A stretch of DNA of 64,000 nucleotides from Anthoceros angustus (GCA_010909165.1 VJWM01000118.1:832470-896469), one strand, 5' to 3'; shown: positions 1-64,000, numbered from the stretch's first letter. The notes: a model not told the origin generated them from the sequence alone. Numbers and translations: made by a program.

Positions 1-1875
1 GCCCCAACACCAAAAGCAACAACTGCGATATGGAAACTGTGCCTTTTATTGAAGAAGCTCAGACTACAAATTTCAGGATCTTCACTGTGTAACAGTGAAA
101 TAAAGAGAAAGCAGCCAACCAGGGCATGACTGACAGAATTTTCAAATGATTCATAATCCTTCCACAACTGCTCCACGAGGTGGACGGGGGCTTATACAGC
201 CTGCTGGTAGGCCTTGCGCACTGAAGTCATCCGCTGTGACTCCTCATTCGGTGTGGATGCCTGTGGGATCCAACATCATCAGAATTCCAGACAAACAAAC
301 CAGCACATTCACATACTATGAGTAGGTCCAGTAGGTGGAGCTCAGACACGCAACAGAACAGCACATTAACGTACCACTGCTCCCTTCACAAATGAAATGT
401 ACTCTTGCCAAACAGAACCTGCTGAGATCACCCACAATATGTCCAGGAGCCTTGAAAATCTGGCAGAATGGAGTGTACCCAATTTGTCTCCTTGGTTCCG
501 GGCAAGCGTCGAACCCTGCAAGTCCAAGTCCCAAAAGACACAGCCGTGCCATCATGCTCCCACCCTAAGGTTGATTGCAACTCCTCCACAGCACCACATA
601 ATCTATAATTGCATACACTGCCCGAGGCAAAATCAAAGCAAAGCAGCACTTACCAACGTGATTCAACATAAACTCATACGCCTTTTTTCATCTCCTCCCT
701 CCCCTCAGACCTCTACTTTCATTCACCTTCCGCATAAACCGAATGTAAGACTTCCTCCACACCGGCTGGGCCTATGAGCAACCGAAAGCATATCAACAGA
801 AGCAACCCAGCCGCGTGCAGGAGTAGCAACACGCACCAAAGACCCACATTTAAGCAATTGAGCAAACATCGACTGAAGATTTGCTTGACAGCATCATCAT
901 TGTTGGCACCCATTTGCAACTCCACATACTTCTTCCAGTAAACGGCCTGCACCCCGAGATCGTCCACATAATGCTAATCAACCGACATATGTAATCAGCT
1001 GCACATGGTCACTCAGCTCCCTCCTTTCCCACTGAACACAAAAACTCCCCCCAACACCCTACCACCACAATGTTCACAACAACGATTCCACACCAAAGCC
1101 CCACACACCCTCGTGAGAACCTCACCGAAGTTGGGAAGTTGGCAATAATAGCCTCATAAACAGGGATGGCATCAGCCACAGACCTCGACTGCCAAACACA
1201 AAAACAACCCATTACACCTTTTCTTCAACCAAACTGCAGCAAAAGCACCACCTTTGCACAATCCCCACCCCAATACCTCACCTGGGCCTCGTTCCCAAGC
1301 AGCACCCAAGCCTCCACGTCATACTGATGAAGCTCGATCCTCTCCCGAGCACGCCGCTCCTGAAATCCCACGAACCAAAAACCCTCAATCACAAGACCGG
1401 AAAAAACCCACCAACCCCCCGGCACCACCACACCCTCACCTTCTCCGTCAGAGGAGGTACCCGGCTGCGGAGGCGGCTTCACAACGGGCACCAAACCTGG
1501 GGCCGCCTCCGGCCTCCCTCTGTCCCCAGATTCAGGCCTCCCGAGCCCAGCATTCTCAGGTACCCTGCGCGCAGCATCCTGGATCCCAGCTGCGGACACG
1601 CTCTCCTCCTGCTTCACTTCCTCCTTCACCACCACCTCGGAATTCCCCCCGGCACCAGTGCTGGGCACCGCAGTGCTGGCAGCCTCCTCCCCCGCCTCCG
1701 CCTTGTTGCCCTCGTTTGCAACAGCCTTGTCTGCGGGCTCCGCGGCCATGGCAGTCACGCTGGCCTCATTCTCCGTCTTCACCACCACGAGCTCCAGCCC
1801 GAAGCTCACGGCCGGCCCCTCCTCCGCTGCGCTCATGCTGCCGGGCTTCCAACTTTCGCTCTCCTCATGCTGCAT
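1..1875 (-). CDS. CSTF77: Cleavage stimulation factor 77 kDa subunit (CstF-77/Rna14, HAT repeats); 5' part only, multi-exon, continues beyond the window start
   Basis: Spliced GT-AG exons give ERIELHQYDVEAWVLLGNEAQ / SRSVADAIPVYEAIIANFPTS / AVYWKKYVELQMGANNDDAVKQIFSRCLLNCLNVGLW / SYIRFMRKVNESRGLRGREEMKKAYEFMLNHV / SAGSVWQEYISFVK / RMTSVRKAYQQAV*APVHLVEQLWKDYESFENSV, which match the CstF-77 HAT-N region. ATG at 1875. One in-frame TAA (192-194) and one small indel are probably sequence errors. Confidence 0.92.
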
Positions 1876-2967
1876 AGTTCTTTCCAGTCATCTTCGCCGG
1901 ACGTGAAAATGCAAATCCACTGCCGGCTCCGCGTCATTCTGCTGCACCGCGGCTTCGGGGCGAGCAGTGGCAAGCCGGACCAAAAGGGCGTTGGCCGTGG
2001 GTTGATTGTTCAATGACATCATCGTTGAATGTTGGGAGACATTAGCTGCAGGCCTGGTGGGAGGAGAAAGAAAAGCTTACGAAGGTGTAGGAATGTGGGC
2101 CATTCTAAACACTCCACTGTATAAATAAGGCTGAAACATCCATCTGGCAGTCAGTTTATCCAATTGGTGCTGTCCTATGCAATTTCAAGTGGTCCTCTTT
2201 AGTACCCACTGCCAAGTGAGTTGGTGCTTATCCACTGCCAAGTGAGTCACTGCTGATTGATCCTAGTTTTTCTTAGCCTAATCTAGGCTCATCTGTCTTG
2301 CCTATGACCAGATTCCATGTATTGAAGGGGCCAACTGCGTCCCATCAAGTGAGCTTTCCCTAGAACTTGTATACGTCCTGCAGGCTATCGTTGTTACACA
2401 GGTTTTCTGGAATATGTAGGTGCTTCCTTCCAATTCTCTTGATTCTGATTCTGTCAGTGGCACTTGGCTACAACTTTCAGCACAACTTGTGCTTGTGTTA
2501 GCTCTGGGTTTGTCGTGATAGTGGTGTTTTTAATTTTTACAGGCTTCGTCTAGTGGCACCTAGTACAACTTTCAACTCAATTTGTGCTTGTTCTAGCTCT
2601 TGCTTTGTAGTGATAGTGCTGTTTTTTAATTTTTACAAGCATTGTCTACAAGTCTCTACCTACGGCTGGATCACACGGCCCTGAGTCTTGGTTGCAAGTT
2701 TGCATGCCAAGGTCCAAAAGTAACTCCAAGTTCTGTCGCATCTACAAAGTCTCACGACAGGCAACCATTTGAACAAACTACAAGCTTTAGATCTGTTTAG
2801 GTGTGATGGAACGCTACATTATTTAAAAGAAAAACCACGATCAGCTTAGGAACATTCACCAATGTTCCGTGCGTTCACCAAGCAAGCAACACCTTGGCTT
2901 TTAAACAAACCTACACTTCCAAAGAACTCCAACACTAAAAACCAATAGCAAACCTTGCACATTCACA

Positions 2968-5900
2968 TCATGCGCAATCCTCCGCCTTGCACTTACTTAT
3001 GCACTCGCAGAGCCATGTCGCTTTCCTTTCCTTGTATCTCACTGTGTGAGTGGAGCCCACATACGGCCCTCGAGGGATTTTAGAATGTCCTCGAGTCTCG
3101 ACCAGGCATCCACATTGACATCCTCTTCATTCACGGCCACCATGTTAGGCAATTGTTGGTGGTTGGACAATGTTTCCCCTACCAATCCGATCACTGTCAT
3201 TGGCATAGCTCCTGCCCTATTTGCAAAATCTGGTATAGCGTTTCCCAAACCAGCAGCTACATGCAAGCCTGCCTTGGCTAGAAACACAAGCAAGTTAGCA
3301 CTCATCATGTAAAGTCAATCCACTTGTAGTTTTACCGATACAACCAAAGGATAACCAGTTGTCCTTGTACAATATGGTTCGCCACCTCTCTCCTCACACA
3401 TGAGATGCAAATGAACCGCCTTGCCAACCTGAATCAAAGCCATAAACCTTTCTCGGAATGATACATCATCACTACCAAAGAAAGGACGACGAGGCATGGT
3501 GGAACCATGATACCCTATAATATCATCCATGTTGCGTTTCAAAGCCCTCAATGTTTCCTTTTTCGACTCCATCATCTTAGCTTCAACTGATCTAATCAAC
3601 TCCACTAACTCCTTTTGATTACTGTCCAGTTTGTCCATCACCTGCGAGTGCTGTATATCAAGCTTTTGCGATATTATAGTAAGATTGTCCAACAAAGTTC
3701 TCATATTTTCCACGGAGAGGTCAGAGTGACTTCGTAAAGGAACTGTAGACACACTGTGACTTGCTGCAGCCTTGGAGCTTGTGACCATATGTGCGACTGT
3801 TTCAAGATCCGTTGTCACCTTCAATACACAATCTTTTTGCCGTTCATAAAACTCAGTATTCCTCTGCACTATATCTACCAAGTATTTCGCATCTACAAAT
3901 TCTTCCACCTTACGAGATATCCTGATCCCATTTACTTCATCGCCAATAGCAGGCCAAGAATGCATAAAATCCAATATGTTTCTGGTAACAAAATACCCGT
4001 CACCACATTGCAAAGTTTGCTCTTCATCTAGAAGAAACTCCGTTAAATCCGTCTCAAGGTATGCTTGGTTCCGTCTCAATGTGCAAGGTATCAAGCAAGT
4101 TACACAGGAAGGGTTGATGAAAGCTCACAATGCAACTCCTGGACAACCCCTAGGTGAAGCACAAAAGTTTCTCAATTCTTCAAGGATATGTTGTCGCATA
4201 AATGTATACGCAAAACCATGACGTTGTGCTGACTTGACAAGTATATCAACAAAATCGCCAATCGCTCCTCCACCGCTGTATTCAATAAAGATATCCATAC
4301 CATTGTAGCCTATGGAAATAAGATTGTAGCCAAATCTGTATTGATGAGACTGCATTCGCAAGTCCACCTTGGAAAAAAGACGATTTCGCAAAACCACCTT
4401 AAGAAAAGAAACAAAGTTAGTGCAACGTTCAAGTACAAGTTATCACCCATGTCAACCTCTTCACCTCGAAAACTTGCAAGGAAAAGACAAAGATATACCT
4501 GAAACCTCGGGAAAAAACCCTCAGTTAAGAAAGTTCGAACATCTTGACATTGTAAGCGGCGGCCTATAAACTCATAGTTTACATCATTGTCATATGTAGT
4601 TGGCCATTGTAGAGATCTTTCACTATTCGCGCCTACATGCCGATTGATGGTTGTTGGAATGAAAAACCCTTGCGTTTCCATACCTAGAGGTGCCTCGTAA
4701 CATAACTCCAACTCCAACATAATATTCACCAAGTCTTGAGTTTCAAGTCCGGTATAGTCCTTTGAAAAGTTAGTAAGAACCGACTGAGTCTCTCGTTTAC
4801 AAATCCTTCAGTAGTAAGGGGTAAGAATGGACTATGTGATTGTATGAAATGACCTAGAAAGTTGTGAGTTATCCAATTCGGATTAATTACTATTATATTT
4901 TCATTTTTTAACTGGATAATTTTTCCAACATCATGAAGATAGGATGAAATGGCAGATATTATGTTCTTTTGGTGATCTGACGGAAACTGATTCAACTCCT
5001 CAAGTTGTTGCACACAATAGCTTCCAAATTCCTCTTGTTGCATCAAAGGTTGAGAAGGCTTCTTAGATACCCACTGTATCAAGGCCTTACTCAATTTCTC
5101 ACATACATAAGGAACTAATTTTGAGTCTTCACATGCAATTTTTAAGGTTTTAAATACCTCACGTAATACGTTCTTTATGCATTTCAATGAATAAGCCTTG
5201 ATAATTTCTGGTTTTGGAATTACATCTATTAAATCTGAAAACTCTTTTGTTACATCCTTCATTTGTGTGTTTAATAAACTTTCTATAAATTGTTCTTTTT
5301 TTTTAAATTTATCTAGGTACGTAATTATAACCAATAATTTTGGTTTCACTACACTTCCCTGCTTGACATTAGAGGCAATAAATGTTAGCCAATACTTCAA
5401 TTCATCCTCAAACTTTGTTTTCATATCTTCGTAAGACATAATTTTTCCCGACACATGGTCAAAGGGACTAAACACGAACGAAAATAGACAAGCTTGGTGA
5501 ATATTAGGAAAGAGATAATCATGGAGAATGCGAAATTCATCTTGGCCGGCCAGATCCCAAATACTTACTTGCAGATCTTCGTCATTGTCGAATATATGTT
5601 CGATTTCTATCCCTTTTGTCATCTCCCACGGCAGGCGCACATTTGTCATACAAGTTGCCACCCTTCTCCATTTTTGAGAATAGCAGACCATACTTCGACG
5701 TATTGTACTCTTCCCTGCAATATTTATCAATGATAATATTAGATATTCACAAAGAGCAAATAATCTTGAAGTTTTCTATAGCAAAGGATGGAATTACCTG
5801 CACGTGGCGATCCACAAAGAAAGAATCTACCCACTTTTGGCCATACAAATTTGAAGACTTGCCGATAAAATGCAGGTAAATATGCAACCTGTCGATTATT

Positions 5901-8613
5901 CCGTCGCATAGCTTCCCTCAACAATGCAGTTTTCCCTTCTCTTTCCCATTGCCAATCGTTTATTTTGATAGTTACCAAAGATTCATTCGAAGCTATACTT
6001 CGCAAAAGATCTGTGAATATTTTTGAAGTCAATCTATAGCAAAGGATGGAATTACCTGCACGTGGCGATCCACAAAGAAAGAATCTACCCACTTTTGGCC
6101 ATACAAATTTGAAGACTTGCCGATAAAATGCAGGTAAATATGCAACCTGTCGATTATTCGTCGCATAGCTTCCTCAACAATGCACTTTTCCTTCCTTTTC
6201 CCATTGTCATCTATTTTATAGTTACCAAAGATTCATTCACTATACTTCGCATAAGATCTGTAAATATTTTTGAAGTCAATCTATAGTAATATCAAGAGTT
6301 TGTATAGTTCTATTCTTCCCTAAGGATGTAAAAACTTGATCACTGAAGATTTTGCTAAAATATCCTCCCAATCGCAGTTTCTTGAGGGCTCTAGCGTCTT
6401 GTAACTGCAGTCCTGGTCCCCCATCTGTCCAGTCAGCAGCGCCCTTGATCTCGCAGACTTCCAGCACAGCATTTGTGCGTAATATGCAATTCAGATCTGC
6501 CACATTCCTGTGTGACAATTCGAAAATTACGAGCTTAGTGACAGATCTATTGTCCACAGTCACATGTCCCTCAGTGCTGATTTCTCCCAATCCGGTGCGA
6601 AGGAATTCTTCCATATTCACGTCTGACTCAGCTTCCATTCTACCAATTTCCAACTCTTCCAACGTTGTGTTCCTGGCCAGGGCTTTGCCGATTATTCTCG
6701 CATCTTGCAATGTCCAGAAGATGCCGATAAAATGCAGGTAAATATGCAACCTGCGATTATTCGTCGCATAGCTTCCTCAACAATGCACTTTTCCTTCCTT
6801 TTCCCATTCCATCGTTTATTTGATAGTTACCAAAGATTCGAGCTATACTTCGCATAAGATCTGTGAATATTTTTGAAGTCAACGGTCTATATCTAATATC
6901 AAGAGTTTGTATAGTTGTATTCTCCCTAAGGATGTAAAAACTTATCACTAAAGATGCTAAAATATCCTCCCAATCGCAGTTTCTTGAGGGCTCTGGCCTT
7001 GTAACTGAGTCCTGGCATATCTGTCCAGTCACAGCGCCTTGATCTCGCAGACTTCCAGCACAGCATTTGTGCGTAGTACCAAATTCAGATCTGCCACACC
7101 CATGTGTGACAATTCGAAAATTACGAGCTTAGTGACAGATCTATTGTCCACAGTCACATGTCCCTCAGTGCTGATTTCTCCCAATCCGGTGCGAAGGAAT
7201 TCTTCCATATTCACGTCTGACTCAGCTTCCATTCTACCAATTTCCACCTCTTCCAACGTTGTGTTCATGGCCAGGGCTTTGCCGATTTTTCTCGCAGCTT
7301 GCAATGTCCAGAAGACGCCGATAAAATGCAGGTAAATATGCAACCTGCCATTATTCGTCGCATAGCTTCCCTCAACAATGCACTTTTCCTTCCTTTTCCC
7401 ATTCCATCGTTTATTTTGATAGTTACCAAAGATTCATTCGAAGCTATACTTCGCAAAAGATCTGTGAATATTTTTGAAGTCAACGGTCTATATTGTCGCA
7501 TATCAAGAGTTTGTATAGTTCTATTCTTCCCTAAGGATGTAAAAACTTGATCACTGAAGATTTTGCTAAAATATCCTCCCAATCGCAGTTTCTTGAGGGC
7601 TCTAGCCTTGTAACTGAGTCCTGGCATATCTGTCCAGTCACAGCGCCTTGATCTCGCAGACTTCCAGCACAGCATTTGTGCGTAGTACCAAATTCAGATC
7701 TGCCACACCCATGTGTGACAATTAAATTACGAGCTTAGTGACAGATCTATTGCCCACCGTCACATGTCCTCAGTGCTGGTTTCTCCCAATCCGGTGCGAA
7801 GGAATTCTCCCATATTCACGTCTGACTCAGCATTCTACCAATTTCCAACTCTTCCAACGTTGTGTTCCTGGCCAGGGCTTTGCCGATTATTCTCGCATCT
7901 TGCAATGTCCAGATGCCGACAATGTTCAAATCACGCAAGTAGGGCATATGCCGGGAGCGAACAGCGCCGCTATTAGTCCAGCCCCCGATATTCTCAGCTC
8001 GTAGTTCAATGACAGGTCCAGGACGCGGAGCGCGGAGTGGGGAGCAGCGCTCAGTGCGCTCACCAGCTCCTCAAACCCGTACCCATTCACGTCGACCTCT
8101 GTCAGTATTAACTTGTGGAGCGTGCGACTGACAAGCAAGAGGTCTCCCAAAGCTTTCCATCCAGCCGCGCTGCCCACACCCTCACGTCCTTCAACAAGCA
8201 GCTTGTGTAAGGCGGAGGTGTCGGATATGGATGCCAGCCCCCCAAACAGAGCCTCCACCTCTTCCACTCTCGCCCATCCCCGCCGATTCCATACTCGCCC
8301 CGCAACCGGATGGTTTCGAGAGTAGGACAATGGCCGATGGCAGAGAGCACCTGCAGTCGCACTTCCTCCACCTCTTGTTAGCCACCGTCCGTGCAGAAAT
8401 GAAGAAGCCCCGAACCTGTCATCTTAGATCGTCTTCAAGAACAGTGCGCAGTGGCGGAGTGTTGGATGAAGAGGCAGAAGCTGCATCAGCTGGCCATGGG
8501 CCGGCGCCCAGCTCGGCCAGAAGCTGCTGCAACGCAACAGGAAGCGGCTCCTCATCCGCATCCTCGAAATTGAGCCCGCCATGCCAATTCGCTCCACTGC
8601 TGACACGGCCCAC
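2968..8613 (-). CDS. TORNADO1-like LRR-Roc-COR (ROCO) protein; frameshifted, LRR region internally duplicated, 5' end uncertain
   Basis: LRR segments (LRVLDLSLN, LEELEIG, LKKLRLGG). Roc P-loop CGSPRAG/KST is rebuilt across an 83-nt intron (5715-5797). G3 region IWDLAGQDEFRILHDYLFPN. COR motifs INPNWIT and FIGRRLQCQD..FLTEGFFPRFQV. TRN1-type C-terminus HLHLMCE...KAGLHVAAGLGNAIPDF...VRYKERKATWLC, with stop at 2968-2970. Confidence 0.85.
5775..7919. repeat. Three tandem ~600-bp copies of an LRR-coding module (starting at 6122, 6726, 7320) plus a 258-bp duplication covering the P-loop exon end
   Basis: GATAAAATGCAGGTAAATATGCAACC recurs at 5864, 6122, 6726 and 7320. The ORFs at 6276-6749 and 7029-7343 are near-identical in translation. 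Confidence 0.92.
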
Positions 8614-8826
8614 GGGCTACCAGATCCGACTCCGGACCAGTACCCCACCTCCGAATTCACACACGCGTTTCCGACGAGAACCTACAGTACAGGATGCCAA
8701 GCCCCTGCACCTGGGAACACGAAGCTATCATCAGCACCACTGCCGGGCAACCTGCCCCAGCCACCACTATCAGCAGCACTGCACCAATTGCAGGCCCACC
8801 ACTTGCAGCTCATGATCAGCATGCAC

Positions 8827-10136
8827 GCTCCGAGCTTGCCATCACAACAATCACCCTCGCATGCTCAAAGCCATCCGGGTGGGCACAAACATTGGCACCT
8901 ACCTCCACCGGCAACTGCAACTGCAACTGCAACGCCCATCGCACCCTACGCTCACACACGTCCCCCCGGCCGGACACTGCCATTCACGCGTGCAGGCACC
9001 TGCAGCTCACCAACCCACAAAGCCAGCACTGGCATGATCACAACACCTCGAGCTCATGGCCAGTCACAGGTACCTCTGTGGCAACGTATCTATGCGTGCG
9101 AGGGCAGAAGAGACTAGTCTACCATCTACCTGCATCATCTGGAGACGCTCTTTCCACCACCACCAAGCCTGCATCAGTGGACAGCCTCACATCTCCGTGC
9201 TGCAGCCTACGTTTTGTAGGCCTGCACACCACGCGCTTGAGAAGCTTCTGGGACACTTTCCTGCTCCAAGCTTGCCATCACAACAATCACCCTCGCATGC
9301 TCAAAGCCATCCGGATGGGCACAAACATTGGCACCTACCTCCACCGGCAACTGCAACTGCAACTGCAACGCCCATCGCACCCTACGCTCACACACGTCCC
9401 CCCGGCCGGACACTGCCATTCACGCGTGCAGGCACCTGCAGCTCACCAACCCACAAAGCCAGCACTGGCATGATCACAACACCTCGAGCTCATGGCCAGT
9501 CACAGGTACCTCTGTGGCAACGTATCTATGCGTGCGAGGGCAGAAGAGACTAGTCTACCATCTACCTGCATCATCTGGAGACGCTCTTTCCACCACCACC
9601 AAGCCTGCATCAGTGGACAGCCTCACATCTCCGTGCTGCAGCCTACGTTTTGTAGGCCTGCACACCACGCGCTTGAGAAGCTTCTGGGACACTTTCCTGC
9701 TCCAAGCTTGCCATCACAACAATCACCCTCGCATGCTCAAAGCCATCCGGATGGGCACAAACATTGGCACTTACTTCCACCGGCAACTGCAACTGCAACT
9801 GCAACGCCCATCGCACCCTACGCTCACACACGTCCCCCGGCCGGACACTGCCATTCACGCGTGCAGGCACCTGCAGCTCACCAACCCACAAAGCCAGCAC
9901 TGGCATGATCACAACACCTCGAGCTCATGGCCAGTCACAGGTACCTCTGTGGCAACGTATCTATGCGTGCGAGGGCAGAGACTAGTCTACCATCTACCTG
10001 CATCATCTGGAGACGCTCTTTCCACCACCAAGCCTGCATCAGTGGACAGCCTCGCTACATCTCCGTGCTGCAGCCTACGTTTGTAGGCCTGCACACCACG
10101 CTTGAGAAGCTTCTGGGACACTTTCCGGCTCCAAGC
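8827..10136. repeat. Tandem repeat of three ~436-bp units
   Basis: Unit boundaries GCTCC(G/A)AGC at 8827, 9263, 9699 and 10128. The translation MASHRYLCGNVSMRARAE recurs at 9056, 9492 and 9927. The third copy has small deletions. Confidence 0.95.
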
Positions 10137-10494
10137 GCTCCCCAGCCTCCTTCCTGGCCACGTGCTTTAACAGCTGTTCAGCACCACAGTCTCCAGAGAA
10201 TATCCCGGTGACAAGTCGTCAACGGTTTCAAACTAGGATTGGCCCGGGTCTAGAGCTGCAAAGTGCGCGGCGGACCCACCCCATCCAGCGCATCACCAGG
10301 TACCACAACTACTATGCTCGAACAGGGGAGTCAAGAATGTCGAACAGTCTCGGAGCACAGTCTCCAAACAGTTTTTGGAGCAATTATCTTCCAGGAAGCG
10401 GAAGAGGGAATGGTGGAACTTTCCTCGGCAAATCACATTATCAGTGCAGGGATGACTCCACCTGGCTGACATGCCGAGAATGAACAGGAGCATA

Positions 10495-11240
10495 CCAACT
10501 GAAGTTCAAACCGGTCCGTTGTGGGTTTCAGGACTTCCATGTCAGCTAGATCGTCTGCAAGGTAACGCCATTCTCCATTCACAAGAAGGGAAAAGGATGC
10601 AAACATGGCAGCCTGATGCATCTTCTCCATGCGACAAAGCAGGCTCAAGTCCAAGTACCTGTAACACAATCACTGACCCTCACTAATATCACAATCCACA
10701 ATATCTGCAATCCAAGCCAGTGCACTGGCTGTAGAACCGTCTGAACAGTCGATGAAATCCAGTGTGACAAGATTCAGCACGCTCTCACTTTGCCACCTAC
10801 CATCGGCATGAGATGTCGCTTTGCTTCATTCTGATCCTCAACAATAGCCAGCTGACCACCCGACGATACCCCTCTGCAATTAGTTGCATGTCCCCAGGTC
10901 GATCACCTTGCACCCATTCCATAGTCAGGACCCTCTTGGTAGTCATAGCAGGCAGGGTACGAGGAACCACCATGTACTTCAAGTGAGCACGTGCTTCCTA
11001 CAAGGGAAAGCCACCAATTGTGATCCCATCAACCAGAGTCCAAGGAATAAAGCTGCCAGAAGTATGGCTACATGTTACGACAGCTCTGGAGCAACTGCTG
11101 CTTGGACAATCCAAAAACTTCATGACAAAACGGTTCGATCCATACTCAAAATTCTTCCGCATTTGTGGCCTCCACGTTGTAGTCAAGCTCCCATGCAGAC
11201 CCCGTCCAAGCTCATCAGCCAGACCTAACCCTGCCGCAAC
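10495..11240 (-). pseudogene. ABC1/UbiB atypical kinase (ABC1K) fragment with retained introns
   Basis: Fragments GLADELGRGL.GELDYNVEATNAEEF, EARAHLKYMVVPRTLPAMTTKRVLTMEWVQG and YLDLSLLCRMEKMHQAAMFASFSLLVNGEWRYLADDLADMEVLKP. It contains stops and frameshifts, and the N- and C-terminal parts are missing. Confidence 0.8.
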
Positions 11241-11389
11241 AAAACCACCGCCAATTCAACAAACACGACGAACACCAAAATCATCTTACAAAACAGAACA
11301 ACAAAGCCGCACGCATCATCCTTTCAGAACAAAGCCAGTCTCGGCAAGTAAACCCTGCCGGTAAGTAAACCCTTCCTAACGGTGCCGAC

Positions 11390-11610
11390 CTTCGTATCAC
11401 AGCACGTCTTGGTGGCAGTGAATTTCACATCAATCGGCAAGAAGGCTAATGGAACTGCTGGTGGCACCACAAACTCCATGGTCCCATTCCGATTGGTATT
11501 ATCAATTAAGGTGATGGACCATTCCAGGTCCAGGACGGACTTTGGTGCATCATACGTCCAGTCTCCATCAACTTGATTCATGCTTGGTGGATCCTTTGCC
11601 GCAAAGATGG
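11390..11610 (-). pseudogene. Coatomer delta subunit (delta-COP) C-terminal mu-homology fragment
   Basis: KDPPSMNQVDGDWTYDAPKSVLDLEWSITLIDNTNRNGTMEFVVPPAVPLAFLPIDVKFTATKT matches the plant delta-COP C-terminus (pattern DGEWRYD..SVLEWSI.LID.SNRSGSMEFVVPP). Confidence 0.85.
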
Positions 11611-11960
11611 CAAGGGGATGCTGCCATGCCCATTCAAACTGTGCACCAGAACACAACAGAACAGAGCGGTGGATCAACATCGAGAGTGTGCTCAGACACT
11701 CACGATTACAACATGGTCCAAGTTGACACACTCGCCTGTAATGCATCCACCTGTGTGTGGAAAACGTGCACGCGGGTTACTGTGAATCTGTTCCACAACA
11801 GACACTTGCTGTCAGAATTACGGTCAAGCAGGTAAGCGAATTACCATTCCCTGCAGCTCCCAGCATACCCGATGTAGGTGCGACCCTTGCTGCGAGGATT
11901 CTCAGAACAAAGCAGATAGCATGCGAAGAATGCACTCTGGTGTTCTTCCTCCTCCAGCGG
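11610..11960 (-). pseudogene. SLX1: SLX1 GIY-YIG endonuclease fragment with introns and an internal deletion
   Basis: Exon remnants AFFACYLLCSENPRSKGRTYIG (donor GTATGC), FTV..TQVDALQ and FEWAWQHP. The RRIRQHN..RPW core is absent. Confidence 0.8.
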
Positions 11961-12692
11961 CACATCGGCCAGCTCCGGCTCCTCCACCGGTTCATTTCTC
12001 CCAGAGTTCCCCGTTAGTGAATCGGAAAAGTGCCCAACAAAGCGAAGAAGAGGAAGAAAGCTGCTGCCCAGATTTGACGGCGCTCGTGCTGGATTGGATT
12101 GCTTCAAGCTGCAGCAGTGGTGTCCCGAAAATATGACCGTTCACCGTTCCGTGTTCGTGGCAAGTATTCCACGGTCCCGATCCAGGGTCACCTGAACTGG
12201 ACCTTGCTGGTAGCCCCCACCATGCCTCAATAGATAAGGATCGTTCCAAGGCATTGGGGTTTTGGATGTGGCTCAGAATCCCTGTTGGGAGTTCAGGATG
12301 CACTCCTCAACGCCCTGATTGAGTGCCTTCCCGACTTGCAAGAGGTGGATGGAGTTCCTGTTTGAAAACTCGAAACGGTTTGCCGAGACGAGGTAGGATA
12401 GCCCCCTCGTTGCTTGGGGTCGGTCCGCAATGACCTTACGACTGCTTCCTACTGAGCCATGGCTTGTGAACCCCAACCCGTTCGATCCCGCTCTTGGAGG
12501 TGAGGGCTCTGACGGAGGTGCAGAGGCTGAATACGAGTATCCGGTTCTTGCAGCTGATTATACTTTTCTGGAAGAGTTATAGAGGACACTGTCTTACAAT
12601 CCAGTGATGGATGCGGCACCTGGTCATCCTCCAACATCAGGCTTCTTGACAGATTCAGTGGGACACCTCTAGTGGTAACTAAGAATCAACCG

Positions 12693-12900
12693 TAGGCATG
12701 TGGAGTGACTTGCCACAATTCCACATAGATCATGTCAAAGGCTAGGCATGTGCATGGACTGCCACAATTCCAGAGAGATCATGTCAAAGGCTTGAATAGC
12801 AAGACATTGTTGTAAGGGTTGGGAACCATGTGCATTGCTGGTTGTTGCAGTTGTAAGGGTTGGGAACCATGTGTATTGCTGGTTGTTGCAATTGTAAGGG
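12693..12900. repeat. Two short tandem duplications: ~50 bp x2 (12693-12792) and 41 bp x2.2 (12810-12900)
   Basis: TAGGCATGTG at 12693 and 12743; TTGTAAGGG at 12810, 12851 and 12892. Confidence 0.85.
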
Positions 12901-13900
12901 TCGACGTGAGTACAATTTAGTGATAAAACATATGATAAAATATAATATATATATATATAAAATCACATCGGATAATATCTATGATTTTAGAATGAAAATA
13001 ATGAAAAATAAAATATAATAATACTTCTATAATTTCAATAACATCATAAATATAAGATTTGTATACATATACCTATTGATATCTTATAATAATATTCAGG
13101 TTAAACAGTGGCAAATACTCGTTGCCTAGCCATAAAAACATTAGGAGAATGAGACACCCTCAACATCTATATTACATCTAGAGAAATTGATGATCATATA
13201 TATAGAGAATATTAATAATACTTACAAGATATTTAAAACGTATAAATTGACATATATATAATTATATACATGTCAAATATTATATTATATACACATAAAT
13301 ATTATAGGACAACATGTGTGACTTCCATATGAAAAATAATCTATATTAAAAAATCATCATACGTATTTTATCTTGATAACGTGGATAAAATAAATTTATG
13401 AAAAAAAATTATGATTACCTTATAACAAACACGTCTCAAGAAGAACGTTCTTTCATGTAAGAACCTTAAAACATCTATAGAGGTATGAACATATGGTAAA
13501 TATATGGATTAAAAAGAATAATTTTATTGACCCTATATCAGAAAATTCAGCATGTTAGTATGAACTATATGCATATACAAGCAATGCAAATTTTGACATC
13601 TTAATCTAGTAGCAAAAATTATACATAAAACAATATGTGATGTATACTTTTACACATATATAGTATTCAATATACTAATATTCAGTTACTCATGGTTATT
13701 TTTGATATACATATGGACTCCATATTAACCATCAGATAATATGATATTAGACTCATATAAAAGTCATCGTGACTTAAGAAGTGTATTTATGCATACAATT
13801 CATATTATCACATACAAATGCCGTATCCTATAAATATGAAATCATTATAAAATAGTCTCACATTAGAATTATAGGAAAAGTACATGATAATTATAAACTA
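12900..13900. other. Strongly AT-rich non-coding tract
   Basis: Abrupt shift to AT-rich sequence with (TA)n runs and no ORFs in the track. Confidence 0.8.
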
Positions 13901-14646
13901 GAATACTATGGAGATTTTATGTTTTATATATATTGTGGATTCGGTATGGTCACGGTTTGAAAAACGTGGCCCTTCAGTTTTGTGGATGAGTTGCAGATGG
14001 AAAGGCTTCTCCATTCTCCACAGCGATGCGAAGTCCCTTGGCTTGTCTGGTAAAGTCTTCGTACATATTGATTGCCTCACCCATGATTGATTGATTCCCT
14101 CATCCATGATTGAGCAGTAGTGTTCATTCTTTATGCTTTTTGATTTCATGCAAGAGAATCCATGGAGGAGTCTTGGGAGAAGGCATGAGACGTGAGAGGT
14201 TATCGCCATTCACTCTTTTGCGGAGCCCTAAGTTGATCATTATTCATGATTAGTAATTATGATTATATGTTCACGAGTATATGATGGAACAGGGCAAGCC
14301 TCTTGGACTGTCCCGATGGCTAATTATGGAACATTGCAGACTTACTGTGGGCACAGTTCGATATGTGAGCTCATGGAAAGAAAGGTTTTTTTAGGGGTAC
14401 TTCTCATTTTTATGTGAAACGGCACAGTGCCTTCGAACTGCCATTGTGAAAGGCCTTTGAGGCACTTTGCACAGACATGTTCACCAAACTGTTGGCCACA
14501 AGCTTGCACTTCAGATTCATGGCTTGTATAAATGAAAGACGATGATCCCATCAAGAATTGCCACATTCAGCACGAGATCTAGCTGGAACGCTATTTCCTC
14601 ATGCCGGGTCCACAGTTCAGGTCTGCTACCTAGCTTTAGTCCTAGT

Positions 14647-14832
14647 GATTGCCATGCTGCTCCATCCTCCTACCCCCAGGCCCCACCTGTTGCTGAGCTG
14701 AAACTTGGGTTTGATCAATGTGATCCGGTAGAGGAGAAGATTGCCATGCTGCTCCATCCTCGTACCCCCAGGCCCCACCTGTTGCTGAGCTGAAACTTGG
14801 GTTTGATCAATGTGATCCGGTAGAGGAGAAGA
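14647..14832. repeat. 92-bp tandem duplication
   Basis: GATTGCCATGCTGCTCCATCC...GAGGAGAAGA occurs at 14647 and 14739. Confidence 0.92.
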
Positions 14833-15829
14833 TGAAGTTGGCATGTGCTGACCTGTTGTAGGTGAGTTGGAAGAGCTCCAGAAAGAATTTCTTGTGGTTG
14901 AAGGTAGCTAGGCTGGGATCCGGTTGAGCCCTGTTATTGCCAAGCCCAGCCCGCATCACTCGTTTTGACTAAGATTGTTTGAACAGATGTGCGAAGAAGC
15001 AAAGTGGTGGCCACAGGACGCTTGCCTGCTCAAGAGGGGAAAGTTTCTGGCATGGTAAGCTACCTTTCAAAGACCTACCTATGCTTTGTTAGCAACATTC
15101 ACATGCTTATTGTTTCCTGAAATCCTCTCTTCAGGCTGGGCACCTTGAGGATATTGTAGGAGACAAGATGTTCACGGCCTACACGCACTTTGGGCAGAGG
15201 TAATAGCTGACTCTCGTTTTGGGCCTCATGATAAATCATTCTTATTTTTTCATATACGGTATATATTTTTATACTGGTATATCCAATAAAACCCGTCAAC
15301 ACCAGTCACATATAAAGAAGAAACTTGGACAAAAGAAGTATGAATGACTAGACTTGATCAGCTATGTGCCTTAAGTAATACCTCTATCACATTGACAAAA
15401 CTTGTACTCATCGGCCAAACTTGCTTGAGAGCCATGGCGGGCAATAAGATTGAAAAACAATTGCTATGACCATAAAAGCAGCAGCAAGCAAGAGGAAGTG
15501 CGTGAATATTTCTGGATAAAACCTTCGCGTGCTAAAGAGCGAGCAAGATGCCCAGCTTTTAGCAATCCTTATACGCTTCTCACAACGCACAATGGTAGGG
15601 ATGCACACTGCACAATTCCATTTCACATGGCAGAGCTTCTGGGCGCGGATGGGGTATGCATGTGGGAGGATCGAAGGAGTCGAGGGTTTGATGTGAATGG
15701 GCGCCAAAAATTTCATCAGGGACCGGGAATCCGAGTCGGGCAGGGTTTTGGTAGGGTTTAACGAAGTCGATGCGAGCGCGAGTGCGGGAGCCCGGTGGAG
15801 GAAGGGAAGTGACATGAAGTGAGCGTTGC

Positions 15830-17806
15830 ATGTCGGCAGGCGGGCTGGGCAGAGTGTGCGGCGCTGTGCTGATGCCCCTTTGGCAGAGATGGCAGTCTCT
15901 GGGCCTGGGACCCGTGCTGGGCTACGGGTGTGTGGGGAAGGCGAGCGGGGCGGCCGAGTGCGGGGCTGTGGCCAGGGAGAGCGTGGCATGGCCGGCGTTT
16001 GTGCGGAGCCTGGCGAGTGCCGTGGAGCGGGAGAGGCAGGAGGCGACGAGCAAGGAGGATGTGGAGGCGGGGCTGCTGAGCACCAGCATCGGCATCGGCA
16101 GCGCTCCGACCAGGTCCAGCTTGGTGGAGCGGGACGCCGTGTCCTGGGCTCTGCGGGTCTACCTCTGTAAGCACAAGAATGTGGCGGCTGCGGACGCCGT
16201 GTGGATCGTGGAAGGCGCGCCGTTGTTCAGCAGGAAGCTGGTGGCGGCTGTGAAGGCGGGGATCCCGCCGGGGAGGTTAGGGCACACGAGCCATCTGAAC
16301 AAGGAGACGTGCCGGGAGCATGCGGAGAACATTTTCATGCGCGACGGCGTGAACGTGCTGGAACCGTTTCTGGAGAGCTTGGGAGTGGATGCGGAGGATT
16401 TCGAGGATCTGGCGGGCTCGGTGACGCTGGACCTGGCCGAGCTGGTGGCCAGCGTGAAGGTGCTGGAGGAGCTCGGGATCCAGAGGAAGCATATCTGGCG
16501 GCTGCTGGAGCGGGATCGGAAGCTGCTGAATTGCACGGCCGCGGATCTGGAGGTGGGAGTGAAGGCGCTGTCGGATCTAGGGTTTGCGCGGCGGGAGATC
16601 GGGGAGATCGCGTACAAGTGTCCCGCGCTGCTGCGGATAGGGTTGGCGGATGTGGCGGTGGAGCTGGATGAGGAGGACGGGGATGGAGGTGAGGAGGTGG
16701 TTGGGAAGGACGGGCTTGCTTTGGTGAGGAAGAATGTGCGGTATCTGAAGGAGGAGTTAGGGTTTTCCGGGAAGCAGATCATCAAGCTTGTGCAGAGCTA
16801 CACCAAGACGTCCAGGATTCTGTTCAGCGACATGGCCGTTGTGATGCAGCCGAATGTGCAGCTGTTGAGGGAGATCGGGTTGACGAATGAGAATATCCGG
16901 AGAGTGTTAGGGTATTCTCCGGCAGTGATGAACTTGACGCGGGACACCATCGCTGCCAAGATCCAGTATTTGGAGAGCTTGGGAGTGGACAGTGTCGGGA
17001 AGGTGATCACTCGGTTTCCTGCTATCCTGCAGTATAACATCAGCAGCAATGTGGAGCCGAAGATTGACTACTTGAAGAGCCTGGGAGTGAAGTCGTCGGG
17101 GTTGGGGAAGGTGCTGACGCAGTGTCCTTCCGTGCTGGGGTACAATCTTGATGGGAAGCTGAAGCAGACGGTATCGTTTCTCGAGAGCTTGGGGCTGAAG
17201 GGGGACAGGTTGGCCAGACTCATCGTGACCAAACCGCCGGTGCTTGCGTACTCGGTGGATGGAAGCTATGCGGAGACGCGGGAGTTTTTGATGAACCTAG
17301 GGTTGGAGCCGGGCACGAAGGCCATGGCCAGGGCCTTCGCTGCCTCCTTCAGCAGCTCTGTTGTGGCGATGCAGGCCCGCTTTGAGTTCTTTGTTGGCAG
17401 GGGCTTTCCGCGGGAGTGGGTGCGGGATATGCTCAGGGCTCAGCCGTCGCTGCTGTGTTTGAGCGAGAACAATCTTCTGTGTAAACTGAAATTTTTTGAA
17501 GGCGTGTTAGACCTGTCTGAGATGCCTCCATCCAGGGTCGCTATCTTCCTTTCCTTCGGCCTTGATACCAGGGTGAAGCCCAGGTTCAGAGTCATGTCAT
17601 GGCTTAAACAACATGGTCATCTGCCCATGAATTACCCCTTTCACCGCATGCTGGACGCGAGTGAACCCAAGTTCGCCAACAAGTATGTTGCGCCTTATCC
17701 TGGGGCTCTGGCAATTTTCCGGGAAGCATGTGGCAGTGGAGATCTCTTTTCACAGCAAGGTTGTGAGACGACTCAAGTGTCTTCCGACTCGGATCCTGTT
17801 CTATGA
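15830..17806 (+). CDS. mTERF family protein (organellar transcription termination factor family), intronless, 658 aa
   Basis: Intact ATG-initiated ORF with repeated mTERF motifs (YLESLGV..VGKVITRFPAILQYNI..NVEPKIDYLKSLGV; FLSFGLDTRVKPRF) and an N-terminus resembling a targeting peptide. Confidence 0.93.
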   Translation: MSAGGLGRVCGAVLMPLWQRWQSLGLGPVLGYGCVGKASGAAECGAVARESVAWPAFVRSLASAVERERQEATSKEDVEAGLLSTSIGIGSAPTRSSLVERDAVSWALRVYLCKHKNVAAADAVWIVEGAPLFSRKLVAAVKAGIPPGRLGHTSHLNKETCREHAENIFMRDGVNVLEPFLESLGVDAEDFEDLAGSVTLDLAELVASVKVLEELGIQRKHIWRLLERDRKLLNCTAADLEVGVKALSDLGFARREIGEIAYKCPALLRIGLADVAVELDEEDGDGGEEVVGKDGLALVRKNVRYLKEELGFSGKQIIKLVQSYTKTSRILFSDMAVVMQPNVQLLREIGLTNENIRRVLGYSPAVMNLTRDTIAAKIQYLESLGVDSVGKVITRFPAILQYNISSNVEPKIDYLKSLGVKSSGLGKVLTQCPSVLGYNLDGKLKQTVSFLESLGLKGDRLARLIVTKPPVLAYSVDGSYAETREFLMNLGLEPGTKAMARAFAASFSSSVVAMQARFEFFVGRGFPREWVRDMLRAQPSLLCLSENNLLCKLKFFEGVLDLSEMPPSRVAIFLSFGLDTRVKPRFRVMSWLKQHGHLPMNYPFHRMLDASEPKFANKYVAPYPGALAIFREACGSGDLFSQQGCETTQVSSDSDPVL

Positions 17807-18277
17807 CGTTTCCTAGCTCCTTATAGCACTTGTATAGCCGTAACAGAAATCTGCATACAGGCAAGCCATTCTCTCTTCGGTCATCTGCAGCAACCTAAAT
17901 CAGGAAGGGAAGGCCTTCCAAGTCACAGGCTCTTTAGAACAAGAACGTGCATAGCTTTCAAAGTTGCAGATGTTCCAATGTACAATATACAATTCATAAG
18001 GATGGACAGGAATCTACCGCTCACAAGCTGCTGGATTAAATCCACACAGGACAGCGTGTTTATGTATCAAGACAAGTCCACGGCCTCAGACAAGAGTAGC
18101 TAGTGCGACCTCTCCCGGTGTTAGACTACGGAAACAATCCTCCGTATTTCTTGTTCATCTCGCTAATGTACATGATCTCTGCCAAAAATGACCGGAGCCC
18201 GCGATAAGCGAGGAGCTCAGGGGGTTTTCCAACAATCGCTCCTGCTCCAAACTGCGAACCGACCTAATTGCAGTAGA

Positions 18278-21200
18278 TTATGTACAGCCTCCAGTATCGA
18301 CAGCTCCGCCATGCCGCCTCTCCTTCTTAACTCTGGTTTCCTTGGGGTCGAAGCCGCCTTCAGATGCACCATACACAGCCCAGTCTGGTGTGGGAGCCAT
18401 GTAGTCTTCACTACTGAAGGACTCCCCCGATGACACCTAGCACAAACATCGCATGCACTTGTGTCAGAAGAAAGACCCGCACGTTATCACGTGTTAGCGC
18501 GTCTTGCAACAGGTTGATTGTAGTTACCAAGTCATGGAACTTTTCGTAGTCAATCCAGGTGTGCCACTTTCCCCCAACTCTGAACTTGGACTCCTTGGCC
18601 AGCAGCACACAGCAGGAATGAACATGCTCGCAAGCTAGTCCATATTGTCCACCTGATTCAGTAAGCAGAGATTCTGCAAATGCTTTGACGTCTTCATGCC
18701 AAGGGACGTTCTCCATGGTCAAGGAGGAAGTTGCAGTTCTGGATAGGACGACAGAGTGATGCATCAGAATCGGAACATCTTCGAAGGATGCAATAGGTTG
18801 ACAAGACCAGCACTTACGAGCCACAATACGTCACACCCTTGATCTCTATGAAGTCAGGTTCACCGAGCTGAAGGAGGTCGGCATAAGCCTTCACTTCTTC
18901 AGTGTTCCAGCCTTTGACTAGGGTTAGTCGGTAAACGGTTCTCTGCTTTTTGTCCCGAAGAGACCGCAAAGAGTCCTGTGGTTGTGCAACAGCGAGCATT
19001 AGCCAGTCATCTTACACGCTTCATCACCAGTCGACAACAGGACATGACACAAATTCAACAACCTCCTAGACCACGTACCGTGAAACGCTCCCAAAAGTCT
19101 GCAAACAGAGGTCTGTCTATTGCTTTCAACCTTTCCTTAGTTCCTGCATCAACACTTACATACAGCTGGCATAACCACATAATGACATTGTTAGTCATAT
19201 CTTCACTGCAGCTCCACACAGCAAGCCGTCGAGAGATGGCAGACCACCAGTTTACCTGAGTTATTGGATCTAGCAACAAGATACGATCAGGGAACTGAGC
19301 ATTGGTGACCAAGAAAGTCGAAATTCTTCGCCTGTGAAGTTCTCCAACTAGCTTGTTAATCTCAGGGTACATAATTGGCTCTCCAACTAGTGACAGTGCA
19401 CAATGCACAGGTGCCATCCCCTCTGCTATGCGCTCCGGTTTCACACCTGTGACAGAGGCAAACTGCTAAGCATGCCTGCCATACATCCATACATCCTATT
19501 TCTACATCAACCATACCACCCAGAACCCTTCATACCTGGAACTCCCTTCATCTGCTTTATCATCCGTACATGCTGATCGATTGCTGAGTTTACTATTTCT
19601 AGAGGATCATCCATCTTCCAACGCCAAGACCGTCCGACAGGGTTTGTATGGTGTCTCCAGCAGAAAACACATTTGTTTGCACACGCTAAACTTGGAGTTG
19701 TTTCCATACACCTGATAGAAATGCCATTAGTTAGGAAATAGAAGCACCTCTTCAGCTCAACAACCAGAAAATCCATGAGCAGTGGTTCACCAGCTTGCTG
19801 AAAGAAAAAACATGCCACTGACCGGTGGCTTTCAATTCCATAAAAAGAATGCTTGTAGCAGCCACCACGGCCACGAAGCTGTGATTTTGTCCAACGACAG
19901 ACCTTGACTCCACTGTGTGAGCCAATGACTTTGTATCCCTGCAGTCAGAAATGAAAGGTAGTTGAGAAGCAGATTACAGTAACTGGTCACCACTTTGATG
20001 ACTTGAAGAAAGGATAAGCTCTACCTGCTTCTCCAGGCTTGCGCGTATCACGGGAGTAACCATTTCCTTTGCAACATCGTTGTTTGCTTTACTCACAGAA
20101 GAGACCGTGGTCTTCAGGCTAACTTCATAGACTGAGTTCTTGCCAACATTTTTCCTCACAATACCCCGTTGCTTGGTTGGACCCTCAACTGACTTTGAGA
20201 ACTTGCCGGCTAGATCCTCCACGTCAACCAAGCTGGAGCCTACACTCTGCTTGTCATCCACCTCTTCGTCGTCGCTGGTCACATAACTCTCCTCCTCCTC
20301 GGCAGACTGGAGAGAATCTGCAGTGGCAGTGCTGTAATTGGAGTCCTTGAGATCCTCAGCTCCATTGTGTTGGAGCTCCTGCAGGAGATCATGAGCCCAT
20401 GATGCAAACACTTCCTCCACATTGCCTTCATCTTGATCTCCCTCTCCAAGTTTCACAACCCGGATGGCACCAAGCTTAGACATGTTTTCATCAACAATTT
20501 TGCCCACTGCATTGAACGTCGAGCCATAAGCACTGCTCCCGACCCCGAACACAGCATACCTGCCAAGAAACACAGGACTGAAAGTCAGCAACTGAACACT
20601 CAAGAACCTTTTATGACACCAAAACCTTACGACAAAGTTCTAGGTCTCGGTCCAGGTGTAGGAAGAGTAAAACCTGCACTCACACAGCAGGCCTGAGCCA
20701 ACTCTGAAGTCCTTTGCACTCTCCTCAAGCCAATTGGCCAGAAATGCTGCATTCTTCGGGGCCCTACCATCCTCCCAGGTAGACGTGACAAAGATCACCA
20801 AAGTCTCCTTCGGCAGGTCCTCGGGTTCATACACCGCCGCATTCACCAGCTCCACTGGAAAATCCTGATCCAACAGCTGCTGATACAGCTTCTCAGCTAG
20901 CCGCTGAGCTGTGCCCGTCTCCGACCCGAACAAAACTTTCGTCCTGGAATGCTCATCCTTCACACTCAGGTAACCATCCAACAATTCAGTCGGCACCGCA
21001 GCATAAGACAACCCAGCCTCCGTCCTGCAACATCCTGCACCGCAGCTCTCCGCCTGCTCCTCTGCTTCACCACCGCTTCCACCAACCCTACTAGACGAGC
21101 TCTCAGACCTTTGATCCCGCTTACGAGGCGGCACGACGTACTCACCCTCATCTTCCGACCGGCTCAAAATGTCCACTACCTTAACCTGCTGCCCAATGGG

Positions 21201-21585
21201 GCTATCCCACTCGTACTCGTCGTCGTCTGCATAATTCCCCTGGTAGCTGCCGGAAACGCGCGTTACCCCATTCCCATTCGCTGGCCCTGCGGACGCCCTA
21301 CAGCAGCAAGAACCCCCGACATCCGGAGCTGCCTTCTTGCAACACTCTCCCGTGGCTGCTGGCTCTTCCGCATGATCCTCAGTCAACTCTCCCCGCTCCT
21401 TCTGCTCCTTCTCCTCCTTCTCCTCTTCCGACTGCTTTTTCTGCGGGTCTTCCTGCACCTCGATCGGCCTGCTTAATAGCCAGCGGAGCAACCTTCCGGT
21501 ACCGCACCACAGCCCAGATTGAAACAGAAACCGCCACGATCGAGGCGCATTTCAGCACGGTCAGGGTGGCGGACCGCATCGTCAT
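18278..21585 (-). CDS. TYW1: tRNA wybutosine synthase TYW1 (flavodoxin plus radical SAM), 9 exons
   Basis: N-terminal hydrophobic anchor. Flavodoxin KVLFGSETGTAQRLA...FVTSTWEDG. GYKVIGSHSGVKVCRWTK. CxxxCxxC motif CANKCVFCWRHHTNPVG. ALSLVGEPIMYP, TFLVTNAQFP, PDFIEIKGVTYCG, WHTWIDYEKF and YMAPTPDWAVYG. Stop TAA at 18278-18280. One 1-bp frameshift near 21490 is probably an error. Confidence 0.96.
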
Positions 21586-22005
21586 GCTCTCAGCAGCAAT
21601 GGCGGGCCTTCCATGCAGCTAGTCTGTGAAGCACCGCCTGCACAGTGTGAACACTACTGAGCCAGAAAAGAGCCAGTGGATCAAACCAGATCCTCAAGAA
21701 CGCGCAAGCATTCAGCGTTCCGGCTGATGAGAACTGGAAATCCTTACCAGAAACAGAATGAGGAAAATCGCTTCATTGAGAGAGATTCAGACACTCAAGT
21801 CTCAGCGTATATGTAGAGTCTCGCGGCTGGGAATCAGCACCGATCCCTTTGCGCGGGGAAGATCATACACACAGCTTACATCGGAACTTAGGGTAACCTC
21901 AGTGGAGTGTGCGGAGCCGGTGGACATGGATTCATGACCGTCCACGATCGGTTTCCACATCCATGTACACATTAATGTGATTAGACTTAGGATGGGTGAA
22001 CTTAA

Positions 22006-23476
22006 CTACAGCCGAACTCGAGGGTTGGTTGAGCTCGGTTCTCGGGCCCTTGGGCCGCAACCAGGCTCACCATGACGAGAATCCGGCGCTGGATTGATGG
22101 AGAGCTTCGCTGCCAGGACGGTGGAGGAAGGCGAGAGACAGGCGTGCTTGCTTGGAGTTGGACACCACACGATGTTTCGGACTCGCTATGCGGCCATCTG
22201 TGACGGCCTGGGAGCAACAACATTGCAAATTACACTGTGTTGGAAGCTGGAACAAGGATTTTGGAACAAGGTGAAAGAAATGGAAGACTGGATCCGAGGA
22301 TGATGTGATGGTTGAAGGTTTTGGAGGGATGGAAAACAGTGGAGAATTCTTGCACCTGAAGGATGTCTCCCGCGGCAATCAGAAAGGCGTCGGGGAGAGG
22401 TTTGATTCCCTGCCATTTGCCGTTCTTGAGGATTTGGAGCCCACCGATGAGGTCCTGATACACCAGGGAGAGAAGCACGCGGTCAGTGTGAGGCCTGTTT
22501 GAAATGGTCTGCTCCGGCTGTGGAGATTTGCGGTAGTAGCTCCAGCGGAGGAGAGACGCGCCGCCGACAGGGATGATCTCCTCATTGTCCTGTGTGAAGG
22601 TGGAGGAAGGATGTTTAGGCTCTCGGAGATGAGCTCCAGGAGCGCGGCTGCCTTGGCCTCGGACGCGAGGATGTAGCGCTTCATGAGAATGGCCATCCAG
22701 GATGCGTCCTCTGGCCCTCTGCCGATGAGCGGAGCAATGGCGTCTACCATAGCCGGCGTGGACTGCACCGTGAAGCTTTCTTGCCAGATCCGGGCTGCAT
22801 CGTTCTGTCTGTCCACTTGCTGCATGTATCCCAGGGGCGGGCCTGGTGGAATGTGTGCTTTCTTCTTCTCCTGCGCAGAATAACTGAAGGTTAGAGATCA
22901 AGACTGGACTCTAGAGCAATGCAGCGAGATTGTTCTGTGCAGGCACCTCGATCGGCTTGTCGAAGAAGGCACGAGCCACGGTTTCCAAGTTGTAAACCAG
23001 ATCGAGTGCAAATTTGTGGTTGACGACCTGGAAGAATCCATACTCCTCCAGCGCGAAGCGGATGGTGTTCAACAATCTTTTCTTCTTCGCCTGGAGCTCG
23101 GCGCTGTTGCGTCGCATCTCCATCGCAGTCTCTCCATTTGGTGGAAGGCGTTCGAGCTGATGCTGGAGGTTAGTCAGCTGGTACATGACGTCCAGATCGA
23201 CGACGGGCATCTCCATCGGGAAGGCATGGTGCTGGTGCTGGAGCTCGGACTCTGCAGGAATGGCCGCTGCCACCTCCTTGCTGGAAAAGCGAGTGCAACA
23301 GCGAGGCAGGGACCTGTAGCCAGGCCCTTGTTGTGCCAGCTCCCCTTGAGCTTGTCCATGCGGCCGGGATTATTCGACAACATGGAAGATAGCGGTAGGA
23401 CTCTGCGGGGAGCCGTAGTAGGCATAGCTGGCGTGAGGAAGCGGACCTTGTCCGCAACGGCTGCGGTGGCGGCCAT
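22006..23476 (-). CDS. 2-oxoglutarate/Fe(II)-dependent dioxygenase (DIOX_N plus 2OG-FeII_Oxy), with introns and several 1-bp frameshifts
   Basis: PVVDL...ALEEYGFFQVVNH, WQESF, HxD motif PHTD, YQDLIGGLQILKNGKWQGIKPLPDAFLIAAGDILQ, distal His in ASPKHRVV and RxS motif in RLSLAF. The start and stop codons are inferred across frameshifts. Confidence 0.85.
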
Positions 23477-24785
23477 GGCTGGTCGCACAAGAGAGACTGA
23501 CTCTACTAGGAGCATGCAGTTTATGAGCAGGCAATAGAGTTATGACCAATAGAGTTATGGCCCCGAGCTGCGAGTCTTTAAAGGAATCCATGGATTCCGT
23601 GGCTTCAAGAGCGTTTGCCAGTCTCCACTGACCGCTTCTGCCGTTGGATGCTCCTTCAAGTGTTTGATGCCTTTCAAATGCTTCAAGAGCGGTTGCCAAT
23701 CTGCACTGAGCGCGGCTGCCATTGGACGCTCCCTCCGTTGTTTGATGCCTTTTGCTTCTCCTTTCGCGACAAACGTGATTGAATTGTTTGCTGCCTTTCT
23801 GCTGCTCACCCGTCTTCCAGGCTCCAGCCTCGCGTGTCGCCTGCAGAAGTTAGTATTTTATTACTATTGTATTATCGTCCACACTGTATGTATGTAGTTG
23901 TTTGTGTCGGTAATACAGCGTGGAGCTGTGAATGCAGCATTACGCTTCGGCCTGTCCTTCACTCCAGCTTACGCCCGTCCATTACTCTGCAGCTTACGCG
24001 CACGCGCCACTTTACGCTGCCCCCACGCTGCAGTTCAGCTTTAAATGCAGGCTGCTCAGGTGCATTTCGCCCCTTCACGTTTGCTTTCTCGCTTTCTGCA
24101 TTGCGATTGTGACGCCCTGGGAGTTCGAGCATATCGCCGGTCTGTCTCCGGCTTCATCTGGTTGGATCAGTGGGAGTGGTGGAGACTGGATTGCCATGTT
24201 CATGGCTGGATGATTTCGTGAGGTAGGCACCGGTAAATTTTGCTCCAGTTCAGTTGCGTCCACCACCCCGTTTGTGCCAACTGCATTTCTCTCCGTGGGC
24301 CTCCACATTGCGTAGCAGCACTTTACAGTTTGCAACTTTTTCGCTTTGCTGCGCTTTTGAGACAACCAGCGGTGTGGATGCAGGGTGCTGTCGTGATGCC
24401 GTAAGCATTTTCCCTTCATCGGTAGGTTCTCAGCTTGTGGCGGAGGATACCAGTGTCGGAATTGTGCTTGGAACATTTGCAGTCAGCGGATTCTCTAGTT
24501 ATCTTTGACTATCTGTGCTTCTCTGCCTGCAGGGGCTTAAGGAAGGGAGCAGTACTGTCTGATACATATTGTGAAGCTTGCGCACTTTCTTGTTCTGCAA
24601 TTAGCTTAGAAGAAGGTACGGGCCTTTGTTATCCAGGGCTGTAACAAGCAATTAGTCTCAGGACTCTGTTGTTATTCTTCTCAGCTGTGAAAGAGCAATG
24701 ACGGCGCCACTGGCTTTGGTCTTCGCTGATGAGATACTCGTGGGTTGTTCTTCTCTGTGTCTAGAGTAAGTTCTTTGAGCAATTG

Positions 24786-27700
24786 ATGGGAGGGGGTTCG
24801 ACTGGCTGGCAGCAGCCAGAACAAGGCTTGCCCGTTTACGACCAGCCAGGCATGGCTGTCATCGACGAACCACCTCGATTTCTTTACCCCCTCTCGGGGG
24901 GTGACGTTTGCCCGAATGAGGACTTCGTTGAAGCCTTCGATGATACTATGATTGGGGGTGAGGAGCTCGCTGTAAGTTCTGGAACGGCGGATGTCGTCAT
25001 GATCCAGCTTGGGGATGCCGCTCGGCGCATCCTGGAAGAAGAAAGGGCCGTGGATGTTCTCGGCAGCCCTGAGAAGCTACTTACTCATCTGACCAAGGGA
25101 GGCAGCTACACAGGAGGTAGCACAGTTGTCCACAAGCTCATGCATGTCACCTCTGACAAGCTTGACTTAAGCTTTGTGGAGAAGGTGATCATACCTGCTC
25201 ATGAGATCCGGAATCTCTGCAATGCTATATCACCATCCGCCGCTTCACTTCGTGATGGCAGGAGCCAGTTGGACTTTGAGCTCCTAAACAAGACCGCTAT
25301 GCATGTGGTTGGTCTGTATGGGAGCAAACGAGTGCTCATTGACATCTTCAGTAGGCTGGGCTTCTCTTGCGTTGTTACTCTGTTGAAGGCAGAACAGCTG
25401 GAAGCTGGTATCTATGGCTTCCAAAACGAAAAGATTTTTTACGTATTTTACTGGCATCTTGGGCAGCGAATGGACGAGGCTTCGAGAAAGAATGTTTCTT
25501 GTAATTTCATTCGCTATGTTATGGACCTAACTGGAACAATTTATCTTTGTCTGGATGGCAAGGATATGGAGGCCTCCTTAGAGACTGGCGGCCATTCAGG
25601 CGCTGCTACAAGAAAGCAACGAACTCAGAGGCTCCAAATTTCTGTGATAAAGAAGTCGGAGAACGACTTGAATATGAGTAAAGGGTTTCACATAAATCCT
25701 TCCAACGTACTCGGTGACGGATGGTTGCCGGGGGCACAGACTGTAGGCAGAATTGATTTGAGGCCCAGGCTTTCTAGTTCTCTTCACCGTTGTGCCGTTG
25801 TCACAGCAACACGTTGCCTTCCTCGTGCCGTCCACCACGAGCAGTCTAAAAGACTGGGGTGAAGAACTCAGAGCTAGTCCGGGGATGGTCAAGCAAGTAT
25901 AATGTTGATGTGATGCAGTTATCCGATGCACACTTGATTCACTTAGTGGAATATGGTGATCTGGAAGGAAGTAATGGCTATAGGTCATTGATAGAAGATG
26001 TCAACCTCAAAAGAGAAGCTCACCGACAGAAGTTCTGGAAGATGGAAGAGTTGTTAACAACAGAGGAAGGCAAAGTTCTAAGCATTTTCGAAAGAGCTCA
26101 GCAGGCCTATCTCGAACTGTCTCATCCTTGGGAGGAGTCGTTTCTTAGAAACACTGCTTCATCCTCCCCAGTCGACCAAGGGCAGAAGTGTACCCCAGGT
26201 ACTGCAGAACAAGGTGAGTCGCAAAGCACCTCCAGCAAAGCGTCTCCAGACAGCCAGCTGCTCGACGCACACATTGCGTTGTCCGAACTGTGGACCAGAG
26301 AAAGTGGCACCCCAGGTTCGGCTCCTGCATCGTTGATCCTTGTTGGTTCTAAAATCAGTATACATCTACAAAACCGCAACGTTATGACAATCGGAGGCGT
26401 GATGGAGTTTGAGATTGGAAGTCCCAACTCAAAACACGGCCCTATACTGTATGGGGAGGAGTTTGCACTCAAAGGCTCCAGTGCATCCATTTCAGGAGTG
26501 TTTATTGCGTATTCTGTGGATGGCGTTTGCCCGACCGGGCCGGTGCTGTCATCCCAATATGTCAGAATCAAAGTCAAGGGTAACACTCCAGTCTCTGCAT
26601 TTTTTGAGGAAATGCAAAAGACACAGAGGTTGGAGCTCGTCTTGCGAACGGCCTCACCAAAAGGAATGCATGACTGGATGGCGTCATATGGGACACCGGT
26701 ATTTCCCAGCCTGGACAAGAGAGTGGTGGACCTGGCCTTCGTGATCGGCAATCCGGTTTTCTTTGGTCCGCAAGTTTCTCGGGAGACTCACTCAAATGTC
26801 CTCCGCCTCTCCAAGTCCAATGACGCCTTGCTTCATTTCCAGAAGAACTTTTCCGAAGAGAATCTGCACGCGCTGCTTTCGAAAGCAAAACAAGCCCAAC
26901 CGGACTATTCTTCTGAACGCAGGCAGGATTATCTCCGCAACCTTGACTCATCTCGAAGAGCAGAGCTGATTGCAGTTTGCAGAAAGGTGTATGAAGAAGC
27001 CTGCTCGCAGTTCTCGAAGAGAATAACTTGCATGGTAAAGAAGTTCTTTACTCCATGATAAAGCAGAGGATGGAACTGGAGAGGATTGTTGGATCTGCTT
27101 CACTGGAGACGAATTTTGAGACAGCACGCACTGAGTTTCTCAAGGACTTGCGTAGCCGCCTCTCAAGTGGAAAGCTTCCAGATATGCGCACCCTGGCAGT
27201 CACAAGTTGCACCTTGCATAGCAAACGGTGGTACCAGGCTCGTACGCATTCGGGGAACGAGGAAATTGAATTGCATTTCGTCACCGAGGAAGTGGAAAGT
27301 GAGCGAGTTTCATGGAGGATGGCTGAGCTGACCCCAATGAAGAAAGACCTGGATGCTTTGTTGCAGAAGGAAACGCATCTTGTCGTTCCTGGGTGCTCGA
27401 CGAATTACAAGCTAATTGACGTGGATCCCAAGTTTGAGAGACTATCCTTGGTATTTCCTATGAAGTCGGGCGAAGTATTTGTGTTTGTGGAAGACGACAG
27501 CCAATCCTCGATCCGACTCTACCTGCTTCCCAAGCTGGGTCCAGAGATACAAGCCTCAAACCCGATCAAGACGTTCGGGAGAGGCCGGGACATTGTGGCA
27601 GTGGATGAAGCAGCGAGGCTTGTAGCTTTCTATGACAAGACTCTGTGCAAAATCAGCATCTTCCGATTTGATGAGAGCTTTCGGCATTTTGAATGGGGTG

Positions 27701-30700
27701 GTGTTGAAATCCTGCTTTCAGATTATGCCGGCAGCAGGACGTTAAGGTCCATGATGTTCATACCTGGGAAGCGAGAGATTCTTCTGGTTGACAGCGACCT
27801 TAAAGTGCGCGCATGTGAGATAAGCCAGCCAGCGATGATGAGGCCGAGACACATTTTGCTGCCAGGTCCCGACCACAAGATGTGTATTAGCCCGGATGGG
27901 TCGTGCCTCCTTGTGTTCTATAGCTCAGGCTAGTCCTTCCAGTGCTGGGAAGGAGGACGTGCTGGATGATTGCGAGATTGAATGTGAAAGTGACAGTCAG
28001 GAAGCTAGGAGTGCAATGACGACAAGGTGCTGAAGCTTGACGTCTATCTCCTTGATGGGACGATGTCTCTTTTGAAGACGTTGAAGGTGAGCGACATCTC
28101 CGGTGATGTTCAAAGTATTGATGTGAGTACAGTCGCATTTGGGTCGCAGAGTCATCTGGTCCTTATCGACACATTACGACCGGACAGAGGGATCTGTTCA
28201 CAGCGCCTGGACGTGACGTCGGCCTCTGAGGTCTGCCAGCTCCAGGCGCTGAGCAAAACTGGTAACAAAGACGACGTTGGAAGTAAGACCGAGGTGCAGA
28301 AGAATGTAAGCTGTCCATCTTTGGAGTATGTGCACCATGCCTTTGACAAGTACGCTGTCAGTCCTCCATTGATCTCTGGAGAAAGGGAACTTTGTGTACA
28401 TGTTGTCTTGGAGGGCGAGCCGCAACCGAAGGCGGTCCAGTTCAAAGAAATGAGCACTCGCTACCTTGAGTCCTGTATCGAGAAGCTTAAACGCGACAAG
28501 GGGAAGAGCTTCTCCAATTTGAGTGTATCATTCGCATCAGACTTTGTAGGCAAGTACATTTTCAAGCAGACCCTTCTTGGGACCAGGAGCCGAGGAACTG
28601 TGTCTCTATGGGAGATTGGGTGCGCCTTCTGGTGTCCCTGGTTCCTGTCCAGATAGCTCGAGCAGAGAATAATGGGTTGGAAGCCTCTTATCGACGGCCT
28701 GCAAATCTCATCGAACCTGAATTATGCTGACGCAGTGGGACTCGCAGAAGCATTACGGTTTGGTTTCTACGATTCAGTGCTAACACAGTGGAAGGGCCCT
28801 ATCAAGGTCATATCCTCCATGGGTAAGCAGAGCAGCGGGAAGTCGTATCTCCTGAACCACCTTAGTGGGTCCTTGCTGGATGTTGCTGGAGGAAGATGCA
28901 CTGACGGGGTTTGGATGACCATGCGTGCTTCCAAGAGCTGCCTGTATGTGTTACTGGATTTTGAGGGCTTGGGGAGCTTTGAAAGGAGCGAGCAAGAGGA
29001 CATGTTGCTCTCCATTCTGAATGCGGCAATGAGTAACATAACGATTTTCAACAAGAAGGTAACACATTCTGTAGGTCAGAACCCATGAATTCATAGGACT
29101 TGCCTTGTGGTTGCAAGACGGAGAACTGACACTGCTTAACGTCATGATCGCAGGACTTTCATTTGGACAAGGAAACCGAGTCCGTCTTTGAGCGTTTCCA
29201 AAATGGTGTAAGCATTATTAAGGAAGACAGTCGGCTTTTCAAGGCCTGTTCTACATGGCCATCAAGGATGTGGACACAGCTGATATCGAGGACCTGAAAG
29301 CAGAGTTCTATACAAAGATTCAGCAGATATGCAGCAAGTCCCAGGACAATTTCCTGACGAAGATGTATGGTGGCGTGGTGGAGGTTGCAGCTATGCCTCC
29401 ATTCCAACGCACTGAGTACCATGACAGTGTGGCTGATATTGCTGCAGCAGTGGAAGATATAAAGCCTATCCATCACAGCGGGAAAAGTTTCATGGTGGAC
29501 TTGAAACTTGTCATTGCTCAAATCAGTGCCAGGGACTGGTCTCCCCTTGACACCAAGCGAATAGCTTTAAGACTGGAGCTTCTGAGGAAGCACTTCATGA
29601 CAGCCGTTAACCTTGGTAGGCTAGCAAGTGACTCTGATAATGTGCTGGTGAATTTCGAGACTCAGGAGCCAGTTGCTGAGTCGGCTTTACTGGTTGAGGG
29701 TCGAACCTTCAGCCTTGGTGACACAGGCTTGGAGCTTTCGCCTCGACAGGAAAGCCAGGTGATGGGCGATGTTCTTGAGAACTTGAGGCAACATTTCCAG
29801 AATGGGTACCGGCGGACAGGTGCGGATGACGAGGTTTGGCATTCAACTTATGAGAAGTTCCTCATGGCACTGGCGGATAGAAGGAAGCAGAGAGTTCTAG
29901 ACTGGCTCCGTTGGAACACGTCTGAGTTCCAGGATGATGGAGACGTTCAGAAACTTCTCCTGGAAACGGTTGTTGTCCTGGCAGAACTGAAGCAAAGGCT
30001 CTCGGTGTGCAGCAGTAAGTGCAAGATATGTTTCCTGCGATGTGTTCGGGAGAAATCTCACCCAGCTGGAACGTCGTTCCATTCGTGTTTGGGAGGCCAC
30101 CGCTGTCAAGAGAGTTGCTCTTTCTGCCTTATAGAATGCCCGGAGCAAAAAGGGTTCGCAAACTTTTGCTCGGATCTCAGTGGACACGAAGGTCCACATG
30201 CCTGTAAGCAGAAGAGTCATACATGTGGACAGGATTGCAACTTGCTGCACAGGTCTTCGAATTGCAACGCATCATGCGCATTGAAGCCTGGGCATGCTGG
30301 AGACCATATGTGCAACACCAAACAGCACATCTGTGACCAGGGGTGCTCGCTTTCTGGGTGCAACAACTCATGTGTGATTCCTTTGGATTCAGGGGACCAT
30401 GACCGTCACATATGTCAGGAGCGAATGTGTCCAATGGATTGCAAAATGGAGGGCTGTAACAGGAAGTGCGGGTCGGAAGACCATTTTCACTCCCTTCGTT
30501 CCAATACACACTTATGCGGAAACGAACACACATGCCCTGGGAAATGCGAGTCCCTTGGGATCTGCCAGATTACGACAGAGGTTGTGAAGGTGTCCAAGAC
30601 CTTCAGAGGTAAGAGATCAATTTTTGAGTACGAGCATGTTTCAGAGCAGAATGGGATCAGGAAAGCGTGTTGCATCGCCATTCCCCCCGGACAGGAAACT

Positions 30701-31966
30701 CACTCGGGCGATCATTGTCATACCTCAAATCCGAATGCAGTTCATTTCTGTGAGACAAAGTGCCCAGCATGTGGTTACTTCTGCAATTTACCTATTGGTC
30801 ACGCTGGTGTCCACGACACCACGCATGGAAACATGCGGGATGTCCATTTCGCAGCAGAGTCCGAGCAGATTGACATTGATGACAGAAAATATGAATGGGG
30901 GGAATCTGGAGTTGCAGAAATGTGCAATATGCATTGTAAAGCTCAGGGAAGAGGGCACATTCACCTGATCCCATGTCTTGCTCATGTAAATCCGAAGGGA
31001 CCGTGTGCTGAAGGATTATATGATGGAGCAAGACATCAGACCCAGGAGTATGGTCCAGACAAGGCTGTTGCAAAAGATGAGATGCAGCATGGAGCTTACT
31101 GGAAGCGAATGAGGTTCAAGGACCCGTGCAACGATGAAGATCAGAAGCAGTTCGAGCTCTGCAATCACTTCTGCGGTTCGGATGATCATGTTCCAGCTGC
31201 CACTTCTGTGAAGAATGCCACTCAATCTCGGTCCTTCTGTACAGAGAAATTGTGGCACACTCCAGTTTCAAGGACTGGATCTTCTTCAACCGCAGGCTAT
31301 GTGACAGAAGACGGGCATTCCTTCGCTTGCGACCATCTGAAGAACACTGCGAACCATGTAGTGTTCGTCATAGACAGATCAGGCTCAATGGGTTCTTCTG
31401 ACATCACGCCAACCTTGGCGAAGCTCGCCCAGAGGCTCAACAACCGTCTGGGATGCGTGTATGAAGCCATTGTTCGTTTCATTGTGACTCGCAAGCAAGC
31501 AGGACAGCCAGACGTGGTGTCAGTCATCCTCTTTGACACATCTGGCTCCATTGTGGTGGAACGGCAACCGATATCCGAGCACCTCGTGGACTTGCTGCTG
31601 CTTTACAGAGTAGGAGGAGGGACCACTTACTCAAGCGGACTCACCTTAGCTGAGCAGGTTTTGCAACGGGGCTTGTATGATTCCTCCATGCAAGCCAAGC
31701 ATCCTGCTGTTGTGTTTCTGAGTGATGGTGGAAACAACGGAGGCAGCAACCCTCTATCCATCATCACAAAGATGAAGGATATGGACCACAGACTTGTATT
31801 CCACACAATTCTCTTCGGAAGAGATCATGTGGACCAGGACATCCTTCGGAGAATGGCCAAAGCAGGGGACGGAACCTTTCAGGTCAGTATCGACGAAGTG
31901 CAGCTGGCCAGGAGCTTTGAAGGGCTGGCCAGAAGCTTGCGTACCAAGGTGGCATCTCTGATGTAG
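24786..31966 (+). CDS. Very large (~2,360 aa) protein: unknown N-terminus, propeller-like region, GBP/RHD3-type GTPase, Cys/His-rich repeats, C-terminal VWA domain
   Basis: Consecutive ORFs 24783-25862, 25859-27058, 27028-27933, 28027-28656, 28672-29088 and 29255-31966 join via 1-bp shifts and one GT-AG intron (29059-29153). GTPase motifs G1 GKQSSGKS, G2 RCT and G3 DFEG. VWA MIDAS motif DRSGSM...GGGT...FLSDG. Confidence 0.85.
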
Positions 31967-32847
31967 TGACAACGTGAAGAGAACCGAGGAAGTGGTCCCA
32001 ACCTCGTCATCAAATTTTGGTTGAAATCCGGAGTTGAGCTTAGTTAGCGTAGTTTAGTTTGGGCGTGCAGATGTTGTTTTTTGACTTATGATAATTGACT
32101 TAATACCAGTAACTCCGGATACTTTGTTGCGGTTCTTGCTTCCCTCGCTGTTGGTAAGCGTTGGTAGGCTTCGATTGAGTTGCATTGAAACACAGCACAG
32201 ATTGCCTTCCCACAGCCCAGAGTGAAACGGAACAACAGACAACAGTTCTGGACAGACAGATAGAGATAAGAACAACAGGCTACAGTTCTGGCTGATGATA
32301 ACAACCGACAACAGTACCTGATGAGAACAATGGTGAAGTGATGCCAAACCCTGAAAACCTTGGTCAAGCTTTCCTGTTAGATGGCTCAACCTCGCCCTTA
32401 CCAGCAGGCTGCTAACATGGCGGGTAGCAGGACGAGGGAGGAGGTGACGCTGCCGCTGATGCTGACGCGACGCATATGCGTGCGCGATGGGTACGTGGTT
32501 GATGCTGAGGAAGTCCCGTGGAGGCGCTAGTGCTACCACTGCACTTGTGCGTTTTCAGTCCTCTAACCAGGATTTTCAGTCCTCTAACCAGGATTTTCAG
32601 AGAGTTTCCTGTCCTCAATCTGACCCCGGGTGAGGCATGGGATTATTATCCAAGCTGGGACGTGCGGCTCCGCCGCCACGGACGGCGGCTTCAAGGTTTT
32701 GTCATTTCCCACTTTCATGGCAGGTCGGCTGTGGCCTCTGTTTATTGCTCGGAGGTGATTGGCCTTCGATATTTGGAAGATAAAGAGAGGGCATGGAGCA
32801 CGACCTGCGGGATTCGGATATATATCGTACATACAGGCCTCATCCAC

Positions 32848-35800
32848 GCCTGCGTTCTCAATCCTAAGCAATCAATGCTTCGCGTGTGAAGGCTGGCGTG
32901 GCATGCCATCTCGCCCATCACGATGCTCTCTCATCGTGGTATACTTTAAACGCAACACCATGTACAGGTCCATACATGTGATGTCATGGCCAGATTTTGC
33001 CCAAGACGGCACAACCTCAAGATACGCACTCCACCACAACGAGGTTGTGATGTAAACCAACCATGCTTGATTTTAGAACGCGCGAGAGTATGAATCGAGC
33101 GCTGGTGTCTCAAACTAAAGATGTAAGGTGAGCGATCCGGGAGGACGCGAGGAGGAGGGAGGGCGCGAGGGCGCGAGGACGGGAGGAGGCCAAAAGTAGG
33201 AACGGGAGGGAGGAGGCGCTGGGCCACGGGAGGGAGGGGGGTGGGGAGGCGGAGGCCATGGGAGGTGGGGAGGCGCGGGGGGCCGGGAGGCTGGGAGGCC
33301 GGGAGGCGGGCTGGGCGGCTTCTGGGAGGCCGGGGGGGAGGCCGTGGGCGGGGAGGGGCGTTGGGAGGCGATGTCAGGCCTGAGGGGGGTGGGGGATGTG
33401 GCGGGTTGGGACGCTGTTGTCCATGGCTCTTCGCCACTCAAATTTCGAGTGATGTGTGATCGGCTCCATTCCGGATGGCAAGTTCGGGGTCAAATGCAGT
33501 GGGTGATGATCCGAGTATGGCGATAAACATTGCATCGCTAGTATGTGGGATGCCGCTGGAAGGTGATTTGTCGGAGGAAGTGTTTTTGTAGGTTCATCTT
33601 TGTGGGCCCTAGAAATGATGCGTGTAAAGTTTTGAGGTGCTCAGATAAGTCACAATCGGATGCAGCCCCTGTCACGCCTATCTCGTACTGTGACTCGGTA
33701 AACCCGCCGGTTGGAGTCTTGATGTCTGCTCACCAAAGTGAGGGAGGACAACTAGCAAAGGCGGGGACATCGTGATGGGACGATTTTGAATCAAGTGTTC
33801 GTAGGAAATTGCCATACGAGCCTTCTAGCCATACAGAGCCTTCTAACCATACAAGAGCCTTCATTATTGTACTAATTTGTAAAACATCCTAGTAAAGAAG
33901 TCCGTGCTATAAAGGTCGAAAACCGAACAAATTCCTCGTAACAAATTCTCAGCCCTCGATTGCAAAATTTCTTAGCCCTCGATTGCAAAATTTTTCAGCC
34001 TCGATTGCAAAATTCTTCACCCTTAGCCTAAAGGTGTCACAAAGTAATCACTTTTTCTTCTTCGGTCTTGAGCGTTCTTCAATGCCCTTGAAACGCACTA
34101 ACCGGTTGGTCCGCTATTCGAACAAACTCCTCTAATACTGGTCGCTTGAGGCCTCGCCCACCGAGCAACTTCCTAATACGATGTTGTGCTTGTTCCATTA
34201 TTGCAGACCTCAAACAAAATAGCGAGCTTGGCTTCCACAATGCTTGGAATACCCATACAGATTGCATCCAAGTCTCGACGTCATTTCAGCTTCAACCTCC
34301 AAGCTACCGGTTAATTGGAAGATGTGCGACAAAGATTGCCAGACATTGCCGTTGTATCCTCGAACATGATTATCATGTGATATCTCATTCTCCGTAACAA
34401 GATTTAGGTCGTAATGTTCTTCCTTCTTCTTGTGCCCGAACATAAGATCCATTGGTACACCAAGCAAGGCGCAATAATCGGGAAGTATGTTTAAATATAC
34501 CACATACATTGCACCTTCACAACATGTTTGCAAATGAATCCTTTCCGCCCATCCCACAAGTACTAAATGCCCAAGATTTGGCTTCAACTTAAGGCAAAGA
34601 AAGCATGGAGAGGCCACCAAGCCGTGAAACCCAAATGGTCGTGGAAATTAGTGTAGAGAACTTGGAAGTTGCGTAGCACGATATATGTGATTGCGGTTCA
34701 AGGACGGCACAATTGGTGGTGGTAGTGAATTTTGAGTCTTTGAATCCTTCCGATAGAAACTTGCAGACATTTGAAGCCTTCACCGGAAAATGAAATCTTC
34801 TACTCTATTCCATGGAATGTAGGCAATCTTCAAATCCTTCAAAACCCGCCAAGTTAGATTCTGGTAGAACTGACCAAGCCCTCGAAATTGCACCTTCACG
34901 GACACTCCATGGACGAGCACGCTGCGGCAATGCTTAGTTTAGGTTAATGTGTTTGTCTTTGGGTGCTTGGTTTAGGTTAACTGCTTGTCTTTGGGTGCTT
35001 GGTTTAGGTTAACTGCTTGTCTTTGGGATGGTTTGTTTAAGACACCGCCGCTCATACTCGCACGGTTCTAAAATCAAGCATGGTTGGTTTACATCACAAC
35101 CTCACCACGGTGGGCGGCCTCCCAACCGCCCGGCCCATCCACGGGAGGCCGTGGGAGGCCTTGGGAGGCGAGGAGGTAGGAGGCCTTGGGAGGCCGGTGG
35201 GAGGCCTTGGAGGCATGGGAGGCCTGGCGGCCTGGGAGGCGGGCAGGGAGAGGCTGGCGGGGAGGCGGGGAGGCCGCGGGCGGTTTTGGGAGGCCGGGCG
35301 GGGTGGGGGATGGCGGGTTGGGACGCCGCGGTTGTCCATGGCTCTTCGCCACTCAAATTACGATGAGTGATGTGATCGGCTCCATTCCGGTGGATGGCAA
35401 GTTCGGGGTCAAATGCGAAATGGGTGATGATCCGAGTATGGCATGGCAGTAAACATTGCATCGCTAGTATGTGGGATGCCCGCTGAAGCGTGATTGTTGT
35501 GCGGGAGGAAGTGTTTTTGTAGGTTCATCTTGCAGGGGCCCCTAGAAATGATCGAGTAAAAAGCTTGAGGCAGTTCAGATAAGTCACAATGGAGATGCAC
35601 TTGGCCAGCCCACATTTATCTCGGTACTGTGACTCGGTAAACTGCGGCTGGAGTCTTGATGTCTGCTCACCAAAGTGAGGAGGACAACTAGCAAAGGCGG
35701 GGACATCGTGGATGGGACGTATTTTTGAATCGAAGTGTTCGTGTAGGAAATTGCCACATCGGTAGCCTTCTAGCCACACAAGAGTCCTTCTAACCATACA

Positions 35801-37236
35801 AGAGCCTTCATTATTGTACTAATTTGTAAAACATCCTAGTAAAGAAGTCCGAATACAAGGTCGAAGCAGTCGAACAAATTCCTCGTATTCCTCACTCGAT
35901 TGCAAAATTTCTTAGCCCTCTTGCAAAATTTTTCAGCCCTCGATTGCAAAATTCTTCAGCCCTTAGCCTAAAGGTGTCACAAAGTAATCACTTTTTCTTC
36001 TTCTTGAGCGTTCTTCAATGCCCTTGAAACGCACTAACCTGGTTGGTCCCGCTATCTGGAACAAACTCCTCTAATACCTTATCGCTTGAGGCCTCGTCCA
36101 CAAACACACTTCCCTAATACGATGTTGTGCTTGTTCCATTATTACAGACCTCAAACAAAATAGCGAGCTTGGCTTCCACAATGCTTGGAATACCCATACT
36201 GCATTGCATCCAAGTCTCGGCGTCATTTTGCCTTCAACTCCTCCAAGCTACCGGGTTAATTGAAGATGTGCGGCATGAACAGATTGCCGTTGTATCCCCG
36301 ACATGATTATCATGTGATATCTCATTCTCCGTAACAAGATTTAGGTCGTAATGTTCTTCCTTCTTCTTGTGCCCGAACATAAGATCCATTGGTACACCAA
36401 GCAAGGCGCAATAACTGGAAGTATGTTTAAATATACCACATACCAATTGCACCTTCACAACATGTTTGCAAATGAATCCTTTCTCGCCCATCCCACAAGT
36501 ACTAAATGCCCAAGATTTGGCTTCAACTTAAGGCAAAGCACATGGACAGAGGCCACCAAGCCGTGAAAACCCAAATGGTCGTGAAATTAGTGTAGAGAAC
36601 TTGGAAGTTGCAAAGTACACATATATGTGATTGCAAAGGTTCAAGGACGGCACAATTGGTGGTGGTAGTGAATTTTGAGTCTTTGAATCCTTCCGATAGA
36701 AACTTGCAGCACATTTGAAGCCTTCACCAGAAATGAAATCTTCTACTCTATTCCATGGAATGTAGGCAATCTTCAAATCCTTCAAAACCTCGCCAAGTTA
36801 GATTCTCGGTGCAGAATTGACCAAGCCACAGAAATTGCACCTTGACACACTCCATGGACGGAGACACGCTTAGCGAATGCTTGGTTTAGGTTAATGTGTT
36901 TGTCTTTGGGTGCTTGGTTTAGGTTAACTGTTTGTCTTTGGGTGCTTGGTTTAGGTTAATCTGTTTGTCTTTGGGATGGTTTGTTTAAGACACCCGCCAG
37001 CTCATACTCGCGCACTCGGTTCTAAAATCAAGCATGGTTGGTTTACATCACAACCTCGCTGTGGTGGGTGCGATACTAGGGTTGTGCGTCGGGCAAAATC
37101 TGATGACATCCGTATGGACCCAGACATGGTGTTGCGTTTAAAGTATACCACGATGAGAGCATCGTGATGGGCGAGGCATGGCATGCCACGCCACGCCTTC
37201 ACGCTGAAGCATTGATTGCCGGATTGAGACGCAGCC
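32848..37236 (-). mobile_element. Mutator-like element (MULE), non-autonomous, ~270-bp TIRs, 9-bp TSD CTCATCCAC, internal ~2-kb duplication
   Basis: About 32848-33115 is the reverse complement of about 36975-37236. CTCATCCAC flanks both ends (32839-32847 and 37237-37245). Internal remnants are KIAYIPWNRVEDFISGE and SWIM-like FSTCGWAEKGFICKHVVKV. Blocks 33400-35100 and 35330-37050 are direct copies. Confidence 0.9.
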
Positions 37237-37479
37237 CTCATCCACTATACGCATTTAGGTCGATTGACTGGTGGGACTTGCATGAGCAAGACATTAAATG
37301 TAACCGTGAAATAAGGTAGAAAAGTAAAAATAAAAAACTAAGTTAGTAGTCGCTTGTTAAGAAGATGCATGTGTTGCATGCTTCATGCAATGTCCTCGTT
37401 AGAGAGGAATTGCTACCACAAATGAAGAGCGCCAGAGAGGACTCTTAGTGATCGGGTGGTGTAGAATCCCTAGATTTAA

Positions 37480-40400
37480 TAGCTACCTAGTTGAGGTCAG
37501 TCATGGATATGTAAGGGCTAGAGCAAAGGCTTTGAGGAACAAGTGGGACTCACTCTTTGAAAGAAAGAAGCAGGCAAGCTCAAAGCCTTGAGTTGAGAGA
37601 GGCAGAGAGCTAGCTAGTGAGCTTGTCATGGAATCAAGGGCGTGAACATAGGCCATGAGATAGCCGATTTCATCGTTGTATTCTTGCAATAAAGAGCAAC
37701 ACCTCGATGAGGTGGCTGCCGCGTTAGTGGACGGCGGGCTACTTGGAGCCTAGTGCGTGTTGAGAGGTTGAGAGCGCGAGAATCGTGCAAGTCTCTTGTG
37801 GAGTGAATTGGTGAGGTCCTAGACTGGAAGCACTTGTCGCCTTCACTTCTGTCGAGTGAGGGGTGTTACTCATTAGGGGTTTGAAGGTTACATTCCGCAA
37901 GAGCTCCTCGACATGATGGACGGAGGAGTGAAGGCCCATGCCAAGAATGGCTGGAAAACAGACAGCATCAAAGAGTGAAGTGGAGGCTCTTTGCGAAGAT
38001 TGTGTTGGGGTTGGTAAACTACCGGGACTTCTATTTCAGCACCAACTTCCTGCAATTTTGTGGAAGATTTCGAGGAGCCAAGCAGTTAGGGCACCATCAT
38101 GTATGAGGCCTACATCCACCGGAAAAGCTCCTCAAGCCAAATTCGTGGATGAGGAAGGGCCAAGGCCTTGCTACCTTAGCACCTATTTGGTGCATTTGTG
38201 GAAAGCGGAGGGCTTCTCACAAGCAAGGAGTTGGAAGATGCTTGGCATCCTTGAGATAATTCCATCTCAGCCCTTGGAAAGGCCTTTTGCCTTTTGCATT
38301 GAGGAAGGCGGTGGGGAGGTCGACCTCCACAAGCATGCTAGGAGCAAGGGTGGAGGATGTGGAGGCAACAAGGTTGCGGAGTGGGAATCTTTTCCCCAGG
38401 GCAAGAGGAGAGAGCGGCGGGAAGGCCGAATGGTAGTCTATGAGAGGAGGACTACGGGAGGGGTGGCAGCCCAAGGGTGGGGAGTCCCCACCATCTCGTT
38501 TGTGCCTAGCGGAGGCACCCGGACCTACCGGTGAGGCGCCTACGTGGGCGGACTACGTGGTGAGACCTACAGGTGGGGTGAGTGAGACTACCAGGTGGGG
38601 AGGCCTGCAGTGGGGGAGCACCTCGGTGGCAACCCTGCGGTAGGGAAGGGAAGAAGAAGCGTGAGGGCGCGCCGCCTCTACCGCTTGGAGGAAGAGGCGG
38701 ATGGGGCGGGTGAGGACCAGCGCCGTGATGGAGTCTGGGAGGCTGATTTTCAGCCAAGGGGGAATTGGGCCCTAGGAGACTTGTTGAGTGCTTGTGAAGC
38801 ACTCGGCCTGGTTGAAGGGGCTAGGGGAGCAGCCTCCTTGTGGGCATGCCGAGGAGAGTGAAAGCCCAAGACATGGCGGGAGGAAGGGGACTAAATGGCA
38901 ATTGGAGGCCATGGAGTCGACGAGAAGGCAGCCAAGTTGGAGAAGGTGGAGAAGCTCGGTGACCATGGATCGCGGAGAAGGTCCTGGAGGGAGGTTGTCA
39001 CAGCAGGAGAGAGCCATTGGGCGACAACCCAAAGGACTCATGGAGGCAGGCGGAGGCATTTTGCCCAATTAGAGCAAGAGCGAAGGGCAAAAGCAGAGGC
39101 TCTCGGAAGGGAAAGGTAGCGGTCCGGCAATGGGCCAGAGCAGTGCAAGCAGTGCAAGCCTTGGAGTTGAGAGAGCGAGAGAGCTAGCTAGTGAGCTTGT
39201 CATGGAATCAGAACAGCCATGAGATAGCCGATTTCATCGTTGTATTCTTGCAATAAAGAGCAACACCTCGATGAGGTGGCTGCAGTCGTTAGTGGACGCG
39301 GGCTACTGGAGCCTAGTCGTGGTTGAGAGGTTGAGAGCTGAGAATCGTGCAAGTCTCTTGTGGAGTGAATTGGTGAGGTCCTAGACCGCTGGGAAGGCAG
39401 CACTTGTCGCTTCCTTACTGGCTGCGTAGTGAGGGGTGTTACTCATTAGGGGGTTTGAAGGTTACATTCCGCAAGAGCTCCTCGACATGATGGACGGAGG
39501 AGTGAAGGCCCATGCCAAGAATGGCTGGAAAACAGAGAGCATCAAAGAGCTGAAGTGGAGGCTCTTTGCGAAGATTGTGTTGGGGTTGGTAAATTACCAG
39601 AGGACGTCCTATTTCAGCACCAACTTCCTGCAATTTTGTGGAAGATTTCGAGAGGAGCCAAGCCAGATTGGGGCACCATCATGTATGAGGCCTACATCCA
39701 CCACCGGGAAAAGCTCCTCAAGCCAAATTCGGTGGATGAGGAAGGGCCAAGGCCTGCTACCTTAGCACCTATTTGGTGCATTTGTGGAAACGGAAGGGGC
39801 TTCTCACAAGCAAGGAGTTGGAAGATGCTTGGCATCCTTGAGATAATCCATCTCCACCCTTGGAAAGGCCTTGCCTTTTGCCTTGAGGAAGACAGTGGGA
39901 GGTCAGACCTCCACAAGCATGCTAGGAGCAAGGGAGGAGGATGTGGAGGCAACAAGGTTGCCGGAGTGGGAATCTTTTCCCCCACAGGAGCAAGAAAGAG
40001 GAGAGGAACAGGAACCGGCCGAGGAAGGCCGAATGGTAGTCTATGAGAGGAGGACTACCACAGGAGGGGTGACAGCCCCAAGGGTGGGGGGAGTCCCCAC
40101 CATCTCGTTTGTGCCTAGGAGGCACCACTCGGGGGAGGCACCCACCAGGGTAGGCACCACCACTGGGAGCACCCCACCACGGTAGGTAGGCGCATCATGG
40201 GAGCACCACGCTGTAGGCAGCACCACGTAGGGAAGGGAAGGAGAAGACATGAGCGCCGCGGCGCGCCAGGCCGCCACTACCCGCGCTTGGAGGAAGGGGC
40301 GGATGGGGCGACGTGAGGGGACCCGGCCACCGTGATGGCCGGAGGCAAGGGAGCTGGAAATTTCCAAAGGGGCCACAGGGTAATTGGGACCCTAGGACTT

Positions 40401-43400
40401 TGAGTGCTTGTGAAGCACTCACCATGTGGATTTGAAGGGGCTAGGAGCTAGCAGCCTCCTTGTGGGCAAGAGGAAGTGAAAGCCCAAGACATGGCCAGAG
40501 GAAGGCAGGACCAAATGGCAATTGGAGGCCATGGAGTCCGACGAAGGCAGCAAGGAAGGTCAGAGAGAAGCTCGACCTGATCAAGCGCGGAGAAGGTCCT
40601 AGAGGGAAGGTTGTCACAGAGAGAGAGAGCCATTCGGCAACAACCCAAAGGGATTCATGGAGATGTATATGAGGAGCATTTTGCCCAATTAGAGCAAGAG
40701 CGAAAGGGCAAAACGGAGGCTAGGAAGGAGAAGGTGCGTCCAAAGAATGGACGCCAAGAGAGAGGTGTGATGGCTACCAAGCCATCAAAATCCGGGACAT
40801 GGGGAAGAGGGGACCGTCAATTTGGAAGAGGCGCTGGGAGGCTCAAGACCTGCAGAGTTGGGCCGAAAAGAGTGCTTGGCGGAGAGAGAGAGACTTGCCA
40901 AGCGGTGGCTGGAACAAAGGAGGTTCGAGGAGGAGCACCACAAGAAGGTGGTGCAGGATCTTTGGTAGTGAGAAGCGATTTTGGGCGGACTATGCCCTTG
41001 GCAAGATTGGCCAACCAGAAAAGCAAGGGAGGAGAATGTGACCCTCCATGTCAAGGTGGGAGAATTGACCACCTCAAGGGCCTACAAGGTAGGTGTGAGA
41101 TGGAGAGTGGCCACGGAGATTGATGATCTCCAAATGCAATATCATAGCTTGGGGCTCACCTCCACAATAGGATTTTGAAGGCCAACAATGATCTTGCGTT
41201 TGGCCAAGAGGAGGACATTGGGTCCTCATGATGATGGGAAGGAGCTGCAGTGCGGGAGGCCTCGATTTTGATGAGGCCATGAAATGGACTCAGGAATGAG
41301 GAGTCGGAGGTGGAGAGAGGGCGCGGGAGGCGAAGGATGGCGCGAGGAGCAAGGAGGGGACACCCTCACAGGTCACCCCACGGTGGTGACCACCTACCAT
41401 GATCTGCCCGGACTACGTGGTGAACTACCTCAGGTGATGCGCGGACTAGGGGTGCAGCTGCCAGCTGGGGAGTCGGGGCGCGGAGGCTGGCGAGGAAGAG
41501 CCGGGGGTGGTATACCCCTGAGGAAGAGGGGAGGTGGGACCGGAGGAGACAGGCAGGTCCGACCGTCGAGGAAGAAGGGGTGAGAAGTTCCCTCCCCCAC
41601 GGAAGGAAGGGCCGGAGAGGAAGAAAAGAGGCCGAGATTAGAAATCGCATGGTGGAATGGGGAGAAGACTCTTTGAAGATGCTCCATGATAGGTATGGAC
41701 AAATCAAAGGAGGCAAGAGCAAGGAATCTTGACCAACCTCAGATGGAGAAGGAAGAAAAGGTCGGACTACCATGGTAGGTAGTCGACCTACCCGATGATG
41801 CGGACTACCGGTGTCTTGATGAAGCGACCAGCGGAGGCTGGAGAAAGCGCTGGCGCGGAGGGGGCGCGATTCGGAGATGGAGGAATCAGCGCCGAGGAGA
41901 GGAAGAAGAGGTGTACTTGCCCACATTAGGAAGATGACAAGATGGGAAGGGCAAGAGCAAAAGGAGGCGAGGAGCCAATCCACAAGGACGTCGCCACAAG
42001 ATGAGACTAGAATGGTCAAAGACCATAAATGAGATGGAAGAAGAATTGCGGGACCCGGTCAATTTGGAAGAAGCGCTGGAGGCTCAAGACCTAAGGTGCA
42101 AGAGAGGCCGAAAAGAGTGCTTGGCGGAGAGGAGAGACTTGCTGCCCGGTGGCTGGAACAAAGGAGGTTCCAGAGGAGGAGCACCACAAGAAGGTGGTGC
42201 AGGATCTTGGTAGTGAGGAAGCAGATTTTGGGCGGTATGCCCTTCAGCAAAGATGGCCAACCAAAAAGAGGAGGAGAATGTGACCCTCCATGTCAAGGTG
42301 GGAGAATTGACCACCTCAAGGATGCCTACAAGGTAGGTGTGAGGATGGAGAGTGGCCACGGAGATTGATGATCTCCAAATGCAATATCATAGCTTGGGGC
42401 TCACCTCCAGGATTTTGAAGGAAGGAGGATCTTACGGTTGGCCAAGAGGAGGACATTGGGTCCTCATGATGATGGGAAGGAGCTGCAGTGCGGGAGGCCT
42501 CGATTTTGATGAGGCCATGAAATGGACTCAGGAATGAGGAGTCGGAGGTGGAGAGAGGGCGCGGGAGGCGAAGGATGGCGCGAGGAGCAAGGAGGGGACA
42601 CCCTCACAGGTCACCCCACGGTGGTGACCACCTACCATGATCTGCCCGGACTACGTGGTGAACTACCTCAGGTGATGCGCGGACTAGGGGTGCAGCTGCC
42701 AGCTGGGGAGTCGGGGCGCGGAGGCTGGCGAGGAAGAGCCGGGGGTGGTATACCCCTGAGGAAGAGGGGAGGTGGGACCGGAGGAGACAGGCAGGTCCGA
42801 CCGTCGAGGAAGAAGGGGTGAGAAGTTCCCTCCCCCACGGAAGGAAGGGCCGGAGAGGAAGAAAAGAGGCCGAGATTAGAAATCGCATGGTGGAATGGGG
42901 AGAAGACTCTTTGAAGATGCTCCATGATAGGTATGGACAAATCAAAGGAGGTTCCAGAGGAGGAGCACCACAAGAAGGTGGTGCAGGATCTTGGTAGTGA
43001 GGAAGCAGATTTTGGGCGGTATGCCCTTCAGCAAAGATGGCCAACCAAAAAGAGGAGGAGAATGTGACCCTCCATGTCAAGGTGGGAGAATTGACCACCT
43101 CAAGGATGCCTACAAGGTAGGTGTGAGGATGGAGAGTGGCCACGGAGATTGATGATCTCCAAATGCAATATCATAGCTTGGGGCTCACCTCCAGGATTTT
43201 GAAGGAAGGAGGATCTTACGGTTGGCCAAGAGGAGGACATTGGGTCCTCATGATGATGATGAAGGAGCTGCAGTGAGTGCGGCGAGGCCTCGACTTTGAT
43301 GAGGCTACAAGTGACATGGACTCAGGAATGAGGGGTCGGAGGTGGAGAAGAGGCGGCCGAGGCAAGGTGGCGAGGGCAGGAGGAGGGGACAGCCCGCCCT

Positions 43401-44450
43401 CACGGTCACCCTACCATGGTGGTGACCACCTACCACGGGTCTGCCCGGACTGGTGAACCTCACCTCTGGTGCGGACTAGGGTGCAACAGTGAGGGGCTTC
43501 TGGGGAGTCGGGGCGGAGGCTGGCTGTGAGGAGCCGGGGGTGGTGACCACCCTGGGAATAGAAGAGGAGGTGGGAAACCCCGGGAGGGGACAGGATCCGT
43601 CGAGAAGGAAGAAGGGGTGAAGTTCCCTCACGAGCAAGGGAAGGGCGAGCCGAGAGAGGGCCCAGCGAAGGCCGGAAGTTAGAAATCGCATGGTGGCAAA
43701 TTGGGGATGAAGACTCTTTGAAGATGCTCTATGGTGGTATGGACAAATCAAGCAGGAAAGAGCAATGGAGATCTTGACCAACCTCAGATGGAGAAGGAAG
43801 AAAAGGTCGGACTACCATGGTAGGTAGTCGACCTACCCGATGATGCGGACTAGGGTGGGAACAACAGAGCGCGGGGCTTGTGAGGGGTCGGGGCCGGCTG
43901 GGGGGGAGCCGGTGGTGACACCTGCGGAATAGAAGAGGAGGTGGGAGACAACCCACGGAGGAGAGACGGATGACCCGTCGAGAAGGGGGTGAAGTTCCCT
44001 CCCCCACGGAAGGAAGGGCGGAGCCGGAGAGGGCAGATGAAAAGGCCGGAAGGATTAGAAGATCATGGTGGCAAATGGGGATGAAGACTCTTTGAGGCTC
44101 ATGATAGGTATGGACAAATCAAGCGAGGCAAAGATGGAGATCTTGACCGAAGCCCTCAGATGGAGAAGAAGGAGAAAAGGCGACTACCATGGTAGGTGCC
44201 TACCCGATGGTCTGCCGGACTACAGCGGTGAGGCGATGAGCAGTGCGACCAGCGGTGGAAAAAGGCGCTGGCGCGAGGGCGGAGATGGAGGAATCAGCGC
44301 CGAGGAGAGGAAGAAGAGGTGTACTTGCCCACATTAGGAAGATGACAAGATGGGAAGGGCAAGAGCAAAAGGAGGCGAGGCCAATCCACAAGGACGTCGC
44401 CACAAGATGAGACTAGAATGGTCAAAGACCATAAATGAGATGGAAGAATA
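37480..44450 (+). repeat. Complex of degenerate and near-identical repeated blocks, probably retroelement-derived
   Basis: Block about 37480-39120 is repeated at about 39150-40750. A purine-rich block recurs with a 1238-bp period (41284 and 42522 give identical ORFs) and a 784-bp jump (42168 to 42952), with degenerate copies to 44450. The first blocks carry a frameshifted ORF, KNGWKTESIKELKWRLFAKIVLGLVNYQRTSYF...DWGTIMYEAYIHHREKL..CYLSTYLVHLW. Confidence 0.7.
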
Positions 44451-46119
44451 GAAGGAGGTGGTGGTGACATCCTTTAAGGATGATCTTAGGTGAAGTTGCT
44501 AGAATAGAATTTACCAACTAGGACAATAGACTTAGATGCGGACATTAAATCTTTGGCGGTAGGAAATAATAGAAATTGGAAAAGGTGACTGCGGTAGGGT
44601 CACCTAAGGAGGTTGTATGTGGAAGGCCTCCTATAAGAGGAGGAGGATTTCACAAAGTAAAGTATCATGTCTTGCGCTTCCACTCAAGTCCTTTGCCATT
44701 GAGGAATTTCGTGCTGTGAGCCAACGTGTCTGGTAGAGAGGAAGTCGCGGTGGTCGGAGTGCTTGGTGGAGGACTTGCTCAGCAAGTGCCTAAGCAGTTG
44801 CTCCCCTTGTGAATGGTTCTTTGTGAAATTGCTTTGCTTTGGGTGTGTGGCAATGCCGGGGAACTCTCGGCTTGAGGTAGACTCAGGAAAGACTCACGGA
44901 GGTTCTCGGCAGTGTCAAACTCATAGCAAGCCCAAGGAAGAACTTCTTTGGTGGAGGCCAGGCGGTTGTGCCGTAAGGGCGAGTCAAGCAGAAGCCCGAG
45001 GTTAGAATAGGAGGAAGAGGATGAGGAGATGAGTAGAGGATTAGAGGTGTAGGTGTTAGTGGAAGGCCACAGGAGCCTAAGGGGCCAGATCCCAAATGCA
45101 AGTAAAGGCGCTCACAGGTGGAGAAGAGTGGTCTTAAGTAGGGACGAAATCGCGGTGTGGTCGGGGGTCCACAGGCGCCCGTGATAGGCTCCTCATTCTA
45201 AGGCGGGACACCTGGTGTGTTGTAGGTGTGGGTTGGGGGATTGGATTTTGAGCGGTGTGCAGTCTTTGTAGAGGAGAGTGAGGCGCCTTGCTTGTTTAGA
45301 AGGCTGAGAAGTTGTGTCTCTGCAGGTAGCGTTCGGTATCACAGGACCTCGAACTTTCACACAAGTCTCATGGGACGAAACCAACGTACGAAGCGACAGT
45401 GGGATAAGTGTGGCCGCTATAGTGGGAGGATCTCGGAAGCCCCGGGGTTTTCCCTACCACATAAGTCGTGCTTTGTTTCGGTAATTTTAATCTCAGCCTA
45501 TATATGTAGGGTATTGTGTTAGTGTAAAATCAAACCTTTGTGCCCAACTTACCGGAAACTTTAGAAGTTGTTGCACATGGACTTTCGTATCGCTCAATCT
45601 CAACAAGTCCTCCTTTGTTTCTAATTTTAGTCTCGTGCTATATATGTAGGGTTTCGTGACGTCAATATCATTGAACTGAGTTCCAAGTTGTAGCAAAATC
45701 TACAATTTGTTGTGCACTTGCTTGGGAACTTGGTGCGTAGAGATTATGGCATCGTGTGATGCTACGGCTCACATTTGAGACCCAAGTCGCAGCCGATGGG
45801 GGGCCCCGATATGGACACCTTAACATTGTGGGAGAACCTCCCCGACGACAGGGGCGGGTGTTGTCCTCTGCCAGTTGTGGCGCGTTTGTAACCGAACTAC
45901 TACACAAAGATAGGGTTTTTACGCATCCCAAATCACGGACAAGTCCCGTTATTTTGGTGTTATAAAATAATAACGCCGCACTCGAATATAACGCTCGAGG
46001 TGGGTGCGGGGCAATCGCATAATAACGTCTGCGCCTTCTCGTTCCGCCTATGTCACCGGAGCACCCGCCCCTCCACGCCCTTCACACGCTGTCCCACCGC
46101 CGCCTTTTTGTGCCGCCCC

Positions 46120-46495
46120 GCCCCTCGGTGCCTGCCCTGCCCCGAGCCTGCCCTGCCCGCCTTGGTGCCCGCCTTGGTGCCCGCCTTGGTGCCCGCCCCT
46201 CGGGGTCCCCTCAGCCTGCCCCTCGTGGCCCCTCGTGGCCCCTCGAGCCTGCCCCTCGTGGCCGCCCCGAGCCTGCCCCGAGCCTGCCCCTCGTGGCCGC
46301 CCCGAGCCCGCCCCGTGGCCGCCCCTCAGCCTGCCTCGAGCCTGCCCTCGTGGCCGCCCCTCGAGCCTGCCCCTGCGGGCCGCCCCTCGAGCCTGCCCCC
46401 GAGCCTGCCCCTCGTGGCTGCCCCTCGAGCCTCGAGCCCGCCCCTCGGTGCCTGCCTTGGTGCCCGCCCCGCCCACCCGCCCCGTGCCCGCCAAC
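46120..46495. repeat. GC-rich minisatellite/low-complexity array (GCCCCTCGAGCCT, GCCCCTCGTGGCC, CCCGCCTTGGTG motifs)
   Basis: The motifs are reiterated directly in the sequence; the overlapping Pro/Ala-rich ORFs are by-products. Confidence 0.85.
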
Positions 46496-46689
46496 CTGCT
46501 CATGTAAGATCTTTCCGAAGACCCTAAGATTCTAAGGCCATAAAGCATGGGTTGGGCAGAATATACTTTAGAATATACCACGGGTACTACCAGCATACTA
46601 CTCACTCCACAAACAAGTTCAGTATGTAATTTATTCATCTCGAACCATTTACAAATTCCGCAATTGACAAGTCCCATGTTTCACCAATG

Positions 46690-47115
46690 CCTCGAGGTAG
46701 CCGCCATGTGAATCGCCCGCAAGCCTAGGCTCCACCCGCTAGTGAGGCGTGCCGCGTCCACTACCACCATCTCACGTAACGTCTGCTCAAACAAGAATGC
46801 ATACGCCTTGCCGCCAATCGTACGAGCCTCATGCGGCTACCAACACAATGGCGGTGAAGCTCTCAAAGACCTCAAAACCAGCCTGCCTCGAGGTAGCCGC
46901 CATGTGAATCGCCTAAGCAAGCCTAGGCTCCACCCGCTGAGTGAAGTGGTACGATCCACTGCCACCGCCCCTGGCCCCTATTTGGCAACGTCCGCTGCTC
47001 AAACAAGAATGCATACGCCTTGCCGCCAATCGTACGAGCCTACTGCGGCTATAACTCTGATGTACGTCTTCGCAGCCAGTAGGCGGTGGGCTCTCGGCAC
47101 CTCAAAACCAGCCTG
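46690..47115. repeat. Imperfect ~195-bp direct duplication
   Basis: CCTCGAGGTAGCCGCCATGTGAATCGCC...CCTAGGCTCCACCCGCT and CTCAAACAAGAATGCATACGCCTTGCCGCCAATCGTACGAGCCT each occur twice. Confidence 0.8.
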
Positions 47116-47809
47116 CTCATTAGAAACAAAATCCGAGTAGCAGACAAAATCTTCACTGTCATTGTAAACGAAGGGCATGCGAGACAATGTGGTGATGCCA
47201 TGCTGCCTGTCAACATCCAAAGAAACAATCTTCAACGTGCCGACAACCTTGCAGGGTGCCCTTATGAATTCCCGGAGCGGCCGTGATGGCCCAGTCCACA
47301 GAACGAGGCGTTTTGGATCCCATGGTGGCCCGAAAGAGCGAACTTGAACTTTTGGGCCCCACCTGGTTAGCCTGAGGTGTAAGATATCTTGCTCAAGCTC
47401 CTTCAGCAGGCTTCCATCGCCCGCCAGGCCTCCAATCTGTCGCTGCCAAACTGATTCCCCGGTCTCGAACCCTCTCCAAATGCTGGCTCCAGATCTACAA
47501 CAAGGACATCGAACTTTTGGCCAAACAGAAGTGGGACAAAAACATCTTATCGACTGTGTCCCATCTCGTGCAATCGGGATGTTCGGGGAGGTGTCACCCC
47601 TCATAGCCTCGACCACGCCTCGCTACAAATTCACCTAGCTCCTTTGCTCGGTCTAGCATGCCGGCTCCTAGCCGCCTTGCACATCCAACCCACCACCTTC
47701 GGCCATTGCTTACATGGATTGTGGGGCGCAATGGCAAGGGGCCTGCATCATCATTGCTGAGGCGTGTGATGTGGCTGCTTTTCTCCATCAACTCTATGGC
47801 GGTCCCCTC

Positions 47810-48061
47810 TGACGATTTATAGAGATAATGCAGATTAATTAAATCAGATAAAATAATTACATCATTGATAATCAAGAAAAGAACCAAAGTGTTTATGAGA
47901 CTTGGACAACTTAACTAAAGCGAAAAGTCATGTCTTCGCTAAAGGTCGCAACCCTAATGAAAGGGTATATATAACTTAAGCTAAGTTATATGTGTGACTA
48001 ATAAGCTAACCCTAGGTTACTTAACATTATGATAACACCCTAAGTACTCATTACTTCATCA
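47810..48061 (-). repeat. Copia 3' LTR (252 bp)
   Basis: TG...CA termini, near-identical to 54179-54431; the PPT is adjacent at 48062-48070. Confidence 0.95.
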
Positions 48062-49029
48062 CTCCCACTTGTTGAATGCATGTTAAGTACACTCCTTCCT
48101 TGCGGTCCCTTGTGAGCGTGAGCGTCACTTGAGCTTCCTCCTTAGCGCCATTTTCGCTCGCGGGAGCAATGGAGCGTGAGGATGAGATGCCTCTCGCCAC
48201 GAGTGCTGGTATTTAACTGCCTTACGCTTCCTGCGCCTCATTTCAAGATTCCAACTTTGGAGGCGCTTGCGCTATGTCTTCTATCACAACACCATCGATG
48301 ATGCCTCGAAGGGCTCGGGCTTGTCGTGATCCCCTTGGTCGATTTTCAGCTAGAACACACCTCGAGAAGCCCGACTCGGCGTCTGCGCTAAAGGTCCCCG
48401 CCGCCTAGGCGTCCAAGAGGGAGGCCACCAGGGCGGCGTGGTAGAGGAAGGGGCAGGGGCACGAGTGCCACTGCGATGCCAGCTATGGGGGCTTCTTCTC
48501 GCGGTGCCCCACGAACTAACAGTTGTAAGATTGCTGATGCAGAGAGGAGGTTCGGCGAGGGTGAATATGCCTACTCAGTTGTGGCGATTCCACCTGCCAT
48601 TTTCCTTCCCTGCCATAAGAGAGTATGATGAAGAGACGAGAGTTGTGTGCCCGAAACATAAAACACCCGGGATCGCCACTATGGTATCGATGTCGGGTGA
48701 CCAGATACATACTTCGTGTGAAGGTCACCATGTGGAATACCACGCACACGCGATCGGCTTCTCTGATGGCGTTGATTTCCGCTTCTGTTGCTTTAGCCCC
48801 CTTTCGTTTATTGTGCTCCCACTACTTTGAGAAATTCTAACATCACTGCTGTTGCATCTTGTAGGGACCGACATCCAAAGGGAGGAACGTCTCGAACTGA
48901 AGGCATATCTTATCGTGAAAGGAAGAGACGTAGCCCTCTCGAAAGCTTCTCCACACAAGAGCCGGATTCGAGAATCCGAGGAAAATAACAACATTGATGA
49001 TTCGATGAAGCGAGCTTCAATCGGGATTA

Positions 49030-52000
49030 GGGGCTAGGCCTTTTCTTTTGCTTTCGGCCGCTTTGAGGAAGTCTTGCGACCTCCCGAGTCCCGGACTCTT
49101 TACATGTTTGTGGTGTAACTCTCGGCCTAGAGCCTTAGTCGATATATCCAGGGTTGTGGGTTGTTGGTATGTAGTCCAAGTATATTTTCCTCACACCGCT
49201 CTAATGTAGTGATACTCGACTTCCACATGCTTTGTCTGAGTGAAAGGATGGATTCTTTGCTAGAGCCATGGAGCCTTGGTTGTCTGTATAGATAGTGGTA
49301 CAGGTAGGTAGGTGAATTCCCATCTCCTGAAAAATTAACTTACACCACACTATCTCTTTTGTTGCAGCTGTCAGAACTCTATACTCGGCCTCTGTACTTG
49401 ACAGGGCCACCGTAGGTTGCTTCTTGGATGACCAACATATAGGTCCGACAGCAAAGGAGACCACATATCCTGAAACTGACTTTCTCGTGTCAATGTCTCC
49501 AGCATAGTCAGAGTCTGTAAAAGTCTCTAAGTCTAGAGTCTTTCCTTCCTGGTGCTCATACCTTAAGCCTACATCCGATGTTCCTTTCGGATAGCGAAAC
49601 ACCGTTCAAACTCGCCAATGTTCATGGCACGGATGTTCAAGAAATTGGGATAAGGCGGTTGAATATGCAACGTCGGCCTCGTAGTGTTTGAAGCATAGAT
49701 AAGTTTACCTACCCTTTTCTATGGCACATTTGCCATAGCATCCTTTTCAAATTCTGTGGACACATTGACTTACTCAACTTCAATCCACTAGGTAAGGGTG
49801 TTGATCTTTGGTTTGGCATCTTTAAGGCCCATCTGCTCCACAGTTCATAAGGTATCTCGGTGTGTCAAGGTAATAATTCTTCTATCTCTATCCCTTTGAA
49901 TGTGAACACCAAGATGCCTTCTTAGAGGTCCGAGATTTGTCATCTCAAATTTACGTGTTAGCGCAGTTGAGCTTGGTGATGTATGCTCCACTATTGCAGC
50001 GACAATCAAGTCGCCCACATAGATCGCAAGGTAACAGACTACGTTGTCTCGATCAGAACGCATGTGCCGCCATCCGCTGGCACTTTACAAAACCCCAGTT
50101 CACGCAGCTCCTCATCCAGACTGCCCATTCCATAGCATCGCTTGAGCCCTGTAGTTTTGATTAGCTTGAGGACATAGTCCTCTTTGCCTTTACTTCATAA
50201 CTGGAGGCCGCATATATCTCGTATCTAGCTTCCCATGTAGAAATGCTGTTTTCACATCAAACATATCTAACTCATAGTCTTTGTGGGTCGCACAAAGACA
50301 TAGGATGAAAAGTTGCCATCTTGACAATCGGAGCAAATGTTAAGTAGTCTAGGCTCGCACTTGGGAAAATCCTCGAGCCACGAGTCTTGCTTTATACCTA
50401 TCAAAGGTACCATCGCCTTTCACTTTTAGTTTGAAAACCCATTTACATGAGACCATTTTATGTCTGGAGGTAACTTGGCTAGCTCCCAAGTCCGCTTTTG
50501 ATCAAGGATTCACTGACAGTATGGCCTTTTTCCATTCAAAGAAGATCAGTCTACTAAGTGCCTCCTCATATGAGTGTGGCTCGATGGGGTCCAAAGAAAC
50601 AGAGTTGACGCCCTAAAGTCATGTGACCTAGTAACTGGAGGATGTCCTGTGTAGGGCTGCTCGTTGAGTGTGGGTCTTCTGCTCACGCCGAGGTGCTGTT
50701 TTCAAGATCCGCCTGCTCAAGATCATCGCCGCACCGCCGCTTCCTCCATATCTAAGTCCACATAAAAGGTAGAGGATCTGAGGATGCTGATTTGATCAAC
50801 AAGATCCTCGAAATCGTTCTAAATTATTACGCGCTAGTCGGTTCAAGGTCGTGGTGGATCCTCTTGTTCCCCACCGCAGGAGCAACATCCTCGAAGATCC
50901 TCAAAATGCTAGACATCTTGTTCAAGATGTTCCCAATCGTCATCTTCGGCGTAATCGCCGAAGCTCCCACGCCGTAAACGGTTTTCATCAAAGGTAACGC
51001 CCCGGAGTAGATGACGTGATTGGTAGGCACATCATACAACTTGTATGCCTTGATGCCTTCTGTAACCTAACATCAGCAACTTTTGTGCTTTGTTGAATGC
51101 TTGCGCTTCTCGGGATGAAGGCATAGGCTACACAACCAAAAGTCCTCAAATGCAAGATCTTGGGCTTATGTCCATAGAAGGCTTCATATGGAGTCATCCT
51201 CATGACAAGATTGGTAGGCAGCCTGCTCCTTAGGTAAACAGAGGTTGTAAGGGCTTCCCAATAGGACGAGGGAGGTGAGCATGGTTCAAGAAAGAAGATG
51301 TCATCTCCGCAAAGTGAGGTTCATATGCTCACCACCCTGCCTGCTGAGGTGTATAGACCATCGTTAATCGCCCGCCAATTCCTTCATCCGTGCGTAAGGC
51401 ACGGAATTCTTGTGAGGTAAATTCCCACCATTATCCGAACGCAAGGTCTTGAGTCCTACCCAGCCGCTCAAAACTTCGATAAGCTTTGAAGTGTGAAAAG
51501 CATTCACTTTTAGCTTTAAGGATATAAGCGACAAAACGTGTCGTGTCATCCGAAGGTCGAAAATATTTCCCGCCGAGGGAAGTCTGACAAGGGGCCACAC
51601 AACTCATGTGCACTAACTGTGACTTCAAGCCCCTGTGAGGAGCCTTGTTTCTAAAGGCGCTTGATGGCGTTTGCAAGAACACAGGTTCACATAAAGGTAA
51701 AGGCTAATTTGCCAATAGGACCATCAAGATAGAGGTCACTAGCTAATTTGCAACCTGTCATGTGGGTGACCTAATCGAGCATGCCACAACTTAGACTTCG
51801 CTATCTCACAGTGAGGTCGGGAGTCCTCATGTGTTAGATGGGACTGCTACTCCACCCTTAGTGTGAAGACGAACAGTCATGTTCAAGACCCGTAGGCTAG
51901 AACTCGTTGGATTAAAGGCATCTATGACCTTACACTCTCGTGCAGAATGTGGATTATTGTCTATGTTAAACGCCTATGTAGATTAGATTGCGTGTCATCT

Positions 52001-52980
52001 CGTGTACAAAATAAACATCTAAGAGAGACAAGCCTGATGGTATGGCTGAATAGTCCCCATCCCCGAGAGACAAGAGACCTATTATCGCCAAGGTAGACAA
52101 CCGGTCCTTGATCGACCAGAAGTCCGAAATGCGTTTCTATCAAAACACATGTGAGCAAAGTGGCACGTGTTCAAGTACCACTGTGAATTGCCTAGCATTT
52201 GTCTTTCGACAAACATGTAGGTGCAAGGACCTGATTAGTATACTCCTCCCAACCATGAGGGAGGGCGATGGTCGCTTCTTAACCACAACATTGGTTTCAT
52301 TTCCTCCTTTCGAGGTAAGCCCTAGCTTTTCCCCGCATTCACGCTCCCGGTGACTGTGGATTTTGCACCGTTGCAAGTCCCCGACTTCTTACTTTTCTTG
52401 TTTGCAAGCTGCGAGTGGCCTCCTTGCGAGCCGCCACCTCGGGGCGAACCGATCCACCGCCCGAGTATGGTCTTGCACCACCGCCCACGGTTGGATGTAA
52501 ACGCTTGCGCTTGCGCCGCGCCTTTGTCCTCCTCGTCGCCTCCTCTTCCGAGAGGGACCCAACAAGTTCTGCAAATGTTACGGTACTTTGAGGTCGGTGA
52601 TTTGCGCCACACCAGAATTGGGATGCATGAATTGATGTCACAAAGTGTGACCATGGAGGCAATGATAGCAACAGTACAATGTCGATTTCATCCTTGATGG
52701 TTTCCTTGGTAGCATTTTCCAGCTTTAGAGACCAAGGTTCAAAGTCATTATATGTTTTTCCACATTCTCCTTCACGCATTTTACATTCAAGGTTGTTGGT
52801 CGACGGTGATTTCGAGTTCTTTCGCTGACTCCTCCAAAGCGATCCCAGTTGCAGCTCTCACAACCGCTTTGCCTCATCATGTCTGCTGAGTCCACTTCTA
52901 ATGAAATACATTGAAGATTCATTTCGAGTTCTGCTTCCTTTTGCTACAGTTTCACTCTCGTCGCATCTAAACCTTGTGTG
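49030..52980 (-). pseudogene. Copia gag-pol, heavily frameshifted
   Basis: Integrase KTLRSDNGG and TPYEAFYGHKPKILHLRTFGCVAY; RT LAIYVGDLIV and FEMTNLGPL; RNase H TDSDYAGDIDTRKSVSGY...WSSKKQPTVALSSTEAEY. Confidence 0.92.
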
Positions 52981-54167
52981 GTTTTCCGTAGTTTTACGGT
53001 TGAAGCGCCTTTCATGCGCATGACCCAAATATCATCGACGACCATCAAATCTATCCTTTCTTTGAACCCTTCCCCACCTACGGATGAGGAGCCCAGATCT
53101 CCCATTGTAAGGGCTTATAAAGGGTTTAAAGCTACTATCTATTGCCTCGGAGCATCTACGAGGTGAGCAAGTATGTTAATGTGTCTAATTACTTCATGTA
53201 AGCTAGATGCTGTGCCTCCTTTTCGCAATCGCTTCCTTTCTTATTGTGAACCTATTGTAAGTGTAGGTTGCACATGAAGGACAGAGTTGGGATCATCAAA
53301 CCGCGATTCGTTAGTACGCTTGATTGATCTAACGCAAAGTGCGAAATTCGTGGTTTTTCAACAATTCGCTTTAACAACACATGGATTTTATAATCCGTGG
53401 TACAAATGCTCCTTAGATCCTCAGAATCCACACTTACAGAACACTCTTATTCATTTACATAACGCCTATCTACAAATAGGGCGTGAGATTCAATTGAAAT
53501 AATCAAACTGCTGCTTGTGGTGCGTGTGGTGAGGAAACCATTAGGGTTTCCATGTACATCAGTCGAGCCTAGGACGCAACTCCGGAGGGTTGGCTTCGAA
53601 CTTGCTCACGGGACCAACTAACAAATGTTGAAAGTCCGCATAGGGTGGAAACCAGAAAATTGTAAGCCTCACGCAGGCCGTGTGCAGCTGCCTTGATTTC
53701 TGTGTCCACTCCTCGCTCGGTGAATGCGCCAACAATGTGTTTCAGTTAGGTTGTCCCCGAGTGGTCGATTGCGTTGGTTGACTCGCTCGGTCGTCAGCCA
53801 GTTGGCCCTCGTTGTGTGCCATTTTAATGGCTTGTATTCGCCGTTAGAATGCTAAATTTATGCATTCGATTGCTGTTATCAATTTACAAAAGCTATTTGC
53901 ACTATCTAGCGGTGTTCTAGTGAAGTTCTATCTTGCTATAGGAGCAATCAATAGAACTACATTAGAATGCAACTACTAGATTTGCAAAACAGCAATTTGT
54001 AAACAAGCAATTATAAAGAAAACAACCGTAAATTTAAGTTCTTGATTTTATTTTGGGTTTCATTTCAAGAAAGCATTCTTAAACATAAAACAACCAAAAT
54101 GCATGTTTGTGCATATCCCGAAATGCACATTTGATGTGCATTCTTTAGAATGCAAACGCATCATCAT

Positions 54168-54178
54168 GCTCGATACCA
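54168..54178 (-). promoter_or_regulatory. Primer-binding site (initiator tRNA-Met type)
   Basis: Minus strand TGGTATCGAGC directly follows the 5' LTR and is one base short of the canonical TGGTATCAGAGC. Confidence 0.85.
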
Positions 54179-54431
54179 TGACGATTTATAGAGATAATGC
54201 AGATTAATTAAATCAGATAAAATAATTACATCATTGATAATCAAGAAAAGAACCAAAGTGTTTATGAGACTTGGACAACTTAACTAAACCGAAAAGTCAT
54301 GTCCGTCGCTAAAGGTCGCAACCCTAATGAAAGGGTATATATAACTTAAGCTAAGTTATATGTGTGACTAATAAGCTAACCCTAGGTTACTTAACATTAT
54401 GATAACACCCTAAGTACTCATTACTTCATCA
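54179..54431 (-). repeat. Copia 5' LTR (253 bp)
   Basis: TG...CA termini; the PBS is adjacent at 54168-54178. Confidence 0.95.
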
Positions 54432-55099
54432 CCCTCAACTACTTGCAATACCCAACGCCCTGGTCCAGGCGTCCACACTTCAGGGACCTCGACCTCATCC
54501 GCGCGGAAGGCTTGAGCACACACATAATCTCCAGCAGGGAGGTGAGGTGCATTCTCCCACTGCCAGATCGGGTGAACACCATGGCGCTGGTCAGGGCTCT
54601 GACGGCGTTGATTTGCGCACTGGACGAAACTCGATGAAGATCCGCTGCTCACAAGTTCCGCATCACGGACAAGCCCAGCTGCTGGAATGAAGGGGGGCAT
54701 CGGCGGCATTGGGATTGGCCCCTCCGAAGCATTGCTGCTGGAGCTATTTGCCATCACACATGCTCTTGCCGTAATCGCACCTAGTGAAATCGATGAACTG
54801 GAAGAAGCCGCTCAGGGCGTAAATATGCACACCGAAGGTCGGCGATAGCTTTCCGACGAAGGCGTGAGCATAAATGCGAATGAAGCGTGTTTTTGCACCC
54901 AAAATAGGCAGATGTTGACGTTGGTACGCGATAGCCGTTGCATCAATCGTGACTAATGACCGACGGACGTGAGACCGTTCACGCCCACATTAGCCCGACC
55001 ACGCTGAGTGATGACCGTTATGGACCCTTGTCCAGCCCTGATACATCCACCCCCTTGGCCTGCATTTCATTTTTACACCTCACTTGCACGCAACCTTGA

Positions 55100-58000
55100 C
55101 GCGTTGTGGTCGGCCATGGATCCGGATGCTCCACCACATCAGATTTCAAGAGGTCGTTGCCCATGTCCTAATTGCATTGGTAACGCAGCATCCCGTGAGG
55201 ACATTGCGCTTGCCCATGCTCGGACCGGGATATCGTAGCACGCCTCGAGGTACGCCTCTTAAAGTCGTGGCACATCCGTTTCATGAATTTACGGATGCAT
55301 CCGTTCAAACCGGAAATTGATCGACGTCATTGAATTCGGTGCGGGGGCGCCAATCGACTACGCTGGACCGTCAATGGCGGGATTCACCGAAAATGTGGAT
55401 CTGGCACGACTTAGGTGCGGTCGCAATATCAACCCGCATCGATGCACATGGTGTGATGCGCGGTGGGAGCCGTGTGGTGATGCCGCAGGAAGATGACACT
55501 CAATCATGCGGCGAGTCCTTGCGCGACCACCATGAGGGCGTTCCAACTCCTCCTACCCGAGCCCGGCGTCGGCCGGACCATTTTGCAGTTTCATATCGTC
55601 TATCCCCGATCAATGGCATCAAGCGCTCAATGAGGAGGCCTCGAAACCGTTGTTCGATATAGCCGAGACTCGTCGGTTGTTGTCCCACACTCGCACTATG
55701 AGCGAGAGAGACACAACTTATCTCGATAGTGCAATCACCGATGTCTTGAGTTGTGAGCGAGGTGCTCGCCTCGCAATTATGCGCGATCGCGGCGGGAAGC
55801 AAGGCAAATTCTTCGGTGGGGCATTGTAAGCGATACGTGGCGAGGATTGCTTGTGTTTTAGGGCAGGAATCGCATTGCTTTTGCGGCCTACCCGTTCAGA
55901 ATCCGGTTAGGCACAAGGTTTCGCGGAAGGCATATTTCACTTCCCTTTGGTGGAGCGCTGAGGCGGATCTTTAGATGCCCTCCATGGCAAGGATATGACT
56001 TGGTGGGCGCGCAATCGAAGTGAAGATGGTAAAATGCGGATTCTGATACGCTGCGTGGGCAGCTTTGGACGTGGACAATTTCGGTGATGACGACAGGAAT
56101 GTGCGTCTTTCTATTTGTGCAGACGGCCTTAATCCGTCTGGCCATCGGTCAACCTCCTACTCCATATGGCCAGTGGTGCTGGTCATCCAGAACCTGCCAC
56201 CTTGGCTTTCCACCAAGAAGGAACGCATTCTCATGTCAATGGTGATTCCAGGTCCCAAGCAAGTGGCAAACATGGATGTCTATTTGCAGCCTTTGATAGC
56301 GGAATTGGCTGAGCTATGGGAGGGAGTGGATTGTGAAGACTCGAAGCTGACGACCGCTGAGTTTTCAAGCTTGGGCGTTGCTGCTTGCAACATGTGACTA
56401 TCCCGGCTTGGGAAATTTGTTGGCTTGCAAGTCCGTGGAAACTCGCGTGTATTGATTGTGGTATAGGGTTAGAGCCGGTGGTCACCACATTTAGATAAAA
56501 TGCCGGGCGCACCGATGGTGCCTCGACTTGGCGACACCCGCAGTCGTTCCATATGGACGCTGCTCAATAACAAAGTCGAGACCACGGCCTCGCCCGCAGT
56601 TGTCCCTGACGTTGGAAATGCAGATGTGGGAGGCCGATGCGGCAAAGGAGGAACACCAAGGCGGGAGTTACGCTGAGTCACTTATCCCGCACCTCCCTTA
56701 CCTTACCAAAGATCCACAAGCTATGGGCAAAGGATGTAATGCATGTAGAAATGAACAATGACAAGGCAATATGGGGAATTCTAGTCGGCCGATACACTTG
56801 CAACCTGTTTAGACATGGAGTCACACGACTCAAAGCCATGGTTGTGGCGGTGGAGGAGGATGACTTGTTACCCGCCAGAGGCCTCATGTCTTGAAGGCGT
56901 GACCTTCAAGCAAAGAAGGACGAGATCCAGGCAATGAGGCCACCTCACGCTTTGGGGCCAACTTAAATTCGTGCTTTGCCGGGCCAAAAGTAATCGGACT
57001 CAAGAGCCATGATTGGCATTGTATCATGGAGTACTACTTGCCAATCGCCCTAAGAGGACGATTGGATGCCGGAGTACAATGCAATTGCATTTTAGCGAAC
57101 TTTACAGTGGATATGTGGAAAGGCAATCACCATATCGGAGATACCCATGAAGAAGTTGGAGGTTGTCGACCTTATGGTCACACTTGAGCAACTTATGCCG
57201 TCAACTTTTGGAACCCGATGCATATGATATTCCATATTATGGAGGAGGTAGAAGTATTTGAGTGCATACAATGTACCTTTGGATCCGGAAAGGTATATGC
57301 TTGTCTTGAAGAATCATGTCGAGACGTGCACGAGGGAAGTATGGCCACACGTTACATTGCAATGGAGGCAATGCATTATGCCAGTTTATGGCGTAACACC
57401 AGCACGCCATTATACAAGAGGCGTGCGGATTTTGTTCAAGAAGACCGCCTAACCCGGTGCGGCAAACAGGTGGAGCTTAGCCCGGACGACGCACGGCCCG
57501 TGATTGGTACTTGTTGTTGCATTCCGCAGTTATGGGGCCCATCCGTGAGGAGTACGATAGGCATGCCCAACGAGACGAGGTGGATTTCAAGACATGGTTA
57601 AGGGCAGGCCTTGCGGCCGGGGTATGGAACAACAGCCCGAATCTGGCCGAATTTAGAGCGCTGTGCAATGGGCCGCGGCTTGTCGTTAAGCAATACAGGG
57701 GTTTGAACTCAAGGGGGTATCATTTTCGGACACAAGCAGCGGATGCCAATCGAAAGGCAACACAAGATAGTTGGGTCTATGGATCATTCGAGATGATCGG
57801 GGGGCAACACCATCGGGAGTACTTTGGCCGTATCAGGCAGGTTCTCGAAGTAGAGTGCGACGGTGCTGATGTTCGCTCGTTCGTGCTGAATGTCCACTGG
57901 TACGAGTGTGACCCAGATCACGACCCGCCCTCCATGGTCTGTGATTACAGTCGATTTTGGTCGATGATACGACGCCTTGCAGTGCGGGCGGGATCATGAC

Positions 58001-58100
58001 CGCGACCGTTCGTTTCGAACACGTCACTCAAGCATTTGCCCATCGGACGTCATGGTTGAGCGCGGCAATGGATGATATGCACCCCATCCACGCTGGGTGG
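55100..58100 (+). pseudogene. CACTA Tnp2 transposase remnant (transposase-associated, Transposase_21, DUF4218 and DUF4216-like regions)
   Basis: RCPCPNC; RNVRLSICADGLNP...SYSIWPVVLVIQNLPPWL...VIPGPKQ..NMDVYLQPLIAELAELWEGV; MHMIFHIMEEV...EGSMATRY; GYHFRT...EYFGRIRQVLEV...HWY. Confidence 0.9.
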
Positions 58101-61100
58101 GATATACGTAGAGTAGGAGCAAAATATGGCCTGCTTTGTGGGGTCCCGTAGGAGTCTATGCTATATAATGGATGATTACCTTAAATAAAGATGTTCATTG
58201 ATGTGACCGCGTCTCCATTCGCATCGGTGGCGTCGTCAGGCTTGGGCCTCTCCCATAAACCAAGCAATGAGCTTCCACGTTCAAGGTCAGGTGCCACAAA
58301 CTCGGTTGTTGCCGACACCGATGCAAGGCACATGGCAACAAGGAGGAAGCAGTGAATGCAAAAGATGAACCCTTGGCCACTTTGCTCGGCAAAGCGTAGG
58401 ATATGTGTCAACGAATATGGCGGTGCGGATTGCGTGATGCATATGATGGATCGTCTAGCGATGGTGGGCTATGGGAGCAGGCAGCGTGGAAAGTGCCCAG
58501 CAAAGCCTAGACACCCGGTGGCTCCGAAAAATATATTTATGCATGGTCCCCATCTCGGTGTCTCAATTACAATCTTGAAGCCCGCTTCGAGCTGCGTGGC
58601 CATGCTGATATCTGTCAGTTGTACTTCCATGCTTGCCGCCTGATGTTTAAATTGTGGCAGCAGGTCGGGCGTGAATAAGGATGGAGCAAATACGTTGATA
58701 TGACAAGGGGTGGCGGCGGACTTGGGTTTGGGAAACCGGGGGTGGTTCTAACCACTGACGCTATTCTTGAGTGTGTTGCCCAAATTGCATAATGCTGGCT
58801 GTTGATCCTAGATGTTTCCAGAAGCTGGCTGCCCGGGCCAAAGGCAAAACGCTTGGGCGCAACGGCGGAAATTAATTGTCATCTGTGCTCCCGAGGGAGC
58901 GCACAATTGTGAGATGGCTTTGTCTTCAGACTCACCCATGAGGCGTAAATCACCTTGAAATTGTAACCGTTGTTCTGCGCCTTGCGGTATAACCCAAAGC
59001 GCCTAACTGAAGGGAGCCATGGCCCATGCGTGGGTGGAGAATAGGGAAGGACTACTGTCGTGGGAGGACGCTCAAGTGGAAGATGATATCAACGAGCCAT
59101 TCCACGTAGTGCAGGAGACGCGCGACCTGGTTGTGCCGTCGACACCAGCTTTTGATGGTTTGGTCGGGGCAGAGGAGGCTTTGGGATCAGAGTTGGAGCC
59201 CGGGACATTCGAACAAATGTGGGAGGCATCATTCCTCCCCACTTGCGGGCGAGATGCTCACCGAGAGGGGAGTGTTCCAGCGGGAAGTCCTTAAGACCGC
59301 CAACCTGGAAGATTTTCTCGCGTAGCGAAAATCCATGGAGGTCTGCAGACGCATCGAGGCTAGACGTGCAGTGAGGATGCAGGCATGTATGTCCAGTTGT
59401 CGAGATGAGATTTGGGATGTTGAGCCGGGAGCTCGCTAAAAGAGTGTCGGAGCTAGTGCACACACGCATGACTTTGTTGAAGCCCGTCGGAGCATTCACC
59501 GTAGCTACGCACGGAGTTGATTGACATCATCCAAGAGAGTTTCGGAGTTACCAACCGGATTTCATCATCAAACAGCTTCTTCCAACGGTCTCGGACCAAG
59601 AATCATTCTCACTGGGAGGTGAAGTGGCGGTATGTGCGAAAACGGGCGACTATGAGAAGCACTTGCGCCTGTGTAATGTGTCTAAAGAAGAGTGGGTTTG
59701 GGCGATTCAATTTGGTGTACAGTGCTTGATCGTAACAATGGTGAGTGGTCGAGGCACAACAGGAAACCGCCATGCAGGCCCTGATTGGCGGTGCAACCCC
59801 TATGGACGGCGGTGCAATGACTTTAGAAAGGCGTTTTACCATAAGTACACGGTGCCTACACCGCTTGAAGAAGCGTGGGTAGGGAGCATGGTATGGAAGG
59901 TGTTGAAGCCTTCGACGAAGGAAGGTGAGGCGCGGGGCGATGTGATCGCCTAGTTGGCAGGAATCTTGTGTCTCCTATCTCGTGCTCATGGCTTGGTTTT
60001 GATGTGCGCATGTGCGCTGGACTCGGACAACGAAGGCACATGTACAAGAGGCTGAGGGAGAGGTGAACACAAGAGAGTCTCTATCCCCTCCACCACCAGA
60101 CGTGAACAGGAGGATAACACGGAGTACGTTGCAGGAAAGGTCGGTCATTCCATTTAGCCGAGACGAGATGATTTGATAAGCATTTTGTTTTTTCAAACTG
60201 GTTCTCTGGCGTCAAGGGCATGCGTTTTTAATACGCTGGCCATTTCAAGGAAGAACGCTGCACAAAGCATTTGTTTTCGTTCTGCCGAGGTTGAGGGCCG
60301 GGGCCCGAGTCATGTGGATGTTCGCAGAGTGTAGTGGGGTCTCCTGTCCGGTTGGTGGAGAGGCATTCGCATCGAGGGAGGGAAGAGGAAGTAAGCAGTC
60401 CATTGTTTATTTGTTGTGCATTCGTTCCAGAGTGTAGTTGTCATCTACCGTCTGAAGTATTTGGCAGGATTCTGCAAACTGAAAGTCTGATGTACATGAA
60501 CAGGGGAGGGCGAAGGCACCATCTATGCGCTATCAAGAAGAAGGGCCCCAATATCGGCGTAAGCGCGATGGGAAGGAAGGAAGGCAGGCGCGTTTGAAGA
60601 AGATAAATGGAGCAGAACCCCCATTTCCGCTTTCTCGCTACGAGTAGATCTAGCTTAGTTGATGCGCCTAGTTCATGTGGAGCGCCAACGCCTTGGCGTA
60701 ATTAGGGACCCCCTACTACTAGGCCGATATTCGTATATTCCTCGATGCACGTGATATTCATACACTATTCTAGAAGGTATTATGCATCATTAGGGTATAT
60801 GGTTAACAACCCGTAATTAAGCGTGTTTGAAAACATTAACTCTCGGTTAATAGTAATTATAAGTTCAAGTAATTATTAATTATATTGGCCTTAAAAGATT
60901 CTATAATGTAATCAATGCTTAAATGAGTCACTATAATTTCAAATTCAATCCTAAATGAAATGGTCATAAGCTAGTAAGTTTGAAAATGCATGAATATGAA
61001 GGGCATGCCACCAATGGCAAGCCAATCCGTATTGACTCAATTCACCAATGAGCAGCAAATTCAACCGTGTCAATCACCAATGAACATCCAATCGCTTTTA

Positions 61101-62967
61101 ATCCATTGCACAATCCATTGCACCAACGAAGAGCCAATCATGGAGGCGCGCACCTATGAGAAGCCGCCTTCATCACGCCGCAGACGATCAAAGTAGGAGG
61201 CAAGGACGGTCGAATCACGACACTAGGTGGCCCGTTTTTGAATTCCGCCGAGCCGAGGCGGTACGGGGTTGGGGCGCGGCGGCGACTCTGGTGGCAGCCC
61301 GGGATTACAGGGGGGCAAAGCCGGACAGTGCCCACCACGGACGGTAGAACATACCGGACACGCTTTACCAACCCATCCACTATACGCCCGTCAAAACCTG
61401 CGGCGAGCCTGTACTGCACCGGATAACAAGCCCACAACCCGCCACCGCAACATGGTATCCGTAAGTTGCTCGCGTTAATGTCCAAGAAATATCGAGCTCA
61501 ATAATGCTTTTATATACAGCCTGAAACCGCACGTAATTCCGAGCCTCCACGCGTTAATATTGCGTTAAAAACCCCATTGTTTTGCTGTAGTGATGCGTGC
61601 AGCACGGTGGTACACGTACATGAGGTCGCCTCACTTGGAGGAGCATTCATAAAATTTGATGATCGGGATGTGGGCGAGTCACCTACGGTGTGCGTTGTGG
61701 GCGCCCGTTGAAGAGGCCTAGGAGCTCAAGGGCCGTCGGAGATGGATTTGTCCTTCCTTCCACGGAGGTATTGCGATTTGTTTTGGCGCTGCGATCGAGC
61801 TTGAGGCGGAGTGCCTTGTGGGGTCCGACACCACGTTCGCGGACCACGGTGGCTACATTGTTGTCGTGAGGCAGTCCATGGGATGGGAGGATCCCATGGT
61901 ACCACTGGACTCTTGCATTTTCAATCCGGTGACCAAGGCGTCTGAGGCTGTCTTTGAATCTGGCCGGGTTGGCAGACTGGTGTGTGCAAGTAATGCTGCG
62001 GCGAGTTCAAGGTGTTTGTACTTCACCACGTTAGTGGCGGTGAAGTTCGAGCCTCCATGTACGGTCGTGGCCGAGCGGATGGGCGGGGCGCGACTTCAAC
62101 TCGTCGCGTGTGGACTTTGAGCTTACGGGCGGCGGCGAGCCCGGACCAAATCCTATGCCGCGGCAACACCATTTACGAGGTGGATCGTTGTGGAAGGCTC
62201 TCGGCTTATTACCTAGATGTCGCGCTGAAGGCGCGCGGTTCGTCCATGCAAATGTGCTCATCAATGATGACACTCGAGAGTCGGTGTCATTCAAGTGGTT
62301 TTAATAATCGCTCGCGTAAGGGCGTGCGGTTGTGTGAGCACCGTGGAACTCTACCTCGTTCACACCATTAACGGGGCTTGGAGATGGCGGGGCGGGGGCC
62401 ACAGGATCGGTCACGGGCGTTTGTGTCTCGAGGCTGAAGCGGCGATACCATCCGGTGGTCAAACCGCTGGACATTGAGGGGTGAAAGTGGTGGGTGACAT
62501 GATGTGCATACTGAATTAAGGTGAGGCACCTCCGTGGGGCGAAGCCCGGCAAGCCAAACCTAGTGATGAGTCGGGATTTGTTGGGGTACCACGAGAAGAA
62601 GAGTGGCTTTGCTTTCACGTTGTGGAAGGCTTTTGGATCTCGAGGAAAGTGACATCTTGGGCAAGAAGCGATCGCCAACCAGCCTTTGTCTTTGAATTTC
62701 GACCTCGTCGACTTTGAATAGAGTACTAGTGGATGTATGTACATACATATGTCACGATGTTCAAGTGTTGTGAACTTCTCCAACATCCATTAGGTTGTCT
62801 TAGTCCAATTCCTCTATGAAATTCTTGGTTTTAATATCAAATTGTGCCAAAGTCCACAACAAAAGCTCTTAATAATATGTCCAACCTACGGACTACAGCA
62901 CTATAGGTTGTAATACATTATACATATATAAAATACCAGCGTGATCAATGTTGTGTCACCGAATTTT

Positions 62968-63256
62968 GTAGGGATGGCGTTATAGAATGTTAATTATAAC
63001 CCGTGAGCACTAGGCGAACCATGATCGCTCACAACACTCACTCTATCCGATCGAACATACGATGAAATCTTGCAAGGCACACGATCTCAGTGTACAGGTA
63101 ATACATCCATATATATATATATACGTGGTGGTGGTTCGGCAATTTTGTAGAGATGGCGTTATAGAATGTTAACCCACGAGCCTTTGGAACCATGACCGCT
63201 AACAACACTTGGACTATCCAATCGAACATACGATGATTGCAAGGCATACGATCTCA
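62968..63256. repeat. Diverged ~180-bp-period direct duplication immediately before the bacterial junction
   Basis: GATGGCGTTATAGAATGTTAA...ATCGAACATACGATG...TGCAAGGCA.ACGATCTCA occurs twice. Confidence 0.8.
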
Positions 63257-63353
63257 TTGGGCCAAGAACATGATATCGCTTTGATGCCAAGCAAACTTCA
63301 ATCCGACGCCGACCCGTTCGACAGACCGAGTTCCAACGAAACCGAAGAACGCG

Positions 63354-64000
63354 ATGGCTGAACGACGCGTGATGATTGTCGGCGGGGACTGGCAGGTCTC
63401 GCCGCGGCGATGAAGCTGGCTGAACTGGGCGTCGCCGTCGACCTGATGAGCCTCACCCCGGTCAAACGCTCGCACAGCGTCTGTGCCCAGGGGGGCATCA
63501 ACAGCGTCAGCGATCAGACGCGGCAACTCGGCGACTCGGTGGCTCCACTTCGACGACACGGCCTACGGCGGCGACTTTCTGAACCACCAGCCGCCGATCA
63601 AGGAGATGTCCTACTGGCGCCGAAGGTCATCGACCTGATGGACCGCCTGGGCGTGACGTTCAACCGCACGACCGAGGGTTTCCTCGATCGTCGCCGCTTC
63701 GGCGGAACGCTCTTCAAGCGGACGGCGTTCGCGGGGCGACCACCGGTCAGCAGTTGCTCTACGCCCTGACGAGCAGGTGCGCGGTGCACTGACGGCAAGG
63801 TCACGAAGTACGAGTTCTGGGACTTCCTGGGGCCGATCCTCGACGACGACGGACGCTGCGTCGGGGCTCTTGGACAGGATCTGGTCTCGATGACGGTTCG
63901 CGCCTTTCCGGCGGACGCCGTCATCGTCGCCTCGGGCGGTCCCGGGCTGATCTACGGGCGTTCGACCATGTCGATGGCCTGCAACGGCAGCGCTGCGAGC
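63354..64000 (+). CDS. sdhA: Bacterial succinate dehydrogenase flavoprotein subunit, 5' part, frameshifted; resembles planctomycete sequences
   Basis: Rebuilt as MAERRVMIVGGGLAGLAAAMKLAELGVAVDLMSLTPVKRSHSVCAQGGINSV...GGDF.NHQPPIKEM..APKVIDLMDRLGVTFNRTTEGFLDRRRFGGTLFKRTAFAG..GQQLLYALDEQVR...YEFWDFLGPILDDDGRCVG. It carries the covalent-FAD His motif RSHSxxAQGG, has no introns and is GC-rich. Confidence 0.93.

What the first reader, a model, noticed from the sequence alone, without database searches (positions are those of the whole stretch)
24786..31966. Giant GBP/RHD3-type GTPase with Cys/His repeats and a VWA domain: candidate uncharacterised plant defence protein
Seen: about 7.1 kb of coding sequence with only one evident intron, whereas TYW1 and CstF-77 nearby are intron-rich. 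The order is an unknown N-terminus, a beta-strand-rich propeller-like stretch (DIVAVDE..LVAFYD, MMFIPGKREILLVDSD, MCISPDGSCLLVF) and a GTPase with intact GKQSSGKS/RCT/DFEG motifs. It continues with about 440 aa of HxC..HxC...C..C repeats and a VWA domain with a complete MIDAS. Established: DxEG in G3 is the signature of the dynamin-related GBP/atlastin/RHD3 clade, whose GBP members act in cell-autonomous immunity. Inference: the architecture is not a classical angiosperm GBPL or RHD3. From memory, the GTPase flanks (DWVRLLVSLVPVQIA; SFERSEQEDMLLSILNAAMSN) resemble uncharacterised basidiomycete GTPase-VWA proteins. It may be an oligomerising sensor/effector with a metal-binding spacer and a VWA ligand-capture end, with a patchy or horizontally acquired distribution.
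Basis: partly seen in the sequence, partly recalled or inferred. Interest (0 to 1): 0.82.

Follow-up and report, generated by a model that had tools for sequence, protein, structure and literature searches.

The report
Giant GTPase-VWA gene with frame breaks
This non-flowering plant carries a 7-kb gene for a giant molecular-switch protein related to animal defence GTPases. It belongs to an old, unstudied family found from algae and mushrooms to conifers but not seen in flowering plants, and this copy's reading frame is broken at five to seven single-base spots that may be sequencing errors.

Summary
Window 24786-31966 (+) encodes about 2,320 aa with one intron (29059-29153). The order is a disordered start (MGGG), an alpha/beta N1 domain with a weak GBP/atlastin-like G fold, helices and a coiled coil, a beta-propeller, a GBP/Sey1/VLIG-type GTPase with G1-G4 intact, a 442-aa Cys/His array and a VWA domain with a full MIDAS.

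A family profile maps colinearly across all frames. That shows five certain one-base frame breaks plus one ambiguous stretch (27922-28020). There are no in-frame stops, and 156 of 157 family-invariant residues are kept. No reads were available, so assembly error (my estimate 0.65) versus a very young pseudogene (0.35) stays open.

Full-length kin occur in gymnosperms, ferns, Selaginella, mosses, liverworts, streptophyte, red and glaucophyte algae, dinoflagellates, oomycetes and Agaricomycetes. None of the 112 hits was an angiosperm. Land-plant copies form one clade that broadly follows plant phylogeny, so recent transfer from fungi is not supported.

Six literature searches found no paper on the family. 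A defence role is plausible but untested.

The scan flagged this family before on other DNA of the same genome: a six-copy array (s1-300107) and a head-to-head pair (s1-384802). This locus is a further paralogue.

The parts
24786..25061 (+). Start codon and low-confidence, probably disordered N-terminus beginning MGGG
   Evidence: Cryptomeria P0016 aligns from its residue 1 to 24786. The MGGG start is shared with Ginkgo, Cryptomeria, Calypogeia and Selaginella relatives. pLDDT is below 50.
25062..25907 (+). N1 alpha/beta domain with a G-domain-like fold and a conserved non-canonical G-h-Y-G-S-K loop, possibly a pseudo-GTPase. It spans frame break J1.
   Evidence: The window's own model has a core pLDDT above 90. 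The top 10 VIA matches are all GBP/atlastin/Sey1/RNF112/SMG8-9 G folds, Z 6.5-4.2. The best Atlas match is a GTPase domain. There is no sequence-level link to the true G domain and no Pfam hit.
25848..25870 (+). Frame break J1 (frame 0 to 2, net -1 nt)
   Evidence: Profile positions 285 and 295 lie on either side with about 8 codons between them.
25925..27160 (+). Helical region, small beta domain (26399-26636) and long coiled-coil helices (26645-27160). It spans break J2.
   Evidence: Model of relative P0012, mapped to the window.
27037..27043 (+). Frame break J2 (frame 2 to 1, net -1 nt)
   Evidence: Profile positions 640 and 639 overlap at 27040-27046.
27187..28246 (+). Beta-propeller of about 26 strands.
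   Evidence: The relative's model is all-beta over residues 711-1049 with pLDDT mostly above 90. The 50 Foldseek rows shown are, as far as their titles identify them, WD40, NHL or other beta-propeller proteins or complexes that contain them, E 1.5e-6 to 1.7e-5 over about 300-460 aligned columns.
27922..28020 (+). Ambiguous stretch J3. It is either two compensating one-base shifts read through an acidic frame-2 linker, or an intron of about 95 nt.
   Evidence: Frame 1 has five stops here while frame 2 is open and acidic. The family has a variable linker at this place, profile positions 935-955. In Selaginella the equivalent stretch is an open in-frame acidic linker.
28570..28578 (+). Frame break J4a (frame 1 to 0, net -1 nt)
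   Evidence: Profile positions 1135 and 1136 abut across the frame change.
28578..29700 (+). GBP/Sey1/VLIG-type large GTPase domain, with its end approximate. G1 GKQSSGKS is at about 28822, switch I RCT at about 28894, G3 DFEG at about 28957 and G4 IKD at about 29264.
   Evidence: Pfam gives URGCP_GTPase 1e-10, RHD3 4e-7 and GBP 9e-7. The family profile against PDB gives GBP5 1.5e-10 and SEY1 1.1e-9. The motifs are invariant in 54-56 relatives.
28678..28680 (+). Frame break J4b (frame 0 to 1). One extra G in TTG(G)AAG.
   Evidence: DNA alignment with the Selaginella locus L001.
29059..29153 (+). The only clear intron: 95 nt, GT..AG, phase 0, inside the G domain
   Evidence: All relatives skip it without losing residues. 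Selaginella has an intron at the same position.
29240..29243 (+). Frame break J6 (frame 0 to 2). One G is missing in AAGG(G)CCTG.
   Evidence: Selaginella reads AAG GGT CTG TTC here in one frame.
30008..31333 (+). Cys/His-rich array of 442 aa, presumed zinc-binding
   Evidence: Alignment A2 (45 eukaryotic relatives) has 41 invariant and 46 nearly invariant columns, most of them Cys or His. There is no Pfam hit, whole or in units, and no PDB hit by profile.
31358..31963 (+). VWA domain with a complete MIDAS (DRSGS, T, D) and a conserved C-terminal tail
   Evidence: Pfam VWA_2 scores 34.1 bits against a cut-off of 27, and VWA 28.1 against 23.8. The MIDAS residues are invariant or nearly so across relatives.

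Best explanation
Shown: this is a real, full-length paralogue of an ancient, uncharacterised eukaryotic family of giant (about 2,000-2,500 aa) dynamin-superfamily GTPases. The family architecture, conserved from algae, oomycetes and mushrooms to conifers, is a G-fold-like N1 domain, a coiled coil, a beta-propeller, a GBP/Sey1/VLIG-type G domain, a helical region, a Cys/His array and a MIDAS VWA domain.

Inferred, P about 0.65: in the living plant the gene is intact, and the five to seven one-base frame breaks are local assembly or polishing errors.

Inferred from the families involved, P about 0.6: like GBPs, atlastin/Sey1 and GVIN1, the G domain dimerises on GTP and drives nucleotide-dependent self-assembly of a large scaffold. 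The propeller at one end and the VWA MIDAS at the other capture partner or target peptides. The invariant Cys/His array is a rigid zinc-stabilised module for protein or nucleic-acid contact. The conserved MGGG start may carry a myristoyl membrane anchor.

Inferred, P about 0.35: the biological role is cell-autonomous defence or conflict.
For: - Identity and architecture: the profile maps colinearly over the whole gene. Full-length relatives align from residue 1 to the last residue.
- G domain: G1-G4 and MIDAS are invariant and kept. The family profile hits GBP and Sey1.
- Other domains: propeller fold; N1 G-like fold; Cys/His columns invariant across 45 eukaryotes.
- Intact rather than dead: no in-frame stop in about 2,316 codons. 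156 of 157 columns that are at least 90% conserved are kept, placing the window in the upper fifth of 72 sequences. Its terminal branch of 0.39 is no longer than those of its neighbours. Every segment after a shift is still strongly conserved. The two breaks that could be pinned are a single G gained or lost in a G run. Earlier scan notes, not tested here, report the same kind of breaks in other multi-copy genes of this assembly, with RNA reading one of them intact.
- Mechanism by analogy: human GVIN1 forms a coat on cytosolic bacteria and is predicted to have two large GTPase domains (bioRxiv 10.1101/2025.03.24.645074). vWA MIDAS sites capture peptides and are coupled to NTPases in MoxR-vWA and GTPase-centred conflict systems (PMC7159879).
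- Defence leaning: paralogue clusters occur in Cryptomeria (locus tags SUGI_0690900 to 0691520 on one chromosome), Riccia, Gautieria and Lactarius, and in this genome according to earlier notes. The family has been lost repeatedly in whole lineages. Some relatives carry a RING/B-box front end.
Against: - No RNA or DNA reads could be laid on the locus, so neither expression nor the true sequence at the breaks is known.
- The breaks are not spread as uniform assembly error would be. Seven fall in 4.4 kb, and none in the next 2.7 kb of the gene or in the 2-kb mTERF ORF nearby.
- The family is unusually conserved for an immune gene. Plant and fungal copies are 30-35% identical over 1,100 aa, with 157 near-invariant columns. 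That fits a conserved cellular machine as well as it fits a defence effector.
- The N1 G-fold match is weak (Z at most 6.5) and has no sequence support.
- Zinc binding, GTPase activity, oligomerisation and myristoylation are all inferred.
Confidence: 0.55

Rival explanations
1. This copy is a young pseudogene. The one-base indels are real mutations in a birth-and-death multigene family, and the locus makes no full-length protein.
For: There are five certain frame breaks plus one ambiguous stretch. They cluster in the first 4.4 kb, while the neighbouring 662-aa mTERF ORF and the last 2.7 kb of the gene are clean, which argues against a uniformly error-prone assembly. No run holding this stretch, and no RNA, was listed. 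The family is multi-copy in this genome according to earlier notes, so losing one copy would cost little.
Against: There is no nonsense codon in about 2,316 codons. 156 of 157 invariant residues are kept and the branch is not lengthened. If seven indels had accumulated neutrally, I would expect a few stops and several hits on invariant residues (my rough estimate, taking about ten substitutions per indel). Two pairs of opposite shifts lie only about 100 nt apart, which looks more like a local consensus artefact. Earlier notes report similar breaks elsewhere in this assembly that RNA reads through (not tested here).
Confidence: 0.35
2. The family is a conserved housekeeping machine, for example membrane or organelle remodelling as by Sey1/atlastin, or NTPase-plus-vWA assembly and quality control as by midasin or MoxR. 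It is not a defence system.
For: Conservation is very high across eukaryotic supergroups. The nearest solved G domains include the Sey1 and atlastin membrane-fusion GTPases. NTPase-vWA pairs act as chaperone-like remodellers in midasin and MoxR systems (PMC7159879).
Against: The family was not found in angiosperms, and all fungal hits were Agaricomycetes, so it is dispensable for basic cell biology. Tandem, lineage-specific expansions are more typical of conflict genes. No Sey1/RHD3 family-level score was reached.
Confidence: 0.3
3. The gene entered land plants by horizontal transfer from fungi or oomycetes.
For: The distribution is patchy, and the full-length architecture is shared with Agaricomycetes and Phytophthora.
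Against: Land-plant sequences form one clade (SH-aLRT 100) whose internal order runs from bryophytes and a lycophyte to ferns to gymnosperms. Its nearest neighbours are glaucophyte and red-algal sequences. Fungi sit on a separate branch of length 1.7. The intron position is shared with Selaginella. The tree is a quick search without an outgroup.
Confidence: 0.03

Closest known systems
Guanylate-binding proteins (human GBP1/2/5)
   Same: The large G domain has GxxxxGKS, a switch-I Thr, D-x-E-G and a K/R-D G4 motif. The family profile matches GBP5, GBP1 and GBP2 at E 1e-10 to 1e-8. GBP is the one Pfam G-domain model scored above its cut-off (28.8 against 21.1).
   Different: It is four times larger and has no GBP C-terminal helical domain hit and no CaaX. 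It adds the N1 domain, the coiled coil, the propeller, the Cys/His array and the VWA domain. Only about 90-120 residues of the G domain align.
VLIG / GVIN1 / URGCP giant GTPases of animals
   Same: URGCP_GTPase is the best-scoring Pfam model (E 1e-10). Some relatives are named 'VLIG-type G domain' in UniProt. Both are giant proteins. A second, N-terminal G-like domain may echo the two large GTPase domains predicted for GVIN1.
   Different: The score of 41 bits is below the family cut-off of 55 and covers only model positions 186-285 of 396. GVIN1 is not described with a propeller, a Cys/His array or a VWA domain. Interferon control has no plant counterpart.
Sey1 / RHD3 / atlastin membrane-fusion GTPases
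   Same: The same G-domain clade. Sey1 matches at E 1.1e-9 over profile positions 54-218. Atlastin-1, atlastin-3 and Sey1 are among the structural matches of N1.
   Different: The RHD3_GTPase score (30-36 bits) is below its cut-off of 42.4. The architecture is unrelated, and no RHD3/Sey1 stalk or membrane anchor was recognised.
NTPase-vWA remodelling and conflict systems (MoxR-vWA ternary systems, GTPase-centred systems, midasin)
   Same: An NTPase is combined with a MIDAS vWA peptide-capture domain. Some bacterial versions also include beta-propellers (PMC7159879).
   Different: Those use AAA+ MoxR or TRAFAC GTPases encoded as separate genes in operons. Here a dynamin-superfamily GTPase and the vWA domain are fused in one eukaryotic polypeptide. 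The likeness is functional only, and no homology beyond the vWA fold was shown.
TRIM-NHL proteins and RNF112
   Same: Some relatives (Cyanophora-like P0035, P0040, Phytophthora P0053 and P0057) start with B-box or RING fingers followed by a coiled coil and a propeller. NHL propellers of Thin and Brat are among the fold matches. RNF112, a RING protein with a GBP-like G domain, is tied with atlastin-1 as the top structural match of N1.
   Different: The window's protein has no RING or B-box. The match to NHL is no better than the match to WD40 propellers.

Membership tests
GBP/atlastin/RHD3-Sey1 clade of large GTPases (dynamin superfamily) | P-loop GxxxxGK[ST], switch-I Thr and G3 D-x-x-G (here D-F-E-G) | tested here: met
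   GKQSSGKS, RCT and DFEG are present. G, K, S, T, D, E and G are invariant in 54-56 relatives.
GBP/atlastin/RHD3-Sey1 clade of large GTPases (dynamin superfamily) | G4 reduced to (R/K)-D instead of N/TKxD (established knowledge of the clade) | tested here: met
   The window has I-K-D. K is in 48 of 54 and D in 54 of 54 relatives.
GBP/atlastin/RHD3-Sey1 clade of large GTPases (dynamin superfamily) | Significant sequence-profile match to solved members | tested here: met
   GBP5 1.5e-10, SEY1 1.1e-9, GBP1 and GBP2 1e-9 to 2e-7.
Pfam GBP (PF02263) | Score at or above the gathering cut-off of 21.1 bits | tested here: met
   28.8 bits for window 28672-29085, but only model positions 17-113 of 264 are covered.
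Angiosperm GBPL / animal GBP full architecture | GBP C-terminal helical domain after the G domain | tested here: not met
   No GBP_C hit in the window's pieces or in full-length relatives at E up to 1.
RHD3/Sey1 (PF05879) | Score at or above the gathering cut-off of 42.4 bits | tested here: not met
   30.1 bits in the window and 24-36 bits in relatives.
VLIG/URGCP (PF25683) | Score at or above the gathering cut-off of 55 bits, covering the 396-position model | tested here: not met
   41.4 bits covering positions 186-285 only. Relatives score 31-41 bits.
VLIG/GVIN1 | Two large GTPase domains in one chain (predicted for human GVIN1) | tested here: inconclusive
   N1 gives coherent but weak G-fold matches (Z 6.5-4.2; Atlas). 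It has a non-canonical GhYGSK loop and no profile similarity to the true G domain.
VLIG/GVIN1 | Induction by infection or immune signalling | not testable with these tools
   No RNA run holding the stretch was listed and nothing could be laid on it.
VWA domain with MIDAS | Pfam VWA or VWA_2 above cut-off, plus DxSxS, T and D | tested here: met
   VWA_2 scores 34.1 against 27 and VWA 28.1 against 23.8. D, S and S are present in 46-49 of 49 relatives, T in 45 of 51 and D in 49 of 49.
Beta-propeller (WD40/NHL-like) | All-beta toroid of four-stranded blades | tested here: met
   Tested on relative P0012, which is about 40% identical here. It has 26 strands over residues 711-1049 with pLDDT mostly above 90. 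The 50 Foldseek rows shown are, as far as their titles identify them, beta-propeller proteins or complexes that contain them. No WD40 or NHL Pfam repeat was detected.
NF-X1-type zinc finger (a resemblance I recalled from memory) | Match to Pfam zf-NF-X1 | tested here: not met
   No Pfam family at E up to 10 for the array as a whole or for five single units. No PDB hit by profile.

The most novel reading that the evidence does not exclude
The family is an ancestral eukaryotic, GTP-driven coat- or cage-forming defence machine: a pseudo-G domain, a propeller sensor, a GBP/VLIG-type G domain, a zinc array and a VWA capture end. It would predate the split of GBPs and VLIGs, survive as expanded gene clusters in non-flowering plants, algae, oomycetes and mushrooms, and have been lost in flowering plants. 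That would be a branch of plant cell-autonomous immunity missing from all angiosperm models.
Probability: 0.25. Interest if true: 0.8.

Novelty: new variant of a known kind. Interest (0 to 1): 0.55.

Why it matters
Giant GBP/VLIG-type GTPases have only recently been shown to act directly on pathogens in human cells (GVIN1). This family would extend that kind of protein, in a much more elaborate and strictly conserved architecture, to plants, algae, fungi and oomycetes. Because it was not seen in angiosperms, it has escaped all standard plant models.

It can be studied in tractable species such as Ceratodon, Ceratopteris, Selaginella, Schizophyllum and Phytophthora. The locus itself adds one more copy to a family the scan has already flagged in this genome. 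It also gives a well-mapped case for testing whether the frame breaks common in this assembly are artefacts.

Tried and rejected
- Reads: the one run offered held none of the stretch, and nothing could be laid.
- Introns as the cause of the frame changes: rejected for five junctions, because the profile positions abut or overlap.
- Paralogues in the window: none.
- Pfam on N1, N2, the propeller region and the Cys/His array, whole and in units: nothing.
- ESM Atlas feature search on N1 and the Cys/His array: only scores of 0.85 or less, uninformative.
- PDB profile searches: none for the Cys/His array and only a chance-level kinesin row for N1.
- Foldseek on N1: nothing at E up to 0.001, although GBP rows appear among the weak hits.
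- hhalign of N1 against the G domain: no similarity.
- NF-X1 zinc-finger membership: not met.
- Transfer from fungi: not supported by the tree.
- Homopolymer context as evidence of sequencing error: short runs are too common for this to count. Only two breaks could be pinned to G runs.
- Literature: six searches, including locus tags of relatives, found no paper on the family.
- CstF-77: not found among ten downstream ORFs.
- Not run: the large representative search and the third word search, because neither would name organisms better.
Full report
**What is there.** The + strand between 24786 and 31966 carries six long stop-free pieces in three frames. I collected relatives, built a profile from 13 full-length land-plant proteins and searched all three frames. 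The hits are strictly colinear:
- frame 0, 25113-25847: profile positions 40-285
- frame 2, 25871-27046: 295-640
- frame 1, 27040-27921: 639-935
- frame 1, 28021-28569: 955-1135
- frame 0, 28578-28685: 1136-1171
- frame 1, 28681-29067: 1170-1298
- frame 0, 29151-29243: 1295-1325
- frame 2, 29234-31963: 1323-2222

Cryptomeria P0016 aligns from its first residue to the ATG at 24786. So this is one gene of about 2,320 codons with the full family architecture.

**Gene structure and breaks.** The gap 29059-29153 is a GT..AG intron of 95 nt in phase 0. All relatives skip it without losing residues. The Selaginella relative has a 57-nt intron at exactly that point, before DFHLD.

At five other junctions the profile positions abut or overlap, so introns are excluded and one-base indels are required. 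DNA alignment with Selaginella pins two of them: a G missing from AAGG(G)CCTG at about 29242, and an extra G in TTG(G)AAG at about 28679.

The stretch 27922-28020 is ambiguous. Frame 1 has five stops there, while frame 2 is open and encodes an acidic Ser-rich linker. The family has a variable linker at this place, and in Selaginella the equivalent stretch is an open acidic in-frame linker that its annotation calls an intron. I therefore lean to two compensating shifts, but an intron of about 95 nt is not excluded.

**Dead or alive.** No reads could be used. The only run offered held none of the stretch.

Sequence-internal evidence favours a gene under selection until now or very recently:
- There is no in-frame stop in about 2,316 codons.
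- 156 of 157 columns that are at least 90% conserved in 71 full-length relatives are kept, better than most database relatives.
- All catalytic motifs are intact.
- The terminal branch is of ordinary length.

Against simple random assembly error, the breaks are clustered. Seven fall in 4.4 kb, and none in the last 2.7 kb of the gene or in the neighbouring 662-aa mTERF ORF. Any artefact must therefore be local.

Earlier notes of this scan describe the same kind of breaks in other multi-copy genes of this assembly, one of which RNA reads intact. I could not test that. My estimate is 0.65 artefact and 0.35 young pseudogene.

**Domains.** For all joined analyses I read the gene through with X at each break.

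- *G domain.* Pfam recognises a GBP-clade G domain: URGCP_GTPase 1e-10, RHD3 4e-7 and GBP 9e-7. Only GBP is above its cut-off. A family profile of the G region hits GBP5, Sey1, GBP1 and GBP2 among solved structures at 1e-10 to 1e-8.
- *VWA.* Pfam also recognises a C-terminal VWA domain. The MIDAS residues are invariant or nearly so across relatives and are all kept in the window.
- *Cys/His array.* The 442-aa array (30008-31333) contains three perfect and several degenerate H-x-C...H-x-C-x3-C...C-x3-C units. Across 45 relatives from plants to fungi it has 41 invariant and 46 nearly invariant columns, most of them Cys or His. It is therefore a conserved, presumably zinc-bound module and not a spacer. 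It matches no Pfam family and no solved structure by sequence.
- *N-terminal half.* An AlphaFold model of the N-terminal 1,144 residues of Cryptomeria P0012 (pLDDT 82) shows a disordered start, an alpha/beta domain (N1), helices, a small beta domain, a 60-residue helix and an all-beta domain of 26 strands. The 50 Foldseek rows shown are, as far as their titles identify them, WD40, NHL or other beta-propeller proteins or complexes that contain them.
- *N1.* The window's own N1 domain models well in its core. It most resembles GBP/atlastin/Sey1/RNF112/SMG9 G folds (Z 6.5-4.2; the best Atlas match is also a GTPase). It has a conserved but non-canonical G-h-Y-G-S-K loop between a strand and a helix. 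It shows no profile similarity to the true G domain. It may be a pseudo-GTPase, which recalls the two large GTPase domains predicted for human GVIN1. This is a lead, not a result.

**Relatives and history.** Full-length relatives with the same order of parts occur in these groups:
- Cryptomeria, with many copies whose locus tags are clustered on one chromosome
- Taxus and Ginkgo
- Ceratopteris and Adiantum
- Selaginella
- Ceratodon, Calypogeia and Riccia
- Mesostigma and Klebsormidium
- a Cyanophora-like glaucophyte and Galdieria
- Symbiodiniaceae
- Stereomyxa and Reticulomyxa
- Phytophthora
- one acoel
- dozens of Agaricomycetes

No angiosperm and no ascomycete was among the 112 hits, although the query was 60% identical to gymnosperm copies. 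The search scored only the 8,000 candidates sharing the most words with the query.

A maximum-likelihood tree of the G-to-VWA part (56 rows, quick search, unrooted) gives these results:
- Land plants form one clade (SH-aLRT 100).
- The window is next to Selaginella (91).
- Ferns and gymnosperms branch in the expected order.
- Glaucophyte and red-algal sequences are the neighbours (92).
- Fungi form a separate long-branched clade.

This fits old vertical descent with many losses and does not fit recent transfer from fungi. Some non-plant relatives carry N-terminal B-box or RING fingers.

**How it probably works.** By homology, the G domain should dimerise on GTP and drive assembly, as in GBPs, atlastin/Sey1 and GVIN1. 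By domain logic, the propeller and the MIDAS VWA domain are the ligand-binding ends. MIDAS sites capture peptides, and NTPases remodel what they hold (PMC7159879). The MGGG start is shared by the window and by relatives from liverwort to Ginkgo. It may be a myristoylation signal; I recall that consensus from memory and did not test it.

A defence role is suggested by kinship with GBP and VLIG, by tandem expansions, by lineage losses and by TRIM-like front ends. The very high conservation fits a housekeeping remodeller equally well. Nothing here tests function.

**Novelty.** Six literature searches found the human GVIN1 work but nothing on this family in plants, algae, fungi or oomycetes. The proteins exist in databases only as hypothetical or 'VWFA domain-containing'.

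The scan itself has already flagged the family in this genome at two other loci: s1-300107, a six-copy array, and s1-384802, a head-to-head pair 86 kb upstream. This locus is a further, possibly broken, paralogue.

I rate the family a new variant of a known kind, namely GBP/VLIG-type large GTPases. It is of moderate to high interest as a family and of lesser interest as an individual locus.

Noticed in passing
window 24786-24797: The protein starts MGGG, as do relatives from Ginkgo, Cryptomeria, Calypogeia and Selaginella. This may be a conserved N-myristoylation glycine, which would give the GTPase a lipid anchor.
   Followed up: partly
window 25311-25328 (N1 residues 176-181): N1 has a strongly conserved G-h-Y-G-S-K loop between a strand and a helix (G 59/62, G 62/62, K 43/62). 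It looks like a shortened GBP P-loop and may mark a pseudo-GTPase or an odd nucleotide site.
   Followed up: partly
L001:5725-5838 (Selaginella GL377573.1): The public Selaginella gene model treats a 114-nt stretch as an intron, although it reads in frame as a propeller strand plus an acidic linker (GLCLLAICKGDEIPDAENFQ...). This is probably an annotation error. It lies at the same place as the window's ambiguous stretch 27922-28020.
   Followed up: partly
window 4729-5775 (-): An ORF with a Roc GTPase domain (Pfam Roc, 2.7e-6) belongs to a ROCO-type gene about 19 kb upstream. Earlier scan notes describe ROCO-caspase fusions in this genome.
   Followed up: no
window 15818-17803 (+): An intact 662-aa single-exon mTERF gene (Pfam mTERF, 3.9e-50). 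It serves as a local control: this part of the assembly has no frame breaks.
   Followed up: partly
A 2OG-Fe(II) oxygenase ORF lies next to it.
   Followed up: no
relatives P0035, P0040, P0053, P0057, P0103: Non-plant family members carry N-terminal B-box and/or RING fingers ahead of the coiled coil and propeller. That gives a TRIM-NHL-like front end fused to the GTPase-Zn-VWA body.
   Followed up: no
relatives P0051, P0052: An acoel worm (Convolutriloba macropyga) has a full-length copy on a long branch, together with unnamed ENA sequences. Whether it is animal, symbiont-derived or transferred is open.
   Followed up: no
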